Shown here in pieces: positions 1 to 64,000 of a DNA stretch of 64,000 nucleotides. Source of the DNA: a virus (taxonomy: Duplodnaviria > Heunggongvirae > Uroviricota > Caudoviricetes); IMG/VR virus record IMGVR_UViG_2778261533_000001, positions 1 to 64,000 of that record; one strand, 5' to 3'. Positions within the stretch are counted from its first letter, which is position 1. Each line of letters begins with the position of its first letter. The translations under genes were made by a program, and so were the position numbers. Under the pieces are notes generated by a model that saw only the letters and a program-made list of their open reading frames with translations, made no database searches and had not been told where the DNA came from.

Positions 1-18
1 GGTACTGCGAATATTAAT

Positions 19-408
19 TTACCTGGTGTTAACGTTGCGGGTAATCAGAATACATCCGGTAACCGCGAGTTTCATCTCACCATATAACTGCTGGCAGATA
101 GCTGGATTGCTGAATACATCCAAAGGTTCACACTCAAACAGCGGTGCAATCTGCATGAGGTCCATCATGGTCATACCTGGGGTACGAGCGGTAATGAATC
201 TGCGCATGCCAGTATCCATTGTTCGCCAGATAGCTACACCATGCTTTTTGCTCACTTCTTCAGTAAAGCCAAGGTGGCACATGATGGTTTTTTCGATAGC
301 CAGATCAGAGATAGAAACCTTTTCGCCAGGTACACCATCATTATTGATGGTCACTTCGACACTCTGACCATTACGCAGGCGGTATTGAATTGCTTTAGTA
401 TTTTCCAC
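19..408 (-). CDS. hypothetical protein (129 aa)
   Basis: ORF track; same strand as and directly downstream of the 415..1092 gene; no recognisable motif. Confidence 0.35.
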   Translation of the reverse strand: MENTKAIQYRLRNGQSVEVTINNDGVPGEKVSISDLAIEKTIMCHLGFTEEVSKKHGVAIWRTMDTGMRRFITARTPGMTMMDLMQIAPLFECEPLDVFSNPAICQQLYGEMKLAVTGCILITRNVNTR

Positions 409-414
409 GTTAAA

Positions 415-1092
415 TCACTCCACTACAAACCAGTCACATGCCAGTAAGTCGCCTACAGAAGGAACCCACGGAACAACTACACCTTGTGCATTTTTTAAGG
501 CGAAATAAGCACCATACGGAACGAGGTCGCCGGGGAAATATCCCTTAATGGCTTCCATTCGTGCCGGGTACTGTCCTTCAGGAACCAGCCAGCAGAATTG
601 GTTTTCGCCGTTCCACCCGCGTCGGGCAACTTTCTTGCCATCCTTCAGCCACATCAGCGCGTCAGAAAAGTCGGCTGCTTCAAGGTCGATTTCTTCTTGT
701 AGAGTAGCGATACCGCCAGCAGAAATAGTTACGTCCCTGGCTGTAATGAATGTCACCCCATTGTGACCTTCAATGCTGAGCGATACCCCATTTTCGAAGA
801 AGTCGTTAGTCCGACTAAAGCCTTCTTCAAATGTTTTTTCTGGTGAATAGGACAGAGATCCGTCCTCATAAGCGACCAGATATCCGCCAATTTCTGGTCG
901 GTGTTTTTGCAAAAATATTTTATCAACATGGACTTTTACCCCTTCTGGCTCAACGACTTCGATGTTGCAAAAAAGGACCACATCCATTAGGGCGATAATT
1001 TCGATATCTTTGATTTTTGAGGCGCGAACTGTTTTATGGCTTTTGTATTTTGGAAGTGCCGTCAAAAGCTCTTTCGTTGTCATGTTATTCAT
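415..1092 (-). CDS. hypothetical protein with C-terminal DUF2829 (Tad2-like) domain
   Basis: ORF 415..1260 trimmed to ATG at 1090-1092 preceded by GAGGAAA RBS; C-terminus KDGKKVARRGWNGENQFCWLVPEG...DLLACDWFVVE resembles the DUF2829 signature. Confidence 0.5.
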   Translation of the reverse strand: MNNMTTKELLTALPKYKSHKTVRASKIKDIEIIALMDVVLFCNIEVVEPEGVKVHVDKIFLQKHRPEIGGYLVAYEDGSLSYSPEKTFEEGFSRTNDFFENGVSLSIEGHNGVTFITARDVTISAGGIATLQEEIDLEAADFSDALMWLKDGKKVARRGWNGENQFCWLVPEGQYPARMEAIKGYFPGDLVPYGAYFALKNAQGVVVPWVPSVGDLLACDWFVVE

Positions 1093-1289
1093 AGTCTTTC
1101 CTCTGCTTAAAACCTGATGTATTGCGCCTTCAGGTGGGTCAGGAATGTTTTCCCACCAGCGAACGCAATATCTCGGGGTGTTCTTTTCGTGAAAAGCGCG
1201 TGCCATTGCCAACTTTGGCGTTTGTTTGCGAGTTCGTGCTTTTGTCGGCGTCTGGACCACCGCTTTTCTTTCAGTCGTTTTTTACACAT

Positions 1290-1778
1290 TCAAAACGGAA
1301 TATCGTCGTCAAAGTCCATTGGAGGTTCGTTATTGGCGTTGCTCTGAGGTTTACCGCCACCACTGTATTGCTGGTGGTTTTGAGGTTGGTTTGATTGCCC
1401 CCAGCCATTTGAGGACTGTGAATCGTCACGGCGAGCGCCGATCATTTGCATGGTGCCGCCCTGGCTGACGATAATTTCCGTCGTGTAACGTTCTACACCG
1501 GCGTCATCTGTCCACTTACGGGTTTTAAGTTTCCCTTCGATGTAGACCTGAGAACCTTTTCGTAAATACTCACTCGCAATTTCAGCAAGTTTTCCGAACA
1601 AAACGACTTTATGCCATTCTGTTTGCTCTTTCTGTTGGCCCGTTTGCTTGGCGCGCCATGATTCATTCGTTGCGATGCTGAGTCTTCCGACCGCTCCGCC
1701 ATTTGGTATATACCTGATCTCCGGGTCTTGCCCCAGGGTACCAATCAGGATGACTTTGTTTACACCGCGTTGTGCCAC
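1290..1778 (-). CDS. ssb: single-stranded DNA-binding protein
   Basis: Near-collinear with E. coli SSB: N-terminal OB fold ([18 protein letters not shown]...[15 protein letters not shown]), Gly/Gln-rich linker, acidic tail DFDDDIPF. Confidence 0.92.
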
Positions 1779-1947
1779 TTATCTTACCTAATAAAATAAA
1801 TTAATTAGAGCAATAATGTATATCTTTGAAACGTGGCTAACAAGTGATTTGCATTATCCTGTGCCTTCTAAAGGGATCGAGTCAGTCGGTATTGGCGGTG
1901 AATGAGTGTTTGTCCTGGAGCGTAAAAAATTCGCTTATGAGGTCTTT

Positions 1948-2505
1948 ATGAAGGGAAAAACAGCCGCAGGAGGCGGTGCAATTTGCGCTATCGCGGTGAT
2001 GATTACCATCGTGATGGGTAATGGCAATGTGCGAACCAACCAGGCGGGGCTTGAGCTGATTGGTAACGCTGAAGGTTGCCGACGTGATCCATACATGTGC
2101 CCGGCAGGGGTATGGACTGACGGGATCGGTAATACACACGGGGTAACGCCGGGTGTGCGAAAAACCGACCAGCAAATCGCCGCTGATTGGGAAAAGAATA
2201 TCCTGATCGCTGAACGCTGTATTAATCAGCACTTCCGGGGCAAAGACATGCCCGATAATGCCTTCAGTGCAATGACAAGCGCGGCATTCAATATGGGATG
2301 CAATAGCTTACGGACCTACTACAGCAAAGCGCGAGGCATGCGAGTAGAAACGTCCATCCACAAGTGGGCGCAGAAAGGGGAATGGGTGAATATGTGTAAC
2401 CATCTCCCTGATTTCGTGAACAGTAACGGCGTGCCCCTGCGAGGTTTAAAGATTCGCCGTGAAAAAGAACGCCAGCTTTGCCTGACGGGGCTTGTCAATG
2501 AATAA
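1948..2505 (+). CDS. lyz: SAR endolysin (P1 Lyz-type lysozyme, 185 aa)
   Basis: Starts MKGKTAAGGGAICAIAVMITIVMG (signal-anchor-release segment) followed by a T4-lysozyme-like catalytic region; ORF 1906..2505 trimmed to internal ATG. Confidence 0.9.
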   Translation: MKGKTAAGGGAICAIAVMITIVMGNGNVRTNQAGLELIGNAEGCRRDPYMCPAGVWTDGIGNTHGVTPGVRKTDQQIAADWEKNILIAERCINQHFRGKDMPDNAFSAMTSAAFNMGCNSLRTYYSKARGMRVETSIHKWAQKGEWVNMCNHLPDFVNSNGVPLRGLKIRREKERQLCLTGLVNE

Positions 2506-2752
2506 ACTCCGGCAGCTCCGCCGACTTTCGACAATGAAGTTATCGCTGGCGGCGATAGTTTTTGACTCGATTTTCATGGCGGTATATGTGCTCAATGAGA
2601 CGTGGCCACTGGAACCGCTATTGTATGCCGGGCTTCGGCTGTGCCTGACATTTTTGAGCATGGCTGCGAGATTGATGCAGCAGAAAGAAACCGCTTCAGA
2701 TTGTCCACGCCGCGCGGTGCGCAAATATATGGCACGCAGGCGAAGGCGATAA
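2498..2752 (+). CDS. small hydrophobic protein overlapping lyz stop (possible lysis accessory)
   Basis: ORF track 2492..2752; ATG at 2498 overlaps the lyz stop; two hydrophobic stretches, basic C-terminus. Confidence 0.3.
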   Translation: MNKLRQLRRLSTMKLSLAAIVFDSIFMAVYVLNETWPLEPLLYAGLRLCLTFLSMAARLMQQKETASDCPRRAVRKYMARRRRR

Positions 2753-2764
2753 TAGTTAACGAGA

Positions 2765-2792
2765 ACCCCGGCAGCTGCCGGGGTTATTTTTG
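2765..2792. terminator. GC hairpin CCCCGGCAGCTGCCGGGG plus T tract between convergent lyz and pro
   Basis: Perfect palindrome followed by TTATTTTT, read directly. Confidence 0.6.
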
Positions 2793-2796
2793 GTGG

Positions 2797-5527
<2,731 letters not shown>

Positions 5528-5594
5528 TTAATTAGAATAATTCGCATCGTGTTTGAACGGAAATTTAACACTAGTCACTTGTTAAGGATTACCA

Positions 5595-8500
5595 ATGAAC
5601 AAGCTATCTATGGGGGTGTTTCGCTGTTCAAGTGTCAGCGAAATATTGAAATACATTAGGGCAATAACATCTCACCGAGCGCCGATTAAATACGGCGTGG
5701 AAAAGGTGGAAGGCAAAAGCTATGACCGACTGCGCCGTGAGGCGAATCAGAAGGCGATAGATTTGCTTAATTCGCTGGTGGACGGCGCGACACTGACAGA
5801 TGAACAGCGCCAGATCCTGGCTGGGTACACCGGTGAAGGCGGCATTGGCGGGTCCGTCTCCGAATATTACACACCAAAGCCGATCGCTGAAGGTGTCTGG
5901 GAGATCATGAAGCTCTACGGCGCGGACGTAGGTAACACTCTGGAACCATCGGCGGGAACCGGCGTTTTTAATGAGACAAAACCGGTTGGTACGGTGATGA
6001 CCGCGACTGAGATCAGCAGTGTTTCCGGTCGTATAAACCAGCTGTTGCACCCGGAAGACAGCGTACAGATTTCTCCGTTCGAACAACTGGCTGTAAGCAC
6101 GCCTAACGATTCATTCGACCATGTTGTGGGTAACGTTCCGTTCGGTGGTCGTGATAACACACGCAACATCGATAAGCCTTACGCAGAAGAAACGGACATG
6201 GGTTCTTACTTCATGCTCCGCATGCTGGACAAGATAAAGCCAGGCGGATTCATGTGCGTGATTGTGCCGCCGTCCATTGTTTCAGGTTCAAACATGAAGC
6301 GGTTACGCCTGCGCCTATCACGGAAAGCTGAATTTCTTGGTGCCCACCGCTTGCCTACCGGTACTTTTGACGCAAACGGGACCAGTACAGTTGTTGATGT
6401 GGTGCTGATGCGCAAACATCCGGCAGAGATGGCTGAGAAAATCCCCCTGGTGGATGAAAGCACTCTCGAATCGGCAAATGTGCTTTGGCCAACGTTTATT
6501 TCTGGCAAGTGGTTTGAAAAGGACGGCCGCCGGTTTGTTCATGGCACCCAGGAAAAGGGCTTCCAGGGGCGTATTGAGGTTCGTGCCGACGGTCAGATTG
6601 ATAACCAGGCTCTTAAAGCGAAGCTGATTCATCGTTTCGAAAGCCGTATCGACTGGTCTTTGCTCGATATGGCTGAACCGTCACCGACCGCAGACGTTGT
6701 TGGTGAAGGGGAAATGCGCCTGATTAATGGCGTATGGCAAAAATATGCTGGTGGTCGCTGGATTGAAGCTGATGCCGGGAAGGAACTTAAGATCGATGCT
6801 GCCAGTTATGGCGCGGATAGCTGGGAGGCTCTTCAGCGTAACCTGACTACAACAGAAGGCCGTCTCGGCATGACATTTACCCAGATGGCAAATGTCCGCG
6901 ATAAGTACACCACATCAATCAGCGACGATATGGTGCAGCTGGTGGACTGGATTAACAGCCAGCCTGAAAAATACCGTGAACGCTTGTATCGCGGGGCGAT
7001 GATTGGCCGGATGTTAATTGAATATCAGGACATGAAGGCCGCCGGGCATAGTGCTGAACAAATCGAACAGCAGCGCCTTTCTCTGGTATCCCGTTTGCAG
7101 GCAGAGATTGACCGTTTTGGTAACCCCGGTCGCGGTCCGATAGCGAAATTGTCGGGGAGCGGTGCGCGCGCCTGGTTTGCTTTCCGTGGTGCAATTAAGC
7201 TGGATGGCACTATTTCTGACGAGCTGACAGGGAAGCTGGTTACGCATGATTCCAGCGCAAGTTATGACTCCACCAGCTATCAGGACACCCTGCGTTATCT
7301 CTATAGCGATCTCACCCGCGATCCAATCCAGCTCGATGATTTCCGCCTTGCGTTTACCGGCGAACTGCCAGCCAGTGATGAAGAGTTGCTTAATTTATTG
7401 GCCAGCACCCCTGGTATTGCGGTTTCACCGTATGGCGGGATTGTTCCGTTCGCCCGCGCCACCAGCGGCGACATTAACGAGATAGTGGCTCCAAAACAGG
7501 AATTCCTCGCCACACTCCCCGACGGTCCAGTAAAGAACAACGTCCTTAATCAGCTGGCAGCTATCGAAGAGAAGCGCATCAAGACGCCAGCAGAGAATAT
7601 CCGGTTTAAGCTCAATAGCCGTTGGTTCGACCGTTCCGTCATTCTGGAATTTTTGCAGGAAAACGGCTATCCGGATCTGCGCTATGTGCAGTCAGTGCAG
7701 CTGGAAGGCGACGAAATGGTTTCTGACACCTATCACGGTGGTGATGGTCTGTTCGTCGGGCACCGATACGGTGTCGTCCAGCGCAAGGATAAAGAAACAG
7801 GTGAGATTCGCTACGAGTGGGACCGTAAATCAGGTGAAAACGCGACCGGGTTCCCGGCACAGCTGGAAAAGTATCTCAATGGTGCGCGTATCGGTGGCAA
7901 AGATAGCGCGACGGCGAACGGCTACCGCGAGCAGATGGCACTGCTTGAGGACCAGTTCAATAAGTGGATCAAGACGCACGATCGCTACGATGAGCTGGTT
8001 GCCAAATACAACGATGTGTTCAATAGCAATATCCCGTATGAACACTCTGGCGATCCGCTTGGGTTGAAGGGATTAAGCGGTAAGCGCCAGCCATTTGATT
8101 ACCAGAATAGCGAGGTGCGCCGACTGTCCGAAGATGGGCGCGGCATCCTGGGCTTCGGCACCGGGCTGGGTAAAACCACGACCGCGCTGGCGCTTGAGGC
8201 GTTCAACTATGAGAACGGTCGCTCCACCCGTACTGCGTATGTAGTGCCTAAATCAGTGCTGGAAAACTGGTATTACGAAGCAAAAGAATTCCTGAGTGAA
8301 GAGGCATTCAGTAACTACCTGTTCGTCGGTCTTGATGTGCTGATGGATGGCGATCAGATTCGCCAGGTGCAGGTGCTCGATGAGAACGGTAAACCTGTTC
8401 TTGGTACTGATGGCACTCCAGTTATGCGCGATGCTCTTAAGCTGGCAGATGAAGCCACTATCACGGCGCGGATGAACGCGATCCCGCACTCAAATTACCG

Positions 8501-11500
8501 TGCAGTCGTGTTTACCAAAGAACAATACGCCCGCATTCCGCTACGTGATGACACCGTAGATGAGCATGCACAGGATATGCTTTATGACTTCGTTGCCGCC
8601 GGACGCGTAGCCAGCGCAATGGACTCCGACTCCCACCGCAAAGAGGCCGCGCGTCGCCGGGTATTGTCGGAGTATTCAGATACCGGCACCGAAAAAGCAG
8701 AGAAGTATCCGTACTTTGAGGATATGGGCTTCGATAGTGTGATCGCTGACGAAGGTCACAACTACCGCAATAGCTATAAAAATGGTCGCGAAGCGTCACA
8801 ACTGGCCTATCTGCCCACCAGCGCGGTGGCGCAATCGGCGCGAGATATGGCAATTAAAAACGCGTACCTGATGAAAAAGAATGGCGGGCGCGGGCCGGTT
8901 CTCCTGACTGCAACGCCAGTCGTTAACACCCCGATCGATGCATACAACATGCTTTCTCATGTTCTGCCGAAGGAATACTGGCAGAACATGGGGATCTACG
9001 GTCCTGATGACTTCGTTAAATTCTTCGGTAAGACCAGGCTGGAAACGGTACAGAAAATCAGCGGTGAAGTTGAAGAAAAAATGGCGCTGGTGGGCTTTGA
9101 AAACCTTGATGCGCTGCGCGGTATATTCCATCGCTGGGTAACGCTTAAAACGGCGGAAGACGTTAAGGATACCGTGGAGATCCCGGAGCTGGACGAACAC
9201 CAGCAGGATGCACCACTTACTGAAGAACAACTGGCGGCGTATGAAGAATTGCGTCAGCAGGCGGAAGCGGCGGCAAAAGCCAACAATGGCGTAACGACCT
9301 CGGTCAATGAAGACGGCGTGATTGAGCACGAGAAAGCCCGTCCGATCTTCTCAATAATCAGGGATATGGACCGCGTATGTACTGACATGGACCTGTACTA
9401 TCGCCGGATCACCTATCGTTTCCTGCCGGAGTATGCCGATGCGGTGCAGCAGCTGGCGGACAGTTTGCCTAAACAAGCCACCAGCGAAGACGACGACAGT
9501 GATGATTCAATCACGCAGCAATCGCAATACTCCCTGATAGATAAGGGCGAGTTTATTCAGTTGCAGGTTCCGGAAGCGTTCGAGCAGGAAGTGAATAAGC
9601 GCCTGGCCAGGTTTGGCATTGACGAACAGACCGTAACTCACCCCGTTACGCCCAAATACGCGAAGCTGATCGCCACGCTGAAGGAGTTTTTCCCGGAAGG
9701 TAAGCAAATCATCTTCACCGATGAAAAAACGCAGCACCAGAAGCTCAAGCGCATTATCTGCAATGCTCTAAACCTTGAACCTTCAAAGGTGGGGATCCTG
9801 AATGCTCAGACGGTTGCCGAGGCAGGTAAAACCGGTAAGAAACTGAAAGCGGTTAAACCGCCGAAAGAGCTACCGGATGAACCAACAGATGCACAGATAG
9901 CGAAATACAACGAGCAAATGGCTCTGTATGACGCCTATATCGCGCAGCAAAATGAAATGTCGTTGGGCGGTCTGGAAAAGATTGCAGCCGACTTCCAGGA
10001 GGGCCGGACTCCGATCATCATCTGCAACAAAAAGGCAGAGGTGGGTATCAACCTGCATCGAGGAACGACGGATATCCACCACCTGACGTTGCCGTGGACA
10101 CCAGCCAGTATCGCACAGCGTAACGGTCGCGGTGCCCGAGTTGGTTCCAACCGTGCAAGCGTTCGCGTTCACTACTACTGCGGCAAGGGGTCTTTCGATG
10201 AATACCGACTGAAGACGCTGAAGCGTAAAGCAGGCTGGATCTCCGATATCCTCCGTTCAGATAAGTCAGAAATGGAGAACGCCGACGCCAATGACATGAT
10301 CGAAATGCAGATGTATACCGCGAAGGATGACGGCGAACGTCTGGCAATGATGCAGGTTCAAATGGATAAGGCGAAAGCTGCGAAACGCGCTCGCCAGAAA
10401 GAACAGGCTACTATCGACCTTCAGAACTACATCAAGGCGCAGCACGCAGCTGGCGAGGATGTGGAGGTACTTACCGCTGAATTAGAACGAAGCAAAGCGG
10501 AACTTGAAAAGACCACCGCCGAGGTAGCTAAATTCAAACAGGCGGCAATGGCCAAGGCAGCGGATAACGCAGACTGGAAGGCCCGCTGGGGGAGTGTCCA
10601 TCACACAGACCGTATGTTGTTAGCACAGTATCGCGCGTCGTTGAAAAGCGCCATTCAGCGCAAGGCTAATATCTCTCAGGCCATCTCCCGCTATGAGAAA
10701 TTATTGAACCGTACTCAGAAGGCCGCGACGGATATCAAACGCCTGCGCCCGATGGTGGAGGATGCAATAAATAAAGGCATTCTGGATGTTGATCCTGATC
10801 TGGTTAACCATGCGAATGAGTTCCTTGTTATCGGCGATCGCTCATGGCGTGTAGGCCAATACTACGATTGTGCCGGTGATATCGTTCGCATTAAGTCGCT
10901 GGACTTCGACAGCCAGCGCGCAGACGTGGAGATCATCTTTACCTTCAAAGGCACCAAATCGGGTAACTGGGATGTGAAGACGCTGGATAAACAGGTTGAT
11001 GTAACTCCCGATGAAGATGCTGTTATGCAGAAAATCAGTGGTGGCGTCTCCATCGCCGGGATTAACGACATCATTTCCTGTGACGATTTCTACCGTTTCC
11101 AGCAGCGCGGCATGATCAAAATCACTGACTCATACGGCGTTCAGACTACAGAGTCAGGCTATAGCATTGATTTTGTTGGTACCTATACGGCCCCACTGAA
11201 GCATGCGGTTTACCCGGATCGCCGTGACGGCGCGCTGAAGTCGTCAATTGCAAAATGGGTGCTTGGTATGATGTCGGAAGGGAATAACCGCCAGATCCGT
11301 TCGGCAGAAACATTCCTGGTTGAATTGTTTGGCTCCAATTATGGCGATGTAATCGCGTCATACGGAGATACGCTATCCCCTGAAGCAATTCAGGAGAAAA
11401 TAGTGGATGCGATCGCAAAAATGCCGGAGAAAACAAGCCAGGGGGCTACTCGTAACGGGGATTCTGAACTTGAGGTCACCAATGCCATTTTCGGTACCCA

Positions 11501-12362
11501 TGAGTTCCGGGCGTCAGATTATGAGATCACCACAGCACAGTTTGGCACTATTGGCATTTACAGCAATAAAGCCGAGATCAAGCAGGCAATGGACGCAGCA
11601 AGCGCGCGCATCGCAGCAGAACGGGAAGCCAATCTGAATCATGCAGTCGCCGCACTGACTCAATCGTGGGTAACAGCAATCAGGGAGGCCGCCACCACAG
11701 GGAAAATCACACCTGCAATTGCGGATGTCGTAAACGACGGCTCTAAATTTATGGATGCCTATCAAATGGATGCGGTGCAGTTGCCATCAGCCTATGGCCA
11801 ACTCAGCTATCGCATGACCTACAACCTGGTATCAATGTTTTCCGACCTTGCCATCCTTGGGCTGGTGGACCTTAACGAGGTTACGCCGGAATTGCTCAGC
11901 ATGCGCAAGAATCATGTGGAGATATTGCACAGAATTAACACGGTACTTTCCGGGCGCACCGATGAAGAGAAACAGGCCGACGCTGATCGGATAAACCTGG
12001 CCCTTGGCAACATCACGGAGGAAGAAATTGCCGCCAGAAACGAGAAACAAGAAGAGTTATCATCAATACAGGGTGATGCCACCAGCATAGCTCAGTCTCT
12101 TGGTCTGAATTATCGCGTATCCACCGCCGATCTGAAGATGATGTACGCACCAAAATTCGCCGCTGGCGAGGTATTTGGGCTTCAGGAAGCCTCAGGCATG
12201 AAAGGCGTTCTTTTCCGTGCGAAAGACGCAATCAAGGCGAAATTCGGCGCTCGCTGGCTGCCAGCGAAGGCGAAGAACAGCGATTTCCCGGGTAACTGGT
12301 GGATTATCGAGACAAAACACAACGTGGCGGACGTTCTGGCCGTCATCCAACAATACGCATAA
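5595..12362 (+). CDS. darB: DarB antirestriction protein, N6-adenine methyltransferase-helicase fusion (2255 aa)
   Basis: 2255-aa ORF; N-terminal MTase motif HVVGNVPFGG; helicase Walker A GFGTGLGKTT and DEGH box VIADEGHNYRN; length matches P1 DarB. Confidence 0.9.
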   Translation: MNKLSMGVFRCSSVSEILKYIRAITSHRAPIKYGVEKVEGKSYDRLRREANQKAIDLLNSLVDGATLTDEQRQILAGYTGEGGIGGSVSEYYTPKPIAEGVWEIMKLYGADVGNTLEPSAGTGVFNETKPVGTVMTATEISSVSGRINQLLHPEDSVQISPFEQLAVSTPNDSFDHVVGNVPFGGRDNTRNIDKPYAEETDMGSYFMLRMLDKIKPGGFMCVIVPPSIVSGSNMKRLRLRLSRKAEFLGAHRLPTGTFDANGTSTVVDVVLMRKHPAEMAEKIPLVDESTLESANVLWPTFISGKWFEKDGRRFVHGTQEKGFQGRIEVRADGQIDNQALKAKLIHRFESRIDWSLLDMAEPSPTADVVGEGEMRLINGVWQKYAGGRWIEADAGKELKIDAASYGADSWEALQRNLTTTEGRLGMTFTQMANVRDKYTTSISDDMVQLVDWINSQPEKYRERLYRGAMIGRMLIEYQDMKAAGHSAEQIEQQRLSLVSRLQAEIDRFGNPGRGPIAKLSGSGARAWFAFRGAIKLDGTISDELTGKLVTHDSSASYDSTSYQDTLRYLYSDLTRDPIQLDDFRLAFTGELPASDEELLNLLASTPGIAVSPYGGIVPFARATSGDINEIVAPKQEFLATLPDGPVKNNVLNQLAAIEEKRIKTPAENIRFKLNSRWFDRSVILEFLQENGYPDLRYVQSVQLEGDEMVSDTYHGGDGLFVGHRYGVVQRKDKETGEIRYEWDRKSGENATGFPAQLEKYLNGARIGGKDSATANGYREQMALLEDQFNKWIKTHDRYDELVAKYNDVFNSNIPYEHSGDPLGLKGLSGKRQPFDYQNSEVRRLSEDGRGILGFGTGLGKTTTALALEAFNYENGRSTRTAYVVPKSVLENWYYEAKEFLSEEAFSNYLFVGLDVLMDGDQIRQVQVLDENGKPVLGTDGTPVMRDALKLADEATITARMNAIPHSNYRAVVFTKEQYARIPLRDDTVDEHAQDMLYDFVAAGRVASAMDSDSHRKEAARRRVLSEYSDTGTEKAEKYPYFEDMGFDSVIADEGHNYRNSYKNGREASQLAYLPTSAVAQSARDMAIKNAYLMKKNGGRGPVLLTATPVVNTPIDAYNMLSHVLPKEYWQNMGIYGPDDFVKFFGKTRLETVQKISGEVEEKMALVGFENLDALRGIFHRWVTLKTAEDVKDTVEIPELDEHQQDAPLTEEQLAAYEELRQQAEAAAKANNGVTTSVNEDGVIEHEKARPIFSIIRDMDRVCTDMDLYYRRITYRFLPEYADAVQQLADSLPKQATSEDDDSDDSITQQSQYSLIDKGEFIQLQVPEAFEQEVNKRLARFGIDEQTVTHPVTPKYAKLIATLKEFFPEGKQIIFTDEKTQHQKLKRIICNALNLEPSKVGILNAQTVAEAGKTGKKLKAVKPPKELPDEPTDAQIAKYNEQMALYDAYIAQQNEMSLGGLEKIAADFQEGRTPIIICNKKAEVGINLHRGTTDIHHLTLPWTPASIAQRNGRGARVGSNRASVRVHYYCGKGSFDEYRLKTLKRKAGWISDILRSDKSEMENADANDMIEMQMYTAKDDGERLAMMQVQMDKAKAAKRARQKEQATIDLQNYIKAQHAAGEDVEVLTAELERSKAELEKTTAEVAKFKQAAMAKAADNADWKARWGSVHHTDRMLLAQYRASLKSAIQRKANISQAISRYEKLLNRTQKAATDIKRLRPMVEDAINKGILDVDPDLVNHANEFLVIGDRSWRVGQYYDCAGDIVRIKSLDFDSQRADVEIIFTFKGTKSGNWDVKTLDKQVDVTPDEDAVMQKISGGVSIAGINDIISCDDFYRFQQRGMIKITDSYGVQTTESGYSIDFVGTYTAPLKHAVYPDRRDGALKSSIAKWVLGMMSEGNNRQIRSAETFLVELFGSNYGDVIASYGDTLSPEAIQEKIVDAIAKMPEKTSQGATRNGDSELEVTNAIFGTHEFRASDYEITTAQFGTIGIYSNKAEIKQAMDAASARIAAEREANLNHAVAALTQSWVTAIREAATTGKITPAIADVVNDGSKFMDAYQMDAVQLPSAYGQLSYRMTYNLVSMFSDLAILGLVDLNEVTPELLSMRKNHVEILHRINTVLSGRTDEEKQADADRINLALGNITEEEIAARNEKQEELSSIQGDATSIAQSLGLNYRVSTADLKMMYAPKFAAGEVFGLQEASGMKGVLFRAKDAIKAKFGARWLPAKAKNSDFPGNWWIIETKHNVADVLAVIQQYA

Positions 12363-12395
12363 CAGGAGCGCCCGGTTCGCCGGGCGTCGCATAAT

Positions 12396-12836
12396 ATGGC
12401 CACACTATCTGATACAATAAAACCGAATAAAACATATCTTGAGGCGGTACTGCGTACGGCGTTGTTAGGAAAGACAGAAGACGAATACGTTGATTTCTTC
12501 CTGTCAGGGCTACGCGGGCGATTACTGAAAAATCCCCGCCTGTACCGCAGCTATGGTCCATACTGGCCGGAAATTAAAAAATTATTACTGGAGCGCGGTT
12601 ATGGTAATTTCGGTCGTCTCGTTGACCGTGACGTTCGCAAAATTTACCGTTATGACCGCCCGGCGCTAACACTCATAGCCGCTACGCTCTACAGCCAGGA
12701 GCGTTTTGATAATGGTCAGATATACTCAGCCTGGCATTTACTGCCAGTGCCTGAAGAAGTTGACGACCAGGACTATGAGTTTGAGTCTTATGATTTGGAA
12801 GTTGAAGCCTTGGCACAGGCTGGAGAGAAAACTTGA
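12396..12836 (+). CDS. ulx: Ulx-like protein (146 aa)
   Basis: Assigned by position downstream of darB and upstream of lxc. Confidence 0.55.
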   Translation: MATLSDTIKPNKTYLEAVLRTALLGKTEDEYVDFFLSGLRGRLLKNPRLYRSYGPYWPEIKKLLLERGYGNFGRLVDRDVRKIYRYDRPALTLIAATLYSQERFDNGQIYSAWHLLPVPEEVDDQDYEFESYDLEVEALAQAGEKT

Positions 12837-13081
12837 AAAAGCGATACTACACAGTAAAGCATGGGACGTTACGAGCATTACAAGAGTTTGCTGACAAGCA
12901 TAACGTTGAGGTGCGCAGGGAAGGGGGAAGTAAAGCTCTGCGCATGTACCGTCCGGACGGGAAATGGCGTACGGTCGTCGATTTCAAAACTAACAGTGTT
13001 CCCCAGGGCGTCCGCGATCGGGCATTCGAAGAATGGGAGCAGATCATCATAGATAACGCATTGCTCCTGAATGCTGATTAA
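12833..13081 (+). CDS. lxc: Lxc/Bof-like modulator of C1 repression (82 aa)
   Basis: Small basic protein, start overlaps ulx stop; assigned by position. Confidence 0.55.
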   Translation: MKKRYYTVKHGTLRALQEFADKHNVEVRREGGSKALRMYRPDGKWRTVVDFKTNSVPQGVRDRAFEEWEQIIIDNALLLNAD

Positions 13082-13096
13082 ACTTTCCGCCCTTTT

Positions 13097-13115
13097 GCCC
13101 GGTCTATCGCCGGGC
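13097..13115. terminator. hairpin GCCCGGTCTATCGCCGGGC between convergent lxc and mat
   Basis: Inverted repeat read directly; weak flanking T tract. Confidence 0.4.
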
Positions 13116-13120
13116 ATCTT

Positions 13121-13762
13121 TCAGAGATAATTACCTTTACCCGTCAATTCCCCTTGTGGTACTTGTTTTTGCGCCAGTGTTTGGGTTCTGCGAATTATGT
13201 TAATCAGAGGGCTTAGTAACGATGGTTCCTGGCGTGCCTCAACTTCTCCAGCCATTGCCCTGATGTAGTCGGCGCTGGCAACGTTGTTGTATTCCGTCGC
13301 AAAGCAACATAGTAACGTCAGAACATGCTCTGTCGTTATTTCGCTCCAGTTGATGTTGAAAAATTCATCGCCTTTTTTATCGTGTTCGGAATCGAAGATG
13401 CTTTGGTGGAGGATGTATTTGCCGGATTCCTTGCGCGGTAACTTGATTGCTTTCTGGCGTTCCAACTCCTTATAAATCTGCATTGCCTCAATTAGTACCG
13501 GCCTGCCGTTCATGAAGGGATCGCGCAACCTTACACGCTGGCCAACTCGACCAGTAATAAAGCTGTTTTCCTCTTCCACCAGCACGATAAACCCCTTTTC
13601 CTCTTTTTCTCGCAATTCGCGCAGCAGCTGGAGTTCCATGTCGCGGCGGCGTTCAGGGTAGCTGGTCCGCTCAGCCATTATCAGCTCGTTATTGATCCAT
13701 GCAGCAGTCATTGACGCCGGTTTGCCGACGCTCATCGAAACAACGCATATTTTCTTATCCAT
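13121..13762 (-). CDS. mat: Mat-like particle maturation protein
   Basis: ORF 13121..13909 trimmed to the MDKKICVV Met; position between ref and lxc. Confidence 0.55.
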   Translation of the reverse strand: MDKKICVVSMSVGKPASMTAAWINNELIMAERTSYPERRRDMELQLLRELREKEEKGFIVLVEEENSFITGRVGQRVRLRDPFMNGRPVLIEAMQIYKELERQKAIKLPRKESGKYILHQSIFDSEHDKKGDEFFNINWSEITTEHVLTLLCCFATEYNNVASADYIRAMAGEVEARQEPSLLSPLINIIRRTQTLAQKQVPQGELTGKGNYL

Positions 13763-13945
13763 AGCGCCCCCTACAAAAAAGAAAAGCCACCAGCGGCGGC
13801 TTAGCAATACAACTGAAGGTAGCGCCCGGTACTCAGACTGTGCCGTCCATGGAATATTTGAAAAGGGATCCATCCGTACCGGGCGTGTGATGATTCTGAC
13901 TGAAGTCACTTGTCAGCTGTCAATCATTTATCATTAAAAATAATA

Positions 13946-13962
13946 TATTTATTAGTGCATGA
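13946..13962. promoter_or_regulatory. weak C1-operator-like site (about 13/17) between ref and mat
   Basis: ATATTTATTAGTGCATG vs reverse consensus AAATTTATTAGAGCAAT. Confidence 0.3.
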
Positions 13963-14512
13963 TGTTTGCCATCTCATAGGCGTCAGCCAGTAACTCCATC
14001 TCTGACTTGTTCAGCAGGGTGAATTCTTTCTTGCCTCCAACCACACCATCGGCATGAACAGGGACCAGCCAGGGGTATTTTGCTCTTACTTCAGCCGGTG
14101 CTGCATGCTGGTGGTGCCATCTACAAAGTGGCAATTGCTTTTTATGACAACCCGGCGCGGTACGACCGGCGATATGGTGCAGAGACACCTCATTAGATAT
14201 TACTCCATGCATATAGCAGGCAATGCAGGGGAGAGCGCCAAGAGCATTGGCGACGCGCCGTTCCTCCGCCGTTGGTGTTCTCCCCTTCAAGCCACGAGAT
14301 TTTATTTTTACCGCGCTTTTCCGCGTTTTGCTGGCTGGTGGGCGCTCTTTCTGTTTAGCGATACGGCGGTCGATAGTATCTCGCATTTTCTGATATTGAG
14401 ATTCTCGCCAGACCGGATCAGCCAACTTCTCCCGTTGCCGAGCGATCGCTCGTTCTCTGGCTGCCTTCTGCCACTTGCGGTGCTGTTCAATTTTTTGTTC
14501 GATTGTTTTCAT
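13952..14512 (-). CDS. ref: Ref, HNH-type RecA-dependent endonuclease (186 aa)
   Basis: Starts MKTIEQKIEQ; Cys/His-rich HNH-like core (CIACYMHG...HHIAG...CHKKQLPLCRWHH); length matches P1 Ref. Confidence 0.85.
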   Translation of the reverse strand: MKTIEQKIEQHRKWQKAARERAIARQREKLADPVWRESQYQKMRDTIDRRIAKQKERPPASKTRKSAVKIKSRGLKGRTPTAEERRVANALGALPCIACYMHGVISNEVSLHHIAGRTAPGCHKKQLPLCRWHHQHAAPAEVRAKYPWLVPVHADGVVGGKKEFTLLNKSEMELLADAYEMANIMH

Positions 14513-14518
14513 ATGGCA

Positions 14519-14544
14519 AAAAAAAGGCGGCCTGATGGCCGCCA
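14519..14544 (-). terminator. hairpin GGCGGCCATCAGGCCGCC plus U8 on the minus strand, ending 5 nt before the ref ATG
   Basis: Read directly; acts as terminator for cre/cra transcripts and/or attenuator in the ref leader. Confidence 0.5.
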
Positions 14545-14611
14545 ATGATGTCAAGGAGTTAAGTAATGGCAACGTCTTCGTAGTTGACAAAAACTGCGGC
14601 TCAATTATAGC

Positions 14612-14627
14612 AATCAATTAGAGCAAT
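14612..14627. promoter_or_regulatory. C1-operator-like site(s) upstream of ref
   Basis: CAATCAATTAGAGCAAT with an overlapping degenerate copy just upstream. Confidence 0.6.
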
Positions 14628-14758
14628 GGTAGAGATTTTGTTTATCGCGAATCACATTTTTTCACTTCAGTACCTGTGTGCTATACTCCTTCTTGATTGA
14701 TTGGATGCGGAATACAAACCCGCTCTTTTGTGCAGCCTGGCTCCTTGCCAGGCTTTTT

Positions 14759-15070
14759 TTATTTCATCATGGAAGCTGTTAATGCTTTGGACCTTGCTGA
14801 ACTGATTAAGAGGGCTTTGTCAACGTGCCCCAAAAATTCGCCAAACTCAGACATCACTTTAGCAAAACCGCGCCGTGCTTCTTCCTCGGTGGCATTCATC
14901 ACGAAATGTTCAGCACCACGCATACTTTTGACAGGGAACGCAACGGATATTGAATCAATATCAGGCATTCTATCGCTCAGCTTTACAGTGACAATGACGG
15001 CTGGCGACTGAATATTAGTGCTTACAGACAGCACTACATATTTTCCGTCGATGTTGAAATCCTTTCTCAT
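14759..15070 (-). CDS. cra: Cra-like cre-associated protein (103 aa)
   Basis: Position directly downstream of cre; GGTGA RBS before ATG. Confidence 0.55.
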   Translation of the reverse strand: MRKDFNIDGKYVVLSVSTNIQSPAVIVTVKLSDRMPDIDSISVAFPVKSMRGAEHFVMNATEEEARRGFAKVMSEFGEFLGHVDKALLISSARSKALTASMMK

Positions 15071-15087
15071 ATGTCACCATAAATATC

Positions 15088-15103
15088 AAAGAATTAGAGC
15101 AAT
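15088..15103. promoter_or_regulatory. C1-operator-like site between cre and cra
   Basis: AAAGAATTAGAGCAAT. Confidence 0.5.
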
Positions 15104-15120
15104 CATTTACGCGTTAATGG

Positions 15121-16152
15121 CTAATCGCCATCTTCCAGCAGGCGCACCATTGCCCCTGTTTCACTATCCAGGTTACGGATATAGTTCATGACAATATTTA
15201 CGTTGGTCCAGCCACCAGCTTGCATGATCTCCGGTATTGAAACTCCGGCGCGGGCCATATCTCGCGCGGCTCCGACACGGGCACTGTGTCCAGACCAGGC
15301 CAGGTATCTCTGCCCAGAGTCATCCTTAGCGCCGTAAATCAATCGATGAGTTGCTTCAAAAATCCCTTCCAGAGCGCGAGTTGATAGCTGGCTGGTGGCA
15401 GATGGCGCGGCAACACCATTTTTTCTGACACGGCAAAACAGGTAGTTATTCGGATCATCAGCCACACCAGAGACAGAAATCCATCGCTCGACCAGTTTAG
15501 TTACCCCCAGGCTAAGCGCCTTCTCTACACCTGCGGTGCTAACCAGCGTTTTCGTTCTGCCAATATGGATTAACATTCTCCCACCGTCAGTACGTGAGAT
15601 ATCTTTAACCCTGATCCTGGCAATTTCGGCTATACGTAACAGGGTGTTATAAGCAATCCCCAGAAATGCCAGATTACGTATATCCTGGCAGCGATCGCTA
15701 TTTTCCATGAGTGAACGAACCTGGTCGAAATCAGTGCGTTCGAACGCTAGTGCCTGTTTTGCACGTTCACCGGCATCAACGTTTTCTTTTCGGATCCGCC
15801 GCATGACCAGTGAAACAGCATTGCTGTCACTTGGTCGTGGCAGCCCGGACCGACGATGAAGCATGTTTAGCTGGCCCAAATGTTGCTGGATAGTTTTTAC
15901 TGCCAGACCGCGCGCCTGAAGATATAGAAGATAATCGCGAACATCTTCAGGTTCTGCGGGAAACCATTTCCGGTTATTCAATTTGCACCATGCCGCCCAT
16001 GACCGGCAAACGGACAGAAGCATTTTCCAGGTATGCTCAGAAAACGCCTGGCGATCCCTGAACATATCCATCAGGTTCTTGCGAACCTCATCACTCGTTG
16101 CATCGACCGGCAATGCAGGCAAATTTTGGTGTACGGTCAGTAAATTGGACAT
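15121..16152 (-). CDS. cre: Cre site-specific tyrosine recombinase (343 aa)
   Basis: Translation MSNLLTVHQNLPALPVDATSDEVRKNLMDMFRDRQAF...MVRLLEDGD matches Cre as I recall it, including catalytic R-H-R-Y residues. Confidence 0.98.
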   Translation of the reverse strand: MSNLLTVHQNLPALPVDATSDEVRKNLMDMFRDRQAFSEHTWKMLLSVCRSWAAWCKLNNRKWFPAEPEDVRDYLLYLQARGLAVKTIQQHLGQLNMLHRRSGLPRPSDSNAVSLVMRRIRKENVDAGERAKQALAFERTDFDQVRSLMENSDRCQDIRNLAFLGIAYNTLLRIAEIARIRVKDISRTDGGRMLIHIGRTKTLVSTAGVEKALSLGVTKLVERWISVSGVADDPNNYLFCRVRKNGVAAPSATSQLSTRALEGIFEATHRLIYGAKDDSGQRYLAWSGHSARVGAARDMARAGVSIPEIMQAGGWTNVNIVMNYIRNLDSETGAMVRLLEDGD

Positions 16153-16570
16153 TTAACACTCAGATAATGGTTTTAAGTAAAGTGTACAGGATCGGCTCTG
16201 CCTTTACCTGTTTATGGTTCTCGTCATAGAAACGCCAGCGACCGCGCGTGCGTTCTATCTTTTCTTCACCGCGCGATAATGACAGCTGGCAACTATCACG
16301 ATCAAACCCTTTTGCCCGCCAGTAACCACGATTTTTCTCAAGCTCAAGATGAGTGGACACTTTAGCAGCTGAATATCCCATTTTTCACCTCTGATTGATT
16401 GGTGGTGCTAAGTGCGCTACGCGAAATCTGGAGCACTAACACTGCCAGCATTTCGCAGATTTTACGTAGCGCAACCTTGATCAAATGATCAAGTGATCAC
16501 TATTTGACCTGATAAGGTATTGAACTGTATGGATTTACAGGTAAATTAATCATGTTCAATAACCCTTAAG

Positions 16571-16604
16571 ATAACTTCGTATAATGTATGCTATACGAAG
16601 TTAT
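16571..16604. other. loxP: loxP recombination site
   Basis: Exact ATAACTTCGTATA-ATGTATGC-TATACGAAGTTAT, about 420 bp upstream of cre. Confidence 0.98.
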
Positions 16605-16647
16605 CAGGTCCGAAGAGGAGTTTACGTCCAGCCGCGCACAAAAATCA

Positions 16648-16664
16648 AGAATTATTAGAGCAAT
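16648..16664. promoter_or_regulatory. C1-operator-like site (ImmC region)
   Basis: AGAATTATTAGAGCAAT. Confidence 0.6.
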
Positions 16665-16730
16665 AAATTTTGAGAGAAAAATCCCACTCCACCAGCTAAA
16701 AACTGGATTGTTTTTCATAGTTGTTTGACA

Positions 16731-16747
16731 ATTGCTCTAATAAATTA
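16731..16747. promoter_or_regulatory. C1 operator (ImmC region, 16/17)
   Basis: ATTGCTCTAATAAATTA. Confidence 0.7.
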
Positions 16748-16985
16748 TAGTTTTGCCGCCGTTACGTAATACGACTTTGGATTCACTATTTAATGTGTCT
16801 TCAGCGTTGTAGAGCGGCTCAGAAGGAAATGAGCAAACAGGGAAACCTTATACAACGGCATTACAGCTATGCATTGCTCATCTTACACACAGCGCAATGT
16901 TGTTAGATTACCCCAGCATGGATCATGGGTGAAACAGTAGGTCAGAGCTTCAGGCTCTGTGTTGTCAATACAGTGAGGCATAATT

Positions 16986-17195
16986 ATGGCTTTCATTCAA
17001 CCAACCATCGACGACGTTAGACATTGCTCTAACGCTTTATCTGTAGACCCTGCCGAAACCGACGCTGCCCGCGCCATTGCTGAACACTACTCAAAGATAT
17101 CCAATCAGGAGTACCGCATCACCCAAGACGACCTGGATGACCTCACTGACACAATCGAATATCTCATGGCAACTAACCAGTTAGACTCACAATAA
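16986..17195 (+). CDS. coi: Coi, C1 inactivator (69 aa)
   Basis: 69-aa acidic protein directly upstream of c1; sequence and size match P1 Coi as recalled. Confidence 0.8.
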   Translation: MAFIQPTIDDVRHCSNALSVDPAETDAARAIAEHYSKISNQEYRITQDDLDDLTDTIEYLMATNQLDSQ

Positions 17196-17211
17196 ATGCA
17201 CTAATAAATCT
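17195..17211. promoter_or_regulatory. C1-operator-like site between coi and c1 (autoregulation)
   Basis: AAATGCACTAATAAATCT, about 14/17. Confidence 0.5.
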
Positions 17212-17305
17212 ATTATTTTTGTTTGATCCCTCTATAATATAGGTCAGTAATGACCGGTTTTCTCAGCCGGGCGTTATTGACCATGTCAATTCTGGAGGAG
17301 GATCA

Positions 17306-18157
17306 ATGATAAATTATGTCTACGGCGAACAACTGTACCAGGAGTTCGTCAGCTTCAGGGATCTCTTTCTAAAAAAAGCTGTTGCACGCGCCCAACACGT
17401 TGATACCGCAAGCGACGGTCGTCCTGTACGCCCGGTTGTCGTTCTACCGTTCAAAGAAACGGACAGCATTCAGGCTGAAATTGATAAATGGACTTTAATG
17501 GCGCGGGAACTGGAACAGTACCCAGACCTCAATATCCCAAAGACTATTTTATATCCTGTGCCTAACATCCTTCGCGGTGTGCGTAAGGTTACGACTTATC
17601 AGACAGAAGCTGTGAACAGCGTCAATATGACCGCTGGCCGCATTATTCATCTGATTGATAAGGACATTCGCATCCAAAAAAGCGCGGGGATCAATGAGCA
17701 CAGTGCGAAATACATAGAGAACCTGGAAGCAACAAAAGAGCTAATGAGGCAGTACCCGGAGGATGAAAAATTCCGTATGCGCGTACACGGCTTTAGCGAA
17801 ACAATGCTGCGCGTCCATTACATTTCCAGTAGCCCTAACTACAATGATGGTAAATCAGTTAGTTACCATGTACCGCTGTGTGGCGTGTTTATCTGCGATG
17901 AAACTCTCCGTGATGGAATCATCATCAACGGTGAATTCGAAAAAGCAAAATTTAGCCTTTATGACTCCATAGAACCGATCATCTGCGACCGCTGGCCGCA
18001 AGCAAAAATATATCGCCTGGCAGATATTGAAAATGTAAAAAAACAAATTGCCATCACTCGCGAAGAGAAAAAGGTTAAGTCAGCCGCATCAGTTACGCGC
18101 AGCCGTAAAACCAAGAAGGGGCAGCCAGTAAACGACAACCCCGAAAGCGCGCAATAA
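17306..18157 (+). CDS. c1: C1 repressor of lysogeny (283 aa)
   Basis: 283 aa starting MINYVYGEQLYQEF; GGAGGAGG RBS; flanked by coi and multiple operators. Confidence 0.9.
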   Translation: MINYVYGEQLYQEFVSFRDLFLKKAVARAQHVDTASDGRPVRPVVVLPFKETDSIQAEIDKWTLMARELEQYPDLNIPKTILYPVPNILRGVRKVTTYQTEAVNSVNMTAGRIIHLIDKDIRIQKSAGINEHSAKYIENLEATKELMRQYPEDEKFRMRVHGFSETMLRVHYISSSPNYNDGKSVSYHVPLCGVFICDETLRDGIIINGEFEKAKFSLYDSIEPIICDRWPQAKIYRLADIENVKKQIAITREEKKVKSAASVTRSRKTKKGQPVNDNPESAQ

Positions 18158-18160
18158 ATT

Positions 18161-18185
18161 ATGCCCGGCATCAACCGGGCATTCT
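18161..18185. terminator. hairpin GCCCGGCATCAACCGGGC between convergent c1 and the ant-like gene
   Basis: Inverted repeat read directly. Confidence 0.45.
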
Positions 18186-18189
18186 TCCA

Positions 18190-19305
18190 TTATTCAGCCG
18201 CCACCGGTTTTAACAAACCAGCATCAAGTAGCTTGCGAGTTAACCACTGCTGGCCTTTACCCGTTAATTGAGGCGTCAACCGTATCTGGTAGCCATCTTC
18301 ATCATCCAGCACCACTTCTTTCACCGTGAAATACCCGGCGTTGATGTATTGCTGGAACGGCACATTTTTACGTCCGCCGGACGCAATCAGGATGCCGTTC
18401 TCCCGTAACCAGGCAAACAGCGCGTTTTGCTTAAGTCCAACAACCTTTGCAAAATTTCCAATCAGGATCCCCTTGGCCACTGATACCCGGTCGGCAAAAT
18501 CGACCTTAGGGGCGGCGGCCACCAGCTGCTGATTTAGCTGGTGGGCTTTCTGTTCCAGAAGTTGCTTTTGTTCAGCCAGTTCGGCAGCCAGGCGCAGAGC
18601 TTCAGGAAGCGTCTGGGGGATTGTGACCGGTTGCTGTTCTTTTTGTCGGAAGTAGCTGTCTTCCAGTTTTTCAAAGAATGCCCATGCCTGATCAGTTTCG
18701 AGCATTTTAGCGTGACGGGCAGCGCCGCGTTCTGTCCAGAGAGTGAGTGAGCGGGCTTTGGGTGAGACTGGATTTTGTGAGTAGTTTAAAGCTACCCGCA
18801 AATTTTTCAGCTCATCGCCAATAACCTTGAAAAAGTGCTTCCCTTCAACAAAGCGCACTTTGTTCTCATGATGATTCTGGCGAATACGGATTGTTTCTGT
18901 CCCATACCCTTTTGCAAGAGTCTCGGTTGTCACTACACGCATCCCCTGCCACTCCAGAACGGGAATTTCATCCGGCTGATTTTGAGCAACCACCAGCTCC
19001 GATTTCTGAACTGAAGTTGCATGAATTTTTTCTGATTTAACGTTAGTTGCTTTCATTCTGTGTGCCTCCTTGCGTGCTTCGGCTGCGATGGTTGCGTAAT
19101 TCAGATGCCCCTGTTCGAGCAGGTATTCGCGGATATCAGACAACAGGATACGGTGAACCGCGTTCTTGTCCTTTCTCCGGTAAAGTTGTTTGGTGATCAT
19201 GAAGTAGTTGGCAATAACGCCTGGTATATCTCTGGTGCTGATACAGGCAGTGTGCTGTTCAATTGCCTCAATCATTTCTTCACGGGTGACTAATGACGTT
19301 CTCAT
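18190..19305 (-). CDS. antirepressor-like protein (ORF6N/Bro-N-like domain plus KilA-C/ANT domain, 371 aa)
   Basis: Middle LEWQGMRVVTTETLAKGYGT...VRFVEGKHFFKV resembles ORF6N; C-terminus ADRVSVAKGILIGNFAKVVGLKQNALFAWLRENG resembles KilAC/ANT domain. Confidence 0.7.
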   Translation of the reverse strand: MRTSLVTREEMIEAIEQHTACISTRDIPGVIANYFMITKQLYRRKDKNAVHRILLSDIREYLLEQGHLNYATIAAEARKEAHRMKATNVKSEKIHATSVQKSELVVAQNQPDEIPVLEWQGMRVVTTETLAKGYGTETIRIRQNHHENKVRFVEGKHFFKVIGDELKNLRVALNYSQNPVSPKARSLTLWTERGAARHAKMLETDQAWAFFEKLEDSYFRQKEQQPVTIPQTLPEALRLAAELAEQKQLLEQKAHQLNQQLVAAAPKVDFADRVSVAKGILIGNFAKVVGLKQNALFAWLRENGILIASGGRKNVPFQQYINAGYFTVKEVVLDDEDGYQIRLTPQLTGKGQQWLTRKLLDAGLLKPVAAE

Positions 19306-19523
19306 ACTCCCTCCTGAGCAGAAGCGTTAACAGGGAGGCACCAGTAACTGAGAGAATTGCGCGAATCAGTAGAAAAACGGGCGGAGAAAATGCAAGGTGC
19401 ATCAGGAAGCTGAGGGCGAGCCTCATCTTCTGTCGGTGCAATAACGAAGTGATAGTGACGTTTCTGGCAGGAATAAAAGCGCCAGATAAATTCAGGGTGA
19501 GTTGGGGTAGGGATAGTAGCCAT
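19302..19523 (-). CDS. small ORF translationally coupled to the ant-like gene (icd-like position, 73 aa)
   Basis: Stop overlaps ant-like ATG (ATGA); AAGGAGG RBS; same length as P1 Icd as recalled. Confidence 0.4.
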   Translation of the reverse strand: MATIPTPTHPEFIWRFYSCQKRHYHFVIAPTEDEARPQLPDAPCIFSARFSTDSRNSLSYWCLPVNASAQEGV

Positions 19524-19704
19524 AATGGCAGCCTCCTTTTGCTAACTTAAGGAGCTACCGCGTGAGGTTCCAATCTCAATGGCGGTAGCACTGACTGGGT
19601 TGGAACTACCGGCGCAAAAGGGAACCGGCCTGCCTTTCGGCAGCCCAGCCAGCACTACCATTGATCTCGGAGCTATGTGCTACGTATGGCTGTGCGATGG
19701 CATG

Positions 19705-19860
19705 ACACAAAAAAAGACGCTTTTGGCGTCTGTGTCGCCTTTTGCATTATCCGGGGTTCCAATCCCGGCACCCGTTTTAATGAGGTGCCTGATAAGCATA
19801 AACCGAAAATGCCTCAAGGCGCAAGAGGTCAGGTTCAATGTAACATCGGTAGTTAAAAAA
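19705..19860 (-). ncRNA. candidate c4-like antisense sRNA with intrinsic terminator
   Basis: Between operator at 19864..19880 and hairpin GACGCCAAAAGCGUC plus U7 (about 19705..19730); contains GAUUGGAACC with near-complementary GUUCCAACC in the downstream leader. Confidence 0.3.
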
Positions 19861-19863
19861 CAC

Positions 19864-19880
19864 AATTTATTAGAGCAAAT
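19864..19880. promoter_or_regulatory. C1-operator-like site at pacB 3' end, upstream of the sRNA/icd/ant-like module
   Basis: CAATTTATTAGAGCAAA (15/17 to reverse consensus). Confidence 0.6.
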
Positions 19881-19882
19881 AT

Positions 19883-21367
19883 TCATTCATTAAGCCATGC
19901 CAGAGCTTCATCAACCTGCGCTTCGTCTTCGACGCTAAGCACTTCATCCTGGGGAACATAATCCGCCAGCATAGCGAAACAATATGTATCCCAATGGTCT
20001 GGTGAGTGCAGGTTGAGTTTTTTCTTCATATCCTCCTTACTCATCACCTTCCATTGACCTGCGGAGTTAATCCCTACAGGGATTTTCGACGCTTCCTCAA
20101 TAGTTTCATTACCCTTATCCAGTCTCATACGACCAGATTTTACGGCCTCTGCGGCTTGAACGTTGGCATAAGCACGTTTATCAAAGTACAGGCTCTTATC
20201 TTCACGGCTATGCATCTTTTTACCCCAGCGTATACGCTGTACGGTAATACCATAATACTCGTACATCAGATCCGCCGTTGCTTTACCCAGGCCATCGCCG
20301 TCTATCGCTATGGTGATATTTGGGAATCGCTCAGGATTGCATTCTGCAAAAATTTTGGCGGCAAGCTGCGTTTCTGTAACGTCTGTGTATTCCAGCATTC
20401 GATAGTTGATTACACGGCGTTTATTTCGCTGGCCGGACACCATCATGATATTGATAACGGACTTATCCCGTCCCGTACCACCAGCAACGTCCACACATGC
20501 AAGCCAGCCCCATCCTTTGGCAATCTTGACTTTCCGCCGCGTTGCACGTTCAACCTCATCACGTCCAAGAAGGAAGCCATCCTGTGATTTAGGGAATAGG
20601 CCGCGTACCTTAATCATGTACATAGGGTTATCACGCCCGCCGTACTCCGCCAACTTCATTTTGATAAATGCTGGCGTTACCAGCGGTGATTCCTCACTGT
20701 TAAGCGTGATCGCCGTATAAACGCCATCAGGGTTACCAGGACGCTTGGCCAGTTTATGGTGTGTATCGTAGAAATAGCCGCTTGGGCGTGTAGGCTGTGA
20801 CAGTAATAAGATGCGGTTATCCTGTCCGGTAAGAGCACCGGTGATGATACCGAAAGCTCTATCACTGACACCGGAGGCTTCATCGATAATATACAGAAGA
20901 TGATCTGCGTGTTCACCGGCGAGAGCTTCTTCACTTCCCAGACGAAAGCCCTTCGGTACTACAGTCCATACACCTTTACCAGTAACCTCATAGAAAGCGG
21001 TTTCTGTCAGAACAAAATAATCAGCAAGCCATGGGAAACGGCTGGTGGCAGTAGCCCAGTTTATCTTGATGTACTTGAATATACCGGTCATTACCTGCTG
21101 AATTTTGTTCGCAACGATAATGGCGCGGGCACCGGGATACATGATTATGAACAACATGATCATGATAGAAGTCATGTCTGATTTCCCGGTACCGTGACCA
21201 GACGAAACAGATGTCTTGCTACCCTGTTCCTGCACAGACTCAATAATCAGATCCTGCTGCCAGGTAGGTGTTTTGCCGAACAAAACATCAGCGGCCGCAA
21301 TCCAGTCATAACGATATAGCGCCACCAGCTCGCGCCAACGTGGATCCGTTACGCAACTTCTGGACAT
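19883..21367 (-). CDS. pacB: PacB, terminase large subunit (494 aa)
   Basis: Follows pacA with overlapping stop/start; terminase-like size and position. Confidence 0.85.
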
Positions 21368-22560
21368 TAATCATCATCCCCGTATAGCTTGCGGGTAACT
21401 TCTTCGTCTTCCTCCTCGTCTTCGTCCAGGTCTTGTTCCAGCCATGGGTCGTTTGATACACCTTCAGTATCAACATCTCCATAACCGCCTGTATCAACGA
21501 TATCGGCGATTTCTTCCCTACGTTGCTCAATCCACAATGCAGCATCGGCGCGGCGGTTGGCGGCCCGTTCTCGCGCAACTTTGTCCAGATCTTCAAGAGA
21601 AGGGCCACCGACGGCAGTTTGCCTTTCCTCATCATCGGCATTTGTCTTAGGAGCACGCAGATCGGCTTTGATTTGCTCCAGCATCAGGGGCGGCACTTTC
21701 CCTCCATGCGCCTCGATGAATTCAGCCGCTTCCAGCACTGACCAGTTATTTTCACGCTTTCGTTCGTATGCCAGCTTAACAATGCCAGCTTGCCCCATAG
21801 ATAAAGCGTGCTTTTCCGCCTCCCGGCTTTCTTTTCGATAGTTATTCCGGATGCTGTAAATGGTGTTGATCAGGCTGCTTATCTGCGCGGAACAGCTGTT
21901 TAGCATGCTCGCGATACGGTATTCAGGCGGAGTACCTTCATCATCGTCTTTTTGCTGATCGCGCATTTCCTGCACCAGGCGAATACACGTATCCCTGGCG
22001 TTCTCCAGCATAAGGAGATGAGAAAGAGACTTTTCAAGAAGAGTGGTTTCCAGAACATCGGCCCCGGACCGACGCAACATAGCGCGCGCGGCCTTCCGCG
22101 CTTCAACGTTATCTATCAGGTAATCGCCCGCTTCGAATTCAAAGCGTTCACCATCATCATCCAGGGTGTCGCGTTCCAGGCGATCACGTAAGGTCCGGTG
22201 GGCACGGGTGATCACGTCATGATCATCTGAACGATCATTTATGCGCTTATTTTGGCGCTTCGCATTCTCGACTGCGGCACTGACAACGGCATTAACCCTT
22301 TGTTTTTCCGCTATTTCAGCCGCAATGCGATCACCTGCATGTTGATCATTAGAGTGATCAATGATCATGCTTTTTAGTGGCTTCCTGACTGGCTTATTTG
22401 GCTTGCGGCTGTCCGCTGTCCTGGTGTCTTCTTTGAAGGCACGGAGATAACGACGTGCAGTATTAGGGTTAAGATTAAACTCGGCGGCATACTGTGCGAT
22501 GGTGTAACCACCATCTCGCGCCAGGCGAGCAAAATTCTTCTTGTGATCGTCCCAGGTCAC
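21367..22560 (-). CDS. pacA: PacA, pac-recognising terminase subunit (397 aa)
   Basis: Contains the pac hexamer clusters internally; acidic C-terminal tail; 397 aa as in P1. Confidence 0.85.
22205..22375. other. pac: pac packaging site: two clusters of TGATCA/G hexamers inside pacA
   Basis: GTGATCACGTCATGATCATCTGAACGATCA at about 22209-22245 and TTGATCATTAGAGTGATCAATGATCA at about 22330-22372. Confidence 0.8.
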
Positions 22561-22645
22561 TTATGCTTCCTTTCGAAAAAACTCTTTTTGACGCGAGGGT
22601 AACGAAAGTCACATGTCAAAAGGCCCGGAACGGGCAAGCAATCAA

Positions 22646-23098
22646 TCAGATACGTGCGGATGTGGCATTACCGTAATGACGGTGCTGACGGGCCACCTTA
22701 TTGAAAAGTTGACGCGCCATTACCCAAGGCTGGTGCTCCCGGCGTTCCTTTTCGTCCTGCGTCATATAGAGTTCGTTCTGGAGTTTTTCATCAAACCGGC
22801 GCGGTGCGCGGCTGCGGCGAAAGAATTCAGGGTTCAGAGAGTGGATCTGAAATCTACGTGGGCGTGTACTATCGTCAATCAAAACAGACGAATACTTAGA
22901 CACAGCGATAGCCTTTAAGCGCAGATAAACGTCGCGCTTATCGACATCCAGATGCGGGTATTCCTTTTCAAGGATTGCTGCGAGTTCTTTCGCTGATAGA
23001 AGAGATTTAGTGCGGATCATGTAATCCGCAATCTCATACGATGTTATTCGTGAGTGATTTATTTCCATGAAGTGGCGTCCCTGCCAGTTAAGTAACAT
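22646..23098 (-). CDS. lpa: Lpa-like late promoter activator (150 aa)
   Basis: Position upstream of pacA; operator-like site just upstream. Confidence 0.6.
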   Translation of the reverse strand: MLLNWQGRHFMEINHSRITSYEIADYMIRTKSLLSAKELAAILEKEYPHLDVDKRDVYLRLKAIAVSKYSSVLIDDSTRPRRFQIHSLNPEFFRRSRAPRRFDEKLQNELYMTQDEKERREHQPWVMARQLFNKVARQHRHYGNATSARI

Positions 23099-23169
23099 CC
23101 TGTCACCTACTGATTAGCCCATGTCAACTAATCAACGTGGAATATAATACTCTCGATTAAAGAAATAGC

Positions 23170-23185
23170 AATACATTAGAGCAAT
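23170..23185. promoter_or_regulatory. C1-operator-like site upstream of lpa
   Basis: AATACATTAGAGCAAT. Confidence 0.5.
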
Positions 23186-23186
23186 T

Positions 23187-24230
23187 TTATCTAACGCTCG
23201 ACGAATGACTTGTGATAGCGCCGACTCCAAGCGCGTAATCAAAGAACAATCGTTGATGCATCGCCAGCCTGCCGTGCGTTTTCTCCCAATTATCGCGGTC
23301 ACGCTCAATATCACGCTGGCATGACTGGCACAGAGGAATTGCGTAAATGTCATGCGCGCATAATCGACTATGACGAACGATATAAGGCGTAATGTGAGCG
23401 CCAGCTCCCGCAGCTCCACACCCACAGCATGGACGGGAAGCAACAAAGTCCATGTACTCAGGTAATTTTAGCGATTGCAGTTTTGGTATTTTGAAATGCG
23501 CCATGCCAGGGTCGGAGTCAACATCCACAGGGCATACTTTTGCACGCATCGGCGCGGCGCGTTCTTCCATCATCTGAACATATGCTGTAGCGCGATCGTC
23601 ATACGGGCGAATATCCGCCTCTTTCAGAGGTCCGCTATCCTGCGTTGCGGCTTTCATCTTATTTATTGATATACGGCAAACTTCTTCCGGCATCAGGTGC
23701 ATCATGTTGCGCATGAAAGCCCACCAGCACAGTTCCTGAATACTTAAATCATGGCCATCTGAAAGCCCCATTTCCTGACGGGCGACATCCAGTATCCAGT
23801 TAACGCGATTATTATGCAGCGTTTCTTTCAGCTCATTAAAACCACGCATCCGGTAATGGTTATCGTGATGCCAGCACAACAACACCGCGCTATTGTCTCG
23901 TTCAGCGTGGACAATATGGTTGTCACACCAACTACGATCTGCGGCCTGGCATTGACCCTCTTTCCTACGCAACCACGCCACCAGCGCGTCAATTCCACCA
24001 ATACGGCGAAACAGTTCATCGCTGTTAAAAAACGGCTGCAACGCCTCATTTGTTGCCATAGTTTGCTCGGAAACAACGAGGCCGTCGTCCATGTGCTCGA
24101 TTAACTCACGCGGCACCGGCTCCATAATAAATTTACGGCCAGCCTCCACCAGCTTTCTGACTTCCTGATCCACTTTGAATGTGGCGACGCCAAGCTCTTT
24201 TTGTACAAAGGGAGTAATTACGGCTTTCAC
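23187..24230 (-). CDS. post-doc protein with Cys-rich C-terminal zinc-finger/HNH-like region (347 aa)
   Basis: C-terminus [40 protein letters not shown]; position downstream of phd-doc. Confidence 0.5.
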
Positions 24231-24257
24231 ATCACACCTTTCATCACTGATTGGGCT

Positions 24258-24437
24258 TTATCTGCTGCCCGGCATTCTCTGTTTAAGCACAACCATTTCC
24301 TGACGGCATAACACAGCAATAGCGGTCCTGGCACCAATTTGCTTACCAACCAGGTATTGCTTTACCTCGCGGCGACTCACGCCATCAAGAAGCATCTTTA
24401 ACGCTTCACGGGACAACTTGTTGTATTTACGTGCCAT
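24258..24437 (-). CDS. small post-doc ORF (59 aa)
   Basis: ATG 5 nt after the doc stop; basic protein MARKYNKLSREALKMLLDG. Confidence 0.35.
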   Translation of the reverse strand: MARKYNKLSREALKMLLDGVSRREVKQYLVGKQIGARTAIAVLCRQEMVVLKQRMPGSR

Positions 24438-24441
24438 TAAT

Positions 24442-24822
24442 CTACTCCGCAGAACCATACAATCTACGTAACGTGTCGGCGACAGAAGATACAGATATCT
24501 CGCCAGTCGCAGCCCCTACAGTAAGGTCTGCCAGTTCAGGGGAATCAAATACCTGCACCCCGTTACGGCGTAGAAATAGCAGCGCACTGTTTAGCGCGGT
24601 ACGCTTATTGGCATCATTGAATATATGCCCTCTCGCTGTAGCTACCAGGTAGGTGGCGGAGGCTTCGAAAAGGTCGGTGATCTCTTCGTAGGCAACTCTG
24701 GCCTGAACTCTCCCGATAATGGCCTCTGCCCTACCCGGATCAGACATTCCCGGCAGGCCGCCGTAGCGGCTTATATTCGCATCATGAAGCGCAATAAGTT
24801 CTTCCGGTGATATATGCCTCAT
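24442..24822 (-). CDS. doc: Doc toxin (Fic-fold kinase, 126 aa)
   Basis: Translation [25 protein letters not shown]... matches Doc; start overlaps phd stop. Confidence 0.95.
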
Positions 24823-25043
24823 TATCGGTTAACCAGTTCCTTGTTGGTGGAGTCCAGGGTGTCAAACAGGGATGCAAATTCAGCATCCAGCGCCGCTTTT
24901 TTGTAGGCTTCGAAAGTAGCCTTGCTGACAATTACTGCTGGCTCACGGCCTCTGCGGGTGATTTCAACCTCTTCCCCGGCTTCAACATTGTTGAGCACTT
25001 CAGAAAGGTTGCCACGCGCGGTACGGAAGTTAATGGATTGCAT
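24822..25043 (-). CDS. phd: Phd antitoxin (73 aa)
   Basis: Translation [73 protein letters not shown]. Confidence 0.95.
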
Positions 25044-25115
25044 AAACACCTCGTGTACTCGTTATGTGTACACAATTATAAACTTCACAGGCATAAAGCA
25101 CCAGCACTTTGCAGC

Positions 25116-25505
25116 TTAAATAACCGGACAATCATCAAACTCCCCACTTCGGGCATCATTGATGACATGAGTGATCACACCAAAAACAGCATTACTGCCC
25201 GTGTATCCATCGTCATCTACTGGTAACGCCTCTTTCTTCCCGGTGCTTAAATCCTCCAGGTGCTGGCGCGGATACTTCCTGTATCTCTTTATGCGATATT
25301 CACCCTCCATAGCGCACACAAGCAGAGAACCATCAACCGGAGTAAGCGAGGAATCAACCACCAGCAAAGCACCCTGCAATATTCCCTCACGGTGATGGCT
25401 ATCAGCTGCCCGCATGAAGTAGGTTGCTGATGGATGCCTGATTAGTTGCTGATCAAGAGAAATTCGGCTTTCAACATAATCCGCCGCAGGAGAAGGGAAG
25501 CCCAT
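25116..25505 (-). CDS. humD: HumD, UmuD'-like translesion synthesis accessory protein
   Basis: S24 peptidase/UmuD-like C-terminal domain; LexA box immediately upstream. Confidence 0.85.
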   Translation of the reverse strand: MGFPSPAADYVESRISLDQQLIRHPSATYFMRAADSHHREGILQGALLVVDSSLTPVDGSLLVCAMEGEYRIKRYRKYPRQHLEDLSTGKKEALPVDDDGYTGSNAVFGVITHVINDARSGEFDDCPVI

Positions 25506-25522
25506 AGCGTTTTCACCTCAAT

Positions 25523-25542
25523 AATACTGTTAATTTATACAG
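25523..25542. promoter_or_regulatory. LexA (SOS) box upstream of humD
   Basis: TACTGTTAATTTATACAGTA matches CTGT-N8-ACAG. Confidence 0.8.
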
Positions 25543-25830
25543 TATACATTAAAGAGACACCTTTGGTGCAAACGCGTTACGTACATCAACCACCGCTGAT
25601 GATTTTGTGCTCTTTGCTACTATTCATCACCAACGGATCAGCGTATCGGTAATTCACATTGGCTATGTCCGCCTGTCCATCGAAGAAGATGAAGATCGTT
25701 ATATCGTACGCCACTATACATTGGACAGAAAAGAGCTTCCCAATGAATGGAACATGAGTAATTTCTACAACGGTGAATATGGCTTAAAACCCGCTATGAA
25801 TGGCGCGGGCATTGCGTAATAGCCTAACAA

Positions 25831-26070
25831 CTATTCTGTTTTCTGATATGCCGGATCGTTCCCTTTTGGCAGCTGGAGGCTTAACTGCCGGTAGTGCCGT
25901 AGACGTTCCATGAAATAGGTGCGCAGATTCTCTGGTTGCTCGCGGGCTACCTGTTCAGCTATGACAGGTATGTTCAATCGCTCTTTGTACGCCACACCGC
26001 TGGCAGCCAGATCAACGTTAACCTTATCCCGTTCTTCCTGACTTTTAGCTGCAATATTCCAGTCGCTCAT
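25831..26070 (-). CDS. hot: Hot, homolog of DNA polymerase III theta subunit
   Basis: [47 protein letters not shown] parallels E. coli HolE. Confidence 0.8.
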
Positions 26071-26072
26071 AT

Positions 26073-26345
26073 TTAAGGCTCACATTTCCAGATGGTATTC
26101 TGAACACCCGAACCGGGCGCAAGATTAGGGTTAGCGTTCGCGCTATGCTGATATACTGCTTTAGACTTCCCATATTGCTGACAGGCTTTATCTGCGGTTT
26201 TTTGCAGGCTATCCAGGCCATACCAACCATCTGACTGTATGCTTACCTTTTCACCGTCGTTGTATTGCACCATTGCACACCCAGATATAGCCAGTATCGC
26301 ACCGACAATAACGCTTTTCCATAAAACTCTATGCAACATATACAA
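26073..26345 (-). CDS. putative lipoprotein (90 aa)
   Basis: Signal peptide with lipobox ILAISGC; coupled to hot. Confidence 0.5.
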
Positions 26346-26348
26346 AAA

Positions 26349-26374
26349 TCCCCTCTGTGAATTGAGGGGATTTT
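26349..26374. terminator. hairpin CCCCTC-N-GAGGGGA with flanking A/T tracts
   Basis: Read directly; follows the 26385..27020 gene on the minus strand. Confidence 0.6.
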
Positions 26375-26384
26375 AGCATGGTGA

Positions 26385-27020
26385 TCAGATATCGGCCTTA
26401 TTCGGAATTTTATCAGCCACCAGCGGCAATAAAGCCTTCGCCATTTCATGAACCAACATGGCATCAATGACGCCTAGCGTATGGCCCGGTTTAATGTTTA
26501 ATGCCGCCTCAAGATGACTCCTTTCCAGGCCGCTTTTCTCGGCTTGTTTATGACGATCTGGTGTAATAACTTCGCCCAAAACGCGGCTAATTTTTTCTCG
26601 TAATTGCTGGGTGCCAGCACACTTGATCGCTGTATCGTGGAGACGGTTAACCAGTTCGCGATAAACATGCGGCTTAATGCGGATACGTTCACCGGTGACG
26701 CCCTTTCCTGGCGCTGGCACCGAACTATCCGGATAGTTGCCAGCCTCGTAAGCTACCCGCAGCCAGTGCATGAATGTTTCAGTGGACACACAACCACAGT
26801 CCACATCGATTTTTCCGCGTTGCTGTTCCAGCCACTGCTCAAAATTCAATCTACACGTATTACTTTCATGTTGCTCTTTTTGTCTCAAGGCCAGCATCTG
26901 CTGGGCTATTTCCAATACTTCATCTGCCGTATATCCAGCACCGTGACCATACATTTCGATACGGGAAATAATCTCTGATATACGCTCTTCAGTGATTCTG
27001 GTCATTTCTTTTTGCGCCAT
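26385..27020 (-). CDS. hypothetical protein (211 aa)
   Basis: ORF track; no recognisable motif. Confidence 0.45.
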   Translation of the reverse strand: MAQKEMTRITEERISEIISRIEMYGHGAGYTADEVLEIAQQMLALRQKEQHESNTCRLNFEQWLEQQRGKIDVDCGCVSTETFMHWLRVAYEAGNYPDSSVPAPGKGVTGERIRIKPHVYRELVNRLHDTAIKCAGTQQLREKISRVLGEVITPDRHKQAEKSGLERSHLEAALNIKPGHTLGVIDAMLVHEMAKALLPLVADKIPNKADI

Positions 27021-27373
27021 TTCTTTTCACATTCCTTAGTCCATTTTTCAATGTTCATTTTGGCAATATCAGTCATTCCATCACCTAAGAAATACTTTTT
27101 CCGGTATGTCTTGCACTTAAACCACACTACAACAGCCACCAGCCAGAAAATAAAAGGCCATACAGCAATACCAACGACAGCCGCGATAAAGCCCAATAGC
27201 CATAAATGAAGCTCTCCAACTTCTGTTTCCGGCAATATTCTTAAAGAATTAAACAGCAGGCTGAACGAATGGTCGTATGCATTGGCGGTATAAGACATGC
27301 AATCCATATAATTAAAGTCATAGCCTGCGGCTGCCGCCCATAATGGGCGGTCAAGAAAATGTTTTAGTGTCAT
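27002..27373 (-). CDS. hypothetical membrane protein (123 aa)
   Basis: Hydrophobic core LWLLGFIAAVVGIAVWPFIFWLVAVVVWF and Lys-rich C-terminus. Confidence 0.4.
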   Translation of the reverse strand: MTLKHFLDRPLWAAAAGYDFNYMDCMSYTANAYDHSFSLLFNSLRILPETEVGELHLWLLGFIAAVVGIAVWPFIFWLVAVVVWFKCKTYRKKYFLGDGMTDIAKMNIEKWTKECEKKWRKKK

Positions 27374-27855
27374 TATATAAATTTAAGGTTCAGACCAGTT
27401 ATCTTCAATAGCAATGCTTAATCTTTGTAGCCATTCTGCTAATTTCAGCATTGCTTCTCTTTCGCTTAAACCACGAGGAAAATCATCAAGCGAAATTGTT
27501 GGCTTGAATCCCCCCGCAATTATCCATTTCAACTGTCAGATTTTGTTCCAGCACGGTATTTCTTACGCGGCTATTGTGCCGAAGCAAATATACTGAGCGT
27601 GATTTATTGGTTTTGTGGTCTAGCTTATATTCGGTAAGTATCATCTGGCTTTTGCCATGATTATTACCTCTCCACATACTTACCTCACTTAATAAAACAA
27701 CTCCATGCGTAGTTGATGATTTTTTCCCACGTAATATAAATCTGCACTCCGGCAGTAAAACCAAAGCCAACAATTGCTGAAAAAATCAAAACATTTACTT
27801 TTGACATTATAAATTTTCTCTCGGTGTCGTAGGTGATAGCACCATAATTGATAAT

Positions 27856-28089
27856 TTAGTGAGTTAGCAGTTCCATTTTTTTGATGATTTCCGCATGAGC
27901 ATCATCGTTATCAACACTTAGCTCGTTTAATGCTTCTCGCACTACATCAACTTCTTCAGGCTGAAAGAAGTCGTCGCGGTAATCACCAAATAGAACCGAA
28001 ACCAGCCTGCCACCAGCAACATCAAGATTGGCGCTAACAGGTGGCTCTTTGCCATCCTCAAATTCGACTACAAAAGTTAATTTCCCCAT
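27856..28089 (-). CDS. hypothetical acidic protein (77 aa)
   Basis: ORF track only. Confidence 0.3.
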   Translation of the reverse strand: MGKLTFVVEFEDGKEPPVSANLDVAGGRLVSVLFGDYRDDFFQPEEVDVVREALNELSVDNDDAHAEIIKKMELLTH

Positions 28090-28165
28090 CGTTACCCCCA
28101 GAAGATAAAAATAGCGGCAATCGCCATAGCTACGCCTACAATCGCAAATGCTTCAGGCCAGCTTA

Positions 28166-28498
28166 TTACCTCACCTCCAGTCTCCATACCGCCTGACCAA
28201 TCCGGCTGGCATGGGTATCTTTGGATACTGTTCCATCTTTAGCCAGCTCCATAAGAATTTTGCGCAAATCTGCCGAACGCCATTCTTCATCAGGAAATTC
28301 CTTCTCCATTGCCAACCGCAGATTCCAGGTTGCTATCGTGAATGGATATTCCCCGCCGAGAGCTTTCTCTTGCAGGGCAGCACGGGAACGTATCACCTGC
28401 AAAACCTTCTCTTTTACATCCATCATTTTGCCTCCTGCGGCGGTTCTGGTAGCGGCATCCAGTGTGATGGTATCCACGACGCACCAGGTATTACCCAC
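28166..28498 (-). CDS. hypothetical protein (110 aa)
   Basis: ORF track only. Confidence 0.3.
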   Translation of the reverse strand: MGNTWCVVDTITLDAATRTAAGGKMMDVKEKVLQVIRSRAALQEKALGGEYPFTIATWNLRLAMEKEFPDEEWRSADLRKILMELAKDGTVSKDTHASRIGQAVWRLEVR

Positions 28499-28541
28499 CC
28501 ATCATTAGCGTCAGGATGCCCCGGGATGTAAGTCGCCCATT

Positions 28542-28937
28542 TCATTCGCCAGTCACCTTTCCTGTCAAACTCCCTGGCAACAAGAACGGCTGTTTTGGTA
28601 TTCCATATCGCTCGAATACAGCTAAATGGTTGCGCATAATCTCAGGCGTAAGCTCTTTGTAAGCATAAGCAAGAGGCTCTGATGCATTATCCGGCACAAC
28701 CGACGCAAGCGCGGCAGCATAAACAGGAATAACGTCCACTTGCTCTTTATTGCTTTCATCCGTTAAAGCCCAGAATAATTTCCCGGCCGGATGTTTGAAA
28801 ATATAAGCAATTGGTTCTGCTTCCAGCGATGCCAGAGCAATTTCATACGACCGTCGCTCAATATTGTCTCGCACGTCCAGGCTGCTGATACGCTCTTTGA
28901 TTTCTTTAATCATTTCTTTGTCGGTTAAAGTTGTCAT
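28542..28937 (-). CDS. hypothetical protein, paralog A1 (131 aa)
   Basis: MTTLTDKEMIKEIKERISSLDVRDNIERRSYEIALASLEAEP, about 80 percent identical over the N-terminus to the 29812..30249 product. Confidence 0.5.
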   Translation of the reverse strand: MTTLTDKEMIKEIKERISSLDVRDNIERRSYEIALASLEAEPIAYIFKHPAGKLFWALTDESNKEQVDVIPVYAAALASVVPDNASEPLAYAYKELTPEIMRNHLAVFERYGIPKQPFLLPGSLTGKVTGE

Positions 28938-29449
28938 GCCGCGTTTCCTTCTTTCTTATTAACAATTACACCGTCATATATTTCATTAAGGTGCCCTCTC
29001 AACTCCATGAGCCTTAATGCAGATAACATGTAATCGCATTCAACCTGCTTATTTCCAGTAAATGGCTTATCGTCAGGATTACCCCAACAGCAATTACCCT
29101 TGGGCCACCCATGTACTTTCCGTACTCTTCCGTTAACAACGTGAAGTAATCCCCAGCCAGGTGGTAAATCCTCAATTGAAATAATTCCAGGCTCACTAAT
29201 AAAGAATCGCCAGTCGCCCATTCCAAGAGACGGATTTTTACGAAAACGCTTTTTTCTATCTGCCAACAAGTCAGCACGAGAACACTTCGCCTCTATCAGG
29301 CATGATGCTGAATTTCTGAATCCCATAGCATCTGGCTGTTCTCCGGTACTGGTTACAGCTATAAAGCGGTCATGAAAACAAACCTTGAACCCGTTGCGCT
29401 TAAGGAACTTATACGCAATCTGACAGAGTTCGCGGTGTGTTAACGCCAT
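28934..29449 (-). CDS. putative PD-(D/E)xK-type nuclease (MmcB-like, 171 aa)
   Basis: ATG at 29447-29449 after AAGGAGAG RBS; motif QPDAMGF...CLIEAKCSRADLL suggests a D...ExK core. Confidence 0.4.
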   Translation of the reverse strand: MALTHRELCQIAYKFLKRNGFKVCFHDRFIAVTSTGEQPDAMGFRNSASCLIEAKCSRADLLADRKKRFRKNPSLGMGDWRFFISEPGIISIEDLPPGWGLLHVVNGRVRKVHGWPKGNCCWGNPDDKPFTGNKQVECDYMLSALRLMELRGHLNEIYDGVIVNKKEGNAA

Positions 29450-29450
29450 A

Positions 29451-29639
29451 TCACTCTCCTTTAGTGCGCAAGTGGTTTTTCCAGCGGTTTTGCGCCGCAC
29501 TGGGCTTTTTGCAACAACTGTGACCCATCACCCCGCAACACCCCGCCAACCTCACTCGTCTGTTACTAATCCTCAACCAGCGCCAGATCCCAACACCGTT
29601 TCTGCGAGCTAACAGAATCTTTGCCTTACGGTTTTTCAT
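29451..29639 (-). CDS. small basic ORF in duplicated leader (62 aa), copy 1
   Basis: MKNRKAKILLARRNG...CCKKPSAAQNRWKNH; paralog at 30251..30445; coding status uncertain. Confidence 0.25.
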   Translation of the reverse strand: MKNRKAKILLARRNGVGIWRWLRISNRRVRLAGCCGVMGHSCCKKPSAAQNRWKNHLRTKGE

Positions 29640-29811
29640 CGCTTTGCTCTCCTGCGTCTCTTTGCTGCTCGTCGTGCCGCTGCAATACCGGTATGGCGGC
29701 GCTTTGGTGCCGGGATGATGTTGTCAGCCATCAGGACATGTGGCTTTGCAATTAGCGCAGAAGCCCAAAAACGAGTCGGGTACGGTAACAAGCCGAAAAA
29801 TGCCACACGCA

Positions 29812-30249
29812 TTACTCACCTCCCTTACCCTGAAGCATGGCAGCGCGGCAGGCTTCATCAACCATAGCTTCTACGTTTTCGAGAAGTACGTAACTGTACT
29901 GCTGCCCACTAACCCATTCTTTTCTGCGAGGTAATGCGCGTGGGTCCGCTACAATGGTTCGCAAACGTTCCAGAACAGCAGGCACTACCGGCTCTGGTTG
30001 GATAGTGACGTTGGCAAAGGCAGCACGCAAACCGGCCTTAATTTCCTCTACTTCATCAGCGCCTAGCGATGAATCTGACAATGCGTGATGGAATGCGTAA
30101 GCCATATCGTCGTTTACTGCAACCGGCTCTGCTTCCAGTGATGCCAGTGCAATTTCATAAGCACGGCGCTCAATATTGTCTCTAACGTCCAAGCTGCCTA
30201 TGCGCTCTTTGATTTCTTTAATCATTTCTTTGTCGGTAAAAGTGGTCAC
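29812..30249 (-). CDS. hypothetical protein, paralog A2 (GTG start)
   Basis: GTG start after the same AAGGAGAG RBS as the 28934 gene; N-terminus parallels A1. Confidence 0.45.
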   Translation of the reverse strand: MTTFTDKEMIKEIKERIGSLDVRDNIERRAYEIALASLEAEPVAVNDDMAYAFHHALSDSSLGADEVEEIKAGLRAAFANVTIQPEPVVPAVLERLRTIVADPRALPRRKEWVSGQQYSYVLLENVEAMVDEACRAAMLQGKGGE

Positions 30250-30250
30250 A

Positions 30251-30445
30251 TCACTCTCCTTTAGTGCGCAGATAACTGTGGTTTTTCCAGCGGTTTTGCG
30301 CCGCGCTGGGCTTTTTGCAAAAACCACAATCCATCATCCCGTAATGTTTCATTAACCCCATCCGTCGGTTGCTGAGTCTCACCCACTGCCAGACGCCAGG
30401 AGCGTTTCTACGAACTAACAGAATCTTTGCTTTACGGTTTTTCAT
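30251..30445 (-). CDS. small basic ORF in duplicated leader (64 aa), copy 2
   Basis: Paralog of 29451..29639. Confidence 0.25.
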   Translation of the reverse strand: MKNRKAKILLVRRNAPGVWQWVRLSNRRMGLMKHYGMMDCGFCKKPSAAQNRWKNHSYLRTKGE

Positions 30446-30681
30446 CGTTTGCCCCCTGCTTTTCTGCCCTTAACACCATGCGAGAACCATCATCCAGCTC
30501 CCAATTGATTTCACCGCCTTCTGCCATGACAAGATGCCAAACGAGTTGTGCGGCCTCGTTGGTTACATCACGACCGCGATCATTGCCTACACGGCGTTTT
30601 GTTCCGTCACCTAAATCGCGCATTTTGGCCAACACGATGGTTTTTGATAGCGGTGAAAAACCAAGCTGTAGCCGTGCGGAA

Positions 30682-31314
30682 TTACTCACTGGTTGCCCCC
30701 TGAATACGTTTAAACTCAATTACCCATACCCACGGGTTAGATAGCCAGTTCTCTTGCCCGTAAATACCGCGCCAGATATCACCAAAGCCAACGCGATAAA
30801 CCGCTTCCGGCGGTGTAATCTTGTACGTCGCCGGAGATGCGCCTTCCGCTTTAGCATCTGCCTCGCTCATGTCATGCAGCCGTTCCACACGCACGTCGGT
30901 AATTTCCAGCAAAATACGCGAAGCCCAGCGCGGCATGTGAATCGACGGGGTCCAGCCCTCAGCTGGCTTGCTACTATCTGAGTAATCAGCCTTGTAATCA
31001 CACAGTTCAGAAGCCAGAGAGACACCATCTTTGATTTCCTGAATGACATCGTTATCCAGCCAAAAAGCGTTGAATGTTTCACGGACCCATATGCGATCAC
31101 CAACGTTACCGAACGGGCATAAACCATGTTCCGGTGCATCCATAACGTGGGTATAGACACCATTGCGTTTCTTTGTCGGTTTACGGATAACCAGGCAGTT
31201 ATCGGCCCTGACATTTTTTACAGGTCGGCGAGTCTGCGTTTTCCTTCCTTCGAGGATGGCTCTGACCATCTCATCATTAAAAATCATGCCGCGCTCTTTC
31301 ACTTCGCCTTTCAT
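30682..31314 (-). CDS. ASCH-like domain protein (210 aa)
   Basis: MIFNDEMVRAILEGRKTQTRRP is a common ASCH-type N-terminus; GGGGGA RBS. Confidence 0.45.
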   Translation of the reverse strand: MKGEVKERGMIFNDEMVRAILEGRKTQTRRPVKNVRADNCLVIRKPTKKRNGVYTHVMDAPEHGLCPFGNVGDRIWVRETFNAFWLDNDVIQEIKDGVSLASELCDYKADYSDSSKPAEGWTPSIHMPRWASRILLEITDVRVERLHDMSEADAKAEGASPATYKITPPEAVYRVGFGDIWRGIYGQENWLSNPWVWVIEFKRIQGATSE

Positions 31315-31323
31315 GCATCCCCC

Positions 31324-31410
31324 TTACCCATGCGCGACGATGCCGCCAAAAGTGATAGAGAACAGCCAGAAATAGATCGCGGCCATAATGATTTTGAATG
31401 CCGTGTTCAT
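31324..31410 (-). CDS. 28-aa hydrophobic peptide (MNTAFKIIMAAIYFWLFSITFGGIVAHG), not in ORF track
   Basis: Hand translation; AGGAG RBS 9 nt upstream; stop 10 nt before the ASCH-like gene start. Confidence 0.25.
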   Translation of the reverse strand: MNTAFKIIMAAIYFWLFSITFGGIVAHG

Positions 31411-31492
31411 ATTTTCAGCTCCTGTGATTGATTGGATACATGCCGCGCCTTACGGCATGTTTTTATTTTCACTTTCTCTGTTTTAAAAATCA

Positions 31493-31509
31493 AGATTTAT
31501 TAGAGCAAT
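31493..31509. promoter_or_regulatory. C1 operator (16/17)
   Basis: AGATTTATTAGAGCAAT. Confidence 0.65.
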
Positions 31510-32015
31510 TATTGTTGATGGAGAAGCGCGTTTTCATACTCCCTGACCATTAACGTAAGTACGCCGTGACTCCTGAAAACACGCGCCACTTCAATCTTAT
31601 CTTCCAGCGCGAACGCAATTTTACTTAGACCAATTTTCTTCAGGAGATCAATCTTTGCTGGACCGTCATTTCTGTCATCGGTGGCAGGACGCATAGATAG
31701 CAAAGGCTCCGCCCCATTTGTTACGTGCTTACGCAACCAGGCTCGTGTTTTATCCCTGGCTATCTCACAGCGCCCGGTTACAAACCAGAGGGTGTAAATG
31801 CCGGACAACTGGCGCACCATATCAATAACTGGAGTGATGGGAGCATCAGTGTCACAGGCAAGGTTAAACTCGTTCCAGTGCTCTGTTAATGCACCTTTGC
31901 CAGGTGGTGGAAGTAAATGCAGCCTGTCTTCCGTTGCCTCTGATATCGTCCCATCAATATCTACTATGACGATGTACGGACGTTCCTGGTGTGCGTGTTT
32001 ATTGAAAATACTCAA
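31509..32015 (-). CDS. HAD-superfamily phosphatase-like protein (168 aa)
   Basis: VIVDIDGTI motif I of HAD phosphatases near the N-terminus. Confidence 0.5.
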   Translation of the reverse strand: MSIFNKHAHQERPYIVIVDIDGTISEATEDRLHLLPPPGKGALTEHWNEFNLACDTDAPITPVIDMVRQLSGIYTLWFVTGRCEIARDKTRAWLRKHVTNGAEPLLSMRPATDDRNDGPAKIDLLKKIGLSKIAFALEDKIEVARVFRSHGVLTLMVREYENALLHQQ

Positions 32016-32088
32016 ATGCCCTCCTCATTGGACGAAAAAAAATGCTGGTGGGAGCACTCCACCAGCATTAAAAGTGACACTGTAACTA

Positions 32089-33351
32089 TCAGCGAACGTA
32101 AATAGTGCCGCCGTTCTCTTTTTCCCATGCATCGCTACGTGCATAGCAAACATCGAGAAGTCTTCTTGCCGCAGTTTCCTCTAAACCCAATTCGACAACC
32201 AACTGCTCATGACGGCGGGTAACCACATCAAACAGGGTATGCAGCCCTTTAGTTGCCAGATCATCAATGAATTCCGGTTCGAACGGCAGCTCTGCATCTG
32301 CCAACATAACCTCTTGCGCCCACTCAACTCGACGGACCAATTCCGGGCGACGGCTTTCCATCTCTTTACAGATCAATTCATGGAAGAACTCTACCCAACC
32401 TTCCGGCTGGAACTCGCGGAAAATTGCCAACGGCTGGAAGTTTGGCATCAACCATTCGTTGATTCGGATATCAATGGCATAGCCCATGTCGCAGCAGAAC
32501 TGATAAGCAAAGTCCAGCTTAGAAACGATATAAGGACGCTCGTTATTGAACTCTTTAGGCGATGAGATCCCATAAGCCAGGAGGCGCGGGAAGAAGGAGA
32601 TTTGCCCTAACGTCGGATGAAGTTTGCTTGCAGGGAAACGGCGCTCAGTAATGCCATACATTTCCTTCTTGAGCGTCGCAAATTTGGCATTCTCATTAAC
32701 CAGCGCGGTAACCTCTGCTTTTTTATTAGCAAATGCCACGCGCGCTTCGCTTGCATCTTTAATAGTTTTTTTGAGCTGTTGGTTAAGGTCGGCGACCTGC
32801 TTACGCAGTTCCTGTCGCTCGCTTTTAGCTTTGTTATAGCGTTTCTCAAGGTTAAAAGGATCAAGTTTCATGATCTCTTTATATTGAGATTTTAGCGTTG
32901 AAATCTGTGAGTTCCGCAGTTCAACCATCGCGGTCATTTCATTGAGTTTTGTTTCCAGCTCAATGCTTATACGTTCGGCATTATCAGCACGCTGGTTGGC
33001 GTCATGTGTCGCATCGTCGATCGCGTCCTGTTGCTGGCGTTTCAAATGTTCAATTTGCAGCTGAAGCTCTTCAATTTCTTTACCCTTCAGACCGAGATCC
33101 AACTGCATATTTTCAGCTGCATCTACCAGGGAGTTATGGCTATCAGCTTCTGCGTTATAAACATCAATAAGCTGTGCGTGAAGCATCTCCGCTGACTGAA
33201 CCGCATTATCAAAAAAACGTGCTGTGAGGTCATCACAACTAACGCGGCGTTGCGCGGCCCGGATGTTCTGGATAATGGCCGGGATACCGGCATTCAGGAC
33301 GTCAGGGATAGATACATTTTCGATTGATTGGTTTTGTGCTGAAGTGCTCAT
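32089..33351 (-). CDS. coiled-coil protein (420 aa)
   Basis: Long heptad-rich N-terminal half; globular C-terminal half; no enzymatic motif recognised. Confidence 0.45.
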   Translation of the reverse strand: MSTSAQNQSIENVSIPDVLNAGIPAIIQNIRAAQRRVSCDDLTARFFDNAVQSAEMLHAQLIDVYNAEADSHNSLVDAAENMQLDLGLKGKEIEELQLQIEHLKRQQQDAIDDATHDANQRADNAERISIELETKLNEMTAMVELRNSQISTLKSQYKEIMKLDPFNLEKRYNKAKSERQELRKQVADLNQQLKKTIKDASEARVAFANKKAEVTALVNENAKFATLKKEMYGITERRFPASKLHPTLGQISFFPRLLAYGISSPKEFNNERPYIVSKLDFAYQFCCDMGYAIDIRINEWLMPNFQPLAIFREFQPEGWVEFFHELICKEMESRRPELVRRVEWAQEVMLADAELPFEPEFIDDLATKGLHTLFDVVTRRHEQLVVELGLEETAARRLLDVCYARSDAWEKENGGTIYVR

Positions 33352-33352
33352 T

Positions 33353-33571
33353 TCAAAGTTCCGTATTAGCTTGTGCTTCGGTCATTTTTCCTAAGTATGA
33401 AGGTGGAAGGACTACGCAATTTGTATCCAGCCCCTCACCCAGGGCAGCCTGTAAAATTCTGGCTAAGGAGAGTCTCTTGTTGCGATACCGGGTGATGACA
33501 TGCCTGATATCGCCGGACGGCGTAACAAAGGCGATCAGCCAGTAGTGATATTTCCGTCGGAATGGCCACAT
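33353..33571 (-). CDS. hypothetical protein (72 aa)
   Basis: ORF track; first gene after the operator/terminator cluster. Confidence 0.35.
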   Translation of the reverse strand: MWPFRRKYHYWLIAFVTPSGDIRHVITRYRNKRLSLARILQAALGEGLDTNCVVLPPSYLGKMTEAQANTEL

Positions 33572-33585
33572 AGTGCACCTTATGG

Positions 33586-56322: not shown

Positions 56323-57519
56323 ATGAGTGATTCCAGCCAGCTTCACAAGGTTGCTCAAAGAGCAAACAGAATGCTCAATGTTCTGACTGAACAAGTACAG
56401 TTGCAAAAGGATGAGCTACACGCGAACGAGTTTTACCAGGTCTATGCGAAAGCGGCACTGGCAAAATTGCCTCTACTGACTCGAGCGAACGTTGACTATG
56501 CCGTAAGTGAAATGGAAGAAAAGGGTTATGTTTTCGATAAACGCCCTGCTGGCTCTTCAATGAAATATGCGATGTCAATTCAGAACATCATTGACATATA
56601 TGAACATCGCGGAGTGCCAAAATACCGGGATCGCTACAGCGAAGCGTATGTGATTTTCATCTCCAATCTTAAAGGCGGTGTGTCAAAAACTGTATCGACG
56701 GTTTCTCTGGCGCATGCAATGCGTGCCCACCCTCATCTTCTGATGGAAGATTTAAGGATTCTGGTTATTGACCTTGATCCGCAATCTTCAGCGACGATGT
56801 TTTTAAGCCATAAACACTCTATTGGTATCGTAAACGCAACATCTGCACAGGCTATGTTGCAGAATGTAAGCCGTGAAGAGCTGTTAGAGGAGTTTATTGT
56901 TCCTTCTGTTGTACCTGGGGTTGACGTTATGCCTGCGTCGATTGACGATGCCTTTATTGCATCCGATTGGAGAGAACTGTGCAATGAGCATCTGCCGGGT
57001 CAGAACATCCATGCAGTCCTGAAAGAAAATGTGATTGATAAGCTCAAGAGCGATTATGACTTTATCCTTGTTGATAGTGGTCCTCACCTTGACGCCTTCC
57101 TGAAAAATGCTTTGGCCTCGGCCAATATACTGTTTACACCTCTGCCGCCTGCAACGGTTGATTTCCACTCATCGCTTAAATATGTTGCTCGCCTTCCTGA
57201 GTTGGTGAAACTCATTTCGGATGAAGGCTGCGAGTGCCAGCTTGCGACTAACATTGGTTTTATGTCCAAGTTGAGTAACAAGGCAGACCATAAGTATTGC
57301 CATAGCCTGGCTAAAGAAGTGTTCGGTGGGGATATGCTCGATGTCGTCCTCCCTCGCCTTGACGGTTTTGAACGTTGCGGCGAGTCTTTTGACACTGTTA
57401 TTTCAGCTAACCCGGCAACGTATGTTGGTAGTGCTGATGCATTGAAGAACGCGCGAATTGCCGCGGAAGATTTTGCTAAAGCAGTTTTTGACCGTATTGA
57501 ATTTATCAGATCTAACTGA
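56323..57519 (+). CDS. parA: ParA partition ATPase (398 aa)
   Basis: Deviant Walker A KGGVSKT with N-terminal DNA-binding extension. Confidence 0.9.
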   Translation: MSDSSQLHKVAQRANRMLNVLTEQVQLQKDELHANEFYQVYAKAALAKLPLLTRANVDYAVSEMEEKGYVFDKRPAGSSMKYAMSIQNIIDIYEHRGVPKYRDRYSEAYVIFISNLKGGVSKTVSTVSLAHAMRAHPHLLMEDLRILVIDLDPQSSATMFLSHKHSIGIVNATSAQAMLQNVSREELLEEFIVPSVVPGVDVMPASIDDAFIASDWRELCNEHLPGQNIHAVLKENVIDKLKSDYDFILVDSGPHLDAFLKNALASANILFTPLPPATVDFHSSLKYVARLPELVKLISDEGCECQLATNIGFMSKLSNKADHKYCHSLAKEVFGGDMLDVVLPRLDGFERCGESFDTVISANPATYVGSADALKNARIAAEDFAKAVFDRIEFIRSN

Positions 57520-57535
57520 GGAGTAAGAAACCCCC

Positions 57536-58537
57536 ATGTCAAAGAAAAACAGACCAACAATTGGGCGAACCCTTAATCCTTCAATATTAAGCGGATTTGA
57601 TAGTTCTTCAGCCTCTGGCGATCGAGTCGAGCAGGTATTCAAGTTATCTACTGGTCGCCAGGCCACATTTATCGAGGAGGTAATTCCTCCGAACCAGGTA
57701 GAAAGCGATACCTTTGTTGATCAGCATAACAACGGGCGTGACCAGGCATCTCTTACGCCAAAATCATTAAAAAGTATCCGAAGCACTATTAAGCATCAGC
57801 AATTTTACCCTGCAATAGGTGTTAGACGGGCTACAGGGAAAATTGAAATTTTGGATGGTTCCCGGCGTCGAGCTTCTGCCATCTTAGAGAACGTAGGGTT
57901 GCGGGTTTTAGTCACGGACCAGGAGATCAGCGTTCAGGAAGCGCAAAATTTAGCGAAAGACGTTCAGACAGCATTGCAGCACAGCATTCGAGAAATAGGT
58001 CTGCGTTTGATGCGAATGAAAAATGATGGGATGAGTCAGAAGGATATTGCAGCCAAAGAAGGGCTGTCTCAGGCGAAGGTCACGCGTGCTCTCCAGGCAG
58101 CGAGTGCTCCGGAAGAATTAGTCGCCCTTTTCCCTGTGCAGTCGGAATTAACCTTTTCGGACTACAAAACGCTTTGTGCTGTTGGCGACGAAATGGGGAA
58201 CAAGAATTTAGAGTTTGATCAGCTTATTCAAAACATATCCCCGGAAATAAACGACATCTTATCCATTGAAGAAATGGCCGAAGATGAAGTTAAAAATAAA
58301 ATCCTGCGCTTGATAACAAAGGAAGCCTCACTACTCACGGATAAAGGTTCTAAAGATAAGTCCGTAGTTACTGAATTATGGAAATTTGAGGACAAGGATC
58401 GCTTTGCAAGGAAGCGCGTGAAAGGCCGTGCATTTTCTTATGAGTTTAATCGACTCTCAAAAGAGTTACAGGAAGAACTCGACAGGATGATTGGGCATAT
58501 CCTTAGAAAGAGCCTCGATAAAAAGCCGAAGCCTTAA
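57536..58537 (+). CDS. parB: ParB centromere-binding protein (333 aa)
   Basis: ParB box with HTH (MSQKDIAAKEGLSQAKVTRAL); follows parA. Confidence 0.9.
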   Translation: MSKKNRPTIGRTLNPSILSGFDSSSASGDRVEQVFKLSTGRQATFIEEVIPPNQVESDTFVDQHNNGRDQASLTPKSLKSIRSTIKHQQFYPAIGVRRATGKIEILDGSRRRASAILENVGLRVLVTDQEISVQEAQNLAKDVQTALQHSIREIGLRLMRMKNDGMSQKDIAAKEGLSQAKVTRALQAASAPEELVALFPVQSELTFSDYKTLCAVGDEMGNKNLEFDQLIQNISPEINDILSIEEMAEDEVKNKILRLITKEASLLTDKGSKDKSVVTELWKFEDKDRFARKRVKGRAFSYEFNRLSKELQEELDRMIGHILRKSLDKKPKP

Positions 58538-58544
58538 ACTTTCG

Positions 58545-58640
58545 CCATTCAAATTTCACTATTAACTGACTGTTTTTAAAGTAAATTACTCTAAAATTTC
58601 AAGGTGAAATCGCCACGATTTCACCTTGGATTTTACCTTC
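58545..58640. other. parS: parS partition site
   Basis: Heptamer ATTTCAC and hexamer TCGCCA boxes around an A/T-rich IHF-like region. Confidence 0.7.
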
Positions 58641-58762
58641 CTCCCCTCCTCCCGAAAAAAATAAAAAAATTGCTTGTCACGAGAAAGTCAACAAGTGACT
58701 TTCAATAAAATCTCTTCCGAAAAGGGATTCACACAAGTGCCTTGTGTTTAAGGAAGAGTAAA

Positions 58763-60469
58763 TTGAGTAACTTACGCGAATACCAGAATCGTATTGCAGA
58801 TATCGCAAAACGCTCTAAAGCTGTGCTTGGCTGGGCAAGCACTGCGCAGTTCGGTACTGATAACCAATTCATTAAAGATGATGCCGCGCGTGCCGCATCT
58901 ATCCTTGAAGCTGCACGTAAAGACCCGGTTTTTGCGGGTATCTCTGATAATGCCACCGCTCAAATCGCTACAGCGTGGGCAAGTGCACTGGCTGACTACG
59001 CCGCAGCACATAAATCTATGCCGCGTCCGGAAATTCTGGCCTCCTGCCACCAGACGCTGGAAAACTGCCTGATAGAGTCCACCCGCAATAGCATGGATGC
59101 CACTAATAAAGCGATGCTGGAATCCGTCGCAGCAGAGATGATGAGCGTTTCTGACGGTGTTATGCGTCTGCCTTTATTCCTCGCGATGATCCTGCCTGTT
59201 CAGTTGGGGGCAGCTACCGCTGATGCGTGTACCTTCATTCCGGTTACGCGTGACCAGTCCGACATCTATGAAGTCTTTAACGTGGCAGGTTCCTCTTTTG
59301 GTTCTTATGCTGCTGGTGATGTTCTGGACATGCAATCCGTCGGTGTGTACAGCCAGTTACGTCGCCGCTATGTGCTGGTGGCAAGCTCCGATGGCACCAG
59401 CAAAACCGCAACCTTCAAGATGGAAGACTTCGAAGGCCAGAATGTACCAATCCGAAAAGGTCGCACTAACATCTACGTTAACCGTATTAAGTCTGTTGTT
59501 GATAACGGTTCCGGCAGCCTACTTCACTCGTTTACTAATGCTGCTGGTGAGCAAATCACTGTTACCTGCTCTCTGAACTACAACATTGGTCAGATTGCCC
59601 TGTCGTTCTCCAAAGCGCCGGATAAAGGCACTGAGATCGCAATTGAGACGGAAATCAATATTGAAGCCGCTCCTGAGCTGATCCCGCTGATCAACCACGA
59701 AATGAAGAAATACACCCTGTTCCCAAGTCAGTTCGTTATCGCGGCTGAGCACACGGTACAGGCGGCGTATGAAGCACAGCGTGAATTTGGTCTGGACCTG
59801 GGTTCCCTACAGTTCCGCACCCTGAAGGAATACCTGTCTCATGAACAGGATATGCTACGTCTTCGCATCATGATCTGGCGCACTCTTGCGACCGACACCT
59901 TTGACATCGCTCTGCCGGTTAACCAGTCCTTTGATGTATGGGCAACCATCATTCGTGGCAAATTCCAGACTGTATATCGCGACATTATTGAGCGCGTTAA
60001 ATCTTCTGGTGCGATGGGGATGTTTGCTGGTGCTGATGCAGCATCTTTCTTCAAACAGTTGCCGAAGGATTTCTTCCAGCCAGCCGAAGACTATATCCAG
60101 ACTCCGTATGTTCACTACATCGGTACCCTGTTCGGTAACGTGAAAGTGTACGAAGTACCTGCTGGTATTTGTAAGAACTTAACGACAGAGAACATTCAGT
60201 TCAGCTCGATGGATGTGCTGTGCTACGTCCGTGATGAAAATCCGGGTAAAGCAGGCTTTGTGACTGGTGATGCTGTCCCGGCTATCCCGTTCCAGCATCC
60301 GACCACTCCGGCGCTGGTCAACCGTACCACACTGTGGGGTTCGGCTATCAACGATATGCACCCACGCAACGGCGCTGATTACTTCACTCGTGTAACGCTG
60401 ACAATGGCCAAAAAAGGCGGGCTTAACTTTATAAGCGGCGACACGATTGATGCCGGTGACTCTGAGTAA
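58763..60469 (+). CDS. major capsid protein precursor (gene 23-like, about 568 aa)
   Basis: Probable TTG start at 58763 after strong AAGGAAGAG RBS (ORF track starts 58742); size fits a processed head protein. Confidence 0.7.
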   Translation: MSNLREYQNRIADIAKRSKAVLGWASTAQFGTDNQFIKDDAARAASILEAARKDPVFAGISDNATAQIATAWASALADYAAAHKSMPRPEILASCHQTLENCLIESTRNSMDATNKAMLESVAAEMMSVSDGVMRLPLFLAMILPVQLGAATADACTFIPVTRDQSDIYEVFNVAGSSFGSYAAGDVLDMQSVGVYSQLRRRYVLVASSDGTSKTATFKMEDFEGQNVPIRKGRTNIYVNRIKSVVDNGSGSLLHSFTNAAGEQITVTCSLNYNIGQIALSFSKAPDKGTEIAIETEINIEAAPELIPLINHEMKKYTLFPSQFVIAAEHTVQAAYEAQREFGLDLGSLQFRTLKEYLSHEQDMLRLRIMIWRTLATDTFDIALPVNQSFDVWATIIRGKFQTVYRDIIERVKSSGAMGMFAGADAASFFKQLPKDFFQPAEDYIQTPYVHYIGTLFGNVKVYEVPAGICKNLTTENIQFSSMDVLCYVRDENPGKAGFVTGDAVPAIPFQHPTTPALVNRTTLWGSAINDMHPRNGADYFTRVTLTMAKKGGLNFISGDTIDAGDSE

Positions 60470-60529
60470 TCAGGGGAAGTTCTCCGTTTAACATAGCGCC
60501 CCCGTGCGGGGCGCATAACAGGGAAAGTT

Positions 60530-62119
60530 ATGTCTCAATATTCAATTCAACAGTCATTAGGTAATGCATCCGGCGTCGCTGTTAGCCCGATCAATGCCGA
60601 TGCGACGTTATCTACCGGTGTTGCATTAAATAGCAGCTTGTGGGCTGGTATTGGCGTATTTGCGCGTGGCAAGCCGTTTACTGTTCTTGCGGTTACTGAG
60701 TCCAATTACGAAGATGTTCTCGGCGAACCGCTGAAGCCGTCTTCCGGCTCACAGTTCGAACCAATTCGCCATGTATACGAAGCTATTCAGCAAACGTCTG
60801 GTTATGTTGTTCGCGCTGTTCCGGATGATGCGAAGTTCCCGATTATTATGTTCGATGAATCAGGCGAACCGGCTTACAGTGCGTTGCCATACGGTTCTGA
60901 AATTGAACTTGATAGTGGCGAAGCCTTTGCTATCTACGTTGATGATGGTGATCCGTGTATTTCACCTACCCGTGAGTTAACCATCGAAACGGCAACAGCG
61001 GACAGCGCGGGTAATGAACGCTTCCTCTTAAAACTGACCCAGACGACTTCGCTCGGTGTGGTAACGACCCTGGAGACACACACTGTGTCTTTGGCGGAAG
61101 AAGCGAAAGATGACATGGGCCGCTTGTGTTATCTGCCTACGGCTCTGGAAGCCCGTTCTAAATATCTGCGCGCGGTTGTTAATGAAGAGCTGATTTCGAC
61201 GGCGAAAGTAACAAATAAAAAATCGTTGGCGTTCACTGGTGGTACCAACGGTGATCAGTCGAAAATCTCAACCGCTGCGTACCTGCGTGCGGTGAAAGTG
61301 CTGAACAATGCGCCGTACATGTACACCGCTGTTCTTGGCCTGGGCTGCTATGACAATGCGGCTATCACCGCATTAGGTAAAATCTGTGCAGATCGCCTGA
61401 TTGATGGCTTCTTTGATGTCAAACCGACATTAACGTACGCAGAAGCACTACCAGCTGTTGAGGATACCGGTTTACTTGGTACCGATTATGTAAGCTGTGC
61501 TGTCTATCACTTCCCGTTCTCCTGCAAAGACAAATGGACCCAATCCCGTGTGGTCTTCGGTCTGTCTGGCGCGGCGTATGCGGCGAAAGCTCGTGGCGTC
61601 AAGAAAAACTCTGATGTCGGCGGTTGGCATTACTCACCGGCTGGTGAAGAACGTGCCGTCATTGCTCGTGCGTCAATTCAACCGCTGTATCCGGAAGATA
61701 CCCCGGACGAAGAAGCAATGGTTAAGGGCCGCCTCAATAAAGTATCTGTTGGCACCTCTGGCCAGATGATCATCGACGATGCTTTAACTTGCTGCACGCA
61801 GGATAACTATCTGCACTTCCAGCACGTCCCATCCCTGATGAATGCAATCAGCCGTTTCTTTGTCCAGTTAGCCCGCCAGATGAAGCATAGCCCTGACGGT
61901 ATTACTGCCGCTGGTCTGACTAAAGGGATGACCAAACTTTTGGATCGCTTTGTCGCCTCCGGCGCTCTGGTGGCTCCTCGTGATCCTGATGCTGACGGTA
62001 CAGAACCGTATGTGCTGAAAGTTACGCAGGCGGAATTCGATAAATGGGAAGTAGTCTGGGCCTGCTGCCCGACTGGCGTAGCCCGTCGTATCCAGGGCGT
62101 ACCGCTGCTTATTAAGTAA
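60530..62119 (+). CDS. tail sheath-like structural protein (gene 22-like, 529 aa)
   Basis: Position after the capsid gene; N-terminal region resembles contractile sheath proteins; uncertain. Confidence 0.5.
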   Translation: MSQYSIQQSLGNASGVAVSPINADATLSTGVALNSSLWAGIGVFARGKPFTVLAVTESNYEDVLGEPLKPSSGSQFEPIRHVYEAIQQTSGYVVRAVPDDAKFPIIMFDESGEPAYSALPYGSEIELDSGEAFAIYVDDGDPCISPTRELTIETATADSAGNERFLLKLTQTTSLGVVTTLETHTVSLAEEAKDDMGRLCYLPTALEARSKYLRAVVNEELISTAKVTNKKSLAFTGGTNGDQSKISTAAYLRAVKVLNNAPYMYTAVLGLGCYDNAAITALGKICADRLIDGFFDVKPTLTYAEALPAVEDTGLLGTDYVSCAVYHFPFSCKDKWTQSRVVFGLSGAAYAAKARGVKKNSDVGGWHYSPAGEERAVIARASIQPLYPEDTPDEEAMVKGRLNKVSVGTSGQMIIDDALTCCTQDNYLHFQHVPSLMNAISRFFVQLARQMKHSPDGITAAGLTKGMTKLLDRFVASGALVAPRDPDADGTEPYVLKVTQAEFDKWEVVWACCPTGVARRIQGVPLLIK

Positions 62120-62128
62120 GGGAATACA

Positions 62129-62944
62129 ATGAGCAAAAACTTTTTTCAATCCGGGGCATTTTTGGGGAATGGACTGTCTCGTTTCGCTTTGAACTCTGAT
62201 CCTGTGCAGCTGATGGAGTCTGCCCGAGCAAGCGCCGAACCGCCAACAGATCCGGTTATTAATAATAATCCGGAACCGGCGGCACAGACTAACGATAACG
62301 TTCCATCTGCCCCGGCTCCTGAGCAAATCCTGGAAGGGAAAGACGGTAAAGAATGGACCGTCGAACAGGCGCACCAGATGATTCTGGAAGCTGCAAATCG
62401 AAGTGCTATGCAGAATGCGTTGAGTGATGCGGCCGACGCCGTTTTCGCCTGGGCTGATAGCGGTGATCTGACTTTCGACTCCCTTGATGGTTTCGTTCAG
62501 GCTATCGCTGGTATCTCTGATGACGACGACTCCGAAGTTACAGAAGAACAGGACGATGCCTATAACGAAGCATGGGCAAATGTTGCTGACTTCCTCGCAG
62601 CATGCGGTGTAGATGATGACCTGATCGAAGCACTGGCTGACGATGAAGACGATGACGCTGCTGCTGATGTTGGTGCCTCTATCGCTAGTTTAGATAGCGA
62701 CGACCGCGACGAACTGGAAGCGGCGTTTGTTGTTGCTGGCACTTCTGATGAAATGCTGACTGAAGCATTTAAGAAGGTTGTTCGTAACGGTGAGATCAAA
62801 CTCATCCGTAAACGCCTGCGTAAAAAACGTCTGACTGCGGCTCAAAAATCGGCGCTAAAAAAAGCGCGTCGAAAAGCCCAGACTGGCGCGGCAAAACTTG
62901 CCCGCAAAAAGTCAATGAAACTGCGCCGTAAGCGCCTTGGCTAA
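62129..62944 (+). CDS. acidic structural-module protein with basic Lys/Arg-rich C-terminus (271 aa)
   Basis: ORF track; operon context. Confidence 0.45.
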   Translation: MSKNFFQSGAFLGNGLSRFALNSDPVQLMESARASAEPPTDPVINNNPEPAAQTNDNVPSAPAPEQILEGKDGKEWTVEQAHQMILEAANRSAMQNALSDAADAVFAWADSGDLTFDSLDGFVQAIAGISDDDDSEVTEEQDDAYNEAWANVADFLAACGVDDDLIEALADDEDDDAAADVGASIASLDSDDRDELEAAFVVAGTSDEMLTEAFKKVVRNGEIKLIRKRLRKKRLTAAQKSALKKARRKAQTGAAKLARKKSMKLRRKRLG

Positions 62945-62979
62945 AGGAGGAGGCCGGGGAACTCCGGCCTTTAACTTGA

Positions 62980-63561
62980 ATGGCTCCTATAGCTTATGGG
63001 GTTTACAGCCAGGCTGACGGTGTATCGCCATATCTGAAAGTTACTTTAACGAACTCTCAGTACCAGGTTACCGGATATATCAGCCAGGGAGCGGCAATGA
63101 ACATGGCCCAGAATTGGGAAGCGCCGTTTACCGGTATGTCCATGGGATCTGTTTCTGGTGCTCTGGGTGGTTTTGTGCAAGTAGGTACTGAAACAACGTC
63201 GGTTGCCCGTTGGAATAGCTTAATGGTTTGGGAAGGGGGGACTCCGCCGACGTTCACGCTGCCTGTAACTTTCATTGCTTTGAACAATCCATTCATTGAA
63301 GTTTCAGGCGCTATCGCCGCGTTGACAGCCATGATTAGCCCGGAACTAAAAGCGGCCAATGTTGGTGGTCGAATCCCGGAGCGCGTGACGCTAAACATTG
63401 GTCGCCGGATCAACATCACCGATGTCGCCATCCAGGACTTAAGTTTTGATCTCGATGCGCCAAGGGACAGTAATGGATATTTCCTGAAAAACACCGTCAA
63501 CCTCCAGTTGACCGGTTCTTCGATATATAACAGCTCCGATATTGTTCGGGCGTTCCAGTAA
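62980..63561 (+). CDS. virion structural protein (193 aa)
   Basis: ORF track; operon context. Confidence 0.45.
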   Translation: MAPIAYGVYSQADGVSPYLKVTLTNSQYQVTGYISQGAAMNMAQNWEAPFTGMSMGSVSGALGGFVQVGTETTSVARWNSLMVWEGGTPPTFTLPVTFIALNNPFIEVSGAIAALTAMISPELKAANVGGRIPERVTLNIGRRINITDVAIQDLSFDLDAPRDSNGYFLKNTVNLQLTGSSIYNSSDIVRAFQ

Positions 63562-63572
63562 AAGGATTTTAT

Positions 63573-64000
63573 ATGGGGCACAATAACACTAAGGGAAACC
63601 GTAAATTTATTAAGGGCCGCTATACTGCCAACGCGGCCAAAGGCGAACGACTGGTATCTTCTGAATTCCAGCTCACTTTTGCAGGCCATGAAGATATCAG
63701 CGTACTGGTTCGCACGTCGCAAATTCCTGAAATGACCCGCGAGGATGTGGAGGACTATGGTCCGAATGGTGTGAAGTTCAACCAGCACGGACCAATTCGA
63801 AACTCTGGGGAAATCCAGGTCCAGTGCGTGGAGACTATCGAAGGCGATATTCTTCAGTTCATCAAGGATCGCATTGCGGCGAAGGACTATGTTGATATCA
63901 CGATGGCTGCTACCCCTGAATCCAAATCTTCCGGGGTTAACGCTGTGACAAAAGCTGCTACAACAATTGAAATGTTGGACTGCAAAATCTACAGTGATGC
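63573..64000 (+). CDS. structural-module protein, 3' truncated by window end
   Basis: ATG at 63573 (MGHNNTKGNRKF...), no stop before window end; not in ORF track. Confidence 0.35.
   Translation, partial: MGHNNTKGNRKFIKGRYTANAAKGERLVSSEFQLTFAGHEDISVLVRTSQIPEMTREDVEDYGPNGVKFNQHGPIRNSGEIQVQCVETIEGDILQFIKDRIAAKDYVDITMAATPESKSSGVNAVTKAATTIEMLDCKIYSD

Follow-up and report, generated by a model that had tools for sequence, protein, structure and literature searches.

The window analyzed here, a 64,000-nt stretch of DNA from a Caudoviricetes record (IMGVR_UViG_2778261533_000001, positions 1 to 64,000), derives from a P1-like phage-plasmid, as its open reading frame (ORF) map and megablast matches of 98-99% to Salmonella phage SJ46, Escherichia phage vB_EcoM-Ro157c2YLVW, RCS47 and P1 indicate. 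The ORF map includes ssb (1290-1778, minus strand), lyz (1906-2505, plus strand), pro, prt and darB, the last an ORF of 2,255 aa at 5595-12362. Beside ssb lies a gene for a 225-aa fusion protein with a C-terminal Tad2 (DUF2829) domain, with the following features in and around it:

19-408, minus strand: downstream isaA-like gene, the ortholog of P1 isaA, with a GTG start at 408 and shortened by a breakpoint at 57/58
405-1088, no strand assigned: 684-nt cassette absent from P1, where its flanks lie 6 nt apart
415-1092, minus strand: coding sequence of the OB-spacer-Tad2 fusion, translated to 225 aa plus a stop codon at 415-417
418-687, minus strand: Tad2 (PF11195) domain, aa 136-225, a predicted sponge domain
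688-807, minus strand: beta-rich, fiber-like spacer, aa 96-135 (NGVSLSIEGHNGVTFITARDVTISAGGI), ending at the conserved joint EEIDLEAADF
808-1092, minus strand: N-terminal domain with an OB-fold, aa 1-95, a homolog of both the phage L Dec OB domain and the RyR Tad N-domain
1093-1289, minus strand: 197-nt spacer between ssb and the Tad2 gene, 98.7% identical to P1, whose annotation takes it as the 5' portion of isaA, read from a GTG
1099-1103, minus strand: Shine-Dalgarno sequence GAGGA, 6 nt before the ATG at 1092, read from the sequence
1290-1778, minus strand: ssb, first gene of the transcription unit, from the ORF list and the annotations of relatives
1781-1808, minus strand: P1ssb promoter, an exact match to the annotated P1 feature
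1798-1814, minus strand: C1 repressor operator Ossb/Op21, overlapping P1ssb, an exact match to P1

The translation of 415-1092 contains the residues that the earlier note on this DNA had quoted (KDGKKVARRGWNGENQFCWLVPEG... and ...DLLACDWFVVE). The longest mechanical ORF for the gene starts at a GTG at 1260 (281 aa), comparable to the start annotated for P1 isaA; it was rejected because the Shine-Dalgarno sequence, the starts of homologs and RefSeq gene models all favor ATG 1092. The RefSeq relatives Ro157c2YLVW and p12579_1 carry a gene of the same length (678 nt) labelled 'DUF2829 domain-containing protein', the 225-aa protein is 100% identical to a cluster of 453 member sequences (P0001) of the same name, and divergent homologs of the fusion begin at the Met equivalent to ATG 1092. 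ATG 1092, with its ribosome-binding site at 6 nt, is therefore the supported start. Moreover, the leader upstream of this ATG reads in frame into one gene in P1 and into another in the window, which suggests that the leader is non-coding.

The relation of this gene to P1 is explained by the cassette. In a blastn comparison, window positions 58-404 correspond to 4001-4347 of the P1 locus and positions 1089-2500 to 4354-5764. The ATG at 1092 is common to both elements; here it opens the Tad2 gene, and in P1 it opens a protein beginning 'MTAQNTKTIQY…', the ortholog of the window gene that starts at GTG 408 ('MENTKAIQY…'). The product of this downstream gene aligns to P1 IsaA from IsaA residue 57 on and matches phrog_2326 (E=2.8e-64), while Pfam and PDB searches with it returned no relatives. 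The P1 annotation of isaA from the upstream GTG just includes the common leader. It had been proposed that the Tad2 gene might be the gene that IS1 interrupts in P1 (isaA or isaB). Both identities were rejected by blastn and translation, as P1 lacks positions 405-1088 and its isaA is the next gene downstream; IS1 sits in P1 beyond isaA, between isaA and isaB, and IsaB is unrelated to the window protein. A different insertion sequence is found in RCS47, in which IS26 truncates the Tad2 gene after about 150 codons.

Consistent with the earlier placement of the gene near ssb in an early region, ssb lies directly upstream on the same strand and the C1 operator is conserved. A scan for sigma-70 promoters and terminators on the minus strand of window positions 1-2000 returned nothing, including between ssb and the Tad2 gene, and the P1 late-promoter motif occurs at nine sites in the window, none of them upstream of the Tad2 gene on the minus strand. 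We therefore rejected a late promoter, or a promoter or terminator of its own, for the Tad2 gene. Because ssb is upstream, Ossb and P1ssb match the P1 annotation exactly, and both a terminator-like site and the late motif are absent, we infer that the Tad2 gene is co-transcribed early with ssb under C1 control.

The C-terminal domain is the best-defined part of the protein. Pfam PF11195 ('Tad2-like') matches aa 141-224 across model positions 2-73 of 73 (E=1.6e-22) with a score of 80.2 bits against a gathering cut-off of 25 bits, and the match is therefore far beyond chance. A PDB sequence search gave ModTad2 (also MoTad2; PDB 9EIB, 8V3E) as the best match (E about 6e-20), followed by AcrIIA7/HgmTad2 (4e-10), SPO1 Tad2 (7e-9) and SptTad2. 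The AlphaFold2 model of the fusion protein, a monomer built on 50 homologs (pTM 0.42), has pLDDT values mostly about 90 in the Tad2 domain and 65-79 in its insertion loop (aa 171-190), and contains the alpha1 helix, the beta sheet with an insertion after beta2, and the C-terminal alpha3 and beta strand of the Tad2 fold. Foldseek ranked ModTad2 bound to His-ADPR first for this model (E=8.9e-9, 46% identity) and returned 24 Tad2 chains at E<=1.4e-5, so that the structural comparison to Tad2 proposed in the earlier note comes out in favor of the family.

The ligand pocket is likewise conserved. SPO1 Tad2 contacts 1''-3' gcADPR through W25, N26, W73, S76 and D79, in addition to I63, T65, D67, H71 and T78. 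The first five align to W160, N161, W209, S212 and D215 of the window protein, all five core residues being conserved, and the others align to L199, N201, Q203, V207 and G214. The position of SPO1 T78 (T92 in HgmTad2) is also a Gly in Tad2_68, a metagenomic homolog with which the window protein is identical at 10 of 10 pocket-aligned positions. Since sequence, fold and pocket residues all agree, the C-terminal ~85 aa are a true Tad2/DUF2829 domain, as had been claimed from the sequence at the outset.

Among characterized Tad2 proteins, the closest likeness is to Tad2_68, with 68% identity over 82 aa and the same type of insertion loop (…YPARMEA.KG.F..D.VPY.AYFALKNAQG.VVPW…). Tad2_68 is a stand-alone protein of 87 aa from IMG/VR metagenomic data, whereas the window protein carries 135 additional N-terminal residues. 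Tad2_68 inhibits Thoeris types I and II and was negative on type IV, two CBASS and two Pycsar systems (Hadary et al., 2025, Table S2, bioRxiv 10.1101/2025.08.24.671296). MoTad2, from a Myroides odoratus prophage, is 45% identical to the window Tad2 domain and differs from it at four of the 10 pocket-aligned residues (N201/T, Q203/D, V207/A, G214/S) and in having no N-terminal domain; it sequesters His-ADPR as well as cUMP and cCMP, the latter two at a second site, and it inhibits type II Thoeris and Pycsar and not type I Thoeris. The insertion of the window protein aligns without gaps to both ModTad2 and Tad2_68. Judged by these closest relatives, both of which inhibit type II Thoeris, the window domain appears to belong to the MoTad2/His-ADPR clade. 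As MoTad2 and Tad2_68 illustrate, Tad2 ligand specificity varies even among close homologs. SPO1 Tad2 (gp34.65; PDB 8SME/F/G) and HgmTad2/AcrIIA7 (8KBI-M) have the same fold, and the W-N and W..S..D motifs that contact gcADPR are kept (W21/N22 and S90/T92/D93 are pocket residues of HgmTad2), but they are only 33-36% identical to the window domain and have another insertion loop, which in HgmTad2 is long and binds cyclic dinucleotides.

The earlier note had described the remainder of the protein as an uncharacterized N-terminal domain of ~140 aa. The fusion itself is borne out, at ~135 aa, but this part resolves into what sequence and model comparisons identify as a Dec-like OB-fold and a fiber-like spacer, the former with a large phage family behind it. 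In the AlphaFold2 model the N-domain is beta-rich and confident (block-mean pLDDT 81-93 over aa 11-90), and pLDDT falls below 50 in the spacer (aa 97-135, monomer model). Outside the Tad2 structures, Foldseek returned a single significant match, Dec (PDB 6E3C), the decoration protein of phage L, at E=1.5e-3 and with 26% identity across 95 aligned columns. Profile HMM comparisons with Dec gave E=3.6e-6 for the full alignment, 1.6e-4 for the OB domain only and 2.1e-6 for the OB domain plus spacer, the last extending into Dec residues 92-121, the start of the Dec trimeric stalk, and the OB domain and Dec have in common the motif PE.GGYL....G.L.Y.S...FE..Y. The spacer is only about 40 aa long, and homologs have helical or short linkers in its place. 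An NCBIfam search of the fusion protein returned no family, and a PHROGs search returned 'unknown function' families only. Two other identities for the N-domain were rejected: Acb4 (PF13876), since a Pfam search of the protein found nothing for it at E<=1, and Lockin, a hexameric cog-like family that is absent from sequenced phages.

An OB profile (A3) seeded with the window protein was searched against 1.84 billion representative proteins. At E<=1e-3 it matched 5,052 proteins, of which 2,687 passed E<=1e-10; most matches were 81-160 aa long, and no Pfam family covered the OB part of any match. The family consists mostly of small, stand-alone phage proteins (~85-95 aa) with a near-invariant polar and aromatic motif (H, K, GGY, Y, DGY, S, SP, FE, GY), which appears at the N-terminus of the window protein as LP.YK.HK.V.A..I … P..GGYLV.Y.DG..SYSP…FE.GY. 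Among the 144 best non-giant OB representatives, 55 were OB-only, 55 had an unassigned extension and 34 had a recognized sponge domain. The only recurrent Pfam partners (present in two or more members) were Tad2 (19), Sequestin (PF21825; 17), Acb4 (PF13876; 3) and the Acb2/Tad1 hairpin (2), and the OB domain came first in all 34 recognized sponge fusions, as it does in the window protein. RyR Tad, which is gp68 of Pectobacterium phage CB1, scored 31.7 bits against the OB profile through its N-domain, adding a fifth partner. The identifiable fusion partners of the OB family are thus immune-signal sponges: Tad2, Sequestin, Acb4, Acb2/Tad1 and RyR Tad. Some OB-Tad2 relatives carry an added C-terminal Sequestin (OB-Tad2-Sequestin), and a homolog of the window protein (P0023) carries a tail-fiber repeat.

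The genomic surroundings of stand-alone members were inspected, among them four on metagenomic contigs whose shortness limits what they can tell. One of these OB genes is followed after 9 nt by an Acb2-like gene, and the others inspected lie amid small early or DNA-metabolism genes and not in structural modules. Some OB relatives are automatically annotated as 'capsid decoration protein'. Within the scope of a full-text literature search combining OB-fold, sponge and Thoeris, nothing was found. The largest functional survey of Tad2 proteins deliberately removed those with a 6E3C (Dec)-like or PF21825 domain (Hadary et al., 2025, bioRxiv 10.1101/2025.08.24.671296). PF21825 is Sequestin, a 3'cADPR sponge found through its fusions to Tad2 and Acb4, the latter being PF13876 (Tal et al., 2025, bioRxiv 10.1101/2025.07.12.664507).

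Several known proteins share this architecture in part. Like the window protein, RyR Tad has an N-terminal small beta domain of the OB family followed by a C-terminal sponge, and its gene occupies an accessory hot spot close to genes for replication and SSB; it differs in that its sponge is an all-helical RyR-repeat domain, its N-domain is shortened to about 68 aa and the protein is dimeric. The RyR Tad N-domain forms a strand-swapped dimer and, alone, has no anti-type I Thoeris activity (bioRxiv 10.64898/2026.06.04.730250). Sponge-sponge fusions, such as Acb4-Tad2 of phage Pm86, Tad2-Sequestin and Acb4-Sequestin of Ab09 gp59, similarly join modules on flexible linkers in one polypeptide, but in these both modules are proven sponges, whereas the first module of the window protein is an OB domain with no sponge ligand assigned. 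In published work the N-terminal extensions or fusions of HgmTad2, Acb4-Tad2 and RyR Tad are functional. Dec itself is a late structural trimer on P22-like capsids and lacks Tad2, in contrast to the early-operon gene of the window, which is dispensable for P1-type virions; the window protein has a Dec-type OB-fold outside a late or structural gene context.

In PLSDB, 455 plasmid records match the region, 110 of them with the full cassette, and P1-type records match the flanks only. Among 5,426 complete E. coli genomes, 213 (about 4%) have the gene, in 213 places on plasmids and seven on chromosomes. In D6-group elements a related gene lies beside dut, and in some of them the Tad2 domain is fused to dUTPase. 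In a DefenseFinder survey of phage-plasmids, 'Tad2 AcrIIA7 (anti-Thoeris)' was recorded for 56% of the P1 group and 93% of the D6 group (bioRxiv 10.1101/2025.09.12.675607).

P1-family versions of the protein are mosaics: the N-domain comes in five types, the spacer in two and the Tad2 insertion loop in three alleles, and most combinations occur; for the commonest N-domain type, all six pairs of spacer and allele are present. The modules meet at the conserved EIDLEAADFSDALMWLK junction. No segment varies more among P1-family alleles than the insertion loop, for which three or more alleles exist. The pocket string WNLNQVWSGD is found in 29 of 50 homologs, and variants of it (e.g., WKLDQSWSDD) suggest diversifying ligand specificity. 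Exchange of modules at all three levels (OB, spacer and Tad2 loop) is a typical sign of an arms race.

Taken together, these data make it probable that the gene encodes a cytoplasmic, early-expressed, two-module anti-defense protein with a C-terminal Tad2 sponge for Thoeris signals. Once repression is absent, upon infection or induction, the promoter that C1 represses would drive transcription of ssb and this gene together. The C-terminal module (aa 136-225), as a Tad2-family sponge of the MoTad2/Tad2_68 clade, would form a homotetramer with pockets at the protomer interfaces, by analogy with solved Tad2 proteins, and these pockets would bind and sequester TIR-made Thoeris signals, the likeliest ligands being His-ADPR (type II Thoeris) and 3'cADPR, that is, 1''-3' gcADPR (type I Thoeris). 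With the signal sequestered, the Thoeris effector would stay inactive and the phage-plasmid would replicate. The N-terminal OB domain and spacer represent a widespread accessory module that phages place before several unrelated sponge domains. It may drive or strengthen oligomerization, as in RyR Tad, or contribute a second anti-defense activity, an idea that stems from the very wide independent distribution of stand-alone OB proteins and from the sponge identity of the recognizable fusion partners of the OB family. It is conceivable, if doubtful, that the OB domain is itself an anti-defense module (a further sponge family, or an inhibitor of an unassayed signal or system), in which case the window protein would be a dual inhibitor, the stand-alone proteins of ~85-95 aa a large unrecognized class of counter-defense proteins, and Dec an offshoot co-opted for capsid binding. 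For the protein as a whole, the earlier proposal of a candidate anti-defense factor is best read as a candidate anti-Thoeris sponge.

The signal could be another one, with the Tad2 domain countering a different E. coli system by sequestering CBASS cyclic dinucleotides via the insertion loop, Pycsar cUMP or cCMP, or the N7-cADPR of type IV Thoeris. Tad2 homologs do bind cGG and 3'3'-cGAMP through the beta2-beta5 insertion, which corresponds to the segment that varies most among P1-family alleles, MoTad2 sequesters cyclic mononucleotides and Tad2_71 binds N7-cADPR; however, Tad2_68, which has the same loop type and matches the window protein fully at the ADPR-pocket-aligned residues, was active against types I and II and negative on the CBASS, Pycsar and type IV Thoeris systems, and we regard this alternative as unlikely. 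It is barely credible that the protein is an anti-CRISPR, the first function proposed for a DUF2829 protein (AcrIIA7), as AcrIIA7 was later shown to be a sponge for gcADPR and cyclic dinucleotides (HgmTad2) and Cas9 binding was never shown. Neither E. coli nor Salmonella is known to have type II-A CRISPR-Cas.

The N-terminal half raises alternatives of its own. Homology to Dec over ~120 aa, including the start of the stalk, would fit a virion decoration or fiber-like protein with OB legs on the capsid, the spacer as a trimeric stalk and DUF2829 at the tip for extracellular binding; the monomer model leaves the spacer unfolded, like the Dec C-terminus in solution, and both the 'capsid decoration protein' labels and the tail-fiber repeat of one homolog point the same way. 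For the sponge reading, the match of the spacer to the trimer-forming part of Dec sits awkwardly with a Tad2 tetramer. Yet the gene belongs to the ssb operon, which is under C1 control, its strand shows no late-promoter motif upstream of it, P1 and many relatives form virions without the protein, and the partner domains of the OB family are cytoplasmic sponges, which together disfavor capsid decoration; the stand-alone members inspected lie outside structural modules, the same kind of N-domain is a swapped dimer in RyR Tad, a soluble sponge, and Tad2 ligands are intracellular. A role in the virion is therefore very unlikely. Alternatively, the OB module could provide the main activity in the host, for example against a different defense, with Tad2 a passenger from module shuffling. 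The OB family is far larger than its fusions, mostly stand-alone and strongly conserved in its motif, and OB types shuffle independently of Tad2 alleles, but most P1-family alleles (those with the common pocket string) keep Tad2 highly conserved and its pocket intact, D6-group elements keep Tad2 on other N-termini, including dUTPase, and the N-domain of RyR Tad, the sole OB-like domain assayed, was without detectable activity against type I Thoeris, all of which makes a passenger Tad2 extremely unlikely.

That P1 and D6 phage-plasmids carry Tad2 has been reported computationally, and this protein is already flagged by RefSeq, UniRef and DefenseFinder-type annotation. New here are the corrected relation to P1 isaA, the identification of the N-terminal half as a Dec-like OB module common to at least five sponge families, and the mosaic allele structure. 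Collectively, the sequence, predicted structure and genomic context indicate that the gene very probably encodes a sponge for Thoeris alarm molecules. Pathogenic E. coli, Shigella and Salmonella commonly carry P1-like phage-plasmids, and P1 is the classic transducing phage, the laboratory P1 being without the cassette. If the Tad2 sponge works, it would help to explain differences in host range between P1 and its wild relatives on Thoeris strains, and it would provide an E. coli-native, easily testable anti-Thoeris protein. Moreover, guilt-by-fusion uncovered Sequestin, and by the same reasoning the OB family, most of whose members stand alone and which also joins sponges of five unrelated families, deserves high priority in functional screens.

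At least three highly divergent alleles of the Tad2 insertion loop are present among the P1-family homologues of the window protein (P0003-P0051, alignment A1), and these alleles recombine freely with the types of N-domain and of spacer. The alleles are as follows:

Loop allele 1: PEGQYPARMEAIKGYFPGD type.
Loop allele 2: longer, PDKQGASRLTPIKHA…ELEINF type.
Loop allele 3: short, LAGSVNLH type, with the GWNG motif also altered to EWKG.

Some D6-like elements encode an in-frame fusion of a dUTPase with the Tad2 domain (P0056, 241 aa; PF00692 plus PF11195). Other such elements have dut and, next to it, a separate DUF2829 gene (L003 3048-4233), whose 167-aa product begins, as annotated, within the OB domain. 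On a metagenomic contig (L012 148-662), a stand-alone OB-family gene of 91 aa is followed 9 nt downstream by a 76-aa gene whose product has the Acb2/Tad1 hairpin domain; this pair looks like a split form of the OB-sponge fusions. The OB profile also matches giant proteins of 3,700-4,600 aa (P0121, P0122, P0125, P0130, and P0228), in 8-28 separate short stretches each. These matches centre on a GGYLV…DG…Y motif, and may represent a repeat with a mere likeness to it.

The window also has a short leader just ahead of the Tad2 gene and, elsewhere, sites that fit the P1 late-promoter pattern (AAGTGAYT-N5-TANNNT) exactly; these sites mark LPlyz and LPpro as well as other late promoters:

1093-1260, minus strand: 56-codon "leader" from GTG 1260 (P1 counterpart, L002 4354-4525).
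1842-1860: exact late-promoter match.
5562-5580: exact late-promoter match.
39005-39023: exact late-promoter match.
58693-58711: exact late-promoter match.

With up to one mismatch allowed, the window has nine matches to this pattern, compared to 1.9 expected by chance. The leader is 98.7% conserved between the window and P1, and it reads in frame into the Tad2 gene in the former and into isaA in the latter. The P1 annotation, with an IsaA of 320 aa, probably makes the gene too long.

In phage RCS47 (L009 1737-2956), a copy of IS26 that borders the resistance region cuts the Tad2-gene ortholog short after ~150 codons, and the Tad2 domain is thereby lost. Together with IS1 in P1, this copy marks out a hot spot for insertions 3′ of ssb.

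The gene that follows the Tad2 gene is isaA-like, and in the window it is cut short at the left end:

19-408, minus strand: isaA-like gene (phrog_2326; 260 aa when intact).
L004 2827-3609: isaA-like gene at a related locus.

Positions 1-57 show no collinearity with related elements, and instead match a tail-fibre gene of P1-like plasmids (100% identity, 80 records). From position 58 on, right after the junction, the window carries isaA-like sequence, and the gene therefore stops early, at 129 aa. The 57/58 junction was found in no PLSDB record, and hxr and ddrB, the usual next genes, had zero matches across the whole 64-kb window. The junction may have arisen by deletion or rearrangement, or from a join made during assembly.

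The isaA-like protein has no relatives in Pfam or the PDB. Its gene constantly lies behind the DUF2829 gene, in P1-group and D6-group elements alike, and may belong to the same module as a second gene with an accessory or anti-defence role.

Follow-up and report, generated by a model that had tools for sequence, protein, structure and literature searches.

P1-like phage-plasmids, whose namesake P1 is a textbook model, spread resistance genes. Traits of P1-type immI include processing of the antisense RNA C4 by RNase P and inactivation of the C1 repressor by Ant. The published description of P1 immI (PMC8198154) is a mechanistic precedent for the locus analysed here. In P1 and P7 the parts of this operon follow one another as Oc4/Op51, two promoter positions, a1 and b1, c4, a2 and b2, icd and the nested genes ant1/ant2. 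Another precedent is the isrK-orf45-anrP locus of Gifsy-1 (Hershko-Shalev et al. 2016, PMC4825925). There, short IsrK activates the translation of a small ORF to which an antirepressor-like gene is coupled, and STnc1160, a processed RNA from further downstream, is complementary to IsrK. A third is the immunity system of P4, in which the CI RNA is processed from a leader, pairs with repeats upstream and downstream of itself (seqA, seqB and seqC) and brings about premature termination of transcription.

The stretch of DNA analysed here (the window) comprises positions 1 to 64,000 of the IMG/VR record IMGVR_UViG_2778261533_000001. All features described below lie on its minus strand unless stated otherwise. 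A 1.73-kb segment separates pacB (stop codon at 19885-19883) from c1, and this segment is an insertion relative to P1, because the pacB-c1 gap of reference P1 is only 24 bp. The eventuality considered in the first-pass annotation, that reference P1 carries the identical gene at this place with another function, is not the case. The insert contains a C1-operator-like site, an IsrK-family leader with an intrinsic terminator, C4, an icd homologue and an ant1 homologue. It is probably a complete immI-type immunity operon, in which an antisense RNA silences an antirepressor, and the second operon of this kind in a P1-like phage-plasmid. The initial proposal of an immI-like architecture (operator, antisense RNA, icd, ant) outside its usual map position, in the pacB-c1 interval, was borne out, and alignment to P1 immI showed a layout that matches feature by feature, from the operator through ant1/ant2. 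The module is real, consists of known parts, is widespread in natural relatives of P1 and is, judging by its sequence, apparently functional.

What sets the module apart from P1 immI is first its map position, since the P1 operon lies between sim and kilA-repL. None of sim, c4, kilA and repL of the canonical immI was found in the window, nor any other match to P1 sim, kilA or repL DNA; this absence is uninformative because the window extends only to pmgG, and the canonical operon would lie about 5 kb beyond its end. That the module is the sole immI, moved to a new position, was dropped as the general case, given that three related IMG/VR contigs carry the module alongside a canonical immI of the P1 type with unrelated a and b sequences in its C4; for this genome, either arrangement is possible.

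The operon begins with the 17-mer TTTGCTCTAATAAATTG (19863-19879), which starts 4 nt past the pacB stop and, as originally noted, resembles a C1 operator, with 15 of 17 positions agreeing with the P1 consensus. The window holds nine C1-operator-like sites with two mismatches or fewer, against 0.04 expected by chance. This one aligns with the annotated P1 Oc4, is the positional equivalent of Oc4/Op51 and, as a predicted C1 operator, is kept in 34 of 35 pacB-c1 copies. A candidate promoter overlapped by the operator (19837-19865; -35 TTGTGT, 17-nt spacer, -10 TACATT) is the positional equivalent of P1 P2c4/P51a and is conserved in homologues. Next to it lies a candidate constitutive promoter (19789-19824), which may be read as TTGAGG-17-TATCAG, the equivalent of P1 P1c4/P51b, or as the overlapping TTGCGC-18-TATGCT. 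The hexamers of both readings are all invariant or almost so across the 35 copies, and from either of them the RNA would start at about 19788-19782. The promoters were placed solely by alignment to the weak annotated promoters of P1, because a consensus scan found no sigma-70 site from 19789 to 19880. About 155 nt downstream of the operator-like site, the terminator scan located an intrinsic terminator composed of AGACGCCAAAAGCGTCT and a T7 run (19731-19708, stem 19731-19715).

The RNA bounded by these signals (19710-19788) is a member of the Rfam isrK family (RF01394), with a score of 62.4 bits (gathering score 50), an E-value of 5.7e-11 and a match to model positions 1-77 that has the intrinsic terminator at its end. 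In P1, in contrast, the leader belongs to the Rfam family c4-a1b1 (RF03163), whose model gave no match in the window at the gathering score but does match P1 (51 bits) and a P1-type locus (55.5 bits). The leader carries a1 (UUGGAAC, 19762-19756), which the predicted fold places inside an 8-nt hairpin loop, and b1 (GCAAAAGG, 19745-19738). The first-pass annotation had regarded this RNA as a candidate sRNA of the c4 type; the terminator was rightly located, but the RNA is an IsrK-family leader and the c4-like role belongs elsewhere. Two ORFs overlap the RNA-coding part, one on the plus strand (19579-19893) and one on the minus strand (19680-19886); neither gave a family match, and both are taken to be non-coding.

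The true C4 homologue, overlooked at first, lies downstream at 19578-19665 and matches Rfam RF01695 over its full length (score 76.7 bits, gathering score 45, E = 3e-13). Alignment to the annotated P1 c4 gives a mature RNA of approximately 19659-19581, with a fold energy of -46.4 kcal/mol. Two of its elements are predicted to be unpaired: b' (CCUUUUGC, 19621-19614), in the 12-nt loop of hairpin 2, and a' (GUUCCAA, 19606-19600), in a single-stranded joint. Both match perfectly, over 8 and 7 nt respectively, b1 and a1 upstream and b2 and a2 downstream, so that the complementarities occur four times and in a conserved order. The downstream targets are in the icd leader: a2 (UUGGAAC, 19573-19567) is predicted to lie in a hairpin loop, like a1, and b2 (GCAAAAGG, 19542-19535) overlaps the icd Shine-Dalgarno sequence AAGGAGG (19538-19532), 8 nt ahead of the icd ATG. 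These two are the true targets close to the ribosome-binding site. Of the complementary motifs proposed initially, both are present, GAUUGGAACC at 19764-19755 and again at 19575-19566, and GUUCCAACC at 19606-19598. The latter, however, spans the a' element of C4 and is not a leader target; it lies 75-85 nt upstream of the start codon, within a separate structured RNA, and not near the ribosome-binding site of the small ORF, and the whole b/b' determinant had been missed.

Strong evidence that these sites pair came from their covariation in 72 related sequences that share the C4 backbone. In a 243-column alignment with a mean identity of 96%, the six sites are conspicuous as clusters of variable columns that come in pairs. 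Two a-types (UUGGAAC and UUGAGAC) and two b-types (GCAAAAGG and GUCAAAGG) are found in every one of the four possible combinations, each determinant switches jointly at its three sites in 70 of the 72 sequences, and overall pairing is 99–100%. For C4 a'/b' with a2/b2, counted over 24 distinct sequences, 360 cells were 100% paired, 32 of them compensatory, and none of 500 shuffles was as good; with a1/b1, pairing was 99.4% with 30 compensatory cells, again equalled in none of 500 shuffles. Slid controls reached pairing of 29-58% and contained no compensatory cells. Simple linkage is not the cause, because the sites interleave along the DNA (a1, b1, b', a', a2, b2). The comparative evidence therefore supports the view that C4 truly pairs with the downstream a2/b2 as well as with the upstream a1/b1. 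The covariation also connects the Salmonella IsrK RNA family with the a1/b1 leader of C4 systems, and the complementarity claimed at the outset does exceed chance. A whole-molecule test, in which the duplex energy of C4 with the leader or the IsrK-like RNA was not better than about 10% of shuffles, was dropped in favour of site-level complementarity and covariation, because duplexfold takes no account of the intramolecular folding, which leaves only a' and b' exposed. Chance is excluded as the origin of the arrangement on the grounds of the Rfam E-values, the fourfold ordered complementarity, the covariation in homologues and the 24-bp gap in P1.

Compared with P1, the C4 and its recognition elements are unrelated in sequence (UUGACAG/GUUAGUG in P1, UUGGAAC/GCAAAAGG here). 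What is shared is the design: 7-nt a and 8-nt b determinants on both sides of a C4 of the same Rfam family, b2 on the icd Shine-Dalgarno sequence, a 73-aa Icd, an ATGA overlap, an internal start for ant2 at codon 84 and a KilAC domain at the C-terminus. In terms of specificity types, the C4 family to which the window copy belongs comprises two a-types and two b-types, and the P1-type family two a-types and four b-types.

The protein-coding part was correctly recognised from the beginning, with a 73-aa ORF coupled by ATGA to a 371-aa ORF6N and KilA-C protein as counterparts of icd and ant. The icd-like gene (19302-19523) encodes a protein with 77% amino acid identity to P1 Icd that matches NCBIfam NF033153 (phage_ICD_like, 47 bits). 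Its stop overlaps the start of the ant1-like gene (18190-19305), whose product is 55% identical to P1 Ant1 and contains the Pfam domains ORF6N (PF10543, residues 116-201, 72.8 bits) and ANT/KilAC (PF03374, residues 259-360, 111.1 bits), both above the cut-off; NCBIfam returned no family for this protein. A nested ant2-like ATG at codon 84 (19056-19054) is preceded by AAGGAGG (19071-19065) and would give a 288-aa product, and this internal Shine-Dalgarno sequence and start are kept in 23 of 24 copies. Between the stop of ant and the convergent stop of c1, the terminator scan identified a GC-rich hairpin, ATGCCCGGTTGATGCCGGGCAT (18161-18182), which is likely to be a bidirectional terminator.

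By analogy with P1 and Gifsy-1, on which C4 processing, the translational block and coupling, the function of a1/b1 as decoys and the binding of Ant to C1 are modelled, the operon would work as follows. Transcription would start just past the C1 operator and most transcripts would end at the intrinsic terminator, giving an IsrK-family RNA of about 80 nt, while the read-through transcript would carry C4 followed by icd and ant. C4 would be excised from the read-through transcript, as in P1, and its a' and b' would pair with their counterparts a2 and b2 ahead of icd. Icd would then remain untranslated because b2, once paired with C4, covers the Shine-Dalgarno sequence, and no antirepressor would be made because ant1, which starts within the icd stop, would need icd to be translated. 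Where there is too little C4, or C4 of the wrong type, for example on infection of a cell without this C4 type, Icd and Ant1/Ant2 would be produced and Ant could antagonise the C1 repressor. The a1/b1 sites of the IsrK-like RNA, by binding the same C4 elements, would most likely compete for C4 and so adjust its free level.

The leader may have a more active part than that of a competitor. The locus shares with Gifsy-1 an IsrK-family RNA with its own terminator and a small ORF coupled to an antirepressor-type gene and, by prediction, partial read-through and a complementary processed RNA downstream. It is a sizeable possibility, if one that we hold to be somewhat less than even, that the short IsrK-like RNA is a positive switch of the Gifsy-1 type, which opens a silent read-through mRNA in trans by titrating the C4 segment or remodelling the leader, with C4 as a passive inhibitory partner; such a switch could coexist with the C4-centred control proposed above. 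The membership of the leader in Rfam isrK, where that of P1 is in c4-a1b1, fits this, as do the activation of the coupled small ORF by the short IsrK of Gifsy-1 together with the complementarity of STnc1160 to IsrK (PMC4825925), and the continued match of a1/b1 to C4 in 70 of 72 sequences. On the other hand, Gifsy-1, a lambdoid prophage locus with the antiterminator AntQ as its output, has orf45 instead of icd and no C1 operator, and its mapped pairing is a long helix of about 30 nt and not two short kissing sites. In the window, pacB stands upstream where antQ would be, with no antQ neighbour.

The geometry of a leader-processed RNA that pairs with repeats on both of its sides is also that of P4, and it raises the question of whether C4 acts on transcription. 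In this scheme C4 would bind the nascent a1/b1 and enforce the IsrK terminator, so that control would be exerted mainly through read-through. The end of b1 is only 7 nt ahead of the terminator stem, the P4 CI RNA acts in this way via seqA and seqC, and the authors of the IsrK study raise this possibility for STnc1160 (PMC4825925). Nevertheless, we consider it unlikely: the terminator is already predicted to fold stably without C4, and the position of b2 exactly on the Shine-Dalgarno sequence and its perfect covariation argue for translational control as in P1. P4 immunity also differs in that it governs replication genes and not an antirepressor.

The N-terminal third of Ant is about 67% and the KilAC C-terminal third about 90% identical to P1 Ant, whereas the central third, which holds ORF6N, is unrelated to that of P1 Ant1 (which has PF03374 only) and varies more than any other part of the module (74-99% nucleotide identity). 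The replacement of the central region by ORF6N in several alleles, and the fact that the same RNA cassette drives differing proteins of about 300 aa in non-P1 phages, would suit an operon regulated as proposed whose Ant-like protein hits another repressor, for instance that of a co-resident prophage, or is a KilA-like growth inhibitor. This is improbable in our judgement, since the Ant1-specific N-terminus and the KilAC C-terminus are common to P1 Ant, the nested Ant1/Ant2 arrangement is conserved and the module is under a predicted C1 operator and adjoins c1.

In the 17 complete copies, the icd and ant ORFs are all intact and median dN/dS is 0.08 for icd and 0.19 for ant; both genes are under purifying selection. 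Together with the conservation of the regulatory elements and the compensatory evolution at the six sites, this makes it most improbable that the module is an inactive relic of duplication or recombination between P1-like elements, a reading that could draw on a truncated antirepressor CDS, the only one annotated in NZ_CP114131.1, and on the existence of recombinants of the two modules.

The same pacB-c1 insertion is present in RCS47, JL22, vB_EcoM-673R5, pTZ20_1P and about 320 PLSDB plasmids, with the same gene order and 89-96% nucleotide identity. The window copy represents an allele of its own, to which none of the retrieved copies is more than 97.7% identical, and RCS47 differs from it in both the a-type and the b-type. 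The insertion had been noted before as an antirepressor with two short hypothetical orfs (Venturini et al. 2019, PMC6906374), RCS47 annotates an 'ant' and the PGAP annotation lists an Icd-like protein together with a KilAC antirepressor; in the records and literature examined, we found no description of the RNA parts and specificity types at this locus. Cassettes of isrK and C4 also occur in other P1-like phages and D6, where they occupy the canonical immI position, and in Stx or other prophages. In these the RNA region is 90-97% identical, has the same a/b types and is followed by icd and an antirepressor-type gene, but the genomic position and the effector protein differ and the non-P1 copies have no C1 operator; record LC710661 annotates 'C4 antisense RNA' and 'isrK' side by side.

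Because the module is missing from reference P1 but present in about 58% of the P1-like plasmids in PLSDB, immunity circuits in nature are usually more complex than the textbook version. The known principle of C4 control stays as it was and is extended to a second locus and more specificity classes. We suggest, tentatively and as an idea that is rather doubtful at present, that in most natural P1-like phage-plasmids there are two antirepressor operons that are independent of each other, each with a C4 of its own as the lock, with recognition elements that diversify combinatorially, and that the extra module is a counter-immunity device. If so, only a resident prophage with matching C4 keys for both operons would restrain an incoming phage, and the IsrK-like RNA bearing a1/b1 would be a sponge that sets the threshold. 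A combinatorial heteroimmunity code would then decide which P1-like elements, many of them with resistance genes, can superinfect or induce each other.

The window belongs to a P1-like (Punavirus) phage-plasmid and is reversed relative to the P1 map; the genes cre (15121-16152, minus strand), c1 (17306-18157, plus), pacB (19883-21367, minus) and pacA (21367-22560, minus) were called in it, and its three tRNA genes (44791-44863, 46508-46580 and 46586-46658, minus) are expected for such a genome. In reference P1, 24 bp separate the pacB stop from the convergent c1 stop. P1 homology in the window ends exactly at these two stops, and 1.73 kb lies in between. The first-pass annotation had proposed that this minus-strand insert copies the architecture of the P1 immI operon, which proved right once its RNA assignment was corrected. 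The operator-like 17-mer noticed after pacB starts 4 nt past the pacB stop and agrees with the consensus C1 operator in 15 of its 17 positions; it is one of nine such 17-mers in the window (0.04 expected by chance at up to two mismatches). The other eight (0-2 mismatches) are at 1798, 16648, 16731, 31493, 37259, 47313, 47324 and 51623, with an overlapping inverted pair at 47313-47340. The expected promoters of the module were not called by a consensus promoter scan; candidates were placed solely by alignment to the annotated, weak promoters of P1, and their hexamers are invariant or nearly so in 35 pacB-c1 copies.

The ATGA overlap coupling a 73-aa ORF to a 371-aa ORF was confirmed, as were the ORF6N and KilA-C domains attributed to the larger protein. 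The 73-aa product shares 77% identity with P1 Icd and matches NCBIfam phage_ICD_like; the icd start (19523-19521 in the window) is GTG instead of ATG in 16 of the 35 pacB-c1 copies. Identity to P1 Ant1 is 55% for the 371-aa product, which keeps the KilAC C-terminus and an N-terminus specific to Ant1, while its central region has been swapped for an ORF6N domain. At ant codon 84, an ATG with a strong Shine-Dalgarno sequence corresponds to the ant2 start of P1; 23 of 24 copies keep it. All 17 complete copies have both ORFs intact, and both are under selection, with a median dN/dS over these copies of 0.08 for icd and 0.19 for ant. The central ORF6N segment (18616-19056, minus; residues 84-230) exists as several alleles with 74-99% nucleotide identity between copies, compared with 92-98% for the flanking parts of ant; one locus, L038, has a P1-like centre.

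Scanned in full against Rfam, the window gave two adjoining minus-strand matches in the insert, an IsrK-family leader RNA (19788-19710; isrK, 62.4 bits) and a full-length C4 antisense RNA (19665-19578; 76.7 bits). A clean intrinsic terminator was found ~155 nt past the operator, close to the ~150 nt first estimated, but in view of the two matches the terminator-ended candidate sRNA, initially read as the C4-type antisense, is the IsrK-family leader. The true C4, which had been overlooked, sits between this leader and the 73-aa ORF; the motif GUUCCAACC previously assigned to the leader is the a' element of C4 itself. The Rfam-aligned structure and the predicted fold place a' (GUUCCAA) in the single-stranded joint ahead of the C4 closing stem and the second recognition element, b' (CCUUUUGC), in the 12-nt loop of hairpin 2. 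Each element has two perfect complements on the same strand, one in the leader and one downstream of C4. In the leader, a1 (UUGGAAC) occupies a predicted hairpin loop and b1 (GCAAAAGG) lies directly ahead of the terminator; 3' of C4, a2 is again in a predicted hairpin loop and b2 overlaps the Shine-Dalgarno sequence AAGGAGG, 8 nt before the icd ATG. These sites agree with the annotated P1 a1, b1, a2 and b2 in length (7 and 8 nt), in order and in spacing; the leaders differ, that of P1 being Rfam c4-a1b1.

A search of IMG/VR for exact matches to a 26-nt pattern of the C4 stem yielded 70 related loci. They fall into three contexts: pacB-module-c1, as in the window (~35 loci), the canonical immI position before P1-type icd-ant1-kilA-repL (8-10) and non-P1 phages with no C1 operator (24). 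In these phages (L037, about 563-1984; L008, C4 at about 1997), isrK-C4 is followed by an Icd-like ORF of 71 aa that an ATGA overlap couples to the gene for a protein of 299-313 aa, and CCTACGCCTGCAAGCAA stands upstream in place of the C1 operator. The RNA region is ~96% identical overall among the retrieved loci, and in a 243-column alignment the six sites form clusters of variable columns that pair up. The a determinant comes in two types (UUGGAAC, UUGAGAC), as does the b determinant (GCAAAAGG, GUCAAAGG); all four combinations exist, with the three sites of each determinant concordant in 70 of 72 sequences; both discordant ones (L044, L050) are mismatched at a1 alone. Because the sites are interleaved along the DNA (a1, b1, b', a', a2, b2), the four combinations cannot be derived from two haplotypes by simple linkage; either compensatory change or repeated exchange must have occurred under selection. 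Across 24 distinct sequences, C4 paired with a2/b2 in 100% of 360 cells (32 compensatory) and with a1/b1 in 99.4% (30 compensatory), and none of 500 shuffles attained either count. Sliding the partner by 1-3 columns reduced pairing to 29-58%, with no compensatory cells. A 39-aa ORF coincident with the C4 gene (19542-19661, minus) matches Pfam Phage_ASH (PF10554; 32.4 bits, cut-off 26), and its equivalent in NZ_CP114131.1 is named 'ash family protein' by PGAP. Since its amino acid sequence is not preserved under the compensatory a'/b' changes, the Phage_ASH family is probably, at least in part, a translated RNA gene.

The best-supported reading is that the module would be controlled as summarised for P1 (PMC8198154). 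One promoter would be repressed by C1 through the operator, and C4, processed from the same transcript, would use its a'/a2 and b'/b2 pairing to occlude the ribosome-binding site of icd, so that ant1, coupled by the ATGA overlap, would not be translated either. In the absence of C4, or with a C4 of the wrong type, Icd and Ant1/Ant2 would be made, and Ant1/Ant2 would antagonise C1, the presumed target of the 371-aa protein from its likeness to P1 Ant. The Icd of P1 is reported to inhibit cell division by targeting FtsZ (PMC11897509). The IsrK-type leader would contribute a terminator-ended short RNA bearing a1/b1. In Gifsy-1, short IsrK trans-activates a read-through mRNA and has a complementary partner in an RNA processed from downstream (PMC4825925), a precedent that favours a competitor or sponge role for the a1/b1 RNA. 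A P4-like effect of C4 on termination is a weaker alternative.

The upper window edge, pmgG, lies ~5 kb short of the canonical immI place (sim, c4, icd, ant, kilA, repL), so the window does not extend to any canonical locus that this genome may have in addition. Among relatives, three contigs (L053/L077, L011/L100 and L010/L126) hold both the pacB-c1 module and a canonical P1-type immI with unrelated C4 a/b sequences; in these relatives the module is thus an additional lock, apparently an orthogonal one. On IMGVR_UViG_3300045988_157941 (L034/L050, with L120), isrK-C4 with the same a'/b' is found by pacB and at the canonical position, where a1 is mismatched, a pattern suggestive of gene conversion between the modules. 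L044 (IMGVR_UViG_2778261639_000014, about 5051-5291 plus flanks), where pacB leads directly into isrK-C4 and then P1-type icd, ant1, kilA and repL, and a1 is mismatched to a'/a2, looks like a recombinant of the module with canonical immI. Synonymous divergence between copies is ~0.3 in the module (18190-19882), c1 in the same loci differs by only 1-2%, and the pacB flank (19883-20600) is ~99% identical in some loci and ~87% in others; exchange of the module appears to be independent of the flanking DNA. Rfam sok antitoxin RNA matches (~114 bits) in L016 (4072-4246) and L126 (4839-5013), a few kb from immI/repL, suggest a hok/sok-type addiction module in these two P1-like loci.

In PLSDB, 558 plasmids have pacB, and 321 have the module in full, taken as at least 80% coverage; phages RCS47, JL22 and vB_EcoM-673R5 also carry the module. 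PGAP names its genes Icd-like protein and KilAC antirepressor, the RCS47 record annotates 'ant' at pacB-c1, and C4 and isrK are annotated next to each other in the record of one Stx phage. As in RCS47, 'two short hypothetical orfs and an antirepressor' were reported between pacB and c1 (Venturini et al., 2019; PMC6906374), and a second c4-icd region was noted in a D6-like plasmid (PMC6799933). No description of the RNA anatomy or specificity types of the pacB-c1 locus was found in the records and papers examined outside the D6 genome paper. The element is a new allele of a module that is widespread, already annotated and made of known families; while not a new kind of system, it informs natural P1 immunity. 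The same site concordance holds for canonical P1-type immI (L074-L127, loci around kilA, ~1.7 kb upstream of kilA), where the a determinant has two types (UUGACAG, UUAGCAG) and the b determinant four (GUUAGUG, GAUUGUG, ACUUACG, ACGAAUG). Of 33 sequences, 32 are concordant at both a1/a'/a2 and b1/b'/b2, L088 being mismatched at b2. The specificity classes of canonical immI thus outnumber the classical P1/P7 pair.
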